Below the pieces are notes generated by a model. It made no database searches. It was not told the origin of the DNA and saw nothing but the letters and a program-made list of their open reading frames with translations. From an uncultured Chloroflexia bacterium (GTDB taxonomy: Bacteria > Chloroflexota > Limnocylindria > Limnocylindrales > CSP1-4), in assembly GCA_963755995.1 (NCBI GenBank), contig CAVWLQ010000002.1, positions 53,028 to 117,027 of the forward strand: a stretch of 64,000 nucleotides of DNA. The letters run 5' to 3'. Numbering within the stretch: position 1 is the first letter of the stretch; every line of letters starts with the position of its first letter. Shown piece after piece: positions 1-64,000 of the stretch. The position numbers were made by a program, and so were the translations under genes.

Positions 1-68
1 ATCCGGGTCGCGGCCGGCGCCGCGGCGCGTGGCACACCGGCCCGCGACGTCCCGTTCCGCGCCGCCAT
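1..68 (-). CDS. 5' fragment of a gene running off the left edge, possibly the second aldehyde-dehydrogenase-like protein of a pair
   Basis: ATG at 68-66 overlaps the ALDH stop (TGATG coupling) and the frame stays open to the window edge (MAARNGTSRAGVPRAAAPAATR). Identity is guessed from context only. Confidence 0.35.
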   Translation of the reverse strand, partial: MAARNGTSRAGVPRAAAPAATR

Positions 69-1591
69 CAGCGGTCCTCCAGCCGGACGTAAGCGTGGAG
101 ACCGTGCATGCCGCCCTCGCGTCCAAAGCCCGATTCCTTGTAGCCGCCGAACGGCGAGGTCGGGTCGAACCGGTTGAACGTGTTGGCCCAGACCACGCCC
201 GCGCGCATCTTCTGGACCATCTCGAGGATCCGCGAGCCCTTGTCGGTCCAGATCCCGGCCGACAGCCCGTAGACGGTGTTGTTGGCCTTCTCGACCGCCT
301 CGTCCGGGGTCCGGAACGTCAGCACGGACAGGACCGGCCCGAAGATCTCCTCGCGCGCGATCCGATGGCTCTGGGCGACGTTGGTGAAGAGCGTCGGCCG
401 GAAGAAGTAGCCCCGGTCGGGCAGGTCGCAGGCGGGCTGGTACATCTCGGCGCCCTCGGCGACGCCGGACGCCACGAGCTCGGTGATCTTCTCCAGCTGG
501 CTCCGCGAGTTGATCGCCCCGACGTCGGTGTTCTTGTCGAGCGGGTCGCCGACCCGGATGGTCGACAGCCGGTCCTTGAGCTTCTCGACCAGGGGCTCGA
601 CGATCGATTCCTGGGCCAGGAGTCGCGACCCGGCGCAGCACACCTCGCCCTGGTTGAAGTAGATGCCGTTGACGATGCCCTCGACGGCCTGATCGAGCGG
701 CGCGTCGTCGAAGACGATGTTGGCGGCCTTGCCGCCGAGCTCGAGGGTCAACGCCTTGTCGGTCCCGGCCACGCCCCTGGCGATCCGCTTGCCGATCTCC
801 GTCGAGCCGGTGAAGGCCACCTTGTCGACACCTGTGTGGGTCACCAGCGCCATCCCGGTCTCGCCCGGGCCGGTGACGATGTTGACGACACCGGGCGGCA
901 GGTCGGCCTGGCGGCACACGTCGGCGAAGAGGAGCGCGGACAGGGGCGTCGTCGAGGCCGGCTTGAGCACGACCGTGTTGCCCGCGGCCAGGGCCGGCGC
1001 GATCTTCCAGGCGAGCATCAGCAGCGGGAAGTTCCACGGGATGATCTGCGCCGCCACGCCGAGCGGCCGGGCGACCCGGCCCGGGAAGGCGTACTCGAGC
1101 TTGTCCGCCCAGCCCGCGTAGTACCAGAAGTGGGCCGCCGCGAGCGGGACGTCGACGTCGCGGCTCTCCTTGATCGGCTTGCCGGAGTCCATCGACTCGA
1201 GGACCGCGAACTCGCGGCTGCGCTCCTGAAGGATCCGCGCGATCCGGAACAGGTACTTGGCGCGCTCGCGGCCCGGGAGCGTGCCCCACGACCGGGTCTG
1301 CGCGCGGCGCGCGGCGCGAACCGCCTTGTCGGCGTCGGCCGGCGTGCCCTTGGCGACCAGGGCCATCGTCTCTTCCGTGGCAGGGTTGACCGTCGCGAAC
1401 GTGCCGCCGCCCTCGGCTGCCACGTCGCGGCCACCGATGAACAGCCCGTACCGCTCCTTGATCGTGACGATGTCGCGCGCCTCGGGTGCGGGCGCGTACT
1501 CCCACGGGATCGCCTGGCCGTCACCGAGGCCCCAGCTCGACGGCGAGCCGACGTTCGACGGGACGAGGCTGGTGGGCGTGTCGGTGGCCAT
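68..1591 (-). CDS. Aldehyde dehydrogenase family protein
   Basis: Motifs IIPWNFP, FTGST, LELGGK, FNQGEVC (catalytic Cys), EEIFGPV, PFGGYKESG. Start set at MATDT, 7 nt after a CATAAT -10-like box; the longer ORF-track start is antisense to the kelch gene. Confidence 0.95.
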   Translation of the reverse strand: MATDTPTSLVPSNVGSPSSWGLGDGQAIPWEYAPAPEARDIVTIKERYGLFIGGRDVAAEGGGTFATVNPATEETMALVAKGTPADADKAVRAARRAQTRSWGTLPGRERAKYLFRIARILQERSREFAVLESMDSGKPIKESRDVDVPLAAAHFWYYAGWADKLEYAFPGRVARPLGVAAQIIPWNFPLLMLAWKIAPALAAGNTVVLKPASTTPLSALLFADVCRQADLPPGVVNIVTGPGETGMALVTHTGVDKVAFTGSTEIGKRIARGVAGTDKALTLELGGKAANIVFDDAPLDQAVEGIVNGIYFNQGEVCCAGSRLLAQESIVEPLVEKLKDRLSTIRVGDPLDKNTDVGAINSRSQLEKITELVASGVAEGAEMYQPACDLPDRGYFFRPTLFTNVAQSHRIAREEIFGPVLSVLTFRTPDEAVEKANNTVYGLSAGIWTDKGSRILEMVQKMRAGVVWANTFNRFDPTSPFGGYKESGFGREGGMHGLHAYVRLEDR

Positions 1592-1714
1592 GCTCGCCAT
1601 TATGTCACTCGGTCCGGACGGTGCTTCCCGGCCGGCCGAGCGGGAGATTCGTACCAGCCTCGCGGTGACCACAGGTCGGGCCGACACCGCCCGAACTTGC
1701 CATATCCTCCCAAC

Positions 1715-2680
1715 ATGCGTATCCGCGTCCTCGTCTCCGGCCTGCTGCTGGCCGGCGTCCTCGCCGGCTGTGGCGTGCTCGGCAAGGCCGCGCCCTCGAC
1801 CGTGGCGACCGGTCCGTGGTCGACCGTGGCCGCCGCGCCGATCGAGCTGACCGAGGTCGCGGTCGCCGTCCACAACGGCCGGATCTGGGTGGCCGGCGGC
1901 CTGCGGCCGGACGGGACCGCGAGCGTGGCCGTCCTCGTGTTCGATCCGGTGACCGGGAAGTGGTCGGCCGGCCCGACGCTTCCCGCCGCTGTCCACCATG
2001 CGGCGCTCGTGTCCACGCCAGCCGGGCTGGCGCTCGTCGGCGGCTACGTCGGTGACACGATGACGCTCCCGACCAACGCGGTCCGACGTCTCGACGATGG
2101 CACGAAAGCCTGGGTCGACGGGGTGCCGCTGCCCGAGGCGCGCGCGGCGGGCGGCGCCGCGTTCGACGGCAAGCGGATCGTCTATGCGGGCGGCGTCAAG
2201 CCGGACGGCGTCGCGAGCGAGGTCTTCGCGTTCGCGCCCGGCGATGAAGCCTGGTCGCCCGCCGGGCGCCTGCCGACGGCCCGGGAGCACCTGGCCGTCA
2301 CGACCGACGGCGCTGGGAGGACCTACGTGCTCGGCGGCCGGGTCGGCGGCCTCGACAAGAACCTGGGCATCGTCGACGTCATCGAGGGCACGAGCGACGT
2401 CCACACGGTCGGCGAGCTGCCGACGCCACGCGGTGGGGTCGGTGCCTTCTGGTGGCCGGCGCTGGGCGCATGCCTGGCCGGCGGCGAGTCACCCGGCGGC
2501 ACGAACCCCCAGGTCGAGTGCATCGCCTCTGATGGGACGCTCAGCAAGCTGCCGGATCTCGGCGTGGCGCGTCACGGCGTCGGGGCCGGGGTGATCGACG
2601 GCACGGCCTACGTCGTGCTCGGCGGACGCCAGCCGGGCCTGTTCGCGAGCGACGTCACCGAGAAGATCGCGCTGCCCTGA
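1715..2680 (+). CDS. Kelch-repeat (beta-propeller) lipoprotein
   Basis: Signal peptide with lipobox LAGC; about six repeats with GG...W motifs (IWVAGG, LALVGG, VYAGG, YVLGG). TATCCT lies 6 nt upstream of the ATG. Confidence 0.85.
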   Translation: MRIRVLVSGLLLAGVLAGCGVLGKAAPSTVATGPWSTVAAAPIELTEVAVAVHNGRIWVAGGLRPDGTASVAVLVFDPVTGKWSAGPTLPAAVHHAALVSTPAGLALVGGYVGDTMTLPTNAVRRLDDGTKAWVDGVPLPEARAAGGAAFDGKRIVYAGGVKPDGVASEVFAFAPGDEAWSPAGRLPTAREHLAVTTDGAGRTYVLGGRVGGLDKNLGIVDVIEGTSDVHTVGELPTPRGGVGAFWWPALGACLAGGESPGGTNPQVECIASDGTLSKLPDLGVARHGVGAGVIDGTAYVVLGGRQPGLFASDVTEKIALP

Positions 2681-2684
2681 CCCC

Positions 2685-3659
2685 TCAGCAGCGGTACCGC
2701 GCGATCGGGTAGGACGGCTCGCAGTAGCGGATGTGGAGGTGGTCGTCGTGACCGCTGTACCACGTCGTCAGGTGCTCGCGGATGAGGACCGGGTCGTTGA
2801 AGTAGATGAGCTTGACGTGGCCGGGCGCGGCCGCCCGGATCATCTTGATCAGGGTCCGGGTGGCGGCCCGGTCGTACGACGCAAGCCGCCAGTTCGTGCC
2901 CCACGTGCACTGGTTCTCGGCGTCCCGGATCGGGCGGATGTCGACGTCGAGACCGACCTCGTGGGTCGCGTGGAGCGGGATGTTTCCGCCGTGCTCGTAG
3001 CTGGCGTCACCCACGGAGACGCGGCCCTGGTGGGTGGCCGCGAAGGCCTTCGATGCCGCCTCGAGCTGGCCGATCGCGCCGCCGGTCGCCCAGTTCGCCT
3101 TGCCGTTGCCGACGCTGTAGTCGCACAGATTGGTTGATGCGCTGAACGACGGATAGTCGTAGTGCCAGATCAGCTTCCGCCACGTCACCGCGCCGACGTT
3201 CCCGTGCGGCGTCATGCGGACGTGCCTCTGGAACGCGATGACCGCGTTGCGGGTCGCGGTCCCGAAGACGCCGTCCACCGTCAGACCGGCCTTGCGCTTC
3301 TCGTTGAGCTCGCGCTGGACGACCTTCACCGCTTCACCGGTCGTGCCCGGATGGAGCCCGACGATGAGCTTCGCCCAGGTCGTGTCGCGGACGATGCCCG
3401 TGGCACTCAGGCCTCTCGCTGTCTGGAACGCCTTGACGGCGTCGCGGGTCGTGGCACCGAAGACGCCGTCCACCGCGATCGTGCTGCCGTGTGCCCGGAG
3501 CAGGCCCTGGATGGCCCGGACGTCGGCGCCACGGTTGCCCAGGCTCTGGTTCGGGAACGCGGCTGAGGACGGACCTGCGGCGGAGGTCCCGGGAGCCGTG
3601 GCGGCCAGGGCGAGCAGGGCGAAGGCGATCGGCAGGAGGCGGCGGGCGGCAGACGTCAT
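2685..3659 (-). CDS. Secreted protein with two PG_binding_1 domains and a MepA-like (penicillin-insensitive) murein endopeptidase domain
   Basis: Signal peptide; two DGVFG.TR.AV.AFQ repeats; H(ATH)EVGLDVD and HDDHLH zinc ligands typical of LAS metallopeptidases. Confidence 0.85.
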   Translation of the reverse strand: MTSAARRLLPIAFALLALAATAPGTSAAGPSSAAFPNQSLGNRGADVRAIQGLLRAHGSTIAVDGVFGATTRDAVKAFQTARGLSATGIVRDTTWAKLIVGLHPGTTGEAVKVVQRELNEKRKAGLTVDGVFGTATRNAVIAFQRHVRMTPHGNVGAVTWRKLIWHYDYPSFSASTNLCDYSVGNGKANWATGGAIGQLEAASKAFAATHQGRVSVGDASYEHGGNIPLHATHEVGLDVDIRPIRDAENQCTWGTNWRLASYDRAATRTLIKMIRAAAPGHVKLIYFNDPVLIREHLTTWYSGHDDHLHIRYCEPSYPIARYRC

Positions 3660-3669
3660 GACCGACAGC

Positions 3670-4605
3670 CTAGCGAACGGCGGGCCGGCGCGGGGGCCAG
3701 CCGAGCTCGCCGCGTCGGGGCGGATCGGCCCCGGCGCGGCTGCAGGTGATGGCGGCCACCTCGACGGCGAGCCGGACCGCAGAGTCGACAAGGCCAGGAT
3801 CAGCGAGCGCCGCACGACCGAGCCCGAGCTCCACCCAGTGGGCGAGGAACGCGCCACCGAAGGCATCCCCGGCACCGACCGTGTCGACGACGGCGACCGC
3901 CGGCGCGGGGATCTCGAGGACCCGGTCCGGCATGACCGCGATGGCCGGGCGCCGGCCGTCGGTCACGAGCACGAGCGCCGGTCCGCGGTCGAGAAGGCCG
4001 CGCGCGGCGGCGACCGGCGCCACGGCCGGGGCGAGGTAGGCAAGGTCGTCGACGCTTGCCTTGACGACGTCGCTCCGCCTGACGATCGCGCCGAGACGGT
4101 CGAGGTAGGCCGCCCGGTCGGTGATGACGCCCGGCCGGCAGTTCGGATCGAGCATCACGACCGTCCCGCTCGAGACGGACGGCATGGCGCCGACGATCGC
4201 GGCGGCCATCGGCTCCAGCACGAGACCCAACGTGCCGACATGGAGCGCCGCCGGCCGCGACGCGAGTGCGTCACGCACCATACCCAGCGACAGGCGTGGC
4301 GCGGACGTGCCCGCCGTGTGGAACCGGTACACCGCCCCGCCGTTCGCATCGAGGTCTGCGACGGCCAGCGTCGTCGGCGCGTCGGTCGTCTCCATCATCG
4401 ACAGGTCGACGCCGTCGCGTGCCAGGGCGTCTCGCAGACGCGCGCCGAACCGGTCGGTCGACAGGCAGCCGAGGAAGGCGACCTGTTCACCGAGCCGGCC
4501 GATGGTCCGCGCGGTGTTGAACGGGCCGCCGCCGGGCGTGGCGGACACCGTCCCGTCCGACCGGACCAGGAGATCGATCAGGGCCTCGCCAGCGACGACG
4601 ATCAT
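3670..4605 (-). CDS. PfkB-family carbohydrate kinase (fructokinase-like)
   Basis: GEALIDL, PGGGPFNTA, LDPNCRP and DTVGAGDAF signatures. Confidence 0.92.
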   Translation of the reverse strand: MIVVAGEALIDLLVRSDGTVSATPGGGPFNTARTIGRLGEQVAFLGCLSTDRFGARLRDALARDGVDLSMMETTDAPTTLAVADLDANGGAVYRFHTAGTSAPRLSLGMVRDALASRPAALHVGTLGLVLEPMAAAIVGAMPSVSSGTVVMLDPNCRPGVITDRAAYLDRLGAIVRRSDVVKASVDDLAYLAPAVAPVAAARGLLDRGPALVLVTDGRRPAIAVMPDRVLEIPAPAVAVVDTVGAGDAFGGAFLAHWVELGLGRAALADPGLVDSAVRLAVEVAAITCSRAGADPPRRGELGWPPRRPAVR

Positions 4606-4641
4606 GGTCCGGATGGTACGGGGCGTCGTACCCTGCCAACG

Positions 4642-5397
4642 ATGGACCGCCGCACCGATGCCGTCGAGCTGCTCGACGGCCCGCTGGACGACCCGGCTGC
4701 GCTGGTCGGCAACCTGCGCGACCTGCGGCGGGTGAACCGCTGGCTCGACGGCGTGACGCTGAGCGCCGGCGCGATCGACGCCCTGGCCGCCCATCGCCAC
4801 GAGGTGACCCTGATCGACGTCGGGACCGGCGGAGCGGACATCCCGCTGGCACTCCTCGCCCGGGCGACGGCGCTGGGGCGCGGCCTGTCGATCGTCGCCA
4901 TCGACAGCCGGCCGGAGGTCCTCGCCGCGGCCGTCCTCGCCACACCGGCCCTGGCGGTCACGGACGGGATCGAGCTGCACGTCGGCGACGGGAGGTCACT
5001 CCCCTTCCCCGATCGGTCGTTCGACGTGGCCCACACCTCGATGGTCGTCCATCACTGCACCCCGGCCGAGGCGGTCACGTTGATGCGCGAGATGGGCCGG
5101 GTCGCCCGGCTCGGCGTGGTGGTCAACGATCTCGATCGCCGGTGGTTCGGCTGGATCGGCGCCTGGCTTCTCTCGCACCTCCTGACCCGCAACCGGTATA
5201 CGCGGCAGGACGCGCCGCTCTCCGTCCGGCGGTCGTATACGGCCAACGAGATGGCCGACATGCTCCGCGAGGCGGGCCTGACGCCGGTCCGCCGTCTGCG
5301 CGGGGCGTTCGGCCAGCGCTACGCGATCGCGGCGCTGCCGTCCGCCGAGAGCGCGGGTGACGGCGGAGCGCCCGACCCGATCGGGGCGGAGGGATGA
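4642..5397 (+). CDS. Class I SAM-dependent methyltransferase (type often found beside PKS genes)
   Basis: DVGTGGAD SAM-binding motif, LPFPDRSFDV, N-terminal ELLD...LRRVNRWL, C-terminal DAPLSVRRSYT. Confidence 0.88.
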   Translation: MDRRTDAVELLDGPLDDPAALVGNLRDLRRVNRWLDGVTLSAGAIDALAAHRHEVTLIDVGTGGADIPLALLARATALGRGLSIVAIDSRPEVLAAAVLATPALAVTDGIELHVGDGRSLPFPDRSFDVAHTSMVVHHCTPAEAVTLMREMGRVARLGVVVNDLDRRWFGWIGAWLLSHLLTRNRYTRQDAPLSVRRSYTANEMADMLREAGLTPVRRLRGAFGQRYAIAALPSAESAGDGGAPDPIGAEG

Positions 5398-6620
5398 CCG
5401 CGGCCGTCGATCGGGTCGAGATCGCGATCGTCGGCGGCGGGCCGGCGGGCGCCGTTCTGGCGGCCCGGCTGGCGAGCGCCGGTCTGGAGGTCGTCGTCTT
5501 CGAGCGCTCGCCGGCCTGGCACTGGCGCGCGGGCGGCGTCTTCGCCTCGCCCGCAGCCGTCGCGGCGCTCGGGCGAGGTGGGCTCGATCCGGTGATCCTG
5601 GCCGAGGTGGCCCGACCGATCCCGGCGATGCGCGTGGAGCCGCCGGGCGGCACCGCGTTCCGCCTGACCTACGGCACCGAGACCGGCGGACCGCCCGCCG
5701 TCGGGTTCGACCGTTCGCGGCTGGATCCGCTCCTGCTCGCGCGAGCGGCCGCTGCCGGTGCAGAGGTCCGGGCCGGCTGGACGGTCACCGCGACCGAGCC
5801 GGCTGCCGGTCGCCTCGAGGTCCGCGATCCGGGCGGACGGTCGGTCGGCGTCCGCGCGTCGGTCGTGGTCGGCGCGGACGGGCCCCACTCGGTCGTGGCC
5901 CGCGGCGCCGGGGTCGCCCGCCCGGTCCGGCTCGACCCGCGGATCGGCCTGACCTATCACCTCGCCGACGACGACCCGACGGCGTGCCGCGACGCCCGGA
6001 TGCGGATCCTGCGCGATGGCTACGTCGGGATCGCGCCCGTGCCGGGCGGGCGGGTCAACGTCGGGATCGTGCTCGGCCGGTCGTGGCGCCCTGCTCTGGC
6101 CCGGGACGGGGCGCGCGCGGTCGTGGATTCGATCGTCGCGGCGATCCCGCCAACGGCCGACGACGCCGCCACGTGGCGCGCAGGACCGCCGCTCGACGCC
6201 GTCGCCGGCGCGTCGCCCCTGGGCCACCGGGTCACCCGACGCGCGGGTCACGGCTGGCTCCTCGTCGGCGACGCGGCGGGCTTCCTGGACCCGTTCACGG
6301 GCGAGGGTCTTCACCGGGCGCTTGTCTCCGCGGAGCTGGCGGCCGGCGCGATCCTGGCGCGTGGGCGCGGCGGTCACGCAGCCGACACGGCGCCCTTCGC
6401 GGCCTACGAGCGGGCGATGCAGCGCCGCTTCCTGGCCAAGGACGGCGTGTCGTGGCTCGTCCAGGCCTTTCTCGGGCGCCCGGCGCTGTTCGATTACGCC
6501 GCCAGGCGGGTCGCCGCGCGGCCGGCCGTCCGTGCGACCATGGGTCTCGTGATGGGCGACCTCGTTCCGGCCGGCCGCGCGCTCGACCCGCGCTTCCTTG
6601 CCGCGCTCCTCGCGCCATGA
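5394..6620 (+). CDS. FAD-dependent oxidoreductase (geranylgeranyl-reductase/aromatic monooxygenase-like)
   Basis: IVGGGPAG, VGADG and LVGDAAGFLDPFTGEG motifs; ATGA overlap with the upstream gene. Confidence 0.9.
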   Translation: MTAAVDRVEIAIVGGGPAGAVLAARLASAGLEVVVFERSPAWHWRAGGVFASPAAVAALGRGGLDPVILAEVARPIPAMRVEPPGGTAFRLTYGTETGGPPAVGFDRSRLDPLLLARAAAAGAEVRAGWTVTATEPAAGRLEVRDPGGRSVGVRASVVVGADGPHSVVARGAGVARPVRLDPRIGLTYHLADDDPTACRDARMRILRDGYVGIAPVPGGRVNVGIVLGRSWRPALARDGARAVVDSIVAAIPPTADDAATWRAGPPLDAVAGASPLGHRVTRRAGHGWLLVGDAAGFLDPFTGEGLHRALVSAELAAGAILARGRGGHAADTAPFAAYERAMQRRFLAKDGVSWLVQAFLGRPALFDYAARRVAARPAVRATMGLVMGDLVPAGRALDPRFLAALLAP

Positions 6621-7111
6621 CCGGCGACGGACGGACGCGTGTCGGGGCCTATGCGATCTGCCTCGACGAGTCCGGCCGGATCCTGCTGTGCCGGATCGCG
6701 CCCGCGGTCAAGCCGGGCGAGTTCTGGACACTGCCCGGGGGCGGGCTCGAGTTCGGGGAACGCCCGGCCATGGCCGTGCTGCGGGAGCTGACCGAGGAGA
6801 GCGGCTACACGGGCGAGATCATCGAGCTGGCCGACGTATCGGATCGCCTGTTCCCGGGTCCGATCGACGGCCTCGAGGGGCGGATGCACGCGATCCGGAT
6901 CGTGTACCGCGTCCGGATCGCCGGCGGCACGTTGCGCGACGAGGTGGACGGCTCGACCGACACGTGCGCCTGGTTCACGCCCCAGGCGGCGGCCCGCCTG
7001 CACCTCGCCGAGCTTGCCCGACGTGCGCTCCGGTCGATCGCGGCCGGCCGCGTGCCGGCGACGCCGCGCGCGGCCATCGTGACAACGCCCGCCCCCGACC
7101 CGGCCGGCTGA
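6617..7111 (+). CDS. NUDIX hydrolase
   Basis: Nudix box GGGLEFGE-x6-RELTEESG; ATGA overlap. Confidence 0.88.
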   Translation: MTGDGRTRVGAYAICLDESGRILLCRIAPAVKPGEFWTLPGGGLEFGERPAMAVLRELTEESGYTGEIIELADVSDRLFPGPIDGLEGRMHAIRIVYRVRIAGGTLRDEVDGSTDTCAWFTPQAAARLHLAELARRALRSIAAGRVPATPRAAIVTTPAPDPAG

Positions 7112-7121
7112 GGACCAGCCG

Positions 7122-7625
7122 ATGCACAGCACGATCATGCTCGACATCGCCGCCCCGGCCGACCTCGTCTTCGACCTCGCCCGTGACCCGCGCCGGTGGG
7201 AGCGGCTGCTCCCCCACTACGTGCGCTCGCACGCCGTGGACGTGCGGGCCGACGCGGTCGTGATCGACTTCGTGGCCCGCCGGCCGTTCCCGCTCGTCGG
7301 CGTCCTGGGGCTCGGCCTGCCGGTGGCCTGGCGTGCGCGCACGTGGAGCGAGCCGGCCACGCGACGGCTCCGTTTCGTGCACGTCGCCGGGGCAACCCGG
7401 GGGATGGACGTCACGTGGCGGATCGAGACACGCGGGCCGGCGGCGTGTCACGTGGCGATCGACCACGACTTCCGCCCGCGCATCGCGCTCTTCGCGGCGT
7501 TCGTCGACCGCGCCTTCACGCGGCCGATCGCGGGCCGGACGCTGGGCACGTTCCGCGCCCTCGCGGAGGCGCTGGCCGACGAGCGGCGATCCGATGCCTC
7601 GGCCGAGACGGAGGGACCGGCATGA
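7122..7625 (+). CDS. SRPBCC/START-fold polyketide cyclase/aromatase-like protein
   Basis: IAAPADLVFDLARDPRRWERLLPHY N-terminus and GMDVTWRI motif; GAGG RBS. Confidence 0.8.
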   Translation: MHSTIMLDIAAPADLVFDLARDPRRWERLLPHYVRSHAVDVRADAVVIDFVARRPFPLVGVLGLGLPVAWRARTWSEPATRRLRFVHVAGATRGMDVTWRIETRGPAACHVAIDHDFRPRIALFAAFVDRAFTRPIAGRTLGTFRALAEALADERRSDASAETEGPA

Positions 7626-8887
7626 CCGACCGGCGACGGATCTGGATCACCGGGATCGGCGTCATCACGGCGATCGGCACGGGCAAGGAGGCGTTCCGCG
7701 CCGGGCTCCGGGCCGGGCGGTCGCCGGTCACCCGGATCGACCGCTTCGATCCGTCCGAGTTCCGGTCGCAGGTCGCGGCGCAGGTCGACGACTTCGACCC
7801 GCTGGCCTGGATGCCGCCCAAGATCGCCCGGCAGCTCGACCGATTCAGCCAGTTCGGCCTGGTCGCCGGGCGGCTCGCCCTGGACGACGCGGGGCTGACG
7901 CCCGGCGAGCGCGGCGGGGCACACCCGCAGCGGATCGGGATCTACCTGGGCTCGGCCCTCGGCGGGATCGCCTACGCCGAGTCACAGCACGAGCGCTACC
8001 TCGAGAAAGGCATCCGCCAGGTGGCCCCGAACCTGGCGCTCGCCGTGTTCGGCGGAGCGGCGCCGGCCAATCTCGGCATCGCGCTCGACGTCCGGGGGCC
8101 GATCCTGTCGACGGCGAACTCGTGCGCGTCGGGCGCCGTCGCTCTTGGCGAGGCGCTCGGGGACCTGCGGGAGGGGCGGATCGACGCGGCGATCGCCGGC
8201 GGCGTCGAGATCCCGCTCAGCCCGCTCGCCTTCGGGGCGTTCGACATCATCCGGGCCCTGTCGGCCGGCCACAACGACGCGCCGGGCACGGCGGCGCGAC
8301 CGTTCGACGTGGGCCGGGACGGCTTCGTCATGGGCGAGGGTGCGGCGCTCCTGGTCCTCGAGACGGCCGAGGCGGCCGAGGCCCGGGGTGCGGTCCCCTA
8401 CGCCGAGCTCATGGGCTACGGCGCGACGTCCGATGCCCACCACATGGTCCAGCCGCGGGCCGACGGGACCGAGGCGGCCCGCGCGGCGACCATCGCGCTC
8501 GACGACGCAGGCGTCGACCCGGCCGCGATCGACTACGTCAACGCGCACGCCTCCTCGACCCCGATCGGAGACATCGCCGAGGCCCGGGCGATCGCCCTCG
8601 CCCTGGGCGACCGGGCGGCCGGCGTGCCGGTCAGCGGCACCAAGGCGCTGTACGGGCACCCGCTCGGGGCGTCCGGTGCGATCGAGGCGGCGATCTGCGC
8701 CCTGACCATCCGTGACGGCTGGGCCCCGGCGTCGGTCAACCTCGCGGAGCCGGACCCGGAGATCGCCACGTTGCTGCCCGGCCTGCTGCGCGACGGCCGC
8801 GACGGCACCTACCGGCACGTGCTGTCGACATCGTTCGGCTTCGGGGGCCTCAACGCTTCGCTGGTCTTCGGCGCCGTCGACGGCTGA
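7622..8887 (+). CDS. Beta-ketoacyl-[ACP] synthase II family protein (FabF/type II KS-like)
   Basis: ITGIG start, catalytic SCASG, NAHASST, KALYGHPLGASG, SFGFGG; ATGA overlap. Confidence 0.92.
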   Translation: MTDRRRIWITGIGVITAIGTGKEAFRAGLRAGRSPVTRIDRFDPSEFRSQVAAQVDDFDPLAWMPPKIARQLDRFSQFGLVAGRLALDDAGLTPGERGGAHPQRIGIYLGSALGGIAYAESQHERYLEKGIRQVAPNLALAVFGGAAPANLGIALDVRGPILSTANSCASGAVALGEALGDLREGRIDAAIAGGVEIPLSPLAFGAFDIIRALSAGHNDAPGTAARPFDVGRDGFVMGEGAALLVLETAEAAEARGAVPYAELMGYGATSDAHHMVQPRADGTEAARAATIALDDAGVDPAAIDYVNAHASSTPIGDIAEARAIALALGDRAAGVPVSGTKALYGHPLGASGAIEAAICALTIRDGWAPASVNLAEPDPEIATLLPGLLRDGRDGTYRHVLSTSFGFGGLNASLVFGAVDG

Positions 8888-9132
8888 TGCTTGATCTCGG
8901 CGTCAGGGACGTCTTCTCGGTGGTATGCCAATGGCGGCATCAGGGCGCTAGCGCGCGCTCCGATCGAGCCCCACCGCGGTAACCGAGACGCCCAAGACGC
9001 CCGACGCCCCCGAGACGCCCGACGATATGCCGCCACTGGCATCACCCAGGACGCTGACCCAAGCCAACGCACGATATGCCGCCATTGGCATCACGGCGGA
9101 GGGTGACCAGAGGCGGCCAAGATCAAGCATCA
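8885..9132. repeat. ~250-bp intergenic element with nested inverted repeats (REP/MITE-like)
   Basis: Outer 17-bp IR TGATGCTTGATCT(C/T)GGC (8885-8901 and 9116-9132, 1 mismatch). Inner perfect 16-bp IR ATGCCAATGGCGGCAT (8925-8940 and 9076-9091). 24-bp direct repeat ACGATATGCCGCCAYTGGCATCAC (9022-9045 and 9071-9094). Short GACGCCC tandem units lie between. Confidence 0.75.
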
Positions 9133-9170
9133 CCGCCAGGAGCCGACGGCCCAAGCGCGCGGGCGAGTGA

Positions 9171-10511
9171 TCAGCGAGGGCGGACGCGACCCGGCAGTGC
9201 GCCGCTCGGTGCAGCGCTCGCGGCAGGGACCGCAGCCGGCACGCCCAGGGGCACCGCTCCCGGCTCAGGCGGCCGGAGCACGCCCCGGTCCAGCCCGTGC
9301 CGGCGCATCCAGACGAGCGCGCCGGCCCCCACGAGGGCTGACAGCACGCCGCCGACCGCGAGCGAGACGGCCACTCCGAAGACCGAGGCGAGCCCGCCCA
9401 TGACCGGCCCGCCGATGGGGGTCGAACCGGCGAAGACCGTCGTGTAGACGCTCATGACCCGGCCCCGCAGGCCGTCCGGCACCGCCAGCTGCATCGTCGT
9501 GTTGGCGGTCGTGGCCATGAGGATCCCGCCGAAGCCGACCGCGACCATCAGCAGCAACGAGGTCGGGAAGGACCGCGACGCGCCAAGAGCGATCTCGCCG
9601 ATCCCCAGGATGAGCGCGCCGTAGCCGATCCGGCGGATCCGGGTGCCGTTGCCGAACGCGAGCCACAGCGCAGCCAGGAGCGAGCCGACGCCGGATGCCG
9701 CCATCAGGAAGCCGTACCCGGCAGCGTCGCTATCGAGCACACCTTCGGCGTACGGCGGGATGATGACCGTGAAGTTGAGCCCGAACGTCCCGACCAGGCC
9801 GACCACCAGGACGGCGATGAGGACCACCGGGGTCGTCCGGACGTACCCAAGACCCTCGCGCAGCTGGGTCATGACCGCACCGAACGACTCGGGTCGCTCG
9901 ATGCGGGCGGCCGGATGGAGCTCGGACTCGCGCATCGCGAGCAATGCCCCGATCACGGCCAGGAAGCTGACGGCATCGATCACGAAGGCTGCGGCCACGC
10001 CGACCGCCCCGATCACAAGACCGGCGACCGCCGGGCCGATGACCCGTGCGCTGTTGAACATCGCCGAGTTCAGGGCGACCGCGTTGCCGATGTCCTCGCG
10101 CCCGACCATCTCGACCGCGAAGGACTGGCGGACCGGCATGTCGACGGCGTTGACCGTCCCGATGCACAGCGCCAACACGATGAGGAACGGGATCGACGCG
10201 AACCCGGTGATCGCGACGACGGCCAGGATGATCGACAGGCACATCTTGATCGCCTGGGTCGCGACGAGGGTCTGCCGCTTGGGCAGGTTGTCGGCCAGGA
10301 CGCCGGCGAAGAGGCCGAACACGAGGACCGGGATGAACTGGGCGGCCGCGACCACCCCCAGCCACAACGGGTCATGGGTCAGCATCAGCACCAGCCAGGC
10401 CTGGGCGACCGACTGCATCCAGGTGCCGATCAGGGAGATCGCCTGGCCGCCGAAGAACAGCCGATAGTTCCGGTGATGGAACGCAGTCATGCCGCGCTGC
10501 ATCGAGGTCAT
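9171..10511 (-). CDS. MFS transporter (MFS_3/H+ antiporter-like, 12 TM)
   Basis: HRNYRLFFGGQAISLIGTWMQ, DMPVRQSF, NSAMFNSARVIGPA, LRGRVMSVY; its own ATG overlaps the upstream stop. Confidence 0.9.
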   Translation of the reverse strand: MTSMQRGMTAFHHRNYRLFFGGQAISLIGTWMQSVAQAWLVLMLTHDPLWLGVVAAAQFIPVLVFGLFAGVLADNLPKRQTLVATQAIKMCLSIILAVVAITGFASIPFLIVLALCIGTVNAVDMPVRQSFAVEMVGREDIGNAVALNSAMFNSARVIGPAVAGLVIGAVGVAAAFVIDAVSFLAVIGALLAMRESELHPAARIERPESFGAVMTQLREGLGYVRTTPVVLIAVLVVGLVGTFGLNFTVIIPPYAEGVLDSDAAGYGFLMAASGVGSLLAALWLAFGNGTRIRRIGYGALILGIGEIALGASRSFPTSLLLMVAVGFGGILMATTANTTMQLAVPDGLRGRVMSVYTTVFAGSTPIGGPVMGGLASVFGVAVSLAVGGVLSALVGAGALVWMRRHGLDRGVLRPPEPGAVPLGVPAAVPAASAAPSGALPGRVRPR

Positions 10512-12005
10512 GCCGCGGCTCCCGAGGCGACCGTCGTCTCCTCGAACGCGTCGTGCTTGCCGCGCGACGCGGACACGACGGCACCGAGCAGGCTGGCGAC
10601 GACGCCGACGCCGAACGCGATATGGAGTGCCGTGATGAACGGCTCCATGTCGATGCCGTCGGCGCCGACCTGCGAGCCGGAGAAGATGCGCCAGCAGGAC
10701 GGACGGGTCGACCACGCTCGCGACGAGCCCGATCGACAGCGCGATGCTGATGACGAAGCCCGTCTGGGTCAGCATCATCCGCGTCCCGGCGCCCATGCCG
10801 CGCTGCGCCGGGGGCACGACGCCCATCACGGCGCTCGTGTTCGGCGAGATGAAGAGCCCGGAGCCGGCGCCGATGATCAGCTGCCAGAGGGCGAGCTGCC
10901 AGTACGGGGTGTCGACCTGGATGGTCGTCAGCCCGAAGAGGCCGACGGCAGTGACCAGCATCCCGGCCGTGGCCAGGAGCCGCGACCCGATCCGGTCCGA
11001 GAGCGCGCCGCTGATCGGCGACAGGACGAGCAGCCCGATGGCGAGCGGCGCCAGCATCAGCCCGGCCGTGACCGGGTCGTAGCCGCGCGCGCCCTGCAGG
11101 TAGAAGACGAGGAGGAACAGGACCCCGTTCCGTGCCACGCCGTTGAGCAGCCCGGTCAGGTTGCCGAGCGCGAACAGCCGGTTGCGGAAGAGGCCGAGGT
11201 CGAGCAGCGGCGCGGGATGATGCGCCTCGACCCACAGGAACGCCGGCGCTGCGATGACGAACGCGGCGAACCCGCCGATGACCCACGGCGTCGTCCAGCC
11301 GTAGATGCCACCGAACGCGAGCGCCGAGACGAGCCCGCTCAGGCCGATCAGGTAGAGGAAGCTGCCGGCGACGTCGAACCCGGCCCGCTCCGTGTGGCGG
11401 CCCTGTTCGACGAGCAGCAGCGCGGCGGCGATCGTGCCGACGATGCCGATCGGCACGTTGAACCAGAACACGGTCTGCCAGCCGTAGCTCGTCAGCCAGC
11501 CGCCGAGGATCGGGCCCAGGATCAGGCCGGCCCCGACGACCATGGCGTTGATCCCGAGGGCGCGGCCGAGCTCCCGGCGCGGGAACGCGTCGGTCACCAG
11601 GGCCGCCGAATTGGCCATCAGGAACGCGCCGCCGATGCCCTGGACGAGCCGAGCGACGATGAGGAGGACGGCGCTCGGGGCCAGCGCGCACGCGACCGAT
11701 GCGATCGTGAACAACGCGAAGCCGCCGGTGTATGAGCGTGCTCGGCCGACCTGGTCGGCGATCCGACCCGCGTTCAGGACGAGGACGGTCGCCGCCAGCG
11801 TGTAGCCGACGACGATCCACATCAGGCTGAACAGGTCCGTATGGAGGTCGCGCAGGATCTCCGGCAGCGCGATGACGAGCGTGCCCGAGGTGAGGGCCGC
11901 CAGCAGGGCGCCGACGCTCGTGACCCCCAGCACGATCCAGCGATAGCGGTCGCGCGTCTCGCCGGCGATGGCGTGGAGGCCGGCGCTCGTTCCGGAGCCG
12001 TTCAT
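10508..12005 (-). CDS. DHA2 (EmrB/QacA-like, 14 TM) MFS transporter with a +1 indel near 10690
   Basis: Motifs ARLVQGIGGA, GPILGGWL, WVFWFNVPIG-like, LLDLGLFRN. Removing one base restores IFSGSQ...SGAAA* ending at TGA 10510-10508; the span is 3n+1. Confidence 0.85.
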
Positions 12006-12499
12006 CGGGTCGTCTCGCCGGCCGTCTCGCCGGGCACGTCGAGCTCGGCCAGGTGTCCGCGGACGCGGGCGAGCCGGGCCTGGGCTTCGTCGATCATGAT
12101 CGCCAGCCGCGCCGCCTTGGCGTCGAGCAGCGCGATCTGGCGCAGGATCCGCTCCTCCGCTTCGCCGAGGTACTCGCGGCGCTCGACCGGGTCGGTCGTG
12201 GCGCGCAGGCGGGCTCGGTTCCGCTCCCGCGCGGCCTCGTCCTCGAGGAGCTGGCGGATCTGGGTCAGCGAGAAGCCCGCGTCGTCGCGCAGGTCGCGGA
12301 TGAACCGCAGGCGGTCCAGGTCGGACGCGTCGTACAGCCGGTAGTCGCCATCGGACCGGGCGGCCGGCGCGAGCAGGCCGACCTCTTCGTAGTAGCGGAT
12401 CGTCCGCGTGGTCAGGCCGATCTCGGCCGCGACCTCGTTGATCCGGAGCAGGCGGGCGGGCGCGGATGTGGGGGCAGGGGGTGTCGGGGTGTGGGGCAT
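12002..12499 (-). CDS. MerR-family transcriptional regulator (copy 1)
   Basis: LRINEVAAEIGLTTRTIRYYEEVGLL..ARSDGDYRLY HTH followed by a coiled coil. Confidence 0.93.
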   Translation of the reverse strand: MPHTPTPPAPTSAPARLLRINEVAAEIGLTTRTIRYYEEVGLLAPAARSDGDYRLYDASDLDRLRFIRDLRDDAGFSLTQIRQLLEDEAARERNRARLRATTDPVERREYLGEAEERILRQIALLDAKAARLAIMIDEAQARLARVRGHLAELDVPGETAGETTR

Positions 12500-12508
12500 C
12501 TCCCCGGT

Positions 12509-12541
12509 ATCATACCAGAACCTTCACGTTTACGTAAAGGT
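12509..12541 (-). promoter_or_regulatory. MerR-type palindromic operator and -10 box upstream of merR copy 1
   Basis: ACCTTCACGT-TT-ACGTAAAGGT dyad (12520-12541); TATGAT on the minus strand (12514-12509). Confidence 0.65.
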
Positions 12542-12583
12542 CATGCTCGGCGTGGGGCCGGCGCTGCCAGTCCTCGACCAGCC

Positions 12584-13906
12584 TCAGCGGGTCCGTGCGG
12601 CGCCCGGGATCGTCCCACCTGTCGGCGAACCCACCGAACCGCCCGGGACGATCTCCAGGGAGTGCCGGCGCCCCCACGCCAGGGCGGCGACGCCGATCAG
12701 CAGCGACAGCGCGCCGCCGAGCGCGATCGCGAACGGGACGCCCGCCGCCGAGGCCACGGCACCCATCGTCAGCCCGCCGAGCGGCACGGAGACGCTGAAG
12801 GCCGTCGTGTAGACGCTCATGACCCGGCCCCGCAGCTGGTCGGGGACCGCCAGCTGGATGGTCGTATTGCCGGTGGCGGCCATCAGGATCGACCCGAAGC
12901 CGATCAGGACCATGAGCCCGAGGGCGATCGCGAAGTTCCGGTCGACGGCCAGGAGGACGGACGAGACGCCGAGCAGCATGGCCCCGGTCGCCAGGCGGAT
13001 CGGGCGCGGCCGGCCACCGAACACCAGTCGCATCGCCGCCAGCAGCGAGCCGATCCCCGACGCCGCCATCAGGAAGCCGTAGCCGGAGGCGTCGCTCTGG
13101 AGGACCCCCTCGGCGAACGCCGGGATGAGGACCGTGAAGTTCATGCCGACCGTCGCGACGGTGGCGACGACGACGACCGCCAGCAGCACGACCTCGGTCC
13201 GGCGCACGTACGCCAGCCCTTCCGCCAGGTTGTCGATCACGGCGCGGACGGACGTCGGTCGCTCGATGCGGACCAGCGTGTGGAACGACTCCTCGTCCAT
13301 GAGCTGAAGCCCGACGATGACCGCGAGGAAGCTGAACGCGTTGATGACGAACGCCGGCCCGACCCCGAAGGCGGCGATGGCCAGACCGGCGAGGGCCGGG
13401 CCGATGACCCGCGCGCCGTTGAACATGGCCGAGTTGAGCGCGACCGCCGGGCTCACGTCGTCGTGCCCGACGAGCTCCACCGAGAACGCCTGCCGCACGG
13501 GCATGTCGACGGCGTTGGCGATGCCCAGCAGGAAGGCCAGCACCAGGATCATCCAGACCTGGACGACGCCGGTGATGGTCAGCACCGCCAGGATCGCGGC
13601 CAGGATCATCATCGCGGTCTGGACCCAGAGCAGGACGCGGCGCTTCGGGAAGGCATCCGCGGCGACGCCGGCGAACAGCCCCAGGATGATGACCGGGAGG
13701 AACTGCGCCGCGGCGACGATGCCCAGCCAGATGGGATCGTGGGTCAGCTCCAGCACGAGCCACGCCTGGGCGACCTGCTGCATCCACGTCCCGACGAGCG
13801 AGACCGCCTGGCCGGCAAAGAAGAGCCGGTAGTTGCGGTGACGGAAGGGGCTCATCCCGTTCGACTCGGCGAGCCGCGACGGGCTGAGAGCGGCGAGGCC
13901 GATCAT
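12584..13906 (-). CDS. MFS transporter, paralog of 9171-10511
   Basis: Same motifs (FRHRNYRLFFAGQAVSLVGTWMQ, DMPVRQAF, LRGRVMSVY); ATGA overlap with the upstream merR. Confidence 0.92.
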   Translation of the reverse strand: MIGLAALSPSRLAESNGMSPFRHRNYRLFFAGQAVSLVGTWMQQVAQAWLVLELTHDPIWLGIVAAAQFLPVIILGLFAGVAADAFPKRRVLLWVQTAMMILAAILAVLTITGVVQVWMILVLAFLLGIANAVDMPVRQAFSVELVGHDDVSPAVALNSAMFNGARVIGPALAGLAIAAFGVGPAFVINAFSFLAVIVGLQLMDEESFHTLVRIERPTSVRAVIDNLAEGLAYVRRTEVVLLAVVVVATVATVGMNFTVLIPAFAEGVLQSDASGYGFLMAASGIGSLLAAMRLVFGGRPRPIRLATGAMLLGVSSVLLAVDRNFAIALGLMVLIGFGSILMAATGNTTIQLAVPDQLRGRVMSVYTTAFSVSVPLGGLTMGAVASAAGVPFAIALGGALSLLIGVAALAWGRRHSLEIVPGGSVGSPTGGTIPGAARTR

Positions 13907-14412
13907 GTCGGGTCGTCGCGCACGGCCGGGGCGCGATCCGGGTGGGGCGCCGGGCCGCCATCGAGCTCGACCAGGTGGGCATCGAGGTGGCGCGCCCGCA
14001 CGCGTGCCTCGCCGATCATCTCGGCGAGACGGTCGGCCTTGGCCTCGAGGATCTCGATCTGGTGGTCGACGCGTGCCCGGGCGTCGAGGAGGAGGGTTCG
14101 TCGCTCGTTCGGATCGCCGGTCTGCCGGTAGCGCTCGCGATTGCGCTCGCGAGCGGCGTCGTCCTCGAGGAGCTGGCCGATCTGGGCCAGCGAGAACCCC
14201 GCGTCATCACGCAGGCTCCGGATGAACTGCAGGCGGTCGAGGTCGGATGCGTCGTACAGCCGGTAGTCGCCGTCGGACCGCGCGGCGGGCTCCAGCAGCC
14301 CGATCTCCTCGTAGTAGCGGATCGCCCGGGTCGTGAGGCCCGTCTCGGCCGCCACCTCGGTGATCCGCAGCAGTCGCTCCGGGGCGCGCGCAGGCGGTTG
14401 GGCATCCGACAT
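13903..14412 (-). CDS. MerR-family transcriptional regulator (copy 2)
   Basis: Nearly identical N-terminal domain to copy 1 (AARSDGDYRLYDASDLDRL). Confidence 0.93.
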   Translation of the reverse strand: MSDAQPPARAPERLLRITEVAAETGLTTRAIRYYEEIGLLEPAARSDGDYRLYDASDLDRLQFIRSLRDDAGFSLAQIGQLLEDDAARERNRERYRQTGDPNERRTLLLDARARVDHQIEILEAKADRLAEMIGEARVRARHLDAHLVELDGGPAPHPDRAPAVRDDPT

Positions 14413-14429
14413 CGGCTAACGATATCGCA

Positions 14430-14451
14430 ACGTTCACCCTCGCGTAAAGGT
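14430..14451 (-). promoter_or_regulatory. Degenerate MerR operator upstream of merR copy 2
   Basis: ACGTTCACCCTCGCGTAAAGGT aligns with the 12520-12541 dyad and sits at a similar distance from the ATG. Confidence 0.5.
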
Positions 14452-14572
14452 TTGGCCGTAGCGCGCGGGGTGGACGTTCGTCCAGTGCACGTCTCGACGG
14501 TGGTCCGTGGTCGGGATGAGGCAGCCGGCGCGACGATGGGCGCAGTCGAAACAACCTACGGAGACCACCACC

Positions 14573-14833
14573 GTGCTCACCATCGTCATCGTCCTGGGCG
14601 CCATCGCCCTCCTGTTCGTGACCGTCCTCACCTTCGCATCGGTCCGTGTCGACCCCGACGTGTCCACCTGGCCGTCCGCGTTCGTCGTCAGCCGGGCGAT
14701 GCCGCCTCGCCCGCGCGGCGTCCAGGAAGAGGACCTGCCGCCGTTCGTGTTCCGGGATCGCGCTCCCTCTCCCGCGGAAGGCGCGGTCGCGCAGCAGCCG
14801 CTCGCCAGCGGGACCTCCCCCGTCCCCTGCTGA
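14573..14833 (+). CDS. Small single-pass membrane protein, hypothetical
   Basis: GGAG RBS plus GTG; N-terminal hydrophobic helix; PRPRGVQEEDLPPFVF; followed by a GC hairpin. Confidence 0.55.
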   Translation: MLTIVIVLGAIALLFVTVLTFASVRVDPDVSTWPSAFVVSRAMPPRPRGVQEEDLPPFVFRDRAPSPAEGAVAQQPLASGTSPVPC

Positions 14834-14843
14834 ACCCTCGGCC

Positions 14844-14871
14844 GGCCGCCGGTGGCTCCCCGCCGGCGGCC
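14844..14871 (+). terminator. GC-rich hairpin, possible terminator
   Basis: GGCCGCCGG...CCGGCGGCC inverted repeat just after the 14833 stop; only a weak U-tract. Confidence 0.35.
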
Positions 14872-14908
14872 TTCCTGCGGCTTTCCGGCGTGGGATGATC
14901 GCTGACCG

Positions 14909-15979
14909 ATGGATGCGGTCTTCCTCGCTCTCGGTCTGTTCCTGATCATCCTCGCGTTCTGGGATCTCTTCGAGACGGTCATCGTCCCCCGGCCCACGCC
15001 GGGCTGGTTCCGGATCGCCCGGTATGTGGTCCGCGGTTCGTGGCGCGTGCTGCGCGCCACGCTGCGCGGACGGTCCGGCGCGACGCGCGACCGGATCCTG
15101 GGCCTGTTCGCGCCGGCGATGGTCATCGCCCTGCTCGTCTCGTGGCTGACCACCCTGATCGTCGGTTACGGCCTGGTTCTGTACGCGCTGCGCGACGAGC
15201 TCCGCCCGATCCCGACCGACCTCGGCACCGCGGTCTACTTCGCGGCGACGTCGCTCCTGACGCTCGGGTTCGGCGACATCGTCGCGGAAGGCCCGTTGGC
15301 CCGCCTGTTCGCGGCCACCGCGGCCGTGGGCGGGCTCGGTGCCGTGGCGCTCGTCGTGACGTTCCTGTTCTCGCTCTACGGCTCGTACCAGCGCCGGGAG
15401 GTGGAGATCGTCGTGTTGCAGGCGTCAGCCGGGGCGCCGCCGTCCGCCGTGGCGCTGCTCGAGAACTACGCCCAGCTGGACCTCACGAGCCGGCTGCCGG
15501 ACCTGTTCCTCGTCTGGCAGCGCTGGGCCGCCGAGGTCCTCGATTCGCACGTCGCATATCCACTGCTGGGCTTCTTCCGGTCGAGCCACGACAACCTGTC
15601 GTGGATCAGCGCGCTGGGCTCGGTGCTCGACACGGCGAGCCTCGTGCTCACGACCATCGAGGGCGTGCCGCGCGGCGAGGCCAAGGTGTTCAAGCGCGTG
15701 GGCACGCACCTGGTCGAGGACATCTACAACCTCGGCTTCCGCGACGGGGCCGGGTCGGACCTGGATCGTGAGTCGTTCGATCTCGTCTGCGATCGGCTCG
15801 AGGAGGCTGGGTTCCGCCTTGCCCCACGCGACGCGGCGTGGCCGGCCTTCGAGGCCTCCCGGGCGACCTACGCGACGCGTCTCGAGTCGATGGCCGGTTA
15901 TTGGGCGATGCCCGCGACGTCCTGGCTGGGCGACCCGGTCGCTCTCCGCGCGCCGGTGCACCCGGAGATCGACCCGTAG
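14909..15979 (+). CDS. Potassium-channel-family protein (Ion_trans_2 pore plus cytoplasmic C-terminal domain)
   Basis: Pore helix and filter AVYFAATSLLTLGFGD flanked by TM helices; C-terminal SHVAYPLLGFFRS motif. Confidence 0.85.
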   Translation: MDAVFLALGLFLIILAFWDLFETVIVPRPTPGWFRIARYVVRGSWRVLRATLRGRSGATRDRILGLFAPAMVIALLVSWLTTLIVGYGLVLYALRDELRPIPTDLGTAVYFAATSLLTLGFGDIVAEGPLARLFAATAAVGGLGAVALVVTFLFSLYGSYQRREVEIVVLQASAGAPPSAVALLENYAQLDLTSRLPDLFLVWQRWAAEVLDSHVAYPLLGFFRSSHDNLSWISALGSVLDTASLVLTTIEGVPRGEAKVFKRVGTHLVEDIYNLGFRDGAGSDLDRESFDLVCDRLEEAGFRLAPRDAAWPAFEASRATYATRLESMAGYWAMPATSWLGDPVALRAPVHPEIDP

Positions 15980-16903
15980 TCAGGGAGCGCTCGGGCTCGG
16001 GCCCTCGGTGACCTGCGACGTCCTCAGCTCGAGCGGGAACGGCAGCGGATCGCTCTTGAGGATCGCGACGAAAGCGGCGGCTTCATCGGGTCCGAATCCC
16101 GCTAGCCCCCCGCCCGTGATCTGGACCTGGCCGTCGCGGATCTCGTTCTGGATGACAGGTGCGCTGACGACGAAGCCATCGAGCGTGATCGCGAGGTAGT
16201 CGCCGATATTGGCGGCGGTGTAGGCGCCGAATGCCCTGGCGCCGGCTGCGGTCAGGACGAAGTCGATCGCGGGTCGACCGTTCTGGTCGCTGCCGACGCT
16301 GGCGGATGCGATCGCATCGCCAGTGAGCAGTGGTGGGAACGCGGCGAGGTCGAGCGCATCGCCTTCTGTGACCTGTGTCGACCCGAGCGGCACGAACGCG
16401 ACCTCGCCCGCGTGCCCGAGCAACATCGAGATCGGATGGGAATCGGTGACCCCTGGGAGCTCGACGACGACCGTGTCCGAACCCTCGATCGTGACCGTCG
16501 GGTCAACGATGCCGGCGGATGCGAGTCGTGACTTGACGACCGTGACGATGGCTGCCATGTCGGCGGAGGTCGGTGTCGCCCCGGCGACCGGTTTGGCGAC
16601 GAACTCGAGACGGAGGCCGGCGATCGCTGACGCGAGCCCCGGCGACGGCGCCGGCGTCGCGGGTGTCAAGGTGATCACTGCAGGCCGTGGACTCGAGCCG
16701 ACAACGACCGCCACGACTCCGCCCGCGACGAGGACGACCGCTGCCACGAGCAGCCCGAAACGAGATCGACCCACCCTGGCGTGTCGTCCGGCGACCGGCG
16801 CGTCCGGGACTCGCCGGAGAGCATCGAGGAGGCTCGGCGGAGCGGGCGGCAGGGACCCGCGATGGAACGCCTCCCCCAGTCGTCGTTCGAGGTCGTCGCT
16901 CAT
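15980..16903 (-). CDS. Putative anti-sigma factor: N-terminal cytoplasmic segment, one TM helix, SecD P1-like extracytoplasmic domain
   Basis: Coupled (ATGA) to the ECF sigma. SecD-like motifs SRL...G..DPTV..EG.D.VVVELPG, LTGDAI, LAITLDG.VVSAPVIQ..I..G..QITG, LKSDPLP; no SecD membrane core. Confidence 0.7.
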   Translation of the reverse strand: MSDDLERRLGEAFHRGSLPPAPPSLLDALRRVPDAPVAGRHARVGRSRFGLLVAAVVLVAGGVVAVVVGSSPRPAVITLTPATPAPSPGLASAIAGLRLEFVAKPVAGATPTSADMAAIVTVVKSRLASAGIVDPTVTIEGSDTVVVELPGVTDSHPISMLLGHAGEVAFVPLGSTQVTEGDALDLAAFPPLLTGDAIASASVGSDQNGRPAIDFVLTAAGARAFGAYTAANIGDYLAITLDGFVVSAPVIQNEIRDGQVQITGGGLAGFGPDEAAAFVAILKSDPLPFPLELRTSQVTEGPSPSAP

Positions 16904-17466
16904 CGACCTGCCTCCTGCCCGTCCGGCGCCAGAGCGTCGTGGAGCCTCTCAAGAGCCCGATGGAGTCTCGATTTCACCGTCCCGAGCGGCCACCCCAGCC
17001 GCTCGGCGATCGCGTCGAGCGGGAGGTCTGCCCAGAAGCGCAGGACGACGACGATCCGCTCATCCGGGCTCAGGCGGATGAGACCGGCGAGCAGCGCGTC
17101 GCGCTCGATGAACTCGGCGAACGGATCGCGACCGGCTGGGTCGATCCCAACGTCGATCGGGACGAACCGCACGATCTTTCGCCGGCGAAGCCGATCGCGG
17201 CAGCCGTTGACCAGGATCCGATCGAACCACGCTTCGAACCTGTCCGCCTCGCGGAGGGTCCCGAACGACTGCCATGCCACCACGAGGGCGTCCTGGACCG
17301 CATCCTCGGCCTCATGCGCATCAGCGAGGAGCAGCCCGGCGAGCCGGTACGCACGATCGAGCGCCGGGCGTGATGCACCGAGAAATGTGGCGTTGCGGGA
17401 CGCGTCGGCTTCGGAGCCGGCGATCTCGGCGGGCGGAGCGTCCACGGGCAGCGCCAGGAGTCTCAT
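16900..17466 (-). CDS. ECF (sigma-70 group 4) RNA polymerase sigma factor
   Basis: Region 2 AEDAVQDALVVAW..FEAWFDRILVN; region 4 ERIVVVLRF..IAERLGWPLGTVKSRLHRA. Confidence 0.92.
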   Translation of the reverse strand: MRLLALPVDAPPAEIAGSEADASRNATFLGASRPALDRAYRLAGLLLADAHEAEDAVQDALVVAWQSFGTLREADRFEAWFDRILVNGCRDRLRRRKIVRFVPIDVGIDPAGRDPFAEFIERDALLAGLIRLSPDERIVVVLRFWADLPLDAIAERLGWPLGTVKSRLHRALERLHDALAPDGQEAGR

Positions 17467-17476
17467 GTCGACAGTC

Positions 17477-17503
17477 CAGACGAACGGCATGCCCGAAAGG
17501 TTC
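17477..17503 (-). promoter_or_regulatory. Putative autoregulated ECF promoter
   Basis: Minus strand GAACC-N16-CGTC(TG), the classic ECF -35/-10 layout, just upstream of the sigma ATG. Confidence 0.5.
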
Positions 17504-17532
17504 TCGCCTGGATGAGCTCGGCTTCTCGCGCT

Positions 17533-18513
17533 TCAGTCGAGCGTGAAGTCGTCCGGGTCCTGATAGCGGCCGGTCCGCTGGAACTCGATCTGCATGAGGA
17601 CGTCGTTGAGCAGGCTGGACGCCCCGAACCGGAACCAGTCGGGCGACATCCAGCGCGGGCCGAGGGTCTCGTACAGGATCACGAGGTACTGGATCGCCTC
17701 TTTCGCGGTCCGGATCCCGCCGGCGGGCTTCATCCCGATCTGCCGTCCCGTCGAGCGCTCGAAGTCGCGGATCGCCTCGAGCATGACCAGCGTGACCGGC
17801 ATCGTGGCCGCCGGCGACACCTTGCCCGTCGAGGTCTTGATGAAGTCCGCGCCGGCTGCCATGGCCAGCACCGACGCACGCCGGACGTTGTCGTAGGTCT
17901 CCAGCTCGCCCGTCTCGAGGATCACCTTGAGGTGCGCCTCGCCGGCCGCCTCCTTGACCTCGACGATCTCCTCGAAGACGGTCAGGTAGTCGCCCGACAG
18001 GAAGGCGCCGCGGTCGATGACCATGTCGACCTCGTCGGCGCCGGCCTCGACGGCCGCGCGGGTCTCGGCGATCTTGATGTCACGGAACGTCTGGCCGGAC
18101 GGGAATCCGGTCGCGACGCTGGCGACCTTCACGGTCGACCCGCGGAGCGCGTCCTTGGCTTCCGCGACGAGCGCCGGATAGACGCACACCGCCGCCACGG
18201 ACGGGATGGTGGCGTCGCCCGGCTGCGGGCGCATCGCCTTCACGCACATCGCGCGGATCTTGCCCGGCGTGTCCTTCCCCTCGAGGGTGGTGAGGTCCAT
18301 CATCGAGATCGCGAGCTCGAGCGCCCACACCTTCGACGCCTTCTTGATCGAGCGCCGCTTGAGCGAATCGACCCGCTCCTCGACTCCGACCTGGTCGACC
18401 GCGGTGACCCGCCCGAGCAGGCTGCCGAGGGGCCCCGGGCGACCGTCCCAGGCACGGATCAGCTCGTTCGCGCGCTCGCGCGTGGGTGACTCGGGGCGTC
18501 GCGTGGCGGTCAT
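17533..18513 (-). CDS. deoC: Deoxyribose-phosphate aldolase
   Basis: MDLTTLEG.DT, VASVATGFPSG, EVDMVI, LKVILETGEL, FIKTSTGK, KPAGGIR, RFGASSLL. Confidence 0.95.
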   Translation of the reverse strand: MTATRRPESPTRERANELIRAWDGRPGPLGSLLGRVTAVDQVGVEERVDSLKRRSIKKASKVWALELAISMMDLTTLEGKDTPGKIRAMCVKAMRPQPGDATIPSVAAVCVYPALVAEAKDALRGSTVKVASVATGFPSGQTFRDIKIAETRAAVEAGADEVDMVIDRGAFLSGDYLTVFEEIVEVKEAAGEAHLKVILETGELETYDNVRRASVLAMAAGADFIKTSTGKVSPAATMPVTLVMLEAIRDFERSTGRQIGMKPAGGIRTAKEAIQYLVILYETLGPRWMSPDWFRFGASSLLNDVLMQIEFQRTGRYQDPDDFTLD

Positions 18514-18570
18514 GGGACGCGAAGGATACACCTCGGCCCACGAGGGGCCGGACGAGGTCGCGACCCTCGC

Positions 18571-20719
18571 CTAGCGGCCGCGGACCCGTGGCAGGGGCGG
18601 CATGCCTTGCCGGCCCTCGACCAGGAAGTGCCGGAACCAGTCCTCCGCGACCCGCAGGTTCTCGACCCGCCGGTACGGCGTCCCCGAGCGAGTCAGCTCG
18701 TGGTTCTCGTCCGGGACGCGCAGCAGCCGCACCGGCCGGCGGAGCGAGCGCAGGACCGTGAACAGCGCCTCGGCCTGGGCGATGGTCGTGCGGATGTCGC
18801 GCTCCGAGTGCTGGATGAGCAGCGGGGTCCGGATCCGGTCGGCGTAGGCGATCGGCGAGATCTCCCGGAAGTAGGCGGGGTCCTCCCACGGCGTCGGTGT
18901 CGAACTCGAGCCGCGCCCAGTCGCCCCCGGAGATGTCGCCGGTGGTGAACAGGACGCTCATGTCCGCCACGGACCGGCACGTCATCGCCGCGCGGAAGCG
19001 GTCGTCGTGTCCGACGATCCAGTTGGTCAGGTAGCCGCCGTAGGAGCCGCCGGTGAGACCGAGGCGCTCCGGATCGGCCAGGCCGTCCGCCACCAGCGCG
19101 TCGACGCCGGCGAGCACGTCGCGCATCGGGCCCGGCCCCCAGTCCCGGTGGTTGGCGTCGTTGAAGGCCTCGCCGTAGCCCTCCGAGCCGCGCGGGTTGC
19201 AGTAGTAGACGCCGATCCCGGCCGCGGCAAGGAGCTGGAACTCCCACGAGAGGGACCAGCCATAGAGCGTGTGCGGGCCGCCGTGGATCTCCACCACGAC
19301 CGGGCCGGGCGGGACGCCGGCCGGGAGGAACCAGCCCTGGATGTCACGCCCGTCGACCGTCGCGTGCCGCTCGATCGGCTCGCGGAGGGCGAGGTCAGCC
19401 AGCACGTCCTTGTTGAGGGACGTCAGGCGCCGCCCGACCGGGCCCTTGGACCGGCCGCTGTCGAGGGTCCACAGATCCGGCGGTGTCGTCGCCGTCGAGC
19501 GCAGGTAGGCGATCCGCGTCCCGCCCCGGCCGGGGGCGGCCACCGCGTGCCAGCCCGAGATGTAGTGACGGTCCTCGGTCAGCCGCTCAAGCCGGCCGTC
19601 GGCGACGGCGATCCGCCATAGCTCGTACGACCCGTCGACCGGGGCGCTGAGATAGAGCCAGCGGCCGCCCTTCGACACGATGAGCGGCGTGGTCTCGCCG
19701 CGGGTCACGTCGCTGCTCATCCCCGAGCCCGGCATCAGGTCGTGAGGGCCGGACAGGTTGCGGCCGCCGCTCGGGGTCGCGTCGGCGCCGTCCGGGTCGA
19801 ACAGCCACACGTCGTTGCGGCTCCCGGCGCCTCCTTCGAGCCGGTGCCCGAACGCGGCGATGGTCCGCCCGTCCGGCAGCCAGGCCGGCCCGTAGAAGCT
19901 GGATCGCGGCCCGCGCGTCACCGCCGTGACCGCGCGCGTCTCGACGTCGACGACGTGGATGTCCTGGTGGCCGCTGAACAGGTCGGGATCGCGCCGCCGG
20001 TTCGAGACGAAGGCGATCCGGCCCCCGTCCGGCGACCAGGCCGGCTCCCGGTCCGCGACCCGCCCGTTGGTCAGGCGGCTGGCCTCGCCGGTCGCGACGT
20101 CGACCAGCCAGAGGTGCGGCACCTTGTCGAACGTGAACCCGGCTCCGTTGAGCATGTAGTCGAGACGGTCGATGAACCGGTAGTCGGAGGGCGGCGGCGT
20201 GCCGGGCTCCGGGCGCCGCTCGATGCCGCGACGCCGATCGTCCTCGACGCGCGTCCCGCCGACGGACGCCGTCACGACCACGAGCCGGGTCCCGTCGGGC
20301 GACCATTCGAACGCGTCGACGCCTCGCGGCAGGTCGGTCAGGCGGCGCGCCTCACCGCCCTCGAGCGGCAGGAGGTGGACCTGGCTGGCGTCCTCGCGGT
20401 CCTTCCCTTGGTGATCCGTCGCCTCGCGGGCGCGACCGTCCGAATGCTCCTCGACGTGCGCGCGCCGGTCGGAGATGAAGGCGAGCGTCCGGCCGTCCGG
20501 CGAGAACCGCGGATGTCGGTCGTGGCGGATACCCAGGGTCACCTGCCGCGCCGAGCCGGAGCCGTCCGTGGCGACCAGCCAGATCGCCGTTCGGTAGCCG
20601 TCAAAGCCGGGGGAGACCGTCTGGACGGTCATCGCCGCGAGCGCACCGTCGGGCGACAGGCGGGGCTCGGTGGCGACGCGGATGCGGTACAGGTCGTCGG
20701 GGCGGGGCGCACGCGGCAC
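18571..20719 (-). CDS. S9 family peptidase (acylaminoacyl peptidase-like) with a +1 indel near 18897
   Basis: PD40/beta-propeller repeats (FSPDG, WSPDG), IHGGPH, GGSYGG nucleophile. The alternate frame supplies HSERD and ENHEL (Asp/His of the triad) and a TAG at 18573-18571; the span is 3n+1. Confidence 0.9.
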
Positions 20720-20776
20720 GGGCGATCCTCCAGCGAGCGGGACGCCCGAAGTCTAGCGGGCTACCATCGAACGACG

Positions 20777-21514
20777 ATGGCCGACCAGCTTTCGCTGCGC
20801 CTCGAAGCCGACCAGCTGCCCGAGCTCCCGGACCTCCGGCCGATGCTCCCGCGTCCGCTGCCGGCGCCATTCGATTCGGACGATCACCTGTTCGAGCCGT
20901 GGTGGGGCGGCCAGCGTGCACTCGTGTCGATCGGGCCGGCCGAGCTCGCGGGGGCGGGTGCGGTCATCGTCCGCGATGCCGACGGACGCGACCTGACCGC
21001 GGCCCTGCCGGAGCTGGCCGGGCTGGCAGTCCGGGTCGCTGCGCGGTCCGCCGTTCTCGATGGCGAGCTGGTCGTGGTCGACGCGGCCGGCCGTGCCGAC
21101 GCCCCGGAGCTCGGTCGACGCCTGGACGGCGGCGTGGGGCGGCCGGTGGCATTCCTCGCCTTCGACCTGCTCCACCTCGACGGCCGGTCGCTGCTGTCGC
21201 AGCCGCTGGTCCGCCGACGGGAGCTGCTCCGCAAGGTGCTCCGACCGGGCGACGAGGTGGTGGCCGTGCCGGCCATCGCGACGGAGGGCATCGCCCTGTA
21301 CGAGGCGGCCGTCGCGCAGGGGATCGCCGGCATCCTCGCCCGTCAGCGGACCAGTCCGTACCTGCCCGGCATCCGCAGCAGGCTCTGGCGCTACGTTGCG
21401 GCGGCGCCGGTCGCCGGCGGCCCGGCCGAACCCGAGGGCGAGCTCGAGGTGCCAGGCCCGGCCGCCGCACCGGTCCTGGCGCTGATCAGCCGGTTGCCGT
21501 TCGACGAGGTCTGA
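20777..21514 (+). CDS. ATP-dependent DNA ligase adenylation-domain homolog (LigC/LigD-like), catalytic motifs degenerate
   Basis: PMLP, VLDGELVV, AFDLLHLDG, SPYLPG.RS..W are present. Motif I reads EPWWGGQR instead of ExKxDGxR; no OB domain. Confidence 0.75.
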   Translation: MADQLSLRLEADQLPELPDLRPMLPRPLPAPFDSDDHLFEPWWGGQRALVSIGPAELAGAGAVIVRDADGRDLTAALPELAGLAVRVAARSAVLDGELVVVDAAGRADAPELGRRLDGGVGRPVAFLAFDLLHLDGRSLLSQPLVRRRELLRKVLRPGDEVVAVPAIATEGIALYEAAVAQGIAGILARQRTSPYLPGIRSRLWRYVAAAPVAGGPAEPEGELEVPGPAAAPVLALISRLPFDEV

Positions 21515-21602
21515 GGCCTGATCGCGGCGGGCTTCGGGTGCTCGATACCGTCGAGATAAGACTGCCGGGAATGGTCAGGGACGGTCGAGACCTGATCGGA
21601 CG

Positions 21603-22298
21603 TCAGTCCACAAGCGGCCGGAGGAGCCCTGCCAGCACCAGGGCCGAGACGATCGGGTAGCCGATGAACACACCGAAGAACCCGAGCACGCGAACCGTGT
21701 CGCCCAGGGCGGGTCGATCCAACAGCCACCCGTGTGCGCGACCGGCGACCTCGACCCAGGACCCCCACCAGATGGCGACGAGGCTCGTCAGCGCGACCGT
21801 GGCGACAAGACCCGCCACCAGGCCGCCGGGTTGCGTGACCGACAGCACGACGATCGCCGCGATCGAGGCGGCAACGACCAGCCCCTGCCACCCCCTGACC
21901 AGCGGGCGCCGCGGCGGCGCACCCGATCGGTACAGGCCGCCGAGCCATGTCTCGTACGAGCCGATCGGTGCTGGCGCAGTGAGGCGAGCCTCCGCGATCG
22001 TTCGCCCATCGAGCAGCGAACGGCCGTCGACGAAGGCATCCGTCTGCATGACTGGCCAGTGCCGGATGAGTGCCACGACCGCCGGCCTGCCATCGATCGT
22101 GACCGACGTCTCGCGCCATGGATGCTGCTGACTGGGCTTCCGCAGCCGGCCGACCGCCGCTCCATCGAGCTCGATCCGGACGGAATTCCGGATGACAGCC
22201 GGGAGCAGGTCGAGGTCGTGATCCCGCCCGCCGGAGGCGATCGTCCAGTGGAGCCGCTCCCTGGCCGTTGCAGTCCCGAGGTCGGGCTCGCGACTCAC
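21603..22298 (-). CDS. Hypothetical membrane protein (3 C-terminal TM helices)
   Basis: Open frame downstream of the ABC permease; hydrophobic C-terminus; no recognised family. Confidence 0.5.
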   Translation of the reverse strand: MSREPDLGTATARERLHWTIASGGRDHDLDLLPAVIRNSVRIELDGAAVGRLRKPSQQHPWRETSVTIDGRPAVVALIRHWPVMQTDAFVDGRSLLDGRTIAEARLTAPAPIGSYETWLGGLYRSGAPPRRPLVRGWQGLVVAASIAAIVVLSVTQPGGLVAGLVATVALTSLVAIWWGSWVEVAGRAHGWLLDRPALGDTVRVLGFFGVFIGYPIVSALVLAGLLRPLVD

Positions 22299-22317
22299 CG
22301 GAGCCGGAACTGCTCCG

Positions 22318-23637
22318 TCACGCGCGCCGCGCCGCCGAGACGAAGGCGCGCAGCCCGGGCCGCTGGCCGTAGAGCAGGACGCCCGCCGCGTACATCCGGG
22401 TCGCGACGACCGCGATGACCGCGATGGCCGCCAGCAGCAGCCCGATCGACAGCAGAAGCTCCCACGGCTGCACGGCCGAGACCATCAGCCGCGCGAGCAT
22501 GACGAACGGGCTGAACGGGGGCACGAACGAAGCGAGCGTCAGGAACGTCCCGCCCCCGCCGCCCAGCACGAGCACCGCGACGAGGTAGCCGGTCATCGCC
22601 ACCAGGCTCAGCGGCAGGGACAGTGTCTGGAGGTCGTCGGGACGGCTGACGAACGAGCCCATCGCGGCGTAGATCAGGGCGAACAGCGTGAACCCGAGCA
22701 GGAAGAAGATCCCGTAGCCCAGCAGCAGCTGGGGCGTCAGACCGCCGAGAGGCGCCCCGGCCACCCAGTCGGGGCCGAGCACGGCCGTCGCGATCTGGTC
22801 CTGGAGGGCGAGCAGCAGGAGCGCCGGGATGGCGATCGCGATGTACTGGGTCAGCCCGGCCGCGCCGATCCCGACGACCTTGCCCGTCAGCATCTGGCGC
22901 GGGGACGCGGCGCTGATCATCAGCTCCATCACGCGGCTGCTCTTCTCGGCGGCGACCCCGGTCGCGACCCACATGCCGTAGATGACGATCGAGATCAGGA
23001 GCAGGATGACGAACACGAGGCCGAGCAGATGGCGGCTGGCGGCCTGGCGCGCATCGAGCGCGACGCCCGCGTCGGTCGCGATGGTGAGCGACTGCACCTG
23101 GTAGGACGGCGGATGGAACTCCGGGCGCGACGCGTCCGGTGGCAGCCGGGCGCTCCAATCGAGGACGCCGATGCCGAAGGCCGCAACGCTCAGGATCTGG
23201 CTGCGCGGGCTGTTCGGTCCCTCGGTCGTCCGCAGAAGCACGTCCACCTGGCCGTTCGCCAGCCGCTGGACGAGCATGATCCCGACGATCGACCCGTTCT
23301 CGAGGGCGGCTTTGGCGGTCGCGGCATCGTCGGCGACCTCGATCGCGAACGGCTTCTTCCATGTCGCGGCGTCCGCGCCGGGCGGGGGGACGTTGAGAAG
23401 CGAGTCGGCCATCGACACCGTGCGGCTGGCGAGGTCCGCGTCGGTGGCCACGACCGCGATCCGGGTGACCGTCTGGCGATCGAGATAGCGGACGGCGATC
23501 GGCGCGATCGCCACCAGCATGGCCAGCAGCGCGAGGACGATCGTCGAACCGATGTACAGCCGGCTGCGGGTCCGGTCGCGATATTCGCGGCGCGCGACGA
23601 TCCCGGCGTTCGGCAGCAGCGGGTCGCGATCCGCCAT
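22318..23637 (-). CDS. ABC-2 type exporter permease (NatB/YhaP-like)
   Basis: IVARREY start, GVAAEKSSRVMELMIS, GKVVG, SFVPPFSPFVMLARL. Confidence 0.92.
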   Translation of the reverse strand: MADRDPLLPNAGIVARREYRDRTRSRLYIGSTIVLALLAMLVAIAPIAVRYLDRQTVTRIAVVATDADLASRTVSMADSLLNVPPPGADAATWKKPFAIEVADDAATAKAALENGSIVGIMLVQRLANGQVDVLLRTTEGPNSPRSQILSVAAFGIGVLDWSARLPPDASRPEFHPPSYQVQSLTIATDAGVALDARQAASRHLLGLVFVILLLISIVIYGMWVATGVAAEKSSRVMELMISAASPRQMLTGKVVGIGAAGLTQYIAIAIPALLLLALQDQIATAVLGPDWVAGAPLGGLTPQLLLGYGIFFLLGFTLFALIYAAMGSFVSRPDDLQTLSLPLSLVAMTGYLVAVLVLGGGGGTFLTLASFVPPFSPFVMLARLMVSAVQPWELLLSIGLLLAAIAVIAVVATRMYAAGVLLYGQRPGLRAFVSAARRA

Positions 23638-24605
23638 CAGGCGATGCCGCCGGCGGGGACGGTCGGGACCGCCAGCCCGGGCTCGACCGTCGTCGCATCA
23701 TCCGACGGGCGGCCGACGTGCTCGATGAACAGCGCCTCCAGGCTCGGCTCCGCCAGGTCGAACCGGGTCACCAGCGCGCCGTGGGCCAGGATCGCGGCCA
23801 GGATCGCCGGCGGATCGGCGCTGGGCAGCAGCTCGAGCTCGGCCCCATCGGGGCCCTTGCGGACGCCCGCGACGCCGGTCAGGCCCGCGAGCCACGGTGG
23901 CAGCGGGTCGCCTTCGAGGGTCAGCCGGACCGTCCGGTGCCCGCTGGCGCGCTTGAGATCGCGCAGCTTGCCGCCGGCCACGAGGCGTCCGTGGTCGACG
24001 ATCGCGACCGATTCGCACAGAGCCTCGGCGGCCTCCATCTGGTGGGTGGAGAAGACGAGGGTCCGGCCACGGTCGCGCAGCTCCATGAACGCCTCGCGCA
24101 GGAGGACGAGGTTGAGCGGGTCGAGCCCGGTGAAGGGCTCGTCCATGAGCAGCACCTCCGGGTCGTGGAGGACCGCGGCGATGAACTGGACCTTCTGCTG
24201 GTTGCCCTTGGACAGCTCCTCGGCCCGGCGTCCCGCGTATTCGGGGATCCGGAAACGCGCCAGCCAGGCGGTCGCCTCGCGCCGGGCGCGCTCGGCCGGC
24301 ATCCCGTACAGCGACCCGAAGTAGACGAGCTGATCCAGGACGCCCATCCGCGGATGGAGCCCGCGCTCCTCGGGCAGGTAGCCCCAGGTCCGACGGGCCA
24401 GCCCCGAGGTCGGCCGGCCATCCCAGCGGATCTCGCCCGCATCGGCCCGGACGATCCCGAGGCAGATCCGCATGGTCGTGGTCTTGCCGGCGCCGTTGGC
24501 CCCGAGGAAGCCGAAGACCTCGCCCCGGCCGACGTCGAACGTCAATCGATCGAGCGCGGTCGTGCTGCCGAACCGCTTGGTGACGTGGTCGATCTCGAGG
24601 CTCAC
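23637..24605 (-). CDS. ABC transporter ATP-binding protein (NatA/YhaQ-like)
   Basis: GANGAGKTT, LSKGNQQ, LMDEPFTGLDP, STH; GTG start 7 nt after TATCCT. Confidence 0.93.
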   Translation of the reverse strand: MSLEIDHVTKRFGSTTALDRLTFDVGRGEVFGFLGANGAGKTTTMRICLGIVRADAGEIRWDGRPTSGLARRTWGYLPEERGLHPRMGVLDQLVYFGSLYGMPAERARREATAWLARFRIPEYAGRRAEELSKGNQQKVQFIAAVLHDPEVLLMDEPFTGLDPLNLVLLREAFMELRDRGRTLVFSTHQMEAAEALCESVAIVDHGRLVAGGKLRDLKRASGHRTVRLTLEGDPLPPWLAGLTGVAGVRKGPDGAELELLPSADPPAILAAILAHGALVTRFDLAEPSLEALFIEHVGRPSDDATTVEPGLAVPTVPAGGIA

Positions 24606-24708
24606 GACGCCGAGGATAGCGGCGTTTCCGCGCAGCCACGTCCGGCCAGTGGTCCTGGGCCGTCGAGCAACCACGCTCGTCCGAGGGCGAGGGGGTACGA
24701 TCGGTCGC

Positions 24709-25095
24709 ATGAACCGCACGACCCCGGTCACGATCCACGCGAACCGGGCTGCCGGTCGCCTCGAGATCGGCTGGGACGACGGCCACGCCACCGTGTACGA
24801 CACGACCACGCTGCGCTGGCTGTGCCCCTGCGCGTTCTGTCGCGGCGAGGCGGGCCTGCCGGGCTGGCTGGACAGCGGCCCGACCCTGACCGAGGAGCAG
24901 ACCCGCCTGACCGACATCTCGATGGTCGGCGGCTACGCGATCGCCCCGACCTGGGCGGATGGCCACCACACCGGCTACTACACGTTCACGATGCTTCGCG
25001 ACCGCTGCCCGTGCGAGTCCTGCGCGGCCATCCGGCGGCTCGGGGCGCCCACCGTCGGATCCGCCGTCGCGGATCGCCATGAGGAGCACGCATGA
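24709..25095 (+). CDS. DUF971 / GBBH-like N-terminal domain protein
   Basis: W.DGH...LR..CPCAFC, VGGYAI..WADGH.TGYY..LR..CPCESC; TACGAT 6 nt upstream. Confidence 0.85.
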   Translation: MNRTTPVTIHANRAAGRLEIGWDDGHATVYDTTTLRWLCPCAFCRGEAGLPGWLDSGPTLTEEQTRLTDISMVGGYAIAPTWADGHHTGYYTFTMLRDRCPCESCAAIRRLGAPTVGSAVADRHEEHA

Positions 25096-25448
25096 TCGTC
25101 GTCACGACCCCCTACCTCGCCGGCAACCGCATCGTCGAGAGCAAAGGCATGGTCTTCGGGCTCGTGGTGCGCAGCCGTGGGCTGGGCGGCAACCTGATGG
25201 CCAGCATCCGCTCGCTCGGCGGTGGCGAGATCCACGAGTACACCAGCCTGCTCGAGGACACCCGCCGGCAGGCGCTCGACCGGCTCGTCCAGAACGCGAC
25301 GCTGCTCGGTGCGAACGCGGTGCTCTCGATGCGCTTCGACAGCTCGGAGCTGTCCGGCACGATGAGCGAGATCGTCGCCTACGGCACCGCGGTCATCGTC
25401 GCCCCCGACCCGGGGGGCACGGGCGGCCCGACCACTCCCGTCGAATGA
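25092..25448 (+). CDS. YbjQ / UPF0145 family protein
   Basis: GGEI.EYT.LL..R..AL.RL...A...GANAV..MRFD and EIVAYGTAV. Confidence 0.92.
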   Translation: MIVVTTPYLAGNRIVESKGMVFGLVVRSRGLGGNLMASIRSLGGGEIHEYTSLLEDTRRQALDRLVQNATLLGANAVLSMRFDSSELSGTMSEIVAYGTAVIVAPDPGGTGGPTTPVE

Positions 25449-25807
25449 CCGCCGGCCTGGGGGTCGCCCGCGTCATCGTCCTCCTGTTCGGCGTGACCAT
25501 GATGCTGGCCGGCCTGGCCACCATCGCCTTCGGCGGCGCGGCCGCCTTCATCACCGGGCTGTGGATCCTCGGCATCGGCATCGCCTGCATCGTCGGCACC
25601 CTGATCGAGCGCGTGCGCTATCGCTCGGACGCCACCGACCGGGACGGGCTGCCGACCGGGAGGGCGGGCGGCGAGCCGCCGGGGACCCGCCTCGAACCCC
25701 GCTTCCGGCGGAGCGACGAGGTCTTCGTCGACCCGACGTCGGGCCACCGGATGCGGGTCTGGCTGGACCCGGCGAATGGCGAACGGCGGTACCTGACCGA
25801 GGATTGA
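25445..25807 (+). CDS. Small membrane protein, hypothetical
   Basis: Two TM helices, ERVRY, C-terminal F..SDEVFVDP.SG..MRVWLDP..GERRY; ATGA overlap. Confidence 0.7.
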   Translation: MTAGLGVARVIVLLFGVTMMLAGLATIAFGGAAAFITGLWILGIGIACIVGTLIERVRYRSDATDRDGLPTGRAGGEPPGTRLEPRFRRSDEVFVDPTSGHRMRVWLDPANGERRYLTED

Positions 25808-25884
25808 GCACGAGGGGCGTGCTATCCTCGCCGGCCGGGCCAGACACGCGTGTCGGCCCCGTTGCGGAGGCCCAGCACCCCCCG

Positions 25885-28062
25885 ATGGCCGCGATCGATC
25901 CCGGCGCACCCGCCCGCCCTGCCGTCGCGCCACGACCCCGTCGCGCCAGCCGCCCGAAGGTCACCTTCCCGTACCTGAACCGCGAGCTGTCCTGGCTCGA
26001 GTTCAATGCCCGCGTCCTGCACGAGGCGCGCGACGAGCGCAACCCGCTGCTCGAACGGGTGAAGTTCCTGGCCATCTTCGCGGGCAACCTCGACGAGTTC
26101 TTCCAGGTGCGGGTCGCCGGCCTGCGCCAGCAGGTGGAGGCGCGCAAGGTCGCCCGCTCGCCGGACGGCCGGACCGCAGACGAGCAGCTGGCGGCGGTGC
26201 GCGAGCGCGTGCTCGGGCTCGTGGCCGACCATTCGGCGATCTTCCTGTCGGTTCGCCGGACTCTGGCCGCCGAGGGCGTGGAGCTGCTCGACTACGCCAG
26301 CATCCCGGAGCATCACGAGGCGCTCCGCCGGCGGTTCCTCGACGAGATCTTCCCCGTCCTGACGCCGCTCGCCGTCGATCCCGGCCATCCGTTCCCGTAC
26401 ATCTCGACCCTCAGCCTCTCGATCGCCGTCGGGCTGCGCGACCCGGAGACCGGCGAGCGCGGCTTCGCCCGGGTCAAGGTCCCGCAGATCCTGCCCCGTC
26501 TGCTCGAGGTCGAGCCGTCCCGCTTCGTCCTGCTCGACCAGGTCATCGAGGCCAACCTCGACGCGCTGTTCAGCGGCATGGAGGTCGAGGAGCACCACCT
26601 CTTCCGGGTCACCCGCAACGCCGACTTCGAGATCGAGGAGGACGAGGCGGACGACCTCCTCCTGGCGATCGAGGAGGAGCTTCGGCGGCGGCGCTTCGGC
26701 GCCGCGGTCCGGCTCGAGGTCGAGCGGTCGATGCCGGCCGCCACCCGAGCCCTGTTGCTGCGCGGCCTGGGGCTCGGCGAGGCCGACTGCTACGAGGTCA
26801 GCGGGATGCTCGACCTGACCGGGCTGTGGGCGATCGCCGACCTCGACCGGCCCGACCTCAAGCCCGTGCCGTGGTCGCCGGTCACCCCGCCCCGGCTGAT
26901 CCCGCCCGACGAGGACGAGCCGGCCGACGTCTTCGCGGCGATCCGGGCGGGCGACATCCTCGTCCACCATCCGTACGAGTCGTTCGCCGCGTCGACCGAG
27001 CGGTTCATCACCCAGGCCGCCAACGATCCCGACGTCCTGACCATCAAGCAGACGCTCTACCGCACCTCGGGCGACTCGCCCATCGTCCAGTCGCTGATCA
27101 GGGCCGCCGAGCGCGGCAAGCAGGTCGTCGTCCTGGTCGAGATCAAGGCCCGCTTCGACGAGGAGGCCAACATCGTCTGGGCGCGCAAGCTGGAGCGTGC
27201 CGGCGCACACGTCGTGTACGGGCTGGTCGGCCTCAAGACGCACTCGAAGACGGCCCTCGTCGTCCGACGCGAGGGGTCCGGCCTGCGGCGCTACGTCCAC
27301 ATCGGGACCGGCAACTACAACCCGAAGACGGCGCGCCTGTACGTGGACCTCGGCCTGCTGACCTGCCGGCCCGAGATCGGCGCGGACGTGACCGACCTGT
27401 TCAACAACCTGACCGGGCTCTCGCGTCAGCGGACGTTCCGCCGGCTGCTCGTCGCGCCGCACAGCCTGCGTCCGCGGTTCCTCGACCTGGTCGATCGCGA
27501 GGTCGGCCATGCGGCGTCCGGACGGCCGGCCCGGATCGTCCTCAAGCTCAACGCGATCGTCGACGTGGCCGTCATCGAGGCGCTGTATCGGGCGTCGAAC
27601 GCGGGCGTCTCGATCGACCTGATCATCCGGGGCGCCTGCTCGATCCAGCCCGGTCTGCCCGGCGTGTCCGAGAACATCCGGGTCCGCTCCATCATCGGCG
27701 AGTTCCTCGAGCATTCGCGGATCTGGAGCTTCGACAACGGCGGCGAGCGCGAGTGGTACATCGGCTCCGCGGACCTGATGGATCGCAACCTGGACCGGCG
27801 GGTGGAGGCGGTCGCCCCCGTCGAGGATTTCGACGCCCAGGTGCGGCTGGCCCAGATCATCGACGTGATGCTCGCCGACGACCGGCGCTCATGGCAGCTC
27901 AAGCCGGATGCCACCTGGGTCCGGACGGAGACCCTCGAGGGACGCGAGGGCACGATCGACACCTTCGAGGTGCTCAAGGAGGATGCATTGGCCAACGGCA
28001 GCGTCGTGACGACCCCCCACCGACCGGCCGCCGGCGCCGGCTCGCTGGACCCGCGCGCGTGA
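25885..28062 (+). CDS. ppk1: Polyphosphate kinase 1
   Basis: NRELSWLEFNARV, NLDEFFQVRVAGL, HHPYESF (phospho-His), KQTLYRTS, KARFDEE, GTGNYN, FLEHSRI, SADLMDRNLDRRVE. Confidence 0.97.
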   Translation: MAAIDPGAPARPAVAPRPRRASRPKVTFPYLNRELSWLEFNARVLHEARDERNPLLERVKFLAIFAGNLDEFFQVRVAGLRQQVEARKVARSPDGRTADEQLAAVRERVLGLVADHSAIFLSVRRTLAAEGVELLDYASIPEHHEALRRRFLDEIFPVLTPLAVDPGHPFPYISTLSLSIAVGLRDPETGERGFARVKVPQILPRLLEVEPSRFVLLDQVIEANLDALFSGMEVEEHHLFRVTRNADFEIEEDEADDLLLAIEEELRRRRFGAAVRLEVERSMPAATRALLLRGLGLGEADCYEVSGMLDLTGLWAIADLDRPDLKPVPWSPVTPPRLIPPDEDEPADVFAAIRAGDILVHHPYESFAASTERFITQAANDPDVLTIKQTLYRTSGDSPIVQSLIRAAERGKQVVVLVEIKARFDEEANIVWARKLERAGAHVVYGLVGLKTHSKTALVVRREGSGLRRYVHIGTGNYNPKTARLYVDLGLLTCRPEIGADVTDLFNNLTGLSRQRTFRRLLVAPHSLRPRFLDLVDREVGHAASGRPARIVLKLNAIVDVAVIEALYRASNAGVSIDLIIRGACSIQPGLPGVSENIRVRSIIGEFLEHSRIWSFDNGGEREWYIGSADLMDRNLDRRVEAVAPVEDFDAQVRLAQIIDVMLADDRRSWQLKPDATWVRTETLEGREGTIDTFEVLKEDALANGSVVTTPHRPAAGAGSLDPRA

Positions 28063-29843
28063 GCGCAGCCGTCGAGCGCCCCGTCGAGGTCGAGCTCAAG
28101 TACCGGGTCGTCGACCTCGCCGTCGCCGAGCGCTACCTGGTGGCCGAGGAGATCGGCTCATTCAGCGGCACCGCCGCGCCGCGCTCGTCGCAGCTCGAGG
28201 ACCGCTACGTCGACACTGCGGACGGGGCGATGACCCGGGCCGGGTTCGCCGTCCGGTTGCGGCGCTCGGGAAAGGGCACGATCGTGTCGGTCAAGTCTCT
28301 CGCCCGGACGGACGGTCCGGGTGGCTCGGTCCGGCGCGAAGAGCTCGAAGGTCCGGCAGACCGGACGGCCGGGCCGCTCGACTGGCCCGCGTCGGACGCC
28401 CGCTCGCTCGTCCTCGAGCTGGCCGGCGACGCACCGCTGGTGGAGCTCGTGACCATCCGGCAGCTGCGACGCAAGCGGGTCGTCCGCGACGGCGACACGC
28501 GGGTCGAGCTGAGCCTCGACGAGGTCGACGTCGTGTCGCGCTCCCGCGTCGTCGACCGGTTCGTGGAGCTCGAGGCGGAGCTGGTCCGCGGCGCCGAGGA
28601 GCGGCTGACCTCCCTGGCCGACGTCTTCGCCGCGGATCATGCCCTGGCGCCCGCCAGCGGCAGCAAGTTCGAGGCGGCGATGGAAGCGGTCCGAACGGGC
28701 TCGCGCCGGCGCCGCGGTGGATCCGCCGCCGGGGCGGAGGACGAGGTCGCCGAGCAGCCCGACGACGCCGAAGACCGCGAGACCGAGGCCGAGGCCACGT
28801 CCGCCGAGCCCGCGTCCGCCGAGCACGAGCCGATCGGCGCCGTCGCGACCACGTCCGACGTCGTCGACGAGGCGATCGAGGAGGCGACGAGCCAGGACGC
28901 GCGCCTCGTTGTCGGTCGGAACCCCGGGGTGACCGCCGACGACCACGTGGCCGAGGCCGGCCGCAAGGTCATGCGCTTCCACCTCGCCCGGATGCTCGCC
29001 CGTGAGGCCGGCACCCGCGAGGGGTCGGACCCCGAGGATCTCCACGCGATGCGCGTCGCCACCCGCCGCCAGCGCGCCGCCTGGCGCGTCTTCGGGGCGT
29101 CGTTCCGGCCGGCCCGCACGAAGCGCTACCGCAATGGCCTGCGCGAGATCGCGTCACGGCTCGGTGCGGTTCGCGACCTCGACGTGCTGCTCGAGGCGGC
29201 CGACCTGTACCGGGCGGACCTGCCGGTCAGCGAGCAGCGCGCGATCGAGCCGCTCCTGTCCGACTGGCGCGAGCACCGTGACGACGCGCGCGTCCTGCTC
29301 ATCCGCGAGCTGGACTCGGACGGCTACCGGCGGTGGGTCGACGACTACCGCGATTTCGTCCGGACCGAGGGCGCTGCGGTGGTCCCGGTCCTGCCGACCC
29401 AGCCGCACCGGGTCCGAGACACCGCCGGTTCCCGGATCTGGACCGCCTACGAGCAGATGCGCGGCTACGAGCCCGTCCTGCGCTGGGCGGACGTCGAGAC
29501 GCTCCACGAGCTGCGGATCGCCGGCAAGTGGCTGCGCTACACGCTCGAGTTCGTGCGCGAGGCGCTCGGCGATGACGCGGCGCCGCTGATCGCCCGCGTG
29601 ACCGCCCTTCAGGACCACCTGGGCCTGATGAACGACGCGGACGTGTCGGCGTCGATGGCCCGGACGTTCCTCGTCGAGCACGCGGGCGACCTGTCCGGTC
29701 TCGAGAGCGCGGCCATCGGGCGCTACCTGATCAGCCGCGAGCGCGAGGTCGCCCGGTTGCGGCGGAGCATCGGGGCACCGTGGCGCGGCGTGGCCGGTGT
29801 CACGTTCCGGCGGACGCTCGGGCGGGTCGTCGCCAAGCTGTAA
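28059..29843 (+). CDS. CYTH (triphosphate tunnel) plus CHAD domain protein with acidic linker
   Basis: EVELKY (ExExK) and ELEAEL in CYTH; LHAMRVATRRQR, LGAVRDLDV, LHELRIAGKWLRY, LQDHLGLMND in CHAD; GTGA overlap with ppk1. Confidence 0.92.
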   Translation: MSAAVERPVEVELKYRVVDLAVAERYLVAEEIGSFSGTAAPRSSQLEDRYVDTADGAMTRAGFAVRLRRSGKGTIVSVKSLARTDGPGGSVRREELEGPADRTAGPLDWPASDARSLVLELAGDAPLVELVTIRQLRRKRVVRDGDTRVELSLDEVDVVSRSRVVDRFVELEAELVRGAEERLTSLADVFAADHALAPASGSKFEAAMEAVRTGSRRRRGGSAAGAEDEVAEQPDDAEDRETEAEATSAEPASAEHEPIGAVATTSDVVDEAIEEATSQDARLVVGRNPGVTADDHVAEAGRKVMRFHLARMLAREAGTREGSDPEDLHAMRVATRRQRAAWRVFGASFRPARTKRYRNGLREIASRLGAVRDLDVLLEAADLYRADLPVSEQRAIEPLLSDWREHRDDARVLLIRELDSDGYRRWVDDYRDFVRTEGAAVVPVLPTQPHRVRDTAGSRIWTAYEQMRGYEPVLRWADVETLHELRIAGKWLRYTLEFVREALGDDAAPLIARVTALQDHLGLMNDADVSASMARTFLVEHAGDLSGLESAAIGRYLISREREVARLRRSIGAPWRGVAGVTFRRTLGRVVAKL

Positions 29844-29858
29844 TCGCGATCCGCCGCC

Positions 29859-30791
29859 CTAGGCTCGCCAGCCGTGGGCCAGGTCCACGAGGCTGTCCCG
29901 CCACGCCGGGCCGGCATGATCAACGGCGAGGATCGCGCCCTCCCGGACGCCGGCCTCCGAGACGCGGAGCCGATCCGCGCCGTACGTCTCGAGGATCGCG
30001 TCCACGATCGCCGCGCCGGCCGGCAGGATCCGGGCGCGGATGGGATTGATCAGGTGCCGTTCGGACGCGATCGCCGCCGGCTCGGCGGCGAGGATCGCCA
30101 GCACCTCCGCGATCCGCTCGCGCGTGAGGGTTCGATCGAGCATCGCGGCAGGGAGCACCTTGAGCAGGTTCGACGCGGTGCCACCGACCGCGACGATCTC
30201 GCTGGGGTGGGCCGCCGGGGCGCCGGCGATGACCTCGCGGGCCGCGGCATGCATCGCGGCGACCTCGGCGGGCGTCGCCGGATCGTGCGTGACGAACCGG
30301 TCGCTGAGTCGGGCGGACCCAAGCTGGAGACCCGTCGCTCGCGGACGGTGGGTCGGGTCGACGATGCAGAACTCGCAGCTGCCGCCGCCGACGTCGATCA
30401 CGAGGGTCTCCTGGGTGACCGGCATGCCCTCGGTGACGCCGATGATGGTCAGGTACGCCTCCTCGGCATGAGTCAGGACGTGGACCGGCGCCCCGGCCGC
30501 GGCGAACACCTCCCGGACGACCGCGGCCGCGTCGGCGGCCCGGCGGATCGGCTCGGTGCCGAGGAACGTGATGCCGGTCGCGCCGAGGCGAGCGGCCGTG
30601 TCCGCGTATCGGACGAGAACGGCCGTCAGCTCGCCGCGGCGGGCACGACCCAGGTAGCCGCGCTCGTCGACGGCCGTGCCGAGACCGAGGAAGACCGACT
30701 CGTCGACCAGCGGCTGGAGCCGGTGGCCGGCGACGACGGCGGCAACGAGATGGACCGAGTTGGACCCGATGTCGACCGCCGCGCCGACCAC
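29859..30791 (-). CDS. ppx: Ppx/GppA exopolyphosphatase, short form without HD domain
   Basis: DIGSNSVHL, TEPIRRA, EEAYL, DVGGGSCE, GGTASNL, GVREG. Start uncertain (GTG chosen). Confidence 0.85.
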   Translation of the reverse strand: MVGAAVDIGSNSVHLVAAVVAGHRLQPLVDESVFLGLGTAVDERGYLGRARRGELTAVLVRYADTAARLGATGITFLGTEPIRRAADAAAVVREVFAAAGAPVHVLTHAEEAYLTIIGVTEGMPVTQETLVIDVGGGSCEFCIVDPTHRPRATGLQLGSARLSDRFVTHDPATPAEVAAMHAAAREVIAGAPAAHPSEIVAVGGTASNLLKVLPAAMLDRTLTRERIAEVLAILAAEPAAIASERHLINPIRARILPAGAAIVDAILETYGADRLRVSEAGVREGAILAVDHAGPAWRDSLVDLAHGWRA

Positions 30792-30840
30792 GGGGCCGGG
30801 CGTGAGGGACGGGTCGACGGTCGCCTGGGTCGTGATGTCG

Positions 30841-31974
30841 TCAGGAGGGGGCGTCGTCGGGACCAGCGGAGGCCGGACGAAGGGACCTCCGCGCTGGCGA
30901 TCGGGTCGTGGATCGAGGGGTGGCCGGCTTGCTGGTCGGCGTCTTGGGCTTGGCGGCGGTCGATGCCGGCTTCCCGGCGGCCGGCGCCCGCTTGGCCGTC
31001 GACCGCGTGCGGGTCGCTGCGGGCTTGCGGGTCGTGGCAGGTTTGGCGGCCGCCTTCGCCGGCGTCCCGGTCGTTGCGGGCTTGGTGGTCGCTGTCCTGG
31101 CGGTCGGGGGCTTCGCGGCAGAGGCAGGCTTGCGAGCGGTGGTGGTCCGTCGTGCGGGGGCCGGCTTCGCGGATGCGACGGGCGTCGAGGGTGTGGTCCC
31201 TGCAGGCGTCCTGGCGGGGGCCGCTGCCGTCGTCGTCGCGACTGCTGCCGGCGTGGCGGCGGTCGCCGCGGTTGCGGGTGTCGCCGCGGTCGTCGGCTTC
31301 GCCGCGGTCGCCGGCTTCGCGGCGGTCGTCCGCTTCGCGGGTGACGTCGGCTTCCGGGCAGTCGCCGGCTTGCGCGGCGACGCAGATGCCGGGGCCTTCG
31401 ACGCGGCCGATGCTGGCGTCGCGGCCGTTGGAGCCGCGGTCGCGGCCCTCGAAGCGGCAGGTGCACGCCGGGTCGTCGCCGGCTTCCGCGTGCTCGCGGA
31501 TCGAGTCGCTCGCGCGGCGGTCGCCCGTTTCGTCCGCCGCGTCGTGGCTCGCGGGGTGGTGGCCCGCGGGGTGGTGGCGCGCGGCGCCGGCGCGGGCGCA
31601 GGTGCCAACGTCGCGGTCGCAGTCGGCGGTGCAGCCGTGACCGCGGCCGATCCGGCTGCCTCGGCTGCGGCCCGTTGCAGCTTGGCCGCCAGCGACGAGA
31701 CCTCCTTGGCCGCCTCGGTGGCCTGACGCGTTCGCTTCCCGACCTGCTTGCGGCCCTTGGTCGCCTCGGCTGCCTGCAATTGCCGGAGACGCTTCGCCTC
31801 GGTCTTGCGCGCGGCAGCGAGCTTCTTCTCGAGCTTGTGCAGCTCCTTCGCCGTGCGACCGGACACCGGGGTCACGGTGCCGTCGGCGTCGACGATGACA
31901 TCGGTGACGGTCTCGACGCCGCCCCCGCGCGGTCCTTCGGCCCGTTTCGACGGCTTGTCGCCTCGCTTGGCCAT
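30841..31974 (-). CDS. Basic Lys/Arg/Ala/Pro/Thr-rich low-complexity protein (histone H1/AlgP-like tail after a coiled coil)
   Basis: GGAGG RBS; N-terminal helical/coiled-coil region, then repeats RATTP x3, AAKPAT, RKPA; lies in an operon between the metallophosphoesterase and ppx. Confidence 0.7.
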   Translation of the reverse strand: MAKRGDKPSKRAEGPRGGGVETVTDVIVDADGTVTPVSGRTAKELHKLEKKLAAARKTEAKRLRQLQAAEATKGRKQVGKRTRQATEAAKEVSSLAAKLQRAAAEAAGSAAVTAAPPTATATLAPAPAPAPRATTPRATTPRATTRRTKRATAARATRSASTRKPATTRRAPAASRAATAAPTAATPASAASKAPASASPRKPATARKPTSPAKRTTAAKPATAAKPTTAATPATAATAATPAAVATTTAAAPARTPAGTTPSTPVASAKPAPARRTTTARKPASAAKPPTARTATTKPATTGTPAKAAAKPATTRKPAATRTRSTAKRAPAAGKPASTAAKPKTPTSKPATPRSTTRSPARRSLRPASAGPDDAPS

Positions 31975-31990
31975 GCGGATCGACCTCCGT

Positions 31991-32866
31991 TCAGCGGCGC
32001 GCGATGCGCGCACCCTCGTAGAGCAGCGTGGGCCGGCCGGTCGACACGGACCGTCGCCAGATCGCAAGTCTGCCATGTTCGTCGAGGATCTCGAGATAGC
32101 TGGCGTCACGCCGTCCGTCGTTGACGAGCGCCCCGGCGCTGGCGATGACGACCGTCCCGCGGCCGTCGGACAGCTGCCAGGCGTTGGCCCGGTGGATGTG
32201 GCCGTGGAGGGCGAGGTCCACCTCGAGGTCGGTCAGGAGGGCCAGCACGTCGCCCGAGCGATGGGTCAGGTCACCGTCGCGGAGCTTCCGGCCCGGGACC
32301 GGCAACAGGCCGTGGTGCAGCGCGAAGATCCGCAGCGCCCCCGGCCGGGCGCGGCGCAGCTCCCGAGCAGCGCGCTCCAGCGATTCGGACCGGAGCCGCG
32401 GCGTCGAGTTGACCGCGACGACGTGGACGTCGGTGCCCCGATGCCCACCGGCGAGACTCCCGAACCGCGCGATCCAGGCCTCCTCCGGGTCGTCGCCACT
32501 GGAGGCGTCACCGTCCCCGATCTCGCGTCCCGTCTCGTCGAACCCGAGCGTCAGCGCGGGCTCGAGCGCCAGGAAATAGTCGAGATCCGAATCGACCGGC
32601 AACGGTCGCGCGTCGCCGGGTGGTCCGACCGACCGCTCGAGGTCGCGATTGCCGGGGATGACGACGCGCGGGATCGAGCCGAAGCGCGCCAGCTCGGCCG
32701 CGACCTCGTCGAGCTCGGACGGACGGCCGTCGGCCGACAGGTCGCCGGTGACGACGACGAGGTCGGGCGCGCGTGCGAGAGCCGAGTCCACGAGCGAGCG
32801 CAGGGCGCGCCGCAGCTCGGGCGAGCCATCGAAGTGGAAGTCGGAGAGGTGGACGATCCGGGTCAT
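31991..32866 (-). CDS. Calcineurin-like metallophosphoesterase
   Basis: SDFH, TGDL, PGNRD, LHH, HGHIH metal-binding motifs. Confidence 0.88.
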   Translation of the reverse strand: MTRIVHLSDFHFDGSPELRRALRSLVDSALARAPDLVVVTGDLSADGRPSELDEVAAELARFGSIPRVVIPGNRDLERSVGPPGDARPLPVDSDLDYFLALEPALTLGFDETGREIGDGDASSGDDPEEAWIARFGSLAGGHRGTDVHVVAVNSTPRLRSESLERAARELRRARPGALRIFALHHGLLPVPGRKLRDGDLTHRSGDVLALLTDLEVDLALHGHIHRANAWQLSDGRGTVVIASAGALVNDGRRDASYLEILDEHGRLAIWRRSVSTGRPTLLYEGARIARR

Positions 32867-33573
32867 GCGGACACCGGCTGGCCGGCTCGCCCACCCGGCC
32901 GTGCGTCGGCGCGCGCGGCCAGGACCGAATCCGCCGCCCGGAGCACGCGCTGGCCGACCTGCTCGATCGGGTCGGCTGCGCGGATGCGGGTGAAGCCACC
33001 GGGACCCGCATACCGGTCGAAACAGGCGTAGAGGCGCCCGGCGAACAGCCGGTAGCTCTCGCGCAGGTCTGCCGACAGCCCGACGTCGAGACCTGCCTCG
33101 TACGGATCCGGATCGTCGACGTGTCGGGCCAGGGACGCCTCGGCGTCGACGTCGAGGAACAGCACGGCGTCCGGCGCCGGCACGAACGCGAACAGGGCAT
33201 CGAGCCAGGCGCCGTCCACGCCGCGGGCCTCGGCTCGCGCCATCGGGGTCCAGCAGTACCGGTCGGCGAGCACGACGAGACCGGCGCGCAGGGCGGGCAT
33301 GACCACCTGCTCGACGCGCTCGGCCAGGTCCGCGGCGTAGAGGAGCGCCGTCTCGGTCGGGTCCGCCTCGCGATCGCGTTTCGCGCGTCGGATCCGATCC
33401 CCGCTCAGGAGCGAGCTTGCGAGCGACGTCCGGGCGACGCCCCGACCGGCATAGCGCAGGTGTTCGTCGAGGCGTCGGAGATGGGTCGAGCGGCCCGACC
33501 GGTCGATCCCCTCGAGGACGAACAGCACACCGGGCTGGCCGTGGGCGCCGGGCCGGGCAGACGGCGTCGTCAT
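32863..33573 (-). CDS. Thymidylate-kinase-like P-loop protein (B)
   Basis: EGIDRSGRST P-loop variant, LLYAAD, VLADRY, PDAVLFLDV, YEAGLD.GLS motif. Confidence 0.8.
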   Translation of the reverse strand: MTTPSARPGAHGQPGVLFVLEGIDRSGRSTHLRRLDEHLRYAGRGVARTSLASSLLSGDRIRRAKRDREADPTETALLYAADLAERVEQVVMPALRAGLVVLADRYCWTPMARAEARGVDGAWLDALFAFVPAPDAVLFLDVDAEASLARHVDDPDPYEAGLDVGLSADLRESYRLFAGRLYACFDRYAGPGGFTRIRAADPIEQVGQRVLRAADSVLAARADARPGGRAGQPVSA

Positions 33574-33578
33574 GGTCC

Positions 33579-34262
33579 TCACCGGCCGGCGGGCATCCGC
33601 GGCGTCCCCGGCCGCCTCGGGCCCCCGGAACGGCCGACGGTCGGCGCGGTCAGCATCGGCCGGATGGCCTCTCGGATCGTGGCGACGCGGACACCGGGAT
33701 CGGTCCGTGGATCGATGACGAGGGCGTCCACCGGCCACGGCTCGGTCGCCCCATCCTCCAGCAATCCCTCGTAGGCGGCCATCAGGCGTTCCAGGAACGC
33801 GGCATAGGCCAGCGCCACTGCCTCGCCGCGGGCGGCGGACGGTCGCGTCGCGATCGCGCGGGCCAAGGCGGCCGCCGGTTCCTGGCGATGGAACAGAACG
33901 AGGTCCGGGCGCGGCGCGAACCGGTACAGGGACGCGATCCAGGCCGGGTCGAGGCCGCGCGCCACCTCGCGGGCAACGGCGGTCCAGACATAGCGGTCGG
34001 CCAGCACGACGTCGCCGCGGGCCAGCGGCCGCTCGATCTCCACCGCGATCCGGCGAGCGGCCTCCGACGCAGCCAGCAGGGCCGCGACCCGGGGCGTGAG
34101 AGCCTGCCGTCCACCCGGCATGCCGGCGGCGCGGGCCACCACGCGCGAGGGTCGCCATGTCACCAGGTGGACGCGGCGACCCTTCCGCTCCAGCCACCGC
34201 GCGACGCCGTCGAGACCGGCCGACTTGCCGGATCCATCCAGGCCCTCGGCCGCGATCAACAC
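33579..34262 (-). CDS. Thymidylate-kinase-like P-loop protein (A)
   Basis: AEGLDGSGKS P-loop, VLADRYVWT..AR..ARG, PDLVL. Confidence 0.8.
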   Translation of the reverse strand: MLIAAEGLDGSGKSAGLDGVARWLERKGRRVHLVTWRPSRVVARAAGMPGGRQALTPRVAALLAASEAARRIAVEIERPLARGDVVLADRYVWTAVAREVARGLDPAWIASLYRFAPRPDLVLFHRQEPAAALARAIATRPSAARGEAVALAYAAFLERLMAAYEGLLEDGATEPWPVDALVIDPRTDPGVRVATIREAIRPMLTAPTVGRSGGPRRPGTPRMPAGR

Positions 34263-34372
34263 CCGACGACCCGGTCGAGACGCAGTGCTGGCACGCCTTC
34301 GATGCTAGCGCGTGGGCGCCGGCGCCGACGGCTGCCCGGCGCCGACGGCTCCGCCGCCGCTATCCTCCAGGC

Positions 34373-34744
34373 ATGCCGCTGATCCTCATCGGCCTCGGCG
34401 GCTTCGCCGGCGCGATCTCGCGCTACCTCGTCGACGGCTTCGTCGTCGAGCGCACGGGGGCGGCGTTCCCGTGGGGCACCCTGGTGGTGAACCTCACCGG
34501 CTCGTTCGTGCTCGGCCTGCTGTTCGCCCTCACCGCCGAGCGGGCCATCCTGCCGGCGGACATCCGCGGTCCCGTGATGGTCGGCTTCATCGGCGCCTAC
34601 ACGACGTTCTCGACCTACATGCTCGAATCGTGGGCCCTCCTCGAAGGCGGCTCGTGGGCGCCGGCCCTGGCGAACCTCGGCGGCTCGGTGATCCTCGGCC
34701 TGGTGGCCGTCGCGGCCGGCCTGGCGGTGGGCCGGGCGCTCTGA
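34373..34744 (+). CDS. crcB: Fluoride channel Fluc/CrcB
   Basis: GGFAGAISRY, FPWGTLVVNLTGSF, GFIGAYTTFST; TATCCT 6 nt upstream of the ATG. Confidence 0.93.
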   Translation: MPLILIGLGGFAGAISRYLVDGFVVERTGAAFPWGTLVVNLTGSFVLGLLFALTAERAILPADIRGPVMVGFIGAYTTFSTYMLESWALLEGGSWAPALANLGGSVILGLVAVAAGLAVGRAL

Positions 34745-34763
34745 GGCCGCGCACGGCCGGATC

Positions 34764-34802
34764 GTTAACGATCCGCTAACCCACGACGCATCGCCCGTTC
34801 AT
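34764..34802 (+). promoter_or_regulatory. Putative PHO box (11-bp-phased direct repeats) upstream of pstS
   Basis: GTTAAC (34764), GCTAAC (34775) and GTTCAT (34797) are in 11-bp register and resemble OmpR/PhoP-type GTTCA(C) half-sites. Confidence 0.5.
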
Positions 34803-34894
34803 GACGGGCCGCGATGGTGTCCTCGTCAAGTGAAAGGAACCGCAATGTCCCAGAACCGCCGTGCCCCAGCGGCGGCCACGAGGAGGATCATCGA

Positions 34895-36073
34895 GTGATC
34901 ACGACCCCCAGGCGCCTCGGTGCGCTCACGCTGATCGCGGCAATCGGCCTGAGCGCCTGCTCGAGCAGCGCCGCCTCGACGTCGCCCGCCGCGTCAGTCG
35001 CGGCCCCGACCACGGCGACCAGCCTGGCGCCCTCGACCGGCGACGCATCGGCCGGCCCGAGCATGGCGGCAGCACCGGTGCCGCCGTCGGCCTCGATCAC
35101 GCTCCAGGGCGCGGGCGCCACCTTCCCGGCACCGCTCTACGACAGCTGGTTCCAGGCATTCAACGGCGTCTACCCGAACGTCCAGATCGACTACCAGGCC
35201 AACGGCTCGGGGGCGGGCATCAAGGCCATCACAGAGGGGACCGTCGACTTCGGCGCTTCCGACGCAGCGATGAAGGACGAGGAGATCGCGGCCCTGCCAT
35301 CCGGCGCCAAGATGCTCCACTTTCCCACCGCCCTTGGCGCGGTGGTGATGATCTACAACCTGCCGGACACGCCCAAGCTCCAGCTCGACTCGGCCAACAT
35401 CGCCGGGATCTACCTGGGCACGATCAAGAAGTGGAACGACCCCGCCATCGCGGCCAATAACGCGGGCGTGACACTGCCTGACCTGGACATCCTCGTCGTC
35501 CACCGCTCGGACGGCTCGGGGACGACCAACGCCTTCACGACCTACCTCGACACGGTCGACCCCACCTGGCACTCGACCGTGGGCAAGGGCAAGGAGGTCA
35601 AGTGGCCCACAGGTATCGGCGCGGCCGGAAACGACGGCGTCGCGACCGCGGTCAAGCAGACGCCGGGCGCGGTCGGATACGTCGAGCTGAACTATGCATC
35701 GGCCACGAAGCTGACTTCTGCCTACGTCAAGAATGCGGACGGGGCCTTCGTGCCCGGCTCGACCGACGGTGTCACGGCCGCTGCCGAGGCAGCCCTCGCG
35801 GACTTCCCCGCCGACTTCCGCCAGGCCCCGATCATCAACGGCGCCGGTGCGGACACCTACCCGATCGCCTCGTACACGTACCTGCTCGTCTACCAGGATC
35901 AGGCGAACGCGGACAAGGGCCAGACGCTCGTCTCGTTCTTGTACTGGGCGCTGACCGACGGTCAGGCGACGGAAGCCTCGCTGGGGTACGCGCCTCTACC
36001 CAAGGAAGTCCAGGAGAAGGCGCTGACCGAGCTCCACCTCGTCACGACCGGCGGCTCGCCGATCTGGCCCTGA
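34895..36073 (+). CDS. pstS: Phosphate ABC transporter substrate-binding lipoprotein
   Basis: AGGAGG RBS; lipobox LSAC; GAGATFPAPLY, GSGAGI, DFGASD, HRSDGSGTT, YPIASYTY. Confidence 0.96.
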   Translation: MITTPRRLGALTLIAAIGLSACSSSAASTSPAASVAAPTTATSLAPSTGDASAGPSMAAAPVPPSASITLQGAGATFPAPLYDSWFQAFNGVYPNVQIDYQANGSGAGIKAITEGTVDFGASDAAMKDEEIAALPSGAKMLHFPTALGAVVMIYNLPDTPKLQLDSANIAGIYLGTIKKWNDPAIAANNAGVTLPDLDILVVHRSDGSGTTNAFTTYLDTVDPTWHSTVGKGKEVKWPTGIGAAGNDGVATAVKQTPGAVGYVELNYASATKLTSAYVKNADGAFVPGSTDGVTAAAEAALADFPADFRQAPIINGAGADTYPIASYTYLLVYQDQANADKGQTLVSFLYWALTDGQATEASLGYAPLPKEVQEKALTELHLVTTGGSPIWP

Positions 36074-36098
36074 CCTCCATCGCAGGTCGAGCGATCGA

Positions 36099-36137
36099 CG
36101 ATGTGGGTGCCCCGATCGGGTCGGGCACTCCACATCG
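36099..36137 (+). terminator. Imperfect stem-loop between pstS and pstC (partial terminator or mRNA stabiliser)
   Basis: CGATGTGG-GTGCCC...GGGCAC-TCCACATCG; typical position after a binding-protein gene. Confidence 0.5.
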
Positions 36138-36185
36138 GCTTGAGCCGAACGCTACCCTCGACAGACCGATGACAGGCAGGGATCG

Positions 36186-37139
36186 ATGACCCATTTGACG
36201 CTCGTCGCGCGCTCTCGCCAGGGGACCGGGCAGCTGGCGGATCGCGCCTTCCGCGGCTCGACCCGGTTCGCGGCGGGGACGGTCGGCGCGCTCCTGATCC
36301 TGATCGCGCTGCTTCTGATCTGGAACTCCCGTCTGACCTGGCAGACCTTCGGCCTGGCCTTCATCACCGGCGAGGTGTGGGATCCGGTCGCGGGCATCTA
36401 CGGGGCACTGCCGTTCATCGTCGGCACCGTCCTCTCGTCGCTCCTGGCGATCGCCATCGCGGCCCCCATCGGCATCTTCACCGCGATCTACCTCTCGGAG
36501 CTGGCGCCGGGTCGGGTGGCCACGCCGCTGACCTTCATGATCGAGCTGCTTGCCGCGATCCCGAGCGTCGTCATCGGCCTGTGGGGCGTCTTCATCCTGG
36601 CCCCCTTCCTGCGCGGAACGGTCGAGGCGTGGATCGTGTCGGTCTTCGGCTGGATCCCGTTCCTGGGTGGTCCGACCTACGGCATCGGCCTGTTCAGCGC
36701 AGGAGTGATCCTCACGATCATGGTCCTGCCGACCGTCGTCACCATCTCGCGCGAGGTCATCCAGGCGGTCCCAGGCTCGCAACGTGAGGCGATGTTCGCG
36801 CTCGGCGCGACACGTTGGGAGACGATCCGGCGGGCGGTGGTCCCGTATGCGAGGTCGGGAATCATCGGGGCGGTCATCCTCGGGCTTGGCCGGGCGCTCG
36901 GCGAGACGATGGCGGTGACGATGATCATCGGCAACAAGGACGCGATCCCGACCTCGTTGTTCGACCAGACCCAGACGATCGCCTCGAAGATCGCCACGAC
37001 CTTCAACGAGGCGCCGGCCGGGCTGCCGACCTCCAGCCTGATCGCCCTGGGGCTGATCCTGCTGGTCGTGACCGTGATCATGAACGTGGTCGCCCGCCTG
37101 CTCGTGTGGCGGGTCGCCGGTCCCGTGGGAGGCGACTGA
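36186..37139 (+). CDS. pstC: Phosphate ABC transporter permease
   Basis: [34 protein letters not shown]. Confidence 0.95.
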
Positions 37140-38020
37140 TGGCCGCCGCGAACCCGGCCCTGGTCAGCCGCCTCACCGCGACCGGCTCACACGGCCGCCG
37201 GCTGTGGGTCGACCGCGGCATGCGCACGGTGGCGCTCCTGGCGGCGCTGGCCTGCGTCATCCCGCTCGCCGCAGTGCTCATCTTCGTGACCATCAACGGC
37301 CTGGCCGCCCTCAACCTGGACCTGCTGACCAAGCCGTCGCGAGCCCAGGGCATCGGCGGTGGCGCATACGGGGCAATCCTCGGCACGATCCAGATGGTCG
37401 GCCTCGCCACGCTCATCGCGATCCCCTTCGGCGTCCTGGCCGGGATCTACGTCAACGAGTTCAGCTCGCAGCGCGCCGCCCGCGGCGTACGGTTCGCGGC
37501 GGACGTCCTCGTCGGGGTGCCGTCGATCCTGATCGGGATCTTCGTCTATACATTCCTCGTCCAGCCGTTCAAGCAGTACAACGCGTTCGCCGGCAGCGTC
37601 GCCCTGGCCGTGATCATGGTGCCGGTCATCATGCGCACGACCGAGGAGATCCTGAAGCTCGTCCCCGGCTCGCTCCGCGAGGCCTCCCTGGCGCTCGGGA
37701 TCCCGACCTGGCGGACCGTCCTGTCCGTCGCCGTCCGGACGGGGCTGCCCGGCATCCTGACCGGGATCATGCTCGCCGTCGCCCGGGCGGCCGGCGAGAC
37801 CGCGCCGCTGCTGTTCACGGCCCTCGGCAGCCGGCTCGTGAACGTCGGCGACTTCTCGAAGCCGATGGATGCCCTGCCCTTGTTCATCTTCGTCAACGCC
37901 CGGCAGCCGTACGAGCTGCAGAACCAGCAGGCCTGGGGTGCGGCGTTCCTGCTCTTGCTGTTCGTCCTCGTCGTCAACGTCCTCGTCCGCTTCCGGACCG
38001 CGGGACAGCGAGCCCGATGA
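37139..38020 (+). CDS. pstA: Phosphate ABC transporter permease
   Basis: [29 protein letters not shown]; TGATG overlap. Confidence 0.95.
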
Positions 38021-38937
38021 AGGAGCCCGATCCCGTGACCACCCAGCTGCGCGACCCATCTCCCAGGCCACCGGAGACGAAGGCCGACCCTTCGCCCGTG
38101 CAGGCCATGGCAGCGACCCGGACGGATGCGTCGGCGGCGCTATCGACCGGTACGGTCGAGCAAGCCTCGGGCCGGATCGACATCGACGGGCTGCACGTCT
38201 ACTACGGCGCCTTTCGAGCTGTGCGGGACATTTCTCTGACCGTCCAGCCGCATGCGATCACGGCGATCATCGGACCGTCCGGTTGCGGCAAGTCGACGTT
38301 CCTGCGAACCCTCAACCGGATGCACGAGCTGACTCCCGAGACGCGCGTCGAGGGATCCGTTCGGCTGGACGGCGAGGACATCTATGGCTCGGCGATCGAC
38401 CCGGTGGCACTGCGGCGGGTCGTCGGCATGGTCTTCCAACGGCCCAACCCGTTTCCCACGATGTCGATCTACGACAACGTCATCGCCGGGCTCCGGCTGA
38501 CCGGCCGGCCGAAGACTTCCACCTATGACGAAGTGGTCGAGCGATGTCTCCGTCGGGCCGCGCTGTGGGACGAGGTCAAGGACAAGCTCCGCCAGGGCGG
38601 CACGTCGCTGTCGGGTGGCCAGCAGCAGCGACTGTGCATCGCGCGGGCCCTCGCAGTCGACCCCGAGGTCATCCTGATGGACGAGCCGGCGTCCGCGCTG
38701 GACCCGGTCGCCACGCTCCGGATCGAGGAGCTGATGGCCGAGCTGCGCTCGAACTACACCATCGTGATCGTCACTCACAACATGCAGCAGGCCTCGCGGA
38801 TCAGCGACTACACGGCGTTCTTCACGATGGGTCCGGACCGGGCGGGCTACCTGGTCGAGATGGACCAGACCGTCCAGATCTTCACCAACCCGAGCCAGCA
38901 GCTGACCGAGGACTACGTCTCCGGCCGGTTCGGTTGA
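38017..38937 (+). CDS. pstB: Phosphate ABC transporter ATPase
   Basis: [47 protein letters not shown]-terminus. Confidence 0.96.
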
Positions 38938-38950
38938 ACCGAGGTCGACG

Positions 38951-39721
38951 ATGACCGACGACCATCTGACGGGAGATACGATGATGGACGCCCAGATCGA
39001 GGCGCTGATGACCGATTCCCGCAACACCGAGGCGCATCCGGACCTGTCGCGGCCGGGTGGCTCGGCTCCCCGCGAGGCGCTGGACCGCGAAGAGCAGTTG
39101 ATCCGCGACTCCGTGCTCAGGATGGGCGCCCTCGTCGAGGCGGCGATCCGGGAGGCGTCCCGAGCCCTGGTCGCGCACGACCCGGCGCTCGCGCTGGACG
39201 TCATCAAGGGTGACGCGATCATCAACGAGGCCCAGCGAGGAGTCTCGCGTCTGATCGCGGTCACCATCGCAACTCAGCAACCGGTGGCGCGCGACCTGCG
39301 CTACCTCCTCACCCTGGACCATGTGACGTACGAGCTGGAACGGATGGGCGACCACGCGGCATCGGTCGCCAAGGCGGCGATCAAGCTGGCTCCTGAGCCG
39401 CCACTCGAACACCACATCCACCTGCCCGAGATGGCAGAGCGTTCGGCGGTCCTCGTCCACGGCGTCCTGAGGGCACTGATCGAATCGGACGCGATCAAGG
39501 CCCGTGAGATCGCGGTCGAGGACGACGAGATCGACCGGCTCTACCACGCCACCTTCGACGAGGTCGTGGAGTTGATGCGTCAGGACCCGGCCAATGTGGA
39601 GCGCGGCACCCGGATCATCATCGCCTCGCACTACCTGGAGCGGATCGGCGACCGGGCGACGAACATCGCCGAGGACGTCGTCTACCTCGTGACGGGAGAC
39701 GTCGAAGACCTCAACCCGTGA
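38951..39721 (+). CDS. phoU: Phosphate signalling/transport regulator
   Basis: QQPVARDLR, ELERMGDHA, LERIGDRATNIAE duplicated motifs. Confidence 0.95.
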   Translation: MTDDHLTGDTMMDAQIEALMTDSRNTEAHPDLSRPGGSAPREALDREEQLIRDSVLRMGALVEAAIREASRALVAHDPALALDVIKGDAIINEAQRGVSRLIAVTIATQQPVARDLRYLLTLDHVTYELERMGDHAASVAKAAIKLAPEPPLEHHIHLPEMAERSAVLVHGVLRALIESDAIKAREIAVEDDEIDRLYHATFDEVVELMRQDPANVERGTRIIIASHYLERIGDRATNIAEDVVYLVTGDVEDLNP

Positions 39722-39783
39722 CCGGGCCGGCGGGTGGCCGGGGCAGGCCCGCTCGCGCGTCGAACCGCTACCCTAGCGGGGTC

Positions 39784-40269
39784 GTGACCGATCTCTCGTT
39801 CCTCCGCCATGCGCACGCCGGCGACCGCCTCACCTGGCAAGGCCCCGACGAGAACCGGCCGCTCTCGGACAAGGGCGAGCGCCAGGCCGAGCGCCTGGGA
39901 GCGTTCCTTGCCGGCGTCAAGTTCTCGCCGGACGTCTTCATCACGTCGCCCAAGGTCCGTGCGGCGCGCACCGCGGAGATCGTCGCCGGCCACCTGGGCA
40001 CGCCCGTCACGGTCGACGACCGGCTCGCCAGCCCTTTCGACCTCCCGACCCTCGAGCGGATCCTTGTCGACGCCGGTGATCCCGCCCGGCCCGTGATCGT
40101 CGGTCACGACCCCGACTTCAGCGAGCTCCTCGCGCTCCTGTCGGGCACCGCGGACCTGCCGATGCGCAAGGGCGCGTTCGCGCTGGTCGATGTCGAGCGC
40201 CCGCTGTCCGCCGGCGCCGGAACGCTCCGCTGGCTGGTCCCGCCTGACCTGCTGAAACCCGAGCGCTGA
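39784..40269 (+). CDS. sixA: SixA-like histidine phosphatase
   Basis: LRHAHA, RPLSDKG, TSPKVRA..TA, VGHDP, LRWLVPP. Alternative start at GTG 39718. Confidence 0.85.
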   Translation: MTDLSFLRHAHAGDRLTWQGPDENRPLSDKGERQAERLGAFLAGVKFSPDVFITSPKVRAARTAEIVAGHLGTPVTVDDRLASPFDLPTLERILVDAGDPARPVIVGHDPDFSELLALLSGTADLPMRKGAFALVDVERPLSAGAGTLRWLVPPDLLKPER

Positions 40270-40280
40270 GGGGCGCGCCG

Positions 40281-40922
40281 CTACTCGGCCGGGTCGAGCG
40301 GACCGCCGCGCAGGGACCGGTACGCGAGCGTCCCGAGGGCCGCCCCGAGGATCGGCGCCGCGATGTAGATCCAGAGATGCGCGAAGTCGCCTGAGATGAT
40401 CGCCGGCCCGATCGAGCGAGCCGGGTTCATCGATGCGCCGCTGATCGGACCGCCGACGAGGGCACCGAGGGCCACCGTGCCGCCGATCGCGAGCGCGGCC
40501 GCCTGCCCGACGGCCCGGATGTCCGTCGCCACGGCCGTGATCACCAGCATCAGGACGAACGTCAGGACGACCTCCCAGGCGAAGGACTGCAGGTCGGACC
40601 CGGTCGGCTGGGTGACGCCCAGGTCGGCGTCCGGCCCGAGCGTCGCGCGCAGGGCGAGCGCCGCGATGGTGGCTCCCAGGATCTGGGCGGCCGCGTACGC
40701 GGCGACCCTGGACCAGGGCAGGTGCCGCCCGATCGCGAAGGCGATCGAGACCGCCGGATTGAAGTGGGCGCCGGAGATGTGGCCGAAGGTGTACACCATC
40801 ACCGCGACGACCAGGCCGAAGGCGAGCGCGACCGATGTCGGAGGGAGCCCGTTCGCGATCGCGCCGCAACCGAAGAAGACGAGCGCGAAGGTGCCCAGGA
40901 ACTCGGCGGCGACAGCCCTCAA
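40281..40922 (-). CDS. MIP-family aquaporin/aquaglyceroporin (AqpS-like arsenite channel by context)
   Basis: AEFLGTF, SGAHFNPAVS, SMNPARSIGP; TTG start overlapping the ArsC stop. Confidence 0.92.
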   Translation of the reverse strand: MRAVAAEFLGTFALVFFGCGAIANGLPPTSVALAFGLVVAVMVYTFGHISGAHFNPAVSIAFAIGRHLPWSRVAAYAAAQILGATIAALALRATLGPDADLGVTQPTGSDLQSFAWEVVLTFVLMLVITAVATDIRAVGQAAALAIGGTVALGALVGGPISGASMNPARSIGPAIISGDFAHLWIYIAAPILGAALGTLAYRSLRGGPLDPAE

Positions 40923-41752
40923 GCGAGGGCGGGTCGCCGCGGCCGACCTGCGGCGCGGAGCGCGACCTCGATGAAAGGTCGGAGGCGGGCGGACACCTCG
41001 GTCTCGGTCCGACGGAATGCGGCGAGCTTCTCTTCGTCAGAGCCCTCCACCTCCGATGGGTCATCCAGTCCCCAGTGCAGCGTGTTCGAGGATCCCGGGA
41101 AGACCGGGCATGTCGCGCGGGCGCGATCACAGACGGTGATGACGTAGTCGAACGTCTGGTCCAGGAACTCGGTGATCGACTTGCTGCGGGCACCGTCTCC
41201 AGTCGATGCCGGCCTCCTCGAGGACACGATGGCGAACGGGTTGACCCGGGTCACCTCTGTGCCCGCCGAAAAGACCTCGAAGTCATCGCCGCCGTACCGC
41301 TCGAGCAGCGCCTCGGCGATCTGGCTTCGGGCCGAGTTGTGGGTGCAGACGAAGAGGACGCGGATCGGCGCTTTGGACACGGGACGCTCCTTCCGTGAGG
41401 CTCGGCCGGCGGCCGCGATCGTCATCTCGAGATCGAGCAGCTCGCCCTCGAGCCGATCGAGGTCCGCGCGCTGCCGGGCGATGCCCGGCGTTGTTCCGCC
41501 ACCAACGGCGCGAGGTCGAGGTCCACGGCACCCCGCTCGAGGCAGAGGCGCGCGAGTCGCCCCGCATCTTCCGGCGCGAGGCCCAGCCGCCGGAGCGAGA
41601 TGACGAGGCGGAGCCGCGCGAGATCGACGCTCGTCGTACTCGCGGTAGCCGTTCGGGCGGCGCGCGGGTGCCGGAAGGACGCCCTCCTGCTCGTACCAGC
41701 GCACTGCTGAGGCGGCCACCCCGGCGCGTGTCGCAAGCTCGGCGATCCTCAT
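40919..41752 (-). CDS. arsC: MerR-HTH/ArsC (LMW-PTP-fold, thioredoxin-type arsenate reductase) fusion, with two pairs of compensating indels
   Basis: N-terminal MRIAELA..AVRWYEQEGVL..RRPNGYREY; C-terminal LFVCTHNSARSQ, TVCDRARATCPVFPG, HWGLDDP. No stop in any frame across the junction; internal AAGGAG plus GTG near 41380. Confidence 0.8.
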   Translation of the reverse strand: MRIAELATRAGVAASAVRWYEQEGVLPAPARRPNGYREYDERRSRAAPPRHLAPAAGPRAGRCGATRAPLPRAGCRGPRPRAVGGGTTPGIARQRADLDRLEGELLDLEMTIAAAGRASRKERPVSKAPIRVLFVCTHNSARSQIAEALLERYGGDDFEVFSAGTEVTRVNPFAIVSSRRPASTGDGARSKSITEFLDQTFDYVITVCDRARATCPVFPGSSNTLHWGLDDPSEVEGSDEEKLAAFRRTETEVSARLRPFIEVALRAAGRPRRPALA

Positions 41753-41760
41753 GCGTCGCG

Positions 41761-41791
41761 ATCGTAGACCTTCGAGTCGCTCGAAGGTCAA
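41761..41791 (-). promoter_or_regulatory. MerR-type promoter with 19-bp spacer and dyad operator
   Basis: Minus strand TTGACC-N19-TACGAT with the perfect dyad GACCTTCGAG-TCG-CTCGAAGGTC (41767-41789). Confidence 0.8.
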
Positions 41792-42135
41792 GCGTCATCT
41801 TCTAGGCGCGTGGCCTCGACCACCGGGAGGCGTCGCGATGTGGGCGGGAGACCGATGGCCGGGCCGAACCCGCCGGCGAGCTCGCGGAAGCGCTCGACCG
41901 CCTGGGGCCGGATCGAGTACCAGATCCAGGTCCCGCGCCGCTCGCCTGCGATCCAGCCCGCGTCGCGGAGGACCTTGAGATGGTGCGACACGGTCGGCTG
42001 GCTGACGTCGCAGCAGGCGGTGAAGTCGCAGGCGCAGACCTCGGCGAGATCGCTCAACTGGCGGAGGATGGCGAGTCGGGTCGGGTCGGCGGCGGCCTGG
42101 AGGAGCAGGACGTCCGGGTCGGTCTGGCGCTTCAT
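41788..42135 (-). CDS. arsR: ArsR/SmtB arsenic-responsive repressor
   Basis: ADPTRLAIL, EVCACDFTACC, SQPTVSHHLKVLRDAG, RRGTWIWY. Confidence 0.92.
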   Translation of the reverse strand: MKRQTDPDVLLLQAAADPTRLAILRQLSDLAEVCACDFTACCDVSQPTVSHHLKVLRDAGWIAGERRGTWIWYSIRPQAVERFRELAGGFGPAIGLPPTSRRLPVVEATRLEDDA

Positions 42136-42142
42136 GCGCTCA

Positions 42143-42182
42143 CTGTATTGACAAATATCTATCTTGACAAGTATCAATACAG
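42143..42182. promoter_or_regulatory. Divergent arsR/arsM promoter with ArsR-type inverted repeat
   Basis: AT-rich island with CTGTATTGA...TCAATACAG arms and two TTGACA hexamers. Confidence 0.7.
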
Positions 42183-42214
42183 CGACCACGGCCCGCCAGC
42201 ACCCGAGGAGCACG

Positions 42215-43054
42215 ATGACCACCGCGACCACGACGAGCGAGTCCACCGAGAGCATCCACGAGGACGTTCGCCAGCACTATGCAGACGCGGCGATCCGGGC
42301 GACCCAAGGCTCCTCGTGTTGCAGCGATCCCGAGACCATCGGCGCCAACCTGTACTCCGCGCTCGAGCGCGATGAACTGCCGGACGCCGCGGTCCTCGCT
42401 TCTCTCGGCTGCGGCAACCCGACCGCGGTCGCGGATCTCCATCCGGGCGAGCGCGTCCTCGACCTCGGTTCGGGCGGCGGCATCGATGTCCTCCTCTCGG
42501 CCAAGCGGGTCGGTCCGACCGGTCGCGCGTTCGGTGTCGACATGACCGACGAGATGCTGGCGCTGGCCCAGCAGAACGCCGCCCAGGCCGGCGCGACAAA
42601 CGTCGAGTTCCTCAAGGGCCACATCGAGGCGCTACCGCTGCCTGCCGAGTCGATCGACGTCGTGATCAGCAACTGCGTCGTCAACCTCGCGGCGGACAAG
42701 CCCGCCGTCTTCGCCGAGATCGCCCGGGTCCTGCGCCCGGGCGGTCGGATCGGCATCAGCGACATCGTGGCCGAGGACTCGCTGAGCCCCGAGCAGCGCG
42801 CCGAGCGCGGCTCGTACGCGGGCTGCATCGCTGGCGCCCTGTCCATCTCGGAGTTCCGCCAGGGCCTCGAGGCGGTCGGGCTGACCGAGGTCTCGATCAC
42901 GCCGTCGCACACCGTCACCGACGGGATGATCAGCGCGATCATCAAGGCGACCAAGCCCGCGGATGCGCGACCGCTGATCGACCTGACCGCGAAGCGCGGG
43001 CTGCTGCCGGTCGCCGAGGCCGGCGGCTGCTGCGGTGGCGAGGGCTGCTGCTGA
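42215..43054 (+). CDS. arsM: Arsenite S-adenosylmethionine methyltransferase
   Basis: [32 protein letters not shown]; Cys pairs at the N-terminus and C-terminal [10 protein letters not shown]; GAGGAG RBS. Confidence 0.95.
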
Positions 43055-43485
43055 TGCAGCTCAGCCGCGCCGCACGCGGCGACTGGTCCTCGGTCCGCGA
43101 CCTGCTGACCGAGGCCGGCCTGCCACTGGACGGCGCGGCCGAGGCGTTCGCAAGCGGTGTCATCGCCAGGGATGGCGATCGCCTGGTCGGCTGTGCGGCC
43201 ATCGAGCCGTACGACGGAGTCGCACTTCTCCGCTCGGTCGCCGTCGTGCCCGACCAACGAGGGACGGGCGTCGGGACGAGTCTCGTCCATGCGGTCGAGG
43301 ATCTGGCGCGGGATCGCGGGGCGACGAGCCTCCTCCTGTTGACCGAGAGGGCCGAGTCATGGTTCAGCCGCCTCGGCTACGCGGTCATCGATCGCGCGAC
43401 GGTGCCGGCGGACGTTGCGCGCTCCGTCGAGTTCGAGACCGCCTGCTCGACGAGTGCCGTCGCGATGCGCCGGACCTTCGCGTAA
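43054..43485 (+). CDS. ArsN2-like GNAT acetyltransferase
   Basis: [41 protein letters not shown]; coupled to arsM. Confidence 0.85.
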
Positions 43486-43490
43486 CCGTC

Positions 43491-44414
43491 ATGTCCCGTC
43501 CGCCGATCGCGCCGCGTGATCTTGCCGCGCTGATCCTCGCTGCCACCAGCTGGGGTGTCGGCACGGTCATCAGCAAAGCGGCCCTCACCGAGATCTCGCC
43601 GTTCACGCTCCTTCCAGTCCAACTCGCCGCCAGCCTCGCGGTCCTGGCCGTCCTGATGCGATCTCAGGGGATCTCGTTCCGGACCGAAGGCTCGCCACTG
43701 CTGGGCCGGCTCGGCCTCCTGAACCCGGGTCTCGCATACGCGCTTGGCCTGATCGGGCTGACGACGATCACGGCCAGCCTGTACGTTCTGCTGTGGGCCG
43801 TCGAGCCGCTGATGATCCTGTTCCTGGCGGCCTGGTTCCTGCGCGAGCGGATCACACCGGCCTTTGTCGTCCTGTCACTCACCGCGGTCACCGGGATGGT
43901 CGTGATCCTCTATGACCCATCGGCGAGCACCGGAGAGCTGATCGGGGTGAGCCTGACGCTCGTCGGGATCCTGTGCTGCGCGGTCTATTCCGTCGTCACA
44001 CGACGTTGGATCCCGGATGCCACGGAGACGAGCCAGGTGGTCCTCTCCCAGCAGGCACACGCACTCGTGCTGGCCATCGGGCTGGTCCTCGTGGTCGGCC
44101 TGGGCGGCGGCCGGATCGTGCCGACGGCGCTGACTCCGTTCGGTCTCGCAAGTGCGATCGGCTCCGGCGTCCTCTACTACGCCGGCGCCTACTGGTTCTA
44201 CCTCGGCGCACTGCGCCACGTCCCGGCCTCGTACGCGGCGCTCTCGTTCTACCTGATCCCGATCGTGGGCGTTGCGGCGGGGGCGATCCTGCTCGGCGAG
44301 CGGCTCGATCCGCGTCAGTGGATCGGCGCACTCATCGTCCTCGGGGCGATCCTCGCGATCCTCCGCCAGCCGTCAGCGGAACGTCAGGAGGCGGCGGTGA
44401 CGGCAACGGCCTGA
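43491..44414 (+). CDS. DMT/EamA family transporter
   Basis: 10 hydrophobic segments in two EamA repeats; LLGERL..QWIG. Confidence 0.88.
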   Translation: MSRPPIAPRDLAALILAATSWGVGTVISKAALTEISPFTLLPVQLAASLAVLAVLMRSQGISFRTEGSPLLGRLGLLNPGLAYALGLIGLTTITASLYVLLWAVEPLMILFLAAWFLRERITPAFVVLSLTAVTGMVVILYDPSASTGELIGVSLTLVGILCCAVYSVVTRRWIPDATETSQVVLSQQAHALVLAIGLVLVVGLGGGRIVPTALTPFGLASAIGSGVLYYAGAYWFYLGALRHVPASYAALSFYLIPIVGVAAGAILLGERLDPRQWIGALIVLGAILAILRQPSAERQEAAVTATA

Positions 44415-44440
44415 CCGGCGCACGGATCAGGCCGGACCGC

Positions 44441-45836
44441 TCAGTCGGCCGGCAGCATCGTCATCGCGTGATCCGGGCGCAGCAGGAACGGCGGCAGGTA
44501 GGCGGGCAGGTTCGAGAACGGCAGGACATCCGGGTGGAGCTCGATCCCGAGCGCGTCGGCCATGAACGCAGCGACGCGCCTGGATCCGTGCCCACGCCGC
44601 GGGATGGGCCGCTTCGAACGCCGCGCGCAGGGACGCGTCGGCGAGCGCCACGCCGTCCTCGATGTTGGTCGTGAAGTAGTCGGTCCCGGTCGCCGGGATG
44701 ATGTCCACCTGGAAGGCCATCCCGGACCGGAGCTCGATCGTCGACCCGCGCGAGATCGGCGAGTTGACCCACTCGTCGAGCTGGATCTGATGGCCGGGAT
44801 TGAGGAAGATCCCGAAGAACGGATCGCCCAGGTGCCGGTCCACGATCTCGAACAGCGCGCCACCGGTCTGCCCGATCCGCAGCGCGCCGTACCACTCGGC
44901 GACCGCCTCGAAATACGGCGCCACGAGGCGGTCGACGTAGTCGCCGATGCCGGCCGGGAGCTCGGCGGCGTCGGCGACCACGAACCCCGCCCGGCAGACG
45001 AGAGCGCCCCAGATCCCGAAGGCGACGGTGAACCGGTCGCCGGCCTCGATGGCCCGATCGCCCGGGCTCAGCAGCCCGAGCGTCGCGCGCGGACCGGCGG
45101 TGAGCATGAGGTGGCAGGACAGCGGCGCCCCGTCCCAGTCGAGGAGCCGGACCGCCTCGCGTTCGGTCATCCCGGGCCGGAGGCCGAGCAGCAGCCGGCG
45201 CACCCCGTTCGAGGTCCGGCAGGCGGCGTCTTCGAGCGCGGCCAGCTGGTCCACCTCGTTGATGACCCGCAGCCCGTCGCCGGCGTCGATGAGCAGGTCG
45301 GTCGCGTTCTCGACCGCGCCACTCTCCCCCGTGACCCGTCGCAGCTCGTCGGCGATGTAGGACGGGACGTCCATCGAGCCGCGGTCCGCGTACGTCTTCC
45401 AGCCGACGACCCCCACCCGGCTCCCCTGCCCGATCCCCTCCTCGCCCAGGATCTCCGCGAGCGGGCGCGATCGGTCGCGCGGCTGGCCGGGCAGGCTCAG
45501 GTCCTGGAACCGGTGGCGGCGCATGGCCAGCGGTGCCGCGCCGGCCATCCCGTAGCACTCGTTGCCGACCAGGATGGCCGGGTCGCCGGCCGGCCCGACG
45601 ATGAGCACGGCCTCCTCGAAGCGCGGGTCGAACCCGGTCAGCCAGGCGAGGTTCGCGCTGTGCTCGCGGTCGGCGTACATGACCAGCCGGTCGTAGCCCC
45701 GCTCCGCGACGCGAGCGCGAAGGGCGGCCAGCCGCGTCCGATACAGCGACGGCGGCAGCTCCGGGCTCGCATCGGGCATCCCGAAGTCGGGCAGGTCGAT
45801 CGGGGCGAGGCGGGCCTCGGCGCTTCGGGCGGTCAT
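44441..45836 (-). CDS. Xaa-Pro aminopeptidase/creatinase-like protein (M24 fold) with a +1 indel near 44570
   Basis: YADREH.ANL.WLTGFDPRFEE, LNPGHQIQLDEW, QVDIIP, NIEDG. The alternate frame completes FMADALGI..PLSN-like C-terminus to a stop at 44443-44441. Confidence 0.75.
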
Positions 45837-45844
45837 GTCGTTCG

Positions 45845-47566
45845 CTACTCCTTGGGTCGCGACCAGGGCTGGATCGCCGTCGCGTCGCGCTCGATGGTGG
45901 CGAACTGGTCGGCGGTCGCGTGGAGCCAGGGACCGACGGTGCCGTCCGGCCACTGGACGCGGACCTCCGCGCCGTCGGCCCCGCCGAGACCGACGTGGAC
46001 CCAGCCGAGCTCGCCGCCGGCGTGCCCGCCACCGACCGTGTGCTCCCGACGGACGGTCGTGTCACCCATCTTGACCTCGATCCAGGCGCCGATCGCGTCC
46101 CGGTTCGGGCCCGGTTGGGCCAGACGGAGGGCCAGCCAGTGCCCGGCCGACGCCGACTCCGCCCCCGCTCCGTCGACGCCGGTGTTCCGCCAGAGCCGCA
46201 CTGGGGCGTCGTAGAAGACCTCGACGAGGTCGGGTAGGCCGTCGAGGTTGAGATCGGCCAGGGCTGCGCCCCGCCCGCGCTCGTAGTCGAGGATGCCGGC
46301 GGCCTCGGCCACCTGGGTGTACATGCCGTCGGGCTGACCGAGGAACAGGTCCGACGGGTCGCGGGTCGCGTACTCGGCCTGCTGGTCGACGTTGCCCTTC
46401 GAGACGAAGAGGTCGATCAGGCCGTCGTTGTTGACGTCCTGGAACTCGGGGTGCCAGGCGGTCGACGGCAGCGGGTCGCCGCCGGTCGACGGCCGTGTCG
46501 CCGACACGCCGAGCTTGAGCGCCAGGTCCCCGTAGGTCGGCTGCGACGGTCCGCCGGACAGGGCCTGGAGGACGTTCGGACCCTGGCTCGTCAGATAGGC
46601 GTCGGGATAGCCGTCGCCGTCGACGTCGTAGCTGCCGATCCCCATGCCCTGGATCCGGACCGGCTTCCAGCCATCCGCGGCGGTGTACTGGCGGGGTGCC
46701 TCGCCCGGCGCGACCCGCCAGAGCTGCTCCTGACCGTCGCCCAGCTCGCTGTAGTAGTGGCGGTCGTTGCTCACCCGGAGGTCCCGTCGACCGGACCGAT
46801 CCCAATCGCTGAACAGCATCGACAGCGTGCACCAGGACGGCGTCAGCGGGATCGGAGCGTCGTAGCGTTGGCCGCCGGCGGCCGGCCGGATGAGCTCGTC
46901 GTCCGCGCACAGGTGATTCGGGTCCTGGGTGGCCGCGTCGGCCACGTAGTTGCCGAACGCCAGGGTCGGCAGGCTCGCGGCACCCTCCCAGGTCGCGCTG
47001 AACGCGGTCGTGATCGCGTCGCCACCGGCCATCCCCCACCTCTCGTTGGCACGCTCGAACCGGCAATCGCCCAGGCCGCGCAGGGCCACGTTCTCGCCGT
47101 TCCGGAGGACCATCAGGTCGACCGTGCCGTCGCCATCGACGTCGAGCGGGTAGGCGCCGATGACCGCGGTGAGATCGGTGGCCGGATCGGCCACCTTCGC
47201 GAACCGCAGCGCCCCACCGACCGTGCTCTCGTTGCGGTACAGGGCGGCCGGGGCACTCCCGCCCGAGACGTACAGGTCGGGCCGGCCATCGCCGTCGCAG
47301 TCGGTGACCGCGACCCCGCCGCCGACCGAGTACGGGAAGTCGCCCATGTAGGTGTGGCCGACGCCGGATCCGGCAGTCTCGTCGACGAAGCGCGGTGGCC
47401 CGAGGGCCGTCGAGGACGGGGACCCCAGCCGGCTGACCGCGAAACCGCCGCCGATGACCACGACCGCCACGACGGCCACGACGATGGCGACGACCGCCCG
47501 CCGGGGCCGGATCACTGTTCGGGAGCCGGCGGCGACCGTCACGTGTTCGGGGCGCGGCTCGGTCAT
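45845..47566 (-). CDS. CRTAC1/ASPIC-UnbV family FG-GAP repeat protein, N-terminally membrane anchored
   Basis: Repeated DxDGDG.xDL Ca-binding motifs; C-terminal NRDAIGA.IEV..VGGGH.GG..VHVGLG..VQWPDG. Confidence 0.88.
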   Translation of the reverse strand: MTEPRPEHVTVAAGSRTVIRPRRAVVAIVVAVVAVVVIGGGFAVSRLGSPSSTALGPPRFVDETAGSGVGHTYMGDFPYSVGGGVAVTDCDGDGRPDLYVSGGSAPAALYRNESTVGGALRFAKVADPATDLTAVIGAYPLDVDGDGTVDLMVLRNGENVALRGLGDCRFERANERWGMAGGDAITTAFSATWEGAASLPTLAFGNYVADAATQDPNHLCADDELIRPAAGGQRYDAPIPLTPSWCTLSMLFSDWDRSGRRDLRVSNDRHYYSELGDGQEQLWRVAPGEAPRQYTAADGWKPVRIQGMGIGSYDVDGDGYPDAYLTSQGPNVLQALSGGPSQPTYGDLALKLGVSATRPSTGGDPLPSTAWHPEFQDVNNDGLIDLFVSKGNVDQQAEYATRDPSDLFLGQPDGMYTQVAEAAGILDYERGRGAALADLNLDGLPDLVEVFYDAPVRLWRNTGVDGAGAESASAGHWLALRLAQPGPNRDAIGAWIEVKMGDTTVRREHTVGGGHAGGELGWVHVGLGGADGAEVRVQWPDGTVGPWLHATADQFATIERDATAIQPWSRPKE

Positions 47567-47633
47567 GCTCGGCTACCGGACGGGGACATCGTCGGCGCAC
47601 GATAGCCGAGAACCCCGTTCATCGCCGTCGACC

Positions 47634-48680
47634 TCACCCGCCGCCGGGCGCTCCGGAGCGAGCCCCGCCCATATCGACGGCGCCGGCCGACCCGGCCGAG
47701 CCGGCCGCCGCAAGGATCCGCTCGATGACGCGCAGGTTGGCGACGGCGTCCTCGATCGGCGTGGGGGTCGGCAGGCCGTCGAGGACGGCCGACGCGAACC
47801 GTTCGCCCTCCACCGCATATGGATCCGCCGTCTCGAAGCGCAGGACCTCCGTGGCGGGCGCCACAGGCGGGTCGCCGCCCGCGGTCAGCCAGATCTCGGT
47901 CGGGCGGTCGGGCGGGATGTTGAACGGGATCGGGATCGTGATCCGGCCGGTCGTGCCGTAGACGTGCACGCGCTGGTCCGGCTCCGCCCGGGTGGAGCAG
48001 GTGAACGTCGCGACCCCATCCCCGAAGCCGAGCAGCGCGCTGGCAACGACGTCGACGCCGGCGTCCGGATCCCGGCGCAGCCACGCCTGGACGTTCTGCG
48101 GCTCCTCGCCGAACAGCATCCGCGACAGGTTGATGCAATAGCAGCCGATGTCGAACAGGGCGCCGCCGCCGACGTCCGCCTGGTTCCGGATGTTCGCCAG
48201 GTCGTCGTTGAAGTACGAGAACCAGCTGTCGATTGCGACCAGCTGCCCGATCCGCCCAGCCGCCACGAGCTCGCGCACGGCGACCCACGATGGGTGGAGG
48301 CGGTACATGAACGCCTCCATCAGGTGGACGCCGGCGGCCCGGCTCGCCTCCGCCATCCGCTCGGCGTCGGCCGCCTTCAGCGCGAGTGGCTTCTCGCACA
48401 GGACGTGCTTGCCCGCCCGCGCGGCCGCGATCGTCCATTCGGCATGCATGTGGTTGGGCAGCGGGATGTAGACCGCGTCCACCTCAGGATCGGCCAGGAG
48501 TGCCTCGTACGAGCCGTGGGCTCGCGGGATCCCCAGCTCGGCGGCCGCCGCCGCAGCACGTCGGTCGTCGCGCGACGCGATCGCCACGATCTCGCAGCGG
48601 GCCGCCTTGCGGAGCCCGGGGATGACCTTGTTCCGGGCGATGTCCGCGGTCGACAGGATCCCCCAGCGGAGTGTGCTCAT
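47634..48680 (-). CDS. Gfo/Idh/MocA oxidoreductase (sugar dehydrogenase-like)
   Basis: WGILSTADIA, YIPLPNHMH, HVLCEKP, EAFMYRLHP, GGGALFDIGCY. Confidence 0.92.
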   Translation of the reverse strand: MSTLRWGILSTADIARNKVIPGLRKAARCEIVAIASRDDRRAAAAAAELGIPRAHGSYEALLADPEVDAVYIPLPNHMHAEWTIAAARAGKHVLCEKPLALKAADAERMAEASRAAGVHLMEAFMYRLHPSWVAVRELVAAGRIGQLVAIDSWFSYFNDDLANIRNQADVGGGALFDIGCYCINLSRMLFGEEPQNVQAWLRRDPDAGVDVVASALLGFGDGVATFTCSTRAEPDQRVHVYGTTGRITIPIPFNIPPDRPTEIWLTAGGDPPVAPATEVLRFETADPYAVEGERFASAVLDGLPTPTPIEDAVANLRVIERILAAAGSAGSAGAVDMGGARSGAPGGG

Positions 48681-48746
48681 GGCGGAACCGTCCCTCGAGC
48701 GCGCATCTTGACACCACGTCCAGCGTGGACCAGTGTGTCACAGACT

Positions 48747-48767
48747 TTTGGAAGAAAGGAACACAAA
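48747..48767. promoter_or_regulatory. Putative ROK/XylR operator, degenerate
   Basis: TTTGGAAG-AAAGG-AACACAAA has the same 8-5-8 geometry as the site before xylA and lies between the divergent genes. Confidence 0.5.
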
Positions 48768-48773
48768 CCGAGC

Positions 48774-50033
48774 GTGTTGAACCGACGGGACGAGCTCGGA
48801 CAGCGCAGCGAGACGGTTCGCCGGGCGAACCTGAGCGTCATCCTGCGCGAGCTGCACACGCGCGGCGCCCTCTCGCGATCGGAGCTCGTGGCACGCACCG
48901 GTCTCACCCGCAGCGCGATCCGCGGCCTCATCGGCGAGCTGGCCGCGAGCGGACTCGTGTCGGAGACGCGGGCCGCGCCGCTCGGGACGCCGGGTCGGCC
49001 GTCGCCGCTCGTCTCGCCGGTCCCCGACGGAGCGACGGTCCTGGCCCTCGACATCGAGGTCGACTCGATCGCGGCGGCGGTCGTCGGGCTCGGTGGCGAG
49101 ATCATCGACGAGATCCGGGTCGACCGGCCGCGCCGGCACTCCTCGGTCAGCCAGGTCGTCGCCGACCTCGGCGAGCTGGCGGACACCCTCCAGCGCGACG
49201 ATCCGTCACCCGATGCGCGGATCGGGATCGGCGTCGCGGTCGTCGGCGTCGTCCGCCGGTCCGACGGGGTCGTGTCGATGGCCCCCAACCTCGGCTGGAT
49301 CGATGTCGGCCTCCGGGACGAGCTCGTCCGCAGGTTCGGTGACGACGTCCCGATCCACGTCGCGAACGAGGCCGACCTGGGTGCCCTCGCGGAAGCACGC
49401 CGCGGGGCCGCAGTCGGGGCCGACCACATCCTGTACCTGTCGGGCGAGGTCGGCGTCGGCGGGGGCATCATCGTCGACGGCGAGCCGTTCATCGGCGCCG
49501 CCGGGTATGGCGGCGAGGTCGGCCACATGCCGGTCAACGCGGCCGGCGGCCTCGCGTGCCGCTGCGGGTCCATCGGCTGCTGGGAGACCGAGGCGGGCTC
49601 GCAGAGCCTCCTCCGGCGAGCGGGCCGGATCCCGACCGGCGGCCGGGACGCGATCGACGAGCTCCTCGCGGAGGCGGAGGCGGGCTCGCCGGTCGCTCTC
49701 GATGCCCTCATGGAGACCGGGCGATGGATCGGGATCGGGCTGGCCGGTCTCGTCAACCTGCTCGATCCGCGGCTCGTCGTCTTCGGTGGGCTGTTCAGCC
49801 GGATCCACCCGTTCGTCGCTCAGATCGTCGAGGCGGAGCTCGATCGTCGGGCCCTCTCGGCGCCTCGACGACTGGTGCGGATCGTCCCATCGAAGCTGGG
49901 CGTCGAGGCGTCGCTGCGCGGCGCCGCTGAGCTCGCGATGGAGCCACTCCTGGCCGATCCGGCCAGGTGGATGCGCCCGCGGGGCGTTGACACGCGATAC
50001 GGCATAGCGGGGCACAGGAGGGTGGTAGCCTAG
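48774..50033 (+). CDS. ROK-family transcriptional repressor (XylR-like)
   Basis: N-terminal HTH LSRSELVARTGLTRS, GRPS; NEADLGALAE, GEVGH, CRCGSIGCWE zinc motif. Confidence 0.92.
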   Translation: MLNRRDELGQRSETVRRANLSVILRELHTRGALSRSELVARTGLTRSAIRGLIGELAASGLVSETRAAPLGTPGRPSPLVSPVPDGATVLALDIEVDSIAAAVVGLGGEIIDEIRVDRPRRHSSVSQVVADLGELADTLQRDDPSPDARIGIGVAVVGVVRRSDGVVSMAPNLGWIDVGLRDELVRRFGDDVPIHVANEADLGALAEARRGAAVGADHILYLSGEVGVGGGIIVDGEPFIGAAGYGGEVGHMPVNAAGGLACRCGSIGCWETEAGSQSLLRRAGRIPTGGRDAIDELLAEAEAGSPVALDALMETGRWIGIGLAGLVNLLDPRLVVFGGLFSRIHPFVAQIVEAELDRRALSAPRRLVRIVPSKLGVEASLRGAAELAMEPLLADPARWMRPRGVDTRYGIAGHRRVVA

Positions 50034-50093
50034 CGCCGACATTCGGACCCTTGTGATTCGATATGGACCCCAGAGGAGGAGGACAGAACAGCG

Positions 50094-51255
50094 ATGATCA
50101 GCAAGAGATTCGGGTCGCTCATGGCCGTGGCCGTGGTCGTCCTGGCGGCGTGCTCGAGCTCGGGCTCGAGTCCCGCGGCGAGCGGCGGGACCGGTGGCTC
50201 GGCCGCTGCGACCGATTGCACGGTCGGCGTCTCGTGGAACAACTTCCAGCAGCCGCGCTGGGCAGCCCATGACAAGCCGAACATCCAGGCGACCGTCGAG
50301 GCCGGCGGCGGCAAGTACATCGACGCCGACGCGAACCTGAGCAACGAGCAGCAGCTGACCGACGTCGACACTCTGATCTCGAAGGGTGCCAAGGTCCTGA
50401 TCCTGCTGGCCCAGGACAACAAGGCCATCCTTCCGGCGCTCCAGAAGGCGAAGGACGCGGGCATCCCCGTCATCGCCTACGACCGCCTGATCGAGGATCC
50501 GAGCATCCTCTACATCACGTTCGACAACGTCCTCGTCGGCCAGAAGGAAGCCGAGGCCATCATCGCCAAGGTGCCGAAGGGCAACTACGTCCTGATCAAG
50601 GGCGACCCGGGCGACCCGAACGCATCCACGTTCCTGCCGCCAGGGCTGGGACCTGGCCGGCCTGAAGGACAAGGTCGCCTCCGGCGACATCAAGATCCTC
50701 AACGGTCCTGACGGGACGTTCACGGACGCCTGGAAGACCGAGAAGGCCCAGACCAACATGGAAGCGATCATCGACAAGGCCGTCGCCGACGGCACCAAGA
50801 TCGACGCGATCCTGGCCGAGAACGACAGCACGGCGCTCGGCGTCGTCGGTGCGCTGACGGCCAAGAACTACGGCTTCCCGCCCCTGAGCGGCCAGGACGG
50901 CGACCCCGCCAACCTGAACAACGTCGCGCTGGGCAAGCAGTACGTGGACGTCTTCAAGAACGCCAACGAGCTGGGCAAGCTCGCCGGCGCGGCCGCGCTG
51001 AAGCTCTGCGCGGACCCGAAGAACCTGGCCCTGACGATCCCGGACGGCCTCGTCGCCCCCGACGTGGCGCCGAAGGACGGGCTCACAGCCAAGGACTTCA
51101 CGACCCCGGGCAAGACCGTGGTCAAGTCGTTCATCCTCCAGCCGACCCCGCTCACCGCGGAGAACCTCCAGGTGGCGATCGACGCGAAGCAGATCACCAA
51201 GGCGGACCTGTGCAAGGGCGTCGACGCGGCGACCGCACCGGCAGCCTGCAAGTAG
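50094..51255 (+). CDS. xylF: Sugar (xylose) ABC transporter substrate-binding lipoprotein, XylF-like, with a +1 indel near 50640
   Basis: AGGAGG RBS; lipobox LAAC; VGVSWNNFQQPRW, VIAYDRLI, ITFDN, AENDSTA, SGQDGD. Split across two ORF-track frames; the span is 3n+1. Confidence 0.82.
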
Positions 51256-51284
51256 CGGTCTCCGACCGCTGACCTAGCAATCCA

Positions 51285-51318
51285 ACCTGCGTCCCCGGGG
51301 CAACCCGGGGACGCAGGT
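51285..51318 (+). terminator. Perfect 15-bp stem with GCAA tetraloop after the binding-protein gene
   Basis: ACCTGCGTCCCCGGG-GCAA-CCCGGGGACGCAGGT; no U-tract, so probably an mRNA stabiliser or attenuating hairpin. Confidence 0.7.
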
Positions 51319-51350
51319 CGATTCGCCCCAAAGACCAGGAGGGGCCCGTC

Positions 51351-52676
51351 GTGGCGAACGTGGCGGACACGGCACCGGTTTCGAGTCAGGCGCAGCCTCC
51401 CGTTCGGACCTCATTGCGCGGTCTGCTGGCGCAGACGGAGATCGATCTCCGGCTGTTCGGCATGCTCCTCGCCCTCGGGCTGATCCTGCTCACGTTCAAC
51501 ATCCTGAGCGGTGGCAAGTTCTTCCAGCCCACCAACATGGTGACGCTGGCGGTCCAGGCGACCGGCGTGGCGATCATCGCCACCGGCATGGTCCTCGTCA
51601 TCGTGTCGCGCAACATCGACCTGTCCGTCGGGTCCCTGGTCGGCTTCATCGCCATGACCTACGCGCTGCTCATGACCGACTGGATGCCGAACATCCTGGG
51701 CATCGGCCCGGACTTTCCCTTCCGCTGGCTCATCGCACTGGCCTTCGGCGTCGTCCTCGGGGCGGGCTTCGGGGCGCTCCAGGGGTTCATCATCGCCTAC
51801 GTCGGCGTGCCCTCGTTCATCGTCACGCTGGGCGGGCTGCTGTCGATCCGCGGAGCCGTCTGGTATCTCTCGAGCGGCGCCGCCGTGTCCGGCCTGGACA
51901 CGAACTTCCAGCTCGTCGGTGGCGGAGCCCAGGGATCCGTGGGCGGACCGCTGACCTGGATCATCGGCGTGGTGGGCTGTGTTGCCATCATCGCGTTGCT
52001 CATCAACGGCCGTCGCCAGAGACGGCGCTACGGATTCCCCGTCCGCCCGGTCTGGGCGGAGGTCCTCCTCGGGGTGGTCGGGTGCGGCTTGGTGCTGGCC
52101 GTGGCCGCGTTCGCCAACGCCAACCTCTGGCCGGAGGGTCTGGCCGAACGCGTCGCCGCGGAGCAGAACCTGGGACCGACGCCCGCCGGCGGCTGGCGGA
52201 TCCCGACCGGCTTCCCGTTCCCGCTCGTCCTGCTCATCGGCGTGACGCTGGCCATGACCTGGCTGGCGACCCGGCGCCGCTTCGGCCGCTATGTCTACGC
52301 CTACGGCGGCAATCCCGATGCGGCCGAGCTGGCCGGCATCAACACACGCTGGACGATCCTCAAGACCTACGCCCTGATGGGCATCCTGTGCGCTCTCGCC
52401 GCCGCCGTCGCCGCGGCACGGCTCAACGGCGCGACGCTCGACGTCGGCCAGAGCTACGAGCTGTACGTCATCGCCGCGGCCGTCGTCGGCGGCACGTCGT
52501 TCGCGGGCGGCATCGGGACCATCCCGGGCGCCGTCCTGGGCGCCTTCGTCCTGCAGTCGCTCGCCTACGGGCTGAGCTTCATGGGCGTCAACTCGCCCGG
52601 CCAGAATGTCGTCGCCGGGATCGTGCTGATCCTGGCCGTGGGCTTCGACTCCTTCAACCGCCGGCGCAGCTCGTGA
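51351..52676 (+). CDS. xylH: Sugar ABC transporter permease, XylH-like
   Basis: AGGAGG RBS; IDLSVGS, PSFIVTLGG, GGNPDAAELAGI, ELYVIAAAVVGGTS. Confidence 0.88.
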   Translation: MANVADTAPVSSQAQPPVRTSLRGLLAQTEIDLRLFGMLLALGLILLTFNILSGGKFFQPTNMVTLAVQATGVAIIATGMVLVIVSRNIDLSVGSLVGFIAMTYALLMTDWMPNILGIGPDFPFRWLIALAFGVVLGAGFGALQGFIIAYVGVPSFIVTLGGLLSIRGAVWYLSSGAAVSGLDTNFQLVGGGAQGSVGGPLTWIIGVVGCVAIIALLINGRRQRRRYGFPVRPVWAEVLLGVVGCGLVLAVAAFANANLWPEGLAERVAAEQNLGPTPAGGWRIPTGFPFPLVLLIGVTLAMTWLATRRRFGRYVYAYGGNPDAAELAGINTRWTILKTYALMGILCALAAAVAAARLNGATLDVGQSYELYVIAAAVVGGTSFAGGIGTIPGAVLGAFVLQSLAYGLSFMGVNSPGQNVVAGIVLILAVGFDSFNRRRSS

Positions 52677-52695
52677 ACGGCAGGAGGATGGCCCA

Positions 52696-53490
<795 letters not shown>

Positions 53491-53517
53491 CGCCGGTCCG
53501 GGCGGGGCGCTCGGGGC

Positions 53518-55002
53518 CTACGGCCCGTCGAACGTGGGGGCGAGCGCCGGGTAGAGCGCCCGGAACCGGGCGTGCGCCGCCCGGTAGGCCTCGACGCCGG
53601 CGCCGGGCTCGGCGACGGGCGTGACCGTGACGATGGCCGTCGTGGCCGTCTCGACGTCGGTGAACCAGCCCGCGCCGACTGCGGCCAGGATCGCCGCCCC
53701 GTAGGCTGCGCCCTCCGTCGTCGACACGGTCGCGATCCCGGTCTCCAGCACGTCCGCCAGGATCGACCGCCACAGCGGGCTGGCGATTCCGCCGCCGGAG
53801 GCCCGGATCCGGCTCGGGCGGGGCAGGCCGGCCGCGAGCATGAGATCGAGACCGTCGCGAAGACCGAAGGCGACGCCCTCGATGACCGCCCGGGTCAGGT
53901 GGCGCCGGTCGTGGCCGATGGTCAGCCCGACGAACGCGCCACGCGCGTACGGGTCCGGGTACGGGCTCCGCTCCCCCGTCAGGTACGGCAGGAAGAACAG
54001 GCCGTCGGTGGCCGCCTCCACGTCGGCGGCGGCCTCCACGAGGGCACCGAACTCGGTCCCCGGGGCCAGCGCGTCGCGGAACCAGCGCAGGCTGCCGGCG
54101 GCCGACAGCATGACCGACATCATGTGCCACCGACCGGGGACGGCGTGACAGAAGGCGTGGACGATGCCCTTTGGCTCGTGGAGCGGGCGGTCCGTCGCGG
54201 CGAAGACGACCCCGGAGGTCCCGAGCGACAGCGCCATCTCCCCGGGTGCCACGACCCCGACCCCGACCGCGTTGGCCGACTGGTCGCCGCCGCCGGCGAC
54301 GACCGGGGTGCCGGGTCGCAACCCCGTGGCGGCGGCGGCGAGCGCCGTGATCGTGCCGGTCACCGCCGGGCCCTCGAACGTGGGCGGCAGCCAGGCGGGC
54401 GGGATCCGGAGCGCGGCCACGACCTCGGGCGACCAGTCGCGCGCGGCGAGGTCGAACAGGATCGTGCCGGACCCGTCGGCCTTGTCCATGACGTGCTCCC
54501 CGGTCAGGCGAAGCCGCAGGTAGTCCTTGGGCAGCAGGACGTGGGCGGCCCGCGACCACACGTCGGGCTCATGGTCGCGGACCCAGACGAGCTTCGGCGC
54601 CGTGAAGCCGGTCAGCGCGTCGTTGCCGGTGATCGCGACGAGCCGTTCGGGGCCGACCGCGGCGCGGATCGCGTCGCACTCGGCAGCGGTCCGCTGGTCG
54701 TTCCACAGGATGGCTGGACGAAGCACCCGGTCGGCGTCGTCGAGCAGGACGAGCCCGTGCATCTGGCCCGTCAGGCCGATGGCCTCGACGTCGTCACCGG
54801 AGGCGCCCGCCGTGGCCAGGACGGACCCGATCGCGGTGACGGCCCCGTCCCACCAGGCCGCCGGATCCTGCTCGCTCCAGAGCGGGTGGGGCGTGCTGAA
54901 ACGGTACTCGGCGGTGCCGACCCCGCGGACGGTACCGGTCTCGTCGACGAGGACGGCCTTGGTGGCCGTCGTCGAGACGTCGATGCCGAGGGTGAGACCC
55001 AC
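53518..55002 (-). CDS. xylB: Xylulokinase
   Basis: [42 protein letters not shown]. Confidence 0.94.
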
Positions 55003-55004
55003 CC

Positions 55005-56369
55005 TCAGTGGCCGGCGGTCGACTCGACCGGCGCCCCGGCCGCCCTCCAGGTCGACTCGTTGACCACGTTCTCGAGCAGCTCCTGGTGGCCCGACACGGG
55101 CCGCGGATCGATCGCGCCGGACGCGACCTTCCCCTCGAGCGATGCGAGCGTCTCCGAGCCGTCGAGGATCGCGCTGCCGAGCGCGCCGCTCCAGCCCCGG
55201 TAGCGCGCCTCCCGCATCTCCGCGAGACGACCCGTCTCGATCAGGTCCGCCGCGACCAGGAGTGCCTGGGCGAGCGTGTCGAGACCGCCGATGTGAGCGT
55301 GGAACAGGTCGGTCCGGTCCGTGCTCTGGCGGCGCAGCTTGGCATCGAAGTTGAAGCCGCCCGGCGCGATGCCACCGGCGCGGAGGATCTCGTACAGGGG
55401 CAACGCGAGGTCCTCGACCGAGTTCGGGAACTGGTCGGTGTCCCAGCCGTTCTGTGGGTCGCCGCGGTTGGCGTCGATGCTGCCGAGGATCCCGTTGGCG
55501 GCCGCGAACGCGACCTCATGGTGGAAGCTGTGGCCGGCCAGCGTCGCGTGGTTGGCCTCGATGTTCACGCGGTACTCGTCCTCGAGCCCGTTGCGGACGA
55601 GGAAGCCGTAGACGGTCGCCACGTCGTAGTCGTACTGGTGCTTGGTCGGCTCCATCGGCTTCGGCTCGATCAGGAGCTGGCCGCCGAACCCGATCCGGTG
55701 CTTGTGCTCCGCGACGAGGTGCAGGAACCGGGCGAGCTGGGCGCCCTCACGCTTGAGGTCCGTGTTCAGGAGCGTGTCGTAGCCCTCGCGGCCGCCCCAC
55801 AGGACATAGTTCTCGCCACCGAGGCGCTGGGTGACCTCGAGCATGTGCTTGACCTGCGCCGCGGCGTAGGCGAAGACCTCGGGATCCGGGTTGGTGGAGG
55901 CGCCCGCCTGGTAGCGCGGATGCGTGAACAGGTTGGCCGTCCCCCACAGCAGCCGGACGCCGGTCCGCTCCTGGTAGCCGGCCGCGTCGTCGCTCAGCGC
56001 ATCGAGGGCGGCCCGGAACTCGGCGAAGCTTCCGGTCTCGGGCGCGACGTCCCGGTCGTGGAAGCAGTAGTACGGGATCCCGATCTTCTCGAAGAACTCG
56101 AAGGCCACGGCCATCTTGGTCCGGGCGCCATCCATCGGGTCCACGGAGCCGTCAAGCCACGGCCGATCCAGCGTCCCGACGCCGAACATGTCCACGCCCG
56201 CCCAGGCGAACGAGTGCCAGAAGCAGACGCCCGGTCGCAGGTGGTCTTCCATGCGCGTGCCGAGGACGAGCCGGTCGGGGTCGTAGACCTTGTAGGAGAG
56301 CGGCTCGGTCGACATCAGGCCGCCGAACCGGATCCGTTCCGGGACCTCGGTGAAGAACGCCTCGGCCAT
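55005..56369 (-). CDS. xylA: Xylose isomerase (class II)
   Basis: [51 protein letters not shown]; GGAGG RBS. Confidence 0.97.
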
Positions 56370-56449
56370 CACCCCAACCTCCCTGTGCCCAGCCCCTGGA
56401 ACGGTCACGCGACGAGCCGCGGCTCCGGTCCCCGAGCGTACCACGCGCA

Positions 56450-56470
56450 TTTGTGCGAGAGGCGCACAAA
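56450..56470. promoter_or_regulatory. Palindromic ROK/XylR-type operator upstream of xylA
   Basis: Perfect dyad TTTGTGCG-N5-CGCACAAA. Confidence 0.65.
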
Positions 56471-56497
56471 CCAGCGATGTCACGCCCGCCGTGCGCC

Positions 56498-57745
56498 TCA
56501 GCCCGTGGATGCGACCCCGGGCCCGTCGTCGTCGGCCGCGGCGATCGGGAACGGCAGCGCGATCGGGTCGGCGGCGAGGCGGCTGCGGCCGTCGGCGTCG
56601 AACCGATCCAGGCCGAGGTCGGTCACGTCGACGACGTCGGTCCGGCCGTGGATCGCGAGGTCGGCCGCCGCGCGGGCGACGCCCGGACCCCACATCATCC
56701 CGTGGCCGCCGGCCGAGGCGACGGTCACGCCCTCGATCGGTGCGCCGTCTGCGTCGAGGGCCGGCCCGAGGATCGGCAGGTGGTCCGGCGTGTAGTCGAT
56801 CGTGGCGACCCAGATCCGGCGCAGGCCGAGGCCGGCGGTCACCGGCACGAGACCGGCCAACCGCGCCCGCATCGCGTCGTGGAAGGCCCAGTCGATCGAG
56901 CGCGCCTCGCCCGGCGCCTCGTCCGGGTCGCTCCAGCCGACGAGCAGGCCGCGCTCCTCGAGCCGCCAGTACAGCCCGGCGCCGATGTCGAAGACCATCG
57001 GCATCCGCTCGACGTCGAAGGCCGGATGGGGCTCGAGCACGCTCACGGTGTGGCGGGCCGCCCCGACCGGGATGCGGACGCCCGCCGCGCGGCCGACGGC
57101 GCGCAGGCTCGGTCCGCCGGTCAGGAGCACGCGCTCGGTCTCGATGGCGCCCCGGTCGGTCTCCACGGCGACGACTCGCCGGCCGCCACTCGTCGCGGTC
57201 GTGCGGAGGCCCGTGAACGTCGTCCGCTCGCGCAGCTCGACCCCCGCCGCCTGCATCGCCAGCGAGTACGCGCGCACGTTCCGGGGCGGGTCGATCGCGC
57301 CGTCGGTCGCGAGGTAGCTCCCGCCGCGGTGGCCGTTCGGGGCCAGCGTGACCGCGGTCTCGGCGGCGGCCGCGGCGTCCAGCCAGGCAACGTCGAGACC
57401 GGCGGCCCGCTGCATCGCGACGCGCTCCCGACCGGCGGCCTCGTCCGCCTCGGTCACGGCGAGGATCAGGTAGCCCAGCTCACGGAAGCCCGAATCCGTG
57501 CCGTAGGTCGCGTGCTGGCCGTTGTAAAAGTCGATGCTCCACCGGCCGAGCGCGACCGTGGCCGGCGTCCCGCCCTGCGCGCGGACCATCCCGGCCGCCC
57601 GCGACGAGGCGCCGCCACCGACCTGGCCGCGGTCCAGGACGACCACACGGCCGGCGCCCGATGCCGCCGCGAAGACCGACGCCCAGCCACCGATCGTGCC
57701 GGCGCCGACGATCACCAGCTCGGCGCGCTCTGCCCGTTCCGCCAC
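56498..57745 (-). CDS. FAD-dependent oxidoreductase (DAO/sarcosine oxidase beta-like)
   Basis: [37 protein letters not shown]. Confidence 0.9.
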
Positions 57746-57838
57746 GCTCGTCCTCCGTCGGGGTTCGGTCGCAGGATAGGCGCGCCGCCTCGGCGGCCGA
57801 GGCGCCGTCGCGGCCCGCGACTCCCCCGCTCTCCTCGG

Positions 57839-58519
57839 TCAGCCGTCGAGTGCGGCGGCCTCGACGCAGACCGCGACGACGCCGAGGCGCGCCAGGCGCT
57901 CGAACGTCGAGCGACGCCGCACTGTCCACGCCGCGACGTCGAGACCGGCCGCCCGTGCCAAAGCCATGGAACGCGGATCGATGGATCGCCAATTGACGGC
58001 GACGGCCCGGCACCCGAGCTCGACCGCCAGGGCCACCGTGGGCGTGTCCAGCGCCTGGCTGTTGAGCCAGCGCGGCCACGCCGGTGCCAGGTGCGCGACC
58101 CGCTCCAGGGCGACCGGATCGAACGACGACACGATCGCCGCGGTCAGTCCGGGACCGCGGCCGGCGGCCAGCACCCCGGCGACATCCGGCCCCGGATCGA
58201 CCTTCAGCTCGATGTCGAGAAAGACGCGTCGGCCGACTGCGAGCAGGATGTCGGCCAGGGTCGGGATGCCGACGGCGTCGAGCTCGTCGACCGTGAGGGT
58301 ATCGACCCGGTCCGGCCGGCCGTGCAGCCGCTGGAGCGTCTCGTCGTGGTAGACCACGAGCGCCCCGTCAGACGCCCGGCACACGTCCAGCTCGAGACCA
58401 TCGCAGCCCGGGATCGCGAGCGCGGCGGTGAACGCTCCCAGCGTGTTCTCGGGCGCCCCCCGCCAGTCCCCGCGATGCGCGAGACGCAGCGGTCGAGGCG
58501 ACGTCGCGGATCCGGCCAC
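57839..58519 (-). CDS. Glycerophosphodiester phosphodiesterase family protein
   Basis: AHRG..APENT, ELDV, HDETL.R, IELK, SSFD, WTV; GTG overlaps the upstream TAG. Confidence 0.88.
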   Translation of the reverse strand: MAGSATSPRPLRLAHRGDWRGAPENTLGAFTAALAIPGCDGLELDVCRASDGALVVYHDETLQRLHGRPDRVDTLTVDELDAVGIPTLADILLAVGRRVFLDIELKVDPGPDVAGVLAAGRGPGLTAAIVSSFDPVALERVAHLAPAWPRWLNSQALDTPTVALAVELGCRAVAVNWRSIDPRSMALARAAGLDVAAWTVRRRSTFERLARLGVVAVCVEAAALDG

Positions 58520-59266
58520 TAGCCGATCTCGAGCACGGTCGCGATCCCGAGGTGATCGCTCGGGTACAGCGTCGGGTCCTCGGGGGCCGGGCGATCGAAG
58601 ACCAGCCGGGCCGACTCGACCCGGGCCACGCCGCGGACCCACACGTAGTCGAGGCATTCCGGGTCGCCGTCGGTATCCATGGCGGGCGCCTGGAGCCCGG
58701 ACGGCCAGGTCACGTCCGGATCGGCCCCGTTGGCCTCGGCGAAGGCGGACCGGAACCCGGCCGCGCGGAGGCGCTGCGGGCCCGGTTCCGCGGGATCGGC
58801 GTTGAAGTCGCCCATCAGGATCGTCGCGTCCCCACCGGGTCCGCCGTCCAGCCAGGGCAGGATCGCGGCGATCTGCTCGTCTCGCTCCGCCTCGTCCGGT
58901 GCCGAGGTGATGGAGGTGGGTGACGACGACGAGAACGGACGAACCGCCGGGCAGCGCGACGATCGCCCGATGCGCGGACCTGTTCAGCCCCAGCTCGAGG
59001 CGGTCCGCCTCGGCCGCGGCGAGGGGCTCTCGAATGAGCAGGCTGTTGCCGTACTCCGGGCGGCCGGCCCAACCGCGCACGACGCCGTAGCGGCCCTCCC
59101 CCGCCGCGCCGAGCAAGCGATCCTGCTGCATCGGATAGACGACCTCCTGGAGCCCCAGGAGGTCGGGCTGGAGGGCCGCCATGTCCGCCAGCAGGAGCGG
59201 CAGGCGCTCGAACCAGCGATCGGCCAGGTTGCGGATGTTCAGGGTCGCGACGTGCAGGCGATCCAT
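58519..59266 (-). CDS. Endonuclease/exonuclease/phosphatase (EEP) family protein with a +1 indel near 58900
   Basis: TLNI, GLQEV, THLH; alternate frame GDFNA, LDYVW, SDH; GAGGAG RBS; the span is 3n+1. Confidence 0.85.
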
Positions 59267-59274
59267 CGGACTCC

Positions 59275-60501
59275 TCAGCTCGGCGGTGGGGCGATGGGGA
59301 TCGTGAACGAGAACGTGCTGCCGGCGCCCTCGGTCGACTCGACCCGGATCCGGCCGCCGTGCTGCTCGACGATATGGCGGGCGATGGCCAGCCCGAGACC
59401 GGTCCCGCCGCTCTCGCCGCGGACGCGCGCCCGGTCGACCTTGTAGAAGCGCTCGAAGATGCGCGCCTGAGCCGCACGCGGGATCCCGACGCCGTGGTCC
59501 GCGACGGACACCACCACCTCCGGCGGCTCGCTCCGCACCGTGACGGTCACGGCCCCGCCGTCGGGGCTGAACTTGACCGCGTTGTGGAGCAGGTTGACCA
59601 GGACCTGCTGGAGGCGCGCCTCGTCCCCCCGGACGGTCGGCACCGGCTCGGGGATGACGACGGACAGGGCGACCCCCTGCCGTTCGGCGAACAGGCGCAG
59701 CCGGTCCGTCGCGTCCTGGGCGACCTCGCCCAGGTCGAGCGGGTCCATCGCCCCGAGCGCCCGGCCGCTCTCGATCCGGGACAGGTCGAGCAGCTCGTTG
59801 ACCATCTGGACGAGATGGCCCGTCTCCACCTCGATGCTCGCGATCCGGTCGCGCATCCGGGGCGGCACGCCCTTCCCGGCAGCCGCGGCATCCCGCGCCA
59901 GCGTCTCGGTCAGCAGGCTGACGGTCGTGAGCGGCGTGCGCAGCTCATGCGACAGGTTGTCGATGAACTCGGTCCGGATGCGCTGCAGGCGACGGAGCTC
60001 GGAGACGTCCTCGAGGATCAGCCAGATGCCGCCGCCCGGCGCCCGGTGCGCGTGGACGACGATGCGCGGACCGTCCGCGCCGGCCAGCGCCACCTCGCCG
60101 GTGGCCCGGCCGTCGGCGAATGCCGCGCGCGCGATCGCCTCCACCTGGAGGTCGAGGAACATCTCGATGAGCGACCGCCCGACCAGCGAGCCGGCTGCGC
60201 GCTGCATGAGGCCGTGGGCGGCCGCGTTGGCCGTGACGATCCGCAGCCGCTCGTCGACGCCGATGACACCCAGCCGGAGGGCCTCGATCAGTGCGGCCCG
60301 GTCGACGGCCGCGGCCGTCGCCTCCTCCTCGAGACGGGTCGTCCGTTCCCGGAGCTCGGTGATCGCGACGACGGGGTCCGTCCCGGGTGCGACATCCGCC
60401 GCTCGCTCCAGCGCGATGACCTGCCGGCGCGCGCGGGTCGCGGCCGCGCCGACGATCAGCAGGGCGCCCAACGCCACGATCGCGATCAGCCACGCCTCCA
60501 T
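59275..60501 (-). CDS. PhoR-like sensor histidine kinase (TM, PAS, HisKA, HATPase)
   Basis: EFIDNLSHELRTPL, NLLHNAVKF, DHGVGI, IFERFYKVDRAR, GTGLGLAI. Confidence 0.9.
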   Translation of the reverse strand: MEAWLIAIVALGALLIVGAAATRARRQVIALERAADVAPGTDPVVAITELRERTTRLEEEATAAAVDRAALIEALRLGVIGVDERLRIVTANAAAHGLMQRAAGSLVGRSLIEMFLDLQVEAIARAAFADGRATGEVALAGADGPRIVVHAHRAPGGGIWLILEDVSELRRLQRIRTEFIDNLSHELRTPLTTVSLLTETLARDAAAAGKGVPPRMRDRIASIEVETGHLVQMVNELLDLSRIESGRALGAMDPLDLGEVAQDATDRLRLFAERQGVALSVVIPEPVPTVRGDEARLQQVLVNLLHNAVKFSPDGGAVTVTVRSEPPEVVVSVADHGVGIPRAAQARIFERFYKVDRARVRGESGGTGLGLAIARHIVEQHGGRIRVESTEGAGSTFSFTIPIAPPPS

Positions 60502-60543
60502 CGCCGCGAGCATCCCACAGCCGAGCGCCGGGATGTTCGGCGG

Positions 60544-61614
60544 TCAGTCGCCGCGGCGCGGACGAACGCGAGCGGCCGGCCGGTCGTCCGGCAGGAAGCG
60601 CGGCCGCCACGCCCGGGTGAGGGAGGCGAAGGCTGTCGGCGCGAAGGCGTGGCGCAGGACGAGCAGGTGAGCGAGCCGGCGCGCGGAGCGTCGCGCGCGG
60701 GCCAGGGTGGCCGGGTCCGTGAGGGCCGCGGGGATGGCCGCCGCGGCATCGCCCGCCGCCAGGATCGAGGACACCCGGAGCGCCTCGTCGTCATCGGGCG
60801 AGGTCCCCGGCGGCCACGGCTCGTCGGGCTGGCGGTCGAGACCGGCCCGCCCGGCGGTCGCTGCCAGCGCCGTCACACCGGCCGCGTCGAGCGCCGCCAG
60901 CCGGGCGAGGAGCGCCCGGACGGCGACGCCGTTCGGCCCGTAGCGGGGCTGTCCCACGGCGGCCTGCCAGCCCCGGGTCAGGCGCTCCCGCGCGCGCTCG
61001 CGGAACGGGTCGGTCAGGAGCTCGTCGAGGAAGTCGCCGAGGACGAGCTCGGTCCCGAAGCCCTCGACGGCGTCGCGCACGCCGGGCCTGGCCGCCGCGG
61101 CAGGATCGAGCCGCGCGTCCACGGCCGTGGCCATCGCCGCGAGCGCCGCGAGCCGGTCCTCGGGCAGGAACCGCGCGATCGTGGCCCCGAAGGCGATCGG
61201 TGGCGGCTCGGCGCACGCGAGACGGTCGATCTCGTCGGGATCCAGCGCCGCGACGCGGTCCAGGAAGCGGGCCAGGGCCTCGGCCGGGTCGAGGGGGCGG
61301 CGCCGGACGCTCCGCGCGGTTTCGGGCGCCGCGGGGCCCGGCTCCCGGCGCGGGTCGCGACCGCCCGTGTCGCGGAGCGACCGGCGCAGGCCACGCTCGT
61401 GGTCGTACCGCGCCCGCAGCTCGGGATCGCTCAGCCAGTCGTGCGCGACGTTGATCCGCTTGGCCCGCTCGAGACCGGTCGGGCCTGCGACGTCCGGGTG
61501 GTGGAGGCGCAGCAGCGACCGCCAGGCGACCTCGATCGCCTCCGGACTGGCATCGACGGAGATCTCGAGGCGTGCGTACAGGTCGTCGGTGGGCAGCGTT
61601 GGGCGTGGTGGCAC
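60544..61614 (-). CDS. J-domain (DnaJ class C) protein with uncharacterised helical C-terminus
   Basis: DLYARL..AWR.LLR.HHPD..RINVAHDWLSDP..RARYD; TAGGAT 6 nt upstream of the GTG. Confidence 0.82.
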   Translation of the reverse strand: MPPRPTLPTDDLYARLEISVDASPEAIEVAWRSLLRLHHPDVAGPTGLERAKRINVAHDWLSDPELRARYDHERGLRRSLRDTGGRDPRREPGPAAPETARSVRRRPLDPAEALARFLDRVAALDPDEIDRLACAEPPPIAFGATIARFLPEDRLAALAAMATAVDARLDPAAAARPGVRDAVEGFGTELVLGDFLDELLTDPFRERARERLTRGWQAAVGQPRYGPNGVAVRALLARLAALDAAGVTALAATAGRAGLDRQPDEPWPPGTSPDDDEALRVSSILAAGDAAAAIPAALTDPATLARARRSARRLAHLLVLRHAFAPTAFASLTRAWRPRFLPDDRPAARVRPRRGD

Positions 61615-61663
61615 GTGTGAATCCTAGTGGTCAGCGACCCATCCGCTCGCTAGACTCCGCGAC

Positions 61664-62179
61664 GTGAGCTTCATCAAGCGCGCCAGGGAAGCCGCCGAGG
61701 CCGCTGCCGGGCAGGCGCAGCAGGCTGCGGGCATGGTCACGCACACCGCCGCCGACCCGGAGACACAGGAGCGGCTGGGCCAGTCCGCGCGGAGCGCCCT
61801 CGGCGCGGCACGCCGCGGCGTCTCGACCGTCGTGGAGCGGATCGACCCCGGCGTCCTGGCCGATCTCATCATCAAGTCGACTGCGCTCCAGGAGATGACC
61901 AACGGGTCGCTCCGCGAGAAGCGGTCGCCGTACCGGATCTCCGAGGTCAGCATCACGGCGTCGATCCCGCCGGGCGTGACGTTCGCCATCAGCCGGCTCG
62001 ACGTCCCCGATGAGGCGCTGACCGGGACCGAGGTCTCGTCCGAGCAGCTTGCGGAGGAGATGCCGGCCACCGGCGACGCGGTCATCTCGCTCGATGGCAC
62101 GAGCCTGAGCCAGGAGCAGCTGGCCGAGGTCCGGGCCGCGCTGGCGAGCGAGGTCCCCGAGGACATCGGCGGCGGCTGA
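61664..62179 (+). CDS. Conserved-looking hypothetical protein
   Basis: TAGACT 7 nt upstream of the GTG; normal codon usage; acidic C-terminus; no recognised family. Confidence 0.6.
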   Translation: MSFIKRAREAAEAAAGQAQQAAGMVTHTAADPETQERLGQSARSALGAARRGVSTVVERIDPGVLADLIIKSTALQEMTNGSLREKRSPYRISEVSITASIPPGVTFAISRLDVPDEALTGTEVSSEQLAEEMPATGDAVISLDGTSLSQEQLAEVRAALASEVPEDIGGG

Positions 62180-62200
62180 CGCCGCGACCGGCCCGACCGG

Positions 62201-63907
62201 CTAGTCCCGGGCGCCGGTCAGGAGCGCCTCGACCTCCTCGATCGAGCGGGTCGCCCGTTCCCCCGTCGCGCGTTCCGTGACCTCGACGCCGCCCGCCGCC
62301 AGCGAGCGCGGGCTGACGGTCAGGATCCAGGGCATGCCCAGCAGCTCGGCGTCCGTGAACTTGACGCCCGGCGACTCGTCCCGGTCGTCCCACAGGATCT
62401 CGCGGCCGGCGTCGACGGCGACCTGGTGGAGGCGCTCGGCGAGCTCCGCGACCCTGGGCTCCCTGGCCGCCCCGATCTCGACCAGGTGCGCGGCGTAGGG
62501 CGCGACCTCAGCCGGCCAGATGATGCCCTTGTCGTCATGGTGGGCTTCGACGACGCAGGCGACGTTGCGCCCGACGCCGATGCCGTACGAGCCCATGATG
62601 ATCGGGTGGGCCACGCCGTCCTCGCCGAGGTACGTCGCCCCGACCGCGTCGCTGTACCTCGTGCCGAGCTTGAAGATGTTGCCGACCTCGATCCCGTTGC
62701 GCAGGATCAGCGGCTGACCGCAGGTCGGGCAGGGATCGCCCTCCTGGGCGTTGGTCAGGTCGGCGACGACGTCCGGCGTGAAGTCGCGGCCGACGTTCAC
62801 GTTGCGGTAGTGCCAGCCGACCCGGTTGGCGCCCGCGACCAGGTTCGGCGAGCGCGCGACGAGGTCGTCCACGACGACGACCGTGTCGTGTGCGCCGATC
62901 GGCGACCCGTAGCCGGGCTCCATGCCGGCCGCCTTGATCTCCTCGATCGTGGCGGGCCGGAGGCCGCCGCCCTTGGCCGCGATGGCGTTGACGAGCTTGG
63001 TCTCGTTGACCTCGTGATCGCCGCGCACGATCGCGGTCACGAGGCGTCCGTCGCCGGTCACGAAGAACGCGGCCTTGGCCGTCCGCTCCGGTCCGATGCC
63101 GAGGAACGCGGCCAGCGTCGCGATCGTGGTCGTGCCGGGCGTCTCGACCTCCTCGAGCGGGGCGGCCTCCTCGGGGGCGGGATCGGGCTTGGGGATGACC
63201 GCGACCTGGCGATTGGCGGCGTAGCCGCACGCCTCGCACAGGACGAGGACGTCCTCGCCGGCCGGGTTGAGGACCATGAACTCATGGGCCAGGCTGCCGC
63301 CCATCATCCCGACGTCGGAGCTGACCGGGATCGCGTCGAGGCCGAGGCGCTCGAAGATCCGGACGTACGCGCCGTGCTGCGCCCAGTAGCTGGCGTCGAG
63401 GCCGGCCTCGTCGCGGTCGCAGCTGTAGGCGTCCTTCATGACGAACTCGCGGACGCGGATCAGACCGCCCCGGGCCCGCGGCTCGTCGCGCCACTTGGTC
63501 TGGAAGTGGTAGACCTGCAGCGGGAGCTGGCGCCACGACTTGACGATGTCGGCGAGGAGCAGGGCGACGACCTCCTCGTGGGTCATCGCAAGGACCATGT
63601 CCCGGCCGTTGCGATCCTTGAACCGGGTCAGCTCCGGGCCGACGGCGTCGAACCGGCCGCTCGCGCGCCAGACGTCCGCGGGGTGGACGACCGGCATCTC
63701 CAGCTCCTGGCCGCCGATCGCGTTCTGCTCCTCGCGGATGACCTGCTCGACCCGGTCGTTGACCCGCTTGCCGAGCGGCAGCAGCGAATAGATCCCGGAC
63801 CCGAGCTGGCGGACGTAGCCCGCGCGGACGAGCAGGCGGTGCGACGGCATCTCGGCGTCGGCCGGATCGTCACGGAGGGTGCTGAAGAAGAGCTGGGAGA
63901 GACGCAT
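62201..63907 (-). CDS. proS: Proline--tRNA ligase (bacterial type with INS editing domain)
   Basis: MRLSQLF..TLR, SHRLLVRAG, THEE, RDEPRARGGLIRVREF.MKDAYS, GIEVGNIFKLG, MGSYGIG, DDRDESPGVKF.DAELLG. Confidence 0.97.
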   Translation of the reverse strand: MRLSQLFFSTLRDDPADAEMPSHRLLVRAGYVRQLGSGIYSLLPLGKRVNDRVEQVIREEQNAIGGQELEMPVVHPADVWRASGRFDAVGPELTRFKDRNGRDMVLAMTHEEVVALLLADIVKSWRQLPLQVYHFQTKWRDEPRARGGLIRVREFVMKDAYSCDRDEAGLDASYWAQHGAYVRIFERLGLDAIPVSSDVGMMGGSLAHEFMVLNPAGEDVLVLCEACGYAANRQVAVIPKPDPAPEEAAPLEEVETPGTTTIATLAAFLGIGPERTAKAAFFVTGDGRLVTAIVRGDHEVNETKLVNAIAAKGGGLRPATIEEIKAAGMEPGYGSPIGAHDTVVVVDDLVARSPNLVAGANRVGWHYRNVNVGRDFTPDVVADLTNAQEGDPCPTCGQPLILRNGIEVGNIFKLGTRYSDAVGATYLGEDGVAHPIIMGSYGIGVGRNVACVVEAHHDDKGIIWPAEVAPYAAHLVEIGAAREPRVAELAERLHQVAVDAGREILWDDRDESPGVKFTDAELLGMPWILTVSPRSLAAGGVEVTERATGERATRSIEEVEALLTGARD

Positions 63908-64000
63908 CCGCGAAGGATAGCGGGCGCGCCGCCTCGCGACTGTCAGGCGGGATCGGTGACGAGCGACGACCATGCCGGCTTCCGGACGCCCCGGCCGAGC

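Follow-up and report, generated by a model that had tools for sequence, protein, structure and literature searches.

Can an arsenate reductase act as the sensory domain of the regulator that controls its own gene? To our knowledge, the known regulators of bacterial ars operons are ArsR-type repressors that answer As(III), and arsenate is sensed only once it has been reduced. The question is raised by a gene of a soil Chloroflexota genome, found in the window (the whole stretch of 64,000 nucleotides that was analysed), in which a MerR-type regulator and a thioredoxin-type arsenate reductase (ArsC) share one reading frame.

Results

A conserved gene joins MerR to ArsC

An ORF of 290 amino acids (40919..41791, reverse strand) runs without a stop through the translation of the window. 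The extent given in the sequence-only reading is open throughout but needs correction at its 5′ end: the TTG at 41791 is formed by the first three bases of the promoter's −35 hexamer. The CDS is predicted to start instead at the conserved ATG at 41750–41752 and TTG 41791 is assigned to the promoter. The coding features are:

40919..41752, reverse strand: merR-arsC fusion CDS as assembled (ATG 41750–41752, TGA 40919–40921), with four single-base indels inside
41393..41752, reverse strand: MerR module, with winged helix-turn-helix (HTH), helix 4 with Cys70 and a long coiled-coil helix (∼ residues 76–120 of the orthologue)
40919..41380, reverse strand: ArsC module (LMWPc fold), aligned to B. subtilis ArsC 1JL3 and 8P5N
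41345–41347, reverse strand: codon of the ArsC P-loop Cys
41129–41131 and 41108–41110, reverse strand: codons of the ArsC Cys pair

In this single frame a MerR winged HTH leads into a coiled coil of ∼ 45 residues, and a linker of 9 residues connects these to a complete ArsC. Pfam places MerR on residues 15–52 of the window ORF (PF00376, E 3e-12) and LMWPc on residues 145–271 (E 4e-14), in agreement with the earlier proposal of a MerR HTH and coiled coil joined in frame to a thioredoxin-type ArsC; the CTHNSAR and C-x6-C motifs that it named are present in the translated ArsC. PF13411 covers only profile positions 1–41 of 69 on the window ORF because of a frameshift (see below); relatives match MerR_1 in full. 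Stop codons had been said to be absent from every frame at the junction. This is true of the frame of the gene, but another frame stops at 41422–41424, ∼ 40 nt upstream.

Relatives carry the gene intact. Orthologues of 277–285 amino acids are found in same-genus genomes (for example 277 amino acids at L002:1498-2331), and both Pfam domains, MerR and LMWPc, occur in 120/120 homologues among the matches listed, so that the suggested search for this architecture returned a conserved family. Among 401 sampled genomes of the class, 73 (∼ 18% of sampled species) hold the full-length fusion, at 75 places in all and in two families of that class; no fusion was found in other families of the 401-genome phylum sample. 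A stop between merR and arsC was looked for and none was present in any orthologue examined. By these comparisons the fusion is a genuine, conserved gene family. Matches of 41–54% identity in same-genus genomes were considered as a second fusion family and rejected; these proved to be arsC genes that stand alone directly behind phoU, the upstream gene having been read out of frame. A search of sequencing runs gave a top share of sampled words of 0.14 and no RNA run was among its matches.

Frameshifts in the window copy

The assembly has four single-base indels in the fusion CDS, as had been noted from the letters, and comparison with six to seven relatives locates them and shows them to be private to the window:

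∼ 41628/41629: indel 1, extra base (six comparators; not in a short-read contig of depth 2 that matches over 151 nt with 1 mismatch)
41482..41483: indel 2, missing base (seven comparators; spanned by no read-derived contig)
41227..41231: indel 3, missing base (a ∼ 90% identical soil contig has an additional C behind 41231)
41196: indel 4, extra base (six comparators; left out in a read-derived contig)

The four make up two compensating pairs, with 49 codons of the MerR part and 11 of the ArsC part scrambled as a result. Two more window-private indels lie at ∼ 41752–41756 (+2 nt) and at ∼ 41811 (+1 nt, 3′ end of arsR). The proposed check against short reads could be made for three of the four indels in the gene: short-read contigs lack those at 41628, 41196 and 41231, and indel 2 is not spanned. 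Another contig lacks the 41810/41811 base. The contigs that speak against two of the indels have a depth of 2, and a single-contig difference below depth 5 may itself be an error. Since no comparator shares the indels and three of them are missing from short-read contigs, the four frameshifts are probably assembly (consensus) errors. Programmed frameshifting was discarded as a reading, each indel being private to one assembly.

Two less favourable explanations of this copy have to be weighed. That the fusion is an artefact, in which separate merR and arsC genes were merged through sequencing error, draws on the indels that do occur here; we regard its probability as negligible, since many assemblies of varied origin, built from short reads as well as long reads, have the gene as an intact single ORF and no stop separates the modules in the orthologues examined. 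The other explanation takes the window copy as a true pseudogene whose frameshifts are real, in which case only the internally initiated ArsC (see below), with its 11 scrambled codons, could be made. All six private indels fall within 615 bp (41196–41811), a clustering unlike random error, with none in the flanking ∼ 3 kb wherever at least three comparators were available, and indel 2 is contradicted by no read-derived contig. Against this, indel 1 is missing from the near-identical contig (1 mismatch in 151 nt), as is the 41810/41811 base from a further contig; the closest relative (L043) has four private indels of its own in the same gene, different from those of the window; and there is no excess of base substitutions, each scrambled stretch reading correctly after a shift of frame. 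The own genome, moreover, consists of 7 contigs with 72.6% marker completeness, which would fit the pattern of an indel-rich assembly. We judge a pseudogene to be distinctly unlikely.

The MerR module has no recognizable metal site of the CueR/MerR type

The N-terminal winged HTH of the MerR family is identified by Pfam, and the AlphaFold2 model has a helix at residues 76–120 (pLDDT 84–92), as expected for the coiled coil of that family, through which the protein would dimerize. CueR, PbrR/CadR, MerR and ZntR are the best matches in structure and sequence for residues 1–115 of the fusion; the alignment extends to residue 108 with CueR and to residue 115 with PbrR-like 5GPE. The likeness ends at the effector site. 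No Cys at the N-terminus of helix 5 or in the C-terminal loop, where CueR- and MerR-type proteins hold their metal ligands, was found in the alignments; the ligands, which we take to be Cys112/Cys120 in CueR and Cys79 in MerR/PbrR, have no counterpart in the fusion. Scores against the NCBIfam equivalogs of metal-sensing MerR proteins (48–58 bits) lie well below the cut-offs of 143–168. The CueR metal loop is replaced by the linker and an enzyme domain of 150 amino acids. The sole Cys of the MerR part, Cys70, is found in 123/123 aligned sequences at the end of helix 4, adjoining the hinge.

BmrR, TipAL, BrlR and SkgA also carry a folded sensor domain behind a MerR HTH and coiled coil, and are weaker matches in the PDB. 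The ligands of these sensor domains are drugs or nucleotides, and none of the domains is known to be an enzyme of the regulated pathway or an LMWPc domain.

A CueR-box-like dyad lies in the promoter of the fusion

The promoter features are:

41761..41791, reverse strand: MerR-type promoter (−35 TTGACC 41786–41791, 19-nt spacer, −10 TACGAT 41761–41766)
41767..41789: operator dyad GACCTTCGAG-cga-CTCGAAGGTC, between −35 and −10

The dyad arms (41767–41776 and 41780–41789) are 10 nt long, 3 nt apart and 100% complementary, so that the TTGACC-N19-TACGAT promoter with its perfect 10-bp dyad is in the window just as first described. It is also conserved: the TTGACC-N19-TAnnnT layout, with 19-nt spacer and dyad, recurs at 29/36 loci and in 18/19 further genes, and 7 to 10 of the 10 dyad pairs are kept in relatives. 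No MerR-type promoter was found at two of the 36 loci compared (L028 and L035). In the 64 kb window TTGAC-N20-TANNNT has one occurrence where 0.01 are expected, and the operator is the sole site in the own genome at up to three mismatches. A dyad inside an over-long spacer (19–20 bp) is a mark of the MerR family. E. coli PcopA has in common with this promoter the −35 TTGACC, the outer half-sites ACCTTC/GAAGGT and the 19-nt spacer, and its −10 begins with TA. The element in the spacer of the fusion's promoter is a predicted CueR-box-like dyad. In most relatives the start codon lies ∼ 6 nt downstream of the −10, which implies a leaderless mRNA.

The ArsC module and a subclade without the catalytic Cys

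The P-loop CX5R aligns to Cys10/Arg16 of 1JL3, with the Cys in 122 and the Arg in all of the 123 sequences. The equivalents of Cys82 and Cys89 are C208 (121/123) and C215 (122/123), and the catalytic Asp (D231) is present in 123/123. S. aureus pI258 and B. subtilis ArsC (1JL3, 1LJL) share with the module the LMWPc fold, the CX5R, the C-x6-C and the Asp of HWGxDDP. They differ from it in that the ArsC of the fusion is attached to a regulator and stays below the equivalog cut-off: arsC_pI258_fam (TIGR02691) is its best NCBIfam family, yet at 121.6 bits against 174.3. Judged by fold and catalytic residues, the window module is predicted to be a thioredoxin-type arsenate reductase. The conserved catalytic residues are equally explained by an enzyme made separately and are not by themselves support for sensing.

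A further difference from these enzymes is that one divergent subclade of the fusion family (P0123, P0272 and P0273) has lost the nucleophile. Here Ser replaces the P-loop Cys, there is no Cys at the position of Cys208 and no start at the junction, while the domain and Arg142 are kept. P0272 and P0273 also have Tyr at position 70 and miss two of the three ArsC cysteines, and still retain the architecture. The subclade is known from these three database proteins only, without DNA context; a metagenome scan for its DNA returned only relatives of the ArsC domain with at most 53% identity, and searches of class and phylum genomes gave no member closer than 58%. Retention of the domain after loss of both catalytic Cys and internal start suggests that the ArsC module serves in sensing.

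A candidate internal start at the ArsC boundary

Two elements lie at the junction, as the sequence-only reading had pointed out:

41387..41392, reverse strand: AAGGAG, Shine–Dalgarno-like motif, inside linker codons
41378..41380, reverse strand: in-frame GTG, candidate internal start for a free ArsC of ∼ 153 amino acids

An ATG or GTG with a Shine–Dalgarno-like motif is present at the junction of 31/31 loci and 18/19 further genes. Columns 1 and 125 are the only Met/Val columns of the 123-sequence alignment; column 125 holds Val in 60 and Met in 56 sequences. The Val codons at this position are all GTG, a codon that accounts for 187 of the 514 Val codons in these genes. The motifs (AGGAGG, AAGGAG or GGGAGG) occupy differing codon registers among relatives and the linker peptides that they encode differ (RKERP, RREPS, RRTIP, RREVS and others). 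The 16S rRNA of the own genome, located by an Rfam SSU search, ends ...GGATCACCTCCTTTCT and has the anti-Shine–Dalgarno sequence. A scan of duplex energies with this sequence is noisy, with the junction coming out strongest in just 11 of the 23 intact genes; since it discriminates poorly, our case is built on the conservation of start codon and motif. With an in-frame start and a ribosome-binding motif both conserved, nested isoforms are predicted, and the second start should also yield the ArsC enzyme alone.

Neighbouring genes

The genes next to the fusion are:

40281..40922, reverse strand: MIP-family channel gene (Pfam MIP, E 3.5e-55; NCBIfam MIP subfamily, 171.4 bits against a cut-off of 171.25)
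41788..42255, reverse strand: arsR (HTH_5), directly upstream of the fusion; likely real CDS ∼ 42135 to ∼ 41801
42164–43054, forward strand: arsM, divergent (NCBIfam arsenite methyltransferase, 292.8 bits against a cut-off of 263)
43054–43485, forward strand: arsN2, divergent (NCBIfam ArsN2, 134.2 bits against a cut-off of 125)

The extra base at ∼ 41811 lengthens the arsR ORF through the −35 box. The TTG start of the MIP gene overlaps the TGA stop of the fusion (TTGA), and the same overlap is present in L003, L015, L036 and L042. An operon of fusion, free ArsC and aquaporin had been proposed; the MIP gene is there in the window and at some other loci, but elsewhere an ACR3 gene or nothing related to arsenic follows the fusion. 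Since many loci have no arsenic gene downstream, the regulon would often be just the fusion gene itself. The suggestion of a second layer of control beside ArsR gains anatomical plausibility from the arsR gene directly upstream.

MIP–ArsC fusions of channel and enzyme were reportedly described by Wu, Song and Beitz in 2010; in the window the channel is a separate gene, predicted to be translationally coupled, and a regulator takes the channel's place as fusion partner of the enzyme. Our domain-architecture search gave a MIP+LMWPc cluster (P0264). The ArsC plus AqpS pathway of Sinorhizobium meliloti likewise pairs ArsC with an MIP channel, as exit for internal As(III) (PMC6205960, PMC6138428); the channel is found at only some of the fusion loci. 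AqpS with ArsC is described there as protecting against arsenate but sensitizing cells to external arsenite (PMC6205960, passage on AqpS).

Discussion

A working model

We propose that the gene encodes an autoregulated MerR-family regulator that uses a whole thioredoxin-type arsenate reductase as its effector module, and that the frameshifts of the window copy are assembly errors. We put the probability of this reading at roughly 0.55. A dimer would bind the dyad, and the over-spaced promoter would be activated, as by other MerR proteins, when the effector module changes state. The trigger would be arsenate on the ArsC module, either through occupation of the CX5R P-loop or through turnover that leads to an oxidized, rearranged state of the Cys82–Cys89 type. 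The module would take the place of the CueR metal loop and adjoin the hinge of the partner and the invariant Cys70. On one mRNA, the leaderless start would yield small amounts of full-length sensor, and the internal, Shine–Dalgarno-led start larger amounts of free ArsC. In the window this mRNA would also give the coupled MIP channel, through which the As(III) product could leave the cell, and the upstream ArsR would contribute an As(III)-responsive layer. We infer both the sensing of As(V) by the ArsC module and the arsenic response of the promoter. Indirect indications of sensing come from the Cys-less subclade that keeps the domain, from the MerR part that has no metal ligands of the CueR/MerR type and, by analogy, from the precedent of ArsR–ArsC fusions.

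The signal could instead be As(III), or another thiol-reactive or oxidizing agent, acting through Cys70 and the ArsC Cys pair, with ArsC supplying As(III) locally and the cysteines binding or relaying the signal like the three-Cys sites of ArsR. Known ars regulators do sense As(III). The invariance of Cys70 and its place at the end of helix 4 by the hinge speak for such a route, and in the characterized ArsRC concept (PMC11672702) an ArsR domain that senses As(III) is joined with an ArsC module. P0272 and P0273, however, keep the architecture with Tyr70 and without two of the three ArsC cysteines, and, to go by the AqpS passage of PMC6205960, induction of an aquaporin-type exit channel by external As(III) would harm the cell. 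We consider an As(III) or thiol signal unlikely. A simpler account dispenses with allostery: loss of a stop codon tethered an ordinary MerR autoregulator to an enzyme that is mostly made from its own start, and the regulator is constitutive or answers an unrelated signal, the ArsC part being enzyme only. The Shine–Dalgarno motif and start at the junction would be the expected remnant of an ancestral separate arsC, stand-alone paralogues have the same N-terminus (L041), and ArsC is reported to be prone to fusions of many kinds (PMC6205960). Yet the frame stays open in 120/120 homologues among the matches listed and the fusion is found across two families of the class, the MerR part offers no other site for an effector, and a catalytically dead domain has been retained in a subclade; on balance an accidental tether seems quite improbable.

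Relation to ArsR–ArsC fusions

A Paracoccus ArsRC is said to have been described by Chen et al. in 2022 (Environ Microbiol 24:1977). ArsRC fusions are the closest known system, in that they also place an arsenic-operon regulator N-terminal to an LMWPc-type ArsC; they are also noted in L. ferriphilum, Microbacterium and Sinorhizobium, and an ArsRC fusion is reported to improve As(V) detection (PMC11672702; see also PMC6205960). Their DNA-binding module is of the ArsR/SmtB (repressor) type, whereas that of the fusion studied here is MerR-type (activator-type, DNA-distorting). Pfam finds no HTH_5 in the MerR–ArsC fusion, which places it outside ArsRC, and many HTH_5+LMWPc clusters were returned by the domain-architecture search separately from MerR+LMWPc. 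The 19-bp-spacer promoter of MerR type is a further difference, as is the conserved start at the junction, where only 3 of 12 ArsR–ArsC representatives have a Met. Our literature search, with subscription papers mostly outside it and absence from print therefore not proven, found no description of a MerR–ArsC fusion; the word 'MerR' does not occur in the review PMC6205960. The arrangement looks to be an undescribed mode of arsenate sensing.

Implications

The observations can be combined into a bolder picture that we hold tentatively, somewhat below even odds: a first MerR-family arsenic sensor that reads As(V) directly, with codons read twice, feedback and a receptor subclade. A CueR-like, DNA-distorting regulator would then have the complete ArsC as its module for ligand binding or redox switching, and the free enzyme would consume the signal of the sensor, giving built-in negative feedback. 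The sister subclade, with Ser in place of the P-loop Cys, would be a pure, non-catalytic oxyanion receptor.

If the proposed mechanism is true, it would add an As(V)-responsive principle of control, a MerR-type activator with ArsC as its sensory module, and a natural case in which a MerR protein has taken up an enzyme as its effector domain. The mechanism would also explain how a pathway of reductase plus channel, harmful under external As(III), is switched on by arsenate only. With its conserved internal start, the family would also be well suited to testing how a sensor and an enzyme isoform are nested in one gene. A compact biosensor part specific for As(V) could follow; portability to a laboratory host is expected because the protein would recognize a CueR-box-like operator. 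Present in ∼ 18% of the sampled species of a widespread soil class, the fusion may matter for the cycling of arsenic in soil.

A conserved MerR-ArsC family

An ORF running from 41791 to 40919 on the minus strand of the window encodes 290 aa with two Pfam matches, a MerR HTH at residues 15-52 and, at residues 145-271, an LMWPc domain (ArsC/low-molecular-weight phosphatase). The MerR_1 match covers profile positions 1-41 of 69, which hints at a frame problem; other genomes of the same genus carry intact single ORFs of 277-285 aa. All elements listed in a sequence-only reading of this DNA (fusion ORF, promoter, dyad, AAGGAG, GTG and ArsC) were found. The TTG that opens the ORF at 41791, however, belongs to the -35 hexamer, of which it forms the first half; relatives have in common the ATG start at 41752-41750.

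Features of the fusion locus in the window
41791-41761, minus strand: MerR-type promoter, TTGACC + 19 nt + TACGAT
41767-41776 and 41780-41789: perfect 10-nt inverted repeat inside the promoter
41392-41387, minus strand: AAGGAG, directly before the ArsC strand IRVLFVC
41380-41378, minus strand: in-frame GTG, candidate internal start, directly before the same ArsC strand
40922-40281, minus strand: MIP channel gene, its TTG start overlapping the TGA of the fusion
Directly upstream of the fusion, same (minus) strand: arsR
Diverging from arsR: arsM and arsN2, both above NCBIfam cut-offs

The joint architecture proposed by that reading is present in every one of the 120 database homologues listed for the intact orthologue P0001 (MerR and LMWPc Pfam domains in 120/120, 78-95% identity), which their sources name 'arsenate reductase' or 'MerR family transcriptional regulator'. 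MerR+LMWPc clusters are few at 50% clustering; other LMWPc architectures among the clusters are ArsR(HTH_5)+LMWPc, MIP+LMWPc, LMWPc+GNAT and tandem LMWPc. An even sample of the class has the full-length fusion at 75 places in 73/401 genomes, 54 in family f1 and 19 in f4; one of these, G401, is flagged as unpublished and is used for no other statement here. The phylum sample of 401 genomes gave full-length matches in f1 (12/23) and f4 (1/16) and none in the other families searched. The named relatives are MAGs labelled uncultured Chloroflexia, Chloroflexota or Candidatus Limnocylindrales. Judged by sequence, the merR-arsC fusion is thus a real, conserved family. Two genomes, G059 (C6:518082, C3:80781) and G177 (C3:26323, C6:17873), have two full-length copies each.

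Indels in the window copy

The four indels already noticed in the gene are present in the assembly; they were located by aligning the DNA of the window to the intact orthologue from the same genus and, in a second step, to five relatives. In each module two of them compensate each other, and the frame is shifted in between, over 49 codons of MerR and 11 of ArsC. Comparison of window 37500-45500 with seven relatives (blastn) gave six window-private indels, each backed by at least three comparators and all within 615 bp (41196-41811); none was found in the flanking ~3 kb covered by at least three comparators (aquaporin, arsR body, arsM).

Window-private indels and the comparison that located them
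~41811, arsR 3' end: 1 extra nt (blastn against relatives)
~41752: 2 extra nt (blastn against relatives)
~41629: extra base (alignment to relatives)
~41482/3: missing base (alignment to relatives)
~41227-31: missing base (alignment to relatives)
~41196: extra base (alignment to relatives)

The base at 41628 is absent from a 151-nt short-read soil contig that shows a single mismatch, and that at 41810 from a second, near-identical one (both depth 2, flagged weak); a ~90% identical soil contig has no counterpart to the base at 41196, and in it one more C follows 41231. The window copy might be a true pseudogene in the source strain, and the assembly does carry the four indels, but the soil-run contigs contradict three of them (that at ~41482/3 is not bridged), and we consider the window indels probably to be consensus errors. 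The fusion gene of L043, the closest relative, contains four private single-base indels too, different from those of the window. Together these observations suggest a local consensus problem in a conserved gene as opposed to uniform error; reads from related populations, mapping onto an unusually conserved gene during polishing, may be the cause. The source genome consists of 7 contigs with a marker completeness of only 72.6%.

The extra base at ~41811 lengthens the arsR ORF by ~5 codons and puts an apparent TGA inside the -35 box (window 41788-41815), which is why arsR seems to enter that box. Without it, arsR ends ...VEARA as in the orthologue, with a TAG ~10 nt before the -35 element, so that a terminator would not fit between this gene and the fusion promoter.

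Promoter and operator

The motif TTGAC-N20-TANNNT occurs once in the 64 kb against 0.01 expected. A scripted search found TTGA(C/G)N-N19-(T/C)AnnnT with a dyad in 29/36 loci. The seven misses comprise one 5'-truncated contig, two stand-alone arsC genes, two loci (L023, L036) that have the promoter by eye but failed the helper motif, and two (L028, L035) that truly lack a MerR-type promoter. Of 19 other distinct genes that the class and phylum searches supplied, 18 also have the promoter, and across loci 7-10 of the 10 dyad pairs are complementary. In most loci the start codon lies 6 nt after the -10 element (8 nt in the window, two of them private indels), which implies a leaderless mRNA.

Escherichia coli PcopA (K-12 record) reads TTGACC-ttccccttgctggaaggtt-TAACCT. 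Its -35 element is identical to that of the window, and it shares the outer half-sites ACCTTC/GAAGGT, their positions and the 19-nt spacer, which fits the residue-for-residue alignment of the MerR part with CueR. No second operator copy was found in the source genome, itself incomplete, at up to 3 mismatches, so that detectable regulation is limited to the fusion promoter.

One lineage (L018, L019, L020, L024, L039) has the promoter ~28 nt further upstream and a protein N-terminally extended by 14-20 residues; it is still leaderless, with ATG ~7 nt after the -10 element. L042:2964-3290 holds two promoter/operator copies ~296 bp apart (dyads of 10/10 and 9/10 pairs) within a match of 1113 nt (usually ~831 nt), suggesting either that some of the gene's 5' part has been duplicated in tandem in that MAG or that this is an assembly artefact.

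Gene neighbourhood

The predicted operon of fusion, free ArsC and aquaporin fits the gene order of the window and of L003, L015, L036 and L042, where a MIP channel comes next, but not as a general rule: ACR3 follows in L027 and L029 (and is divergent in L044), and no arsenic gene was seen after the fusion in L014, L016, L018, L024, L030 and others among the 82 ORFs scanned, which a GC3 filter picked from 104 candidates and which may miss some genes. arsR adjoins the fusion in L013, L033 and L043. Since the downstream genes differ, promoter plus fusion appears from these sequences to be the constant unit and the exit transporter optional.

The arsM-arsN2-EamA transporter unit occupies window 42164-44414, and the stop of arsM (43054) is where arsN2 starts; EamA and arsM are also found as neighbours in L013, L014, L016, L032 and L033. 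On the other side of the fusion lie PhoU, PstB and a SixA-like histidine phosphatase (His_Phos_1, 39718-40269, between phoU and the aquaporin gene). A SixA-like gene also follows the fusion in L032, L034 and L043, and cluster P0197 is an LMWPc+His_Phos_1 fusion. The pst-phoU cluster abuts the ars island in the window, and many same-genus genomes have a stand-alone arsC directly downstream of phoU (L007, L009, L010, L012, L052; own genome C3:669971-670621). Phosphate-uptake control and arsenate reduction are recurrently linked.

A candidate internal start at the junction

The ribosome-binding site and GTG that the sequence-only reading placed at the ArsC boundary are seen in the window, and the start codon is kept among relatives. 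In 31/31 loci found by P-loop search the FVC motif is preceded, at a distance of 7-10 codons, by an in-frame ATG (12) or GTG (19), and a junction ATG/GTG is present in 18/19 further genes; these sequences are related, so the counts are not independent events. Of the 36 loci examined the regex missed five, including L003 and L005, which read ...RKERPMSDAPIRVLFVC at the junction. In a 123-sequence alignment the junction column (V60, M56, L3, four others) is the sole M/V column besides column 1; the linker columns around it show free variation. Where the DNA was seen, every Val at the junction is encoded by GTG, against 187/514 Val codons over these genes. Among ArsR-ArsC fusions, taken as a control, only 3/12 cluster representatives place a Met 4-8 residues ahead of the first strand.

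A purine-rich AGGAGG/AAGGAG/GGGAGG-like motif always lies 5-10 nt upstream of the junction start; the 16S rRNA of the source genome ends ...GGATCACCTCCTTTCT. The motif stands in differing codon registers and encodes varying peptides (RKERP, RREPS, RRTIP, RREVS, HKEAS, PEEE and others), which points to selection on RNA rather than protein. An energy scan ranked the junction first in only 11/23 genes. The predicted internal product is a complete ArsC of ~153 aa beginning four residues before strand 1.

ArsC in place of the metal loop

The AF2 model of the orthologue (123 aligned sequences; mean pLDDT 85, pTM 0.57) has HTH helices at 3-22, helices at 41-55 and 60-73, a long helix at 76-120, a 9-residue linker of low confidence (121-129) and the LMWPc fold from residue 130. 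Aligned with B. subtilis ArsC (1JL3), the enzyme part has the P-loop Cys and Arg, the C-x6-C pair and the Asp of HWGxDDP in place, kept in 121-123 of 123 sequences. The MerR part aligns with CueR residue for residue to 108 and with a PbrR-like protein to 115. The alignments show no Cys at what we take to be the metal-ligand positions of CueR, MerR or PbrR; its only Cys, Cys70 at the end of helix 4, is invariant (123/123). The ArsC enzyme thus occupies the place of the CueR metal loop, which in solved MerR dimers adjoins the hinge of the partner subunit.

Invariance of Cys70 leaves room for a different, less probable signal, As(III) or a thiol-reactive agent sensed through that residue, and the fused enzyme could, again less probably, be a passive tether with no allostery. 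Three database proteins, P0123, P0272 and P0273 (48-58% identical to the orthologue), bear on the role of the ArsC domain. Their P-loop, SNFNAARG, has Ser for the nucleophilic Cys, Ser or Asn replaces Cys208 (the Cys82 equivalent), and the junction has neither M nor V; Arg142 is kept, as is the remainder of the fold. P0125 likewise lacks the Cys208 equivalent and the junction start. Loss of the enzyme chemistry thus goes together with loss of the internal start, yet the domain is still fused to the regulator. These three or four sequences, a thin set, are the best evidence here that the ArsC module may act non-catalytically, as a sensor, and that the purpose of the internal start would be to make active enzyme. 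P0272 and P0273 lie on contigs 13 kb and 76 kb long and have Tyr instead of Cys70; class and phylum genome and metagenome searches recovered no DNA context for this subclade.

A candidate arsenate switch

The closest known system is the ArsR-ArsC fusion, whose primary paper is reportedly Chen et al. 2022. The present protein has no HTH_5 domain and is therefore outside that family. MerR-family dimers realign over-spaced -35 and -10 elements, and the fusion has both the structure and the promoter of this family; lacking metal ligands, it falls outside the metal-sensing subfamily. Our literature search found no publication describing a MerR-ArsC fusion. What is new is the reading and not the sequences, since databases already contain hundreds of members under generic names.

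Given the architecture, the MerR-type promoter with its operator, the predicted leaderless layout and the conserved internal start signal, we propose that a dimer would sit on the dyad and that a change of state in ArsC would realign the over-spaced elements. The trigger could be arsenate in the P-loop or the oxidised, rearranged state after turnover; the thioredoxin-coupled ArsC mechanism is known from work on the pI258 and B. subtilis enzymes. The signal would be removed by free ArsC, made from the internal start, and the channel acting together. The near absence of terminator room after arsR would permit readthrough, and on such transcripts the fusion's own start would have neither an SD nor a 5' end, so that only the internal start would be efficient, a second rationale for keeping it.

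According to passages of PMC6205960, ArsR-ArsC fusions occur in several genomes, ArsC being 'predestined' for fusions, and AqpS with ArsC protects against arsenate and sensitises cells to external arsenite. Because of this double effect, an As(V)-specific switch would be sensible for a pathway made up of reductase and channel.
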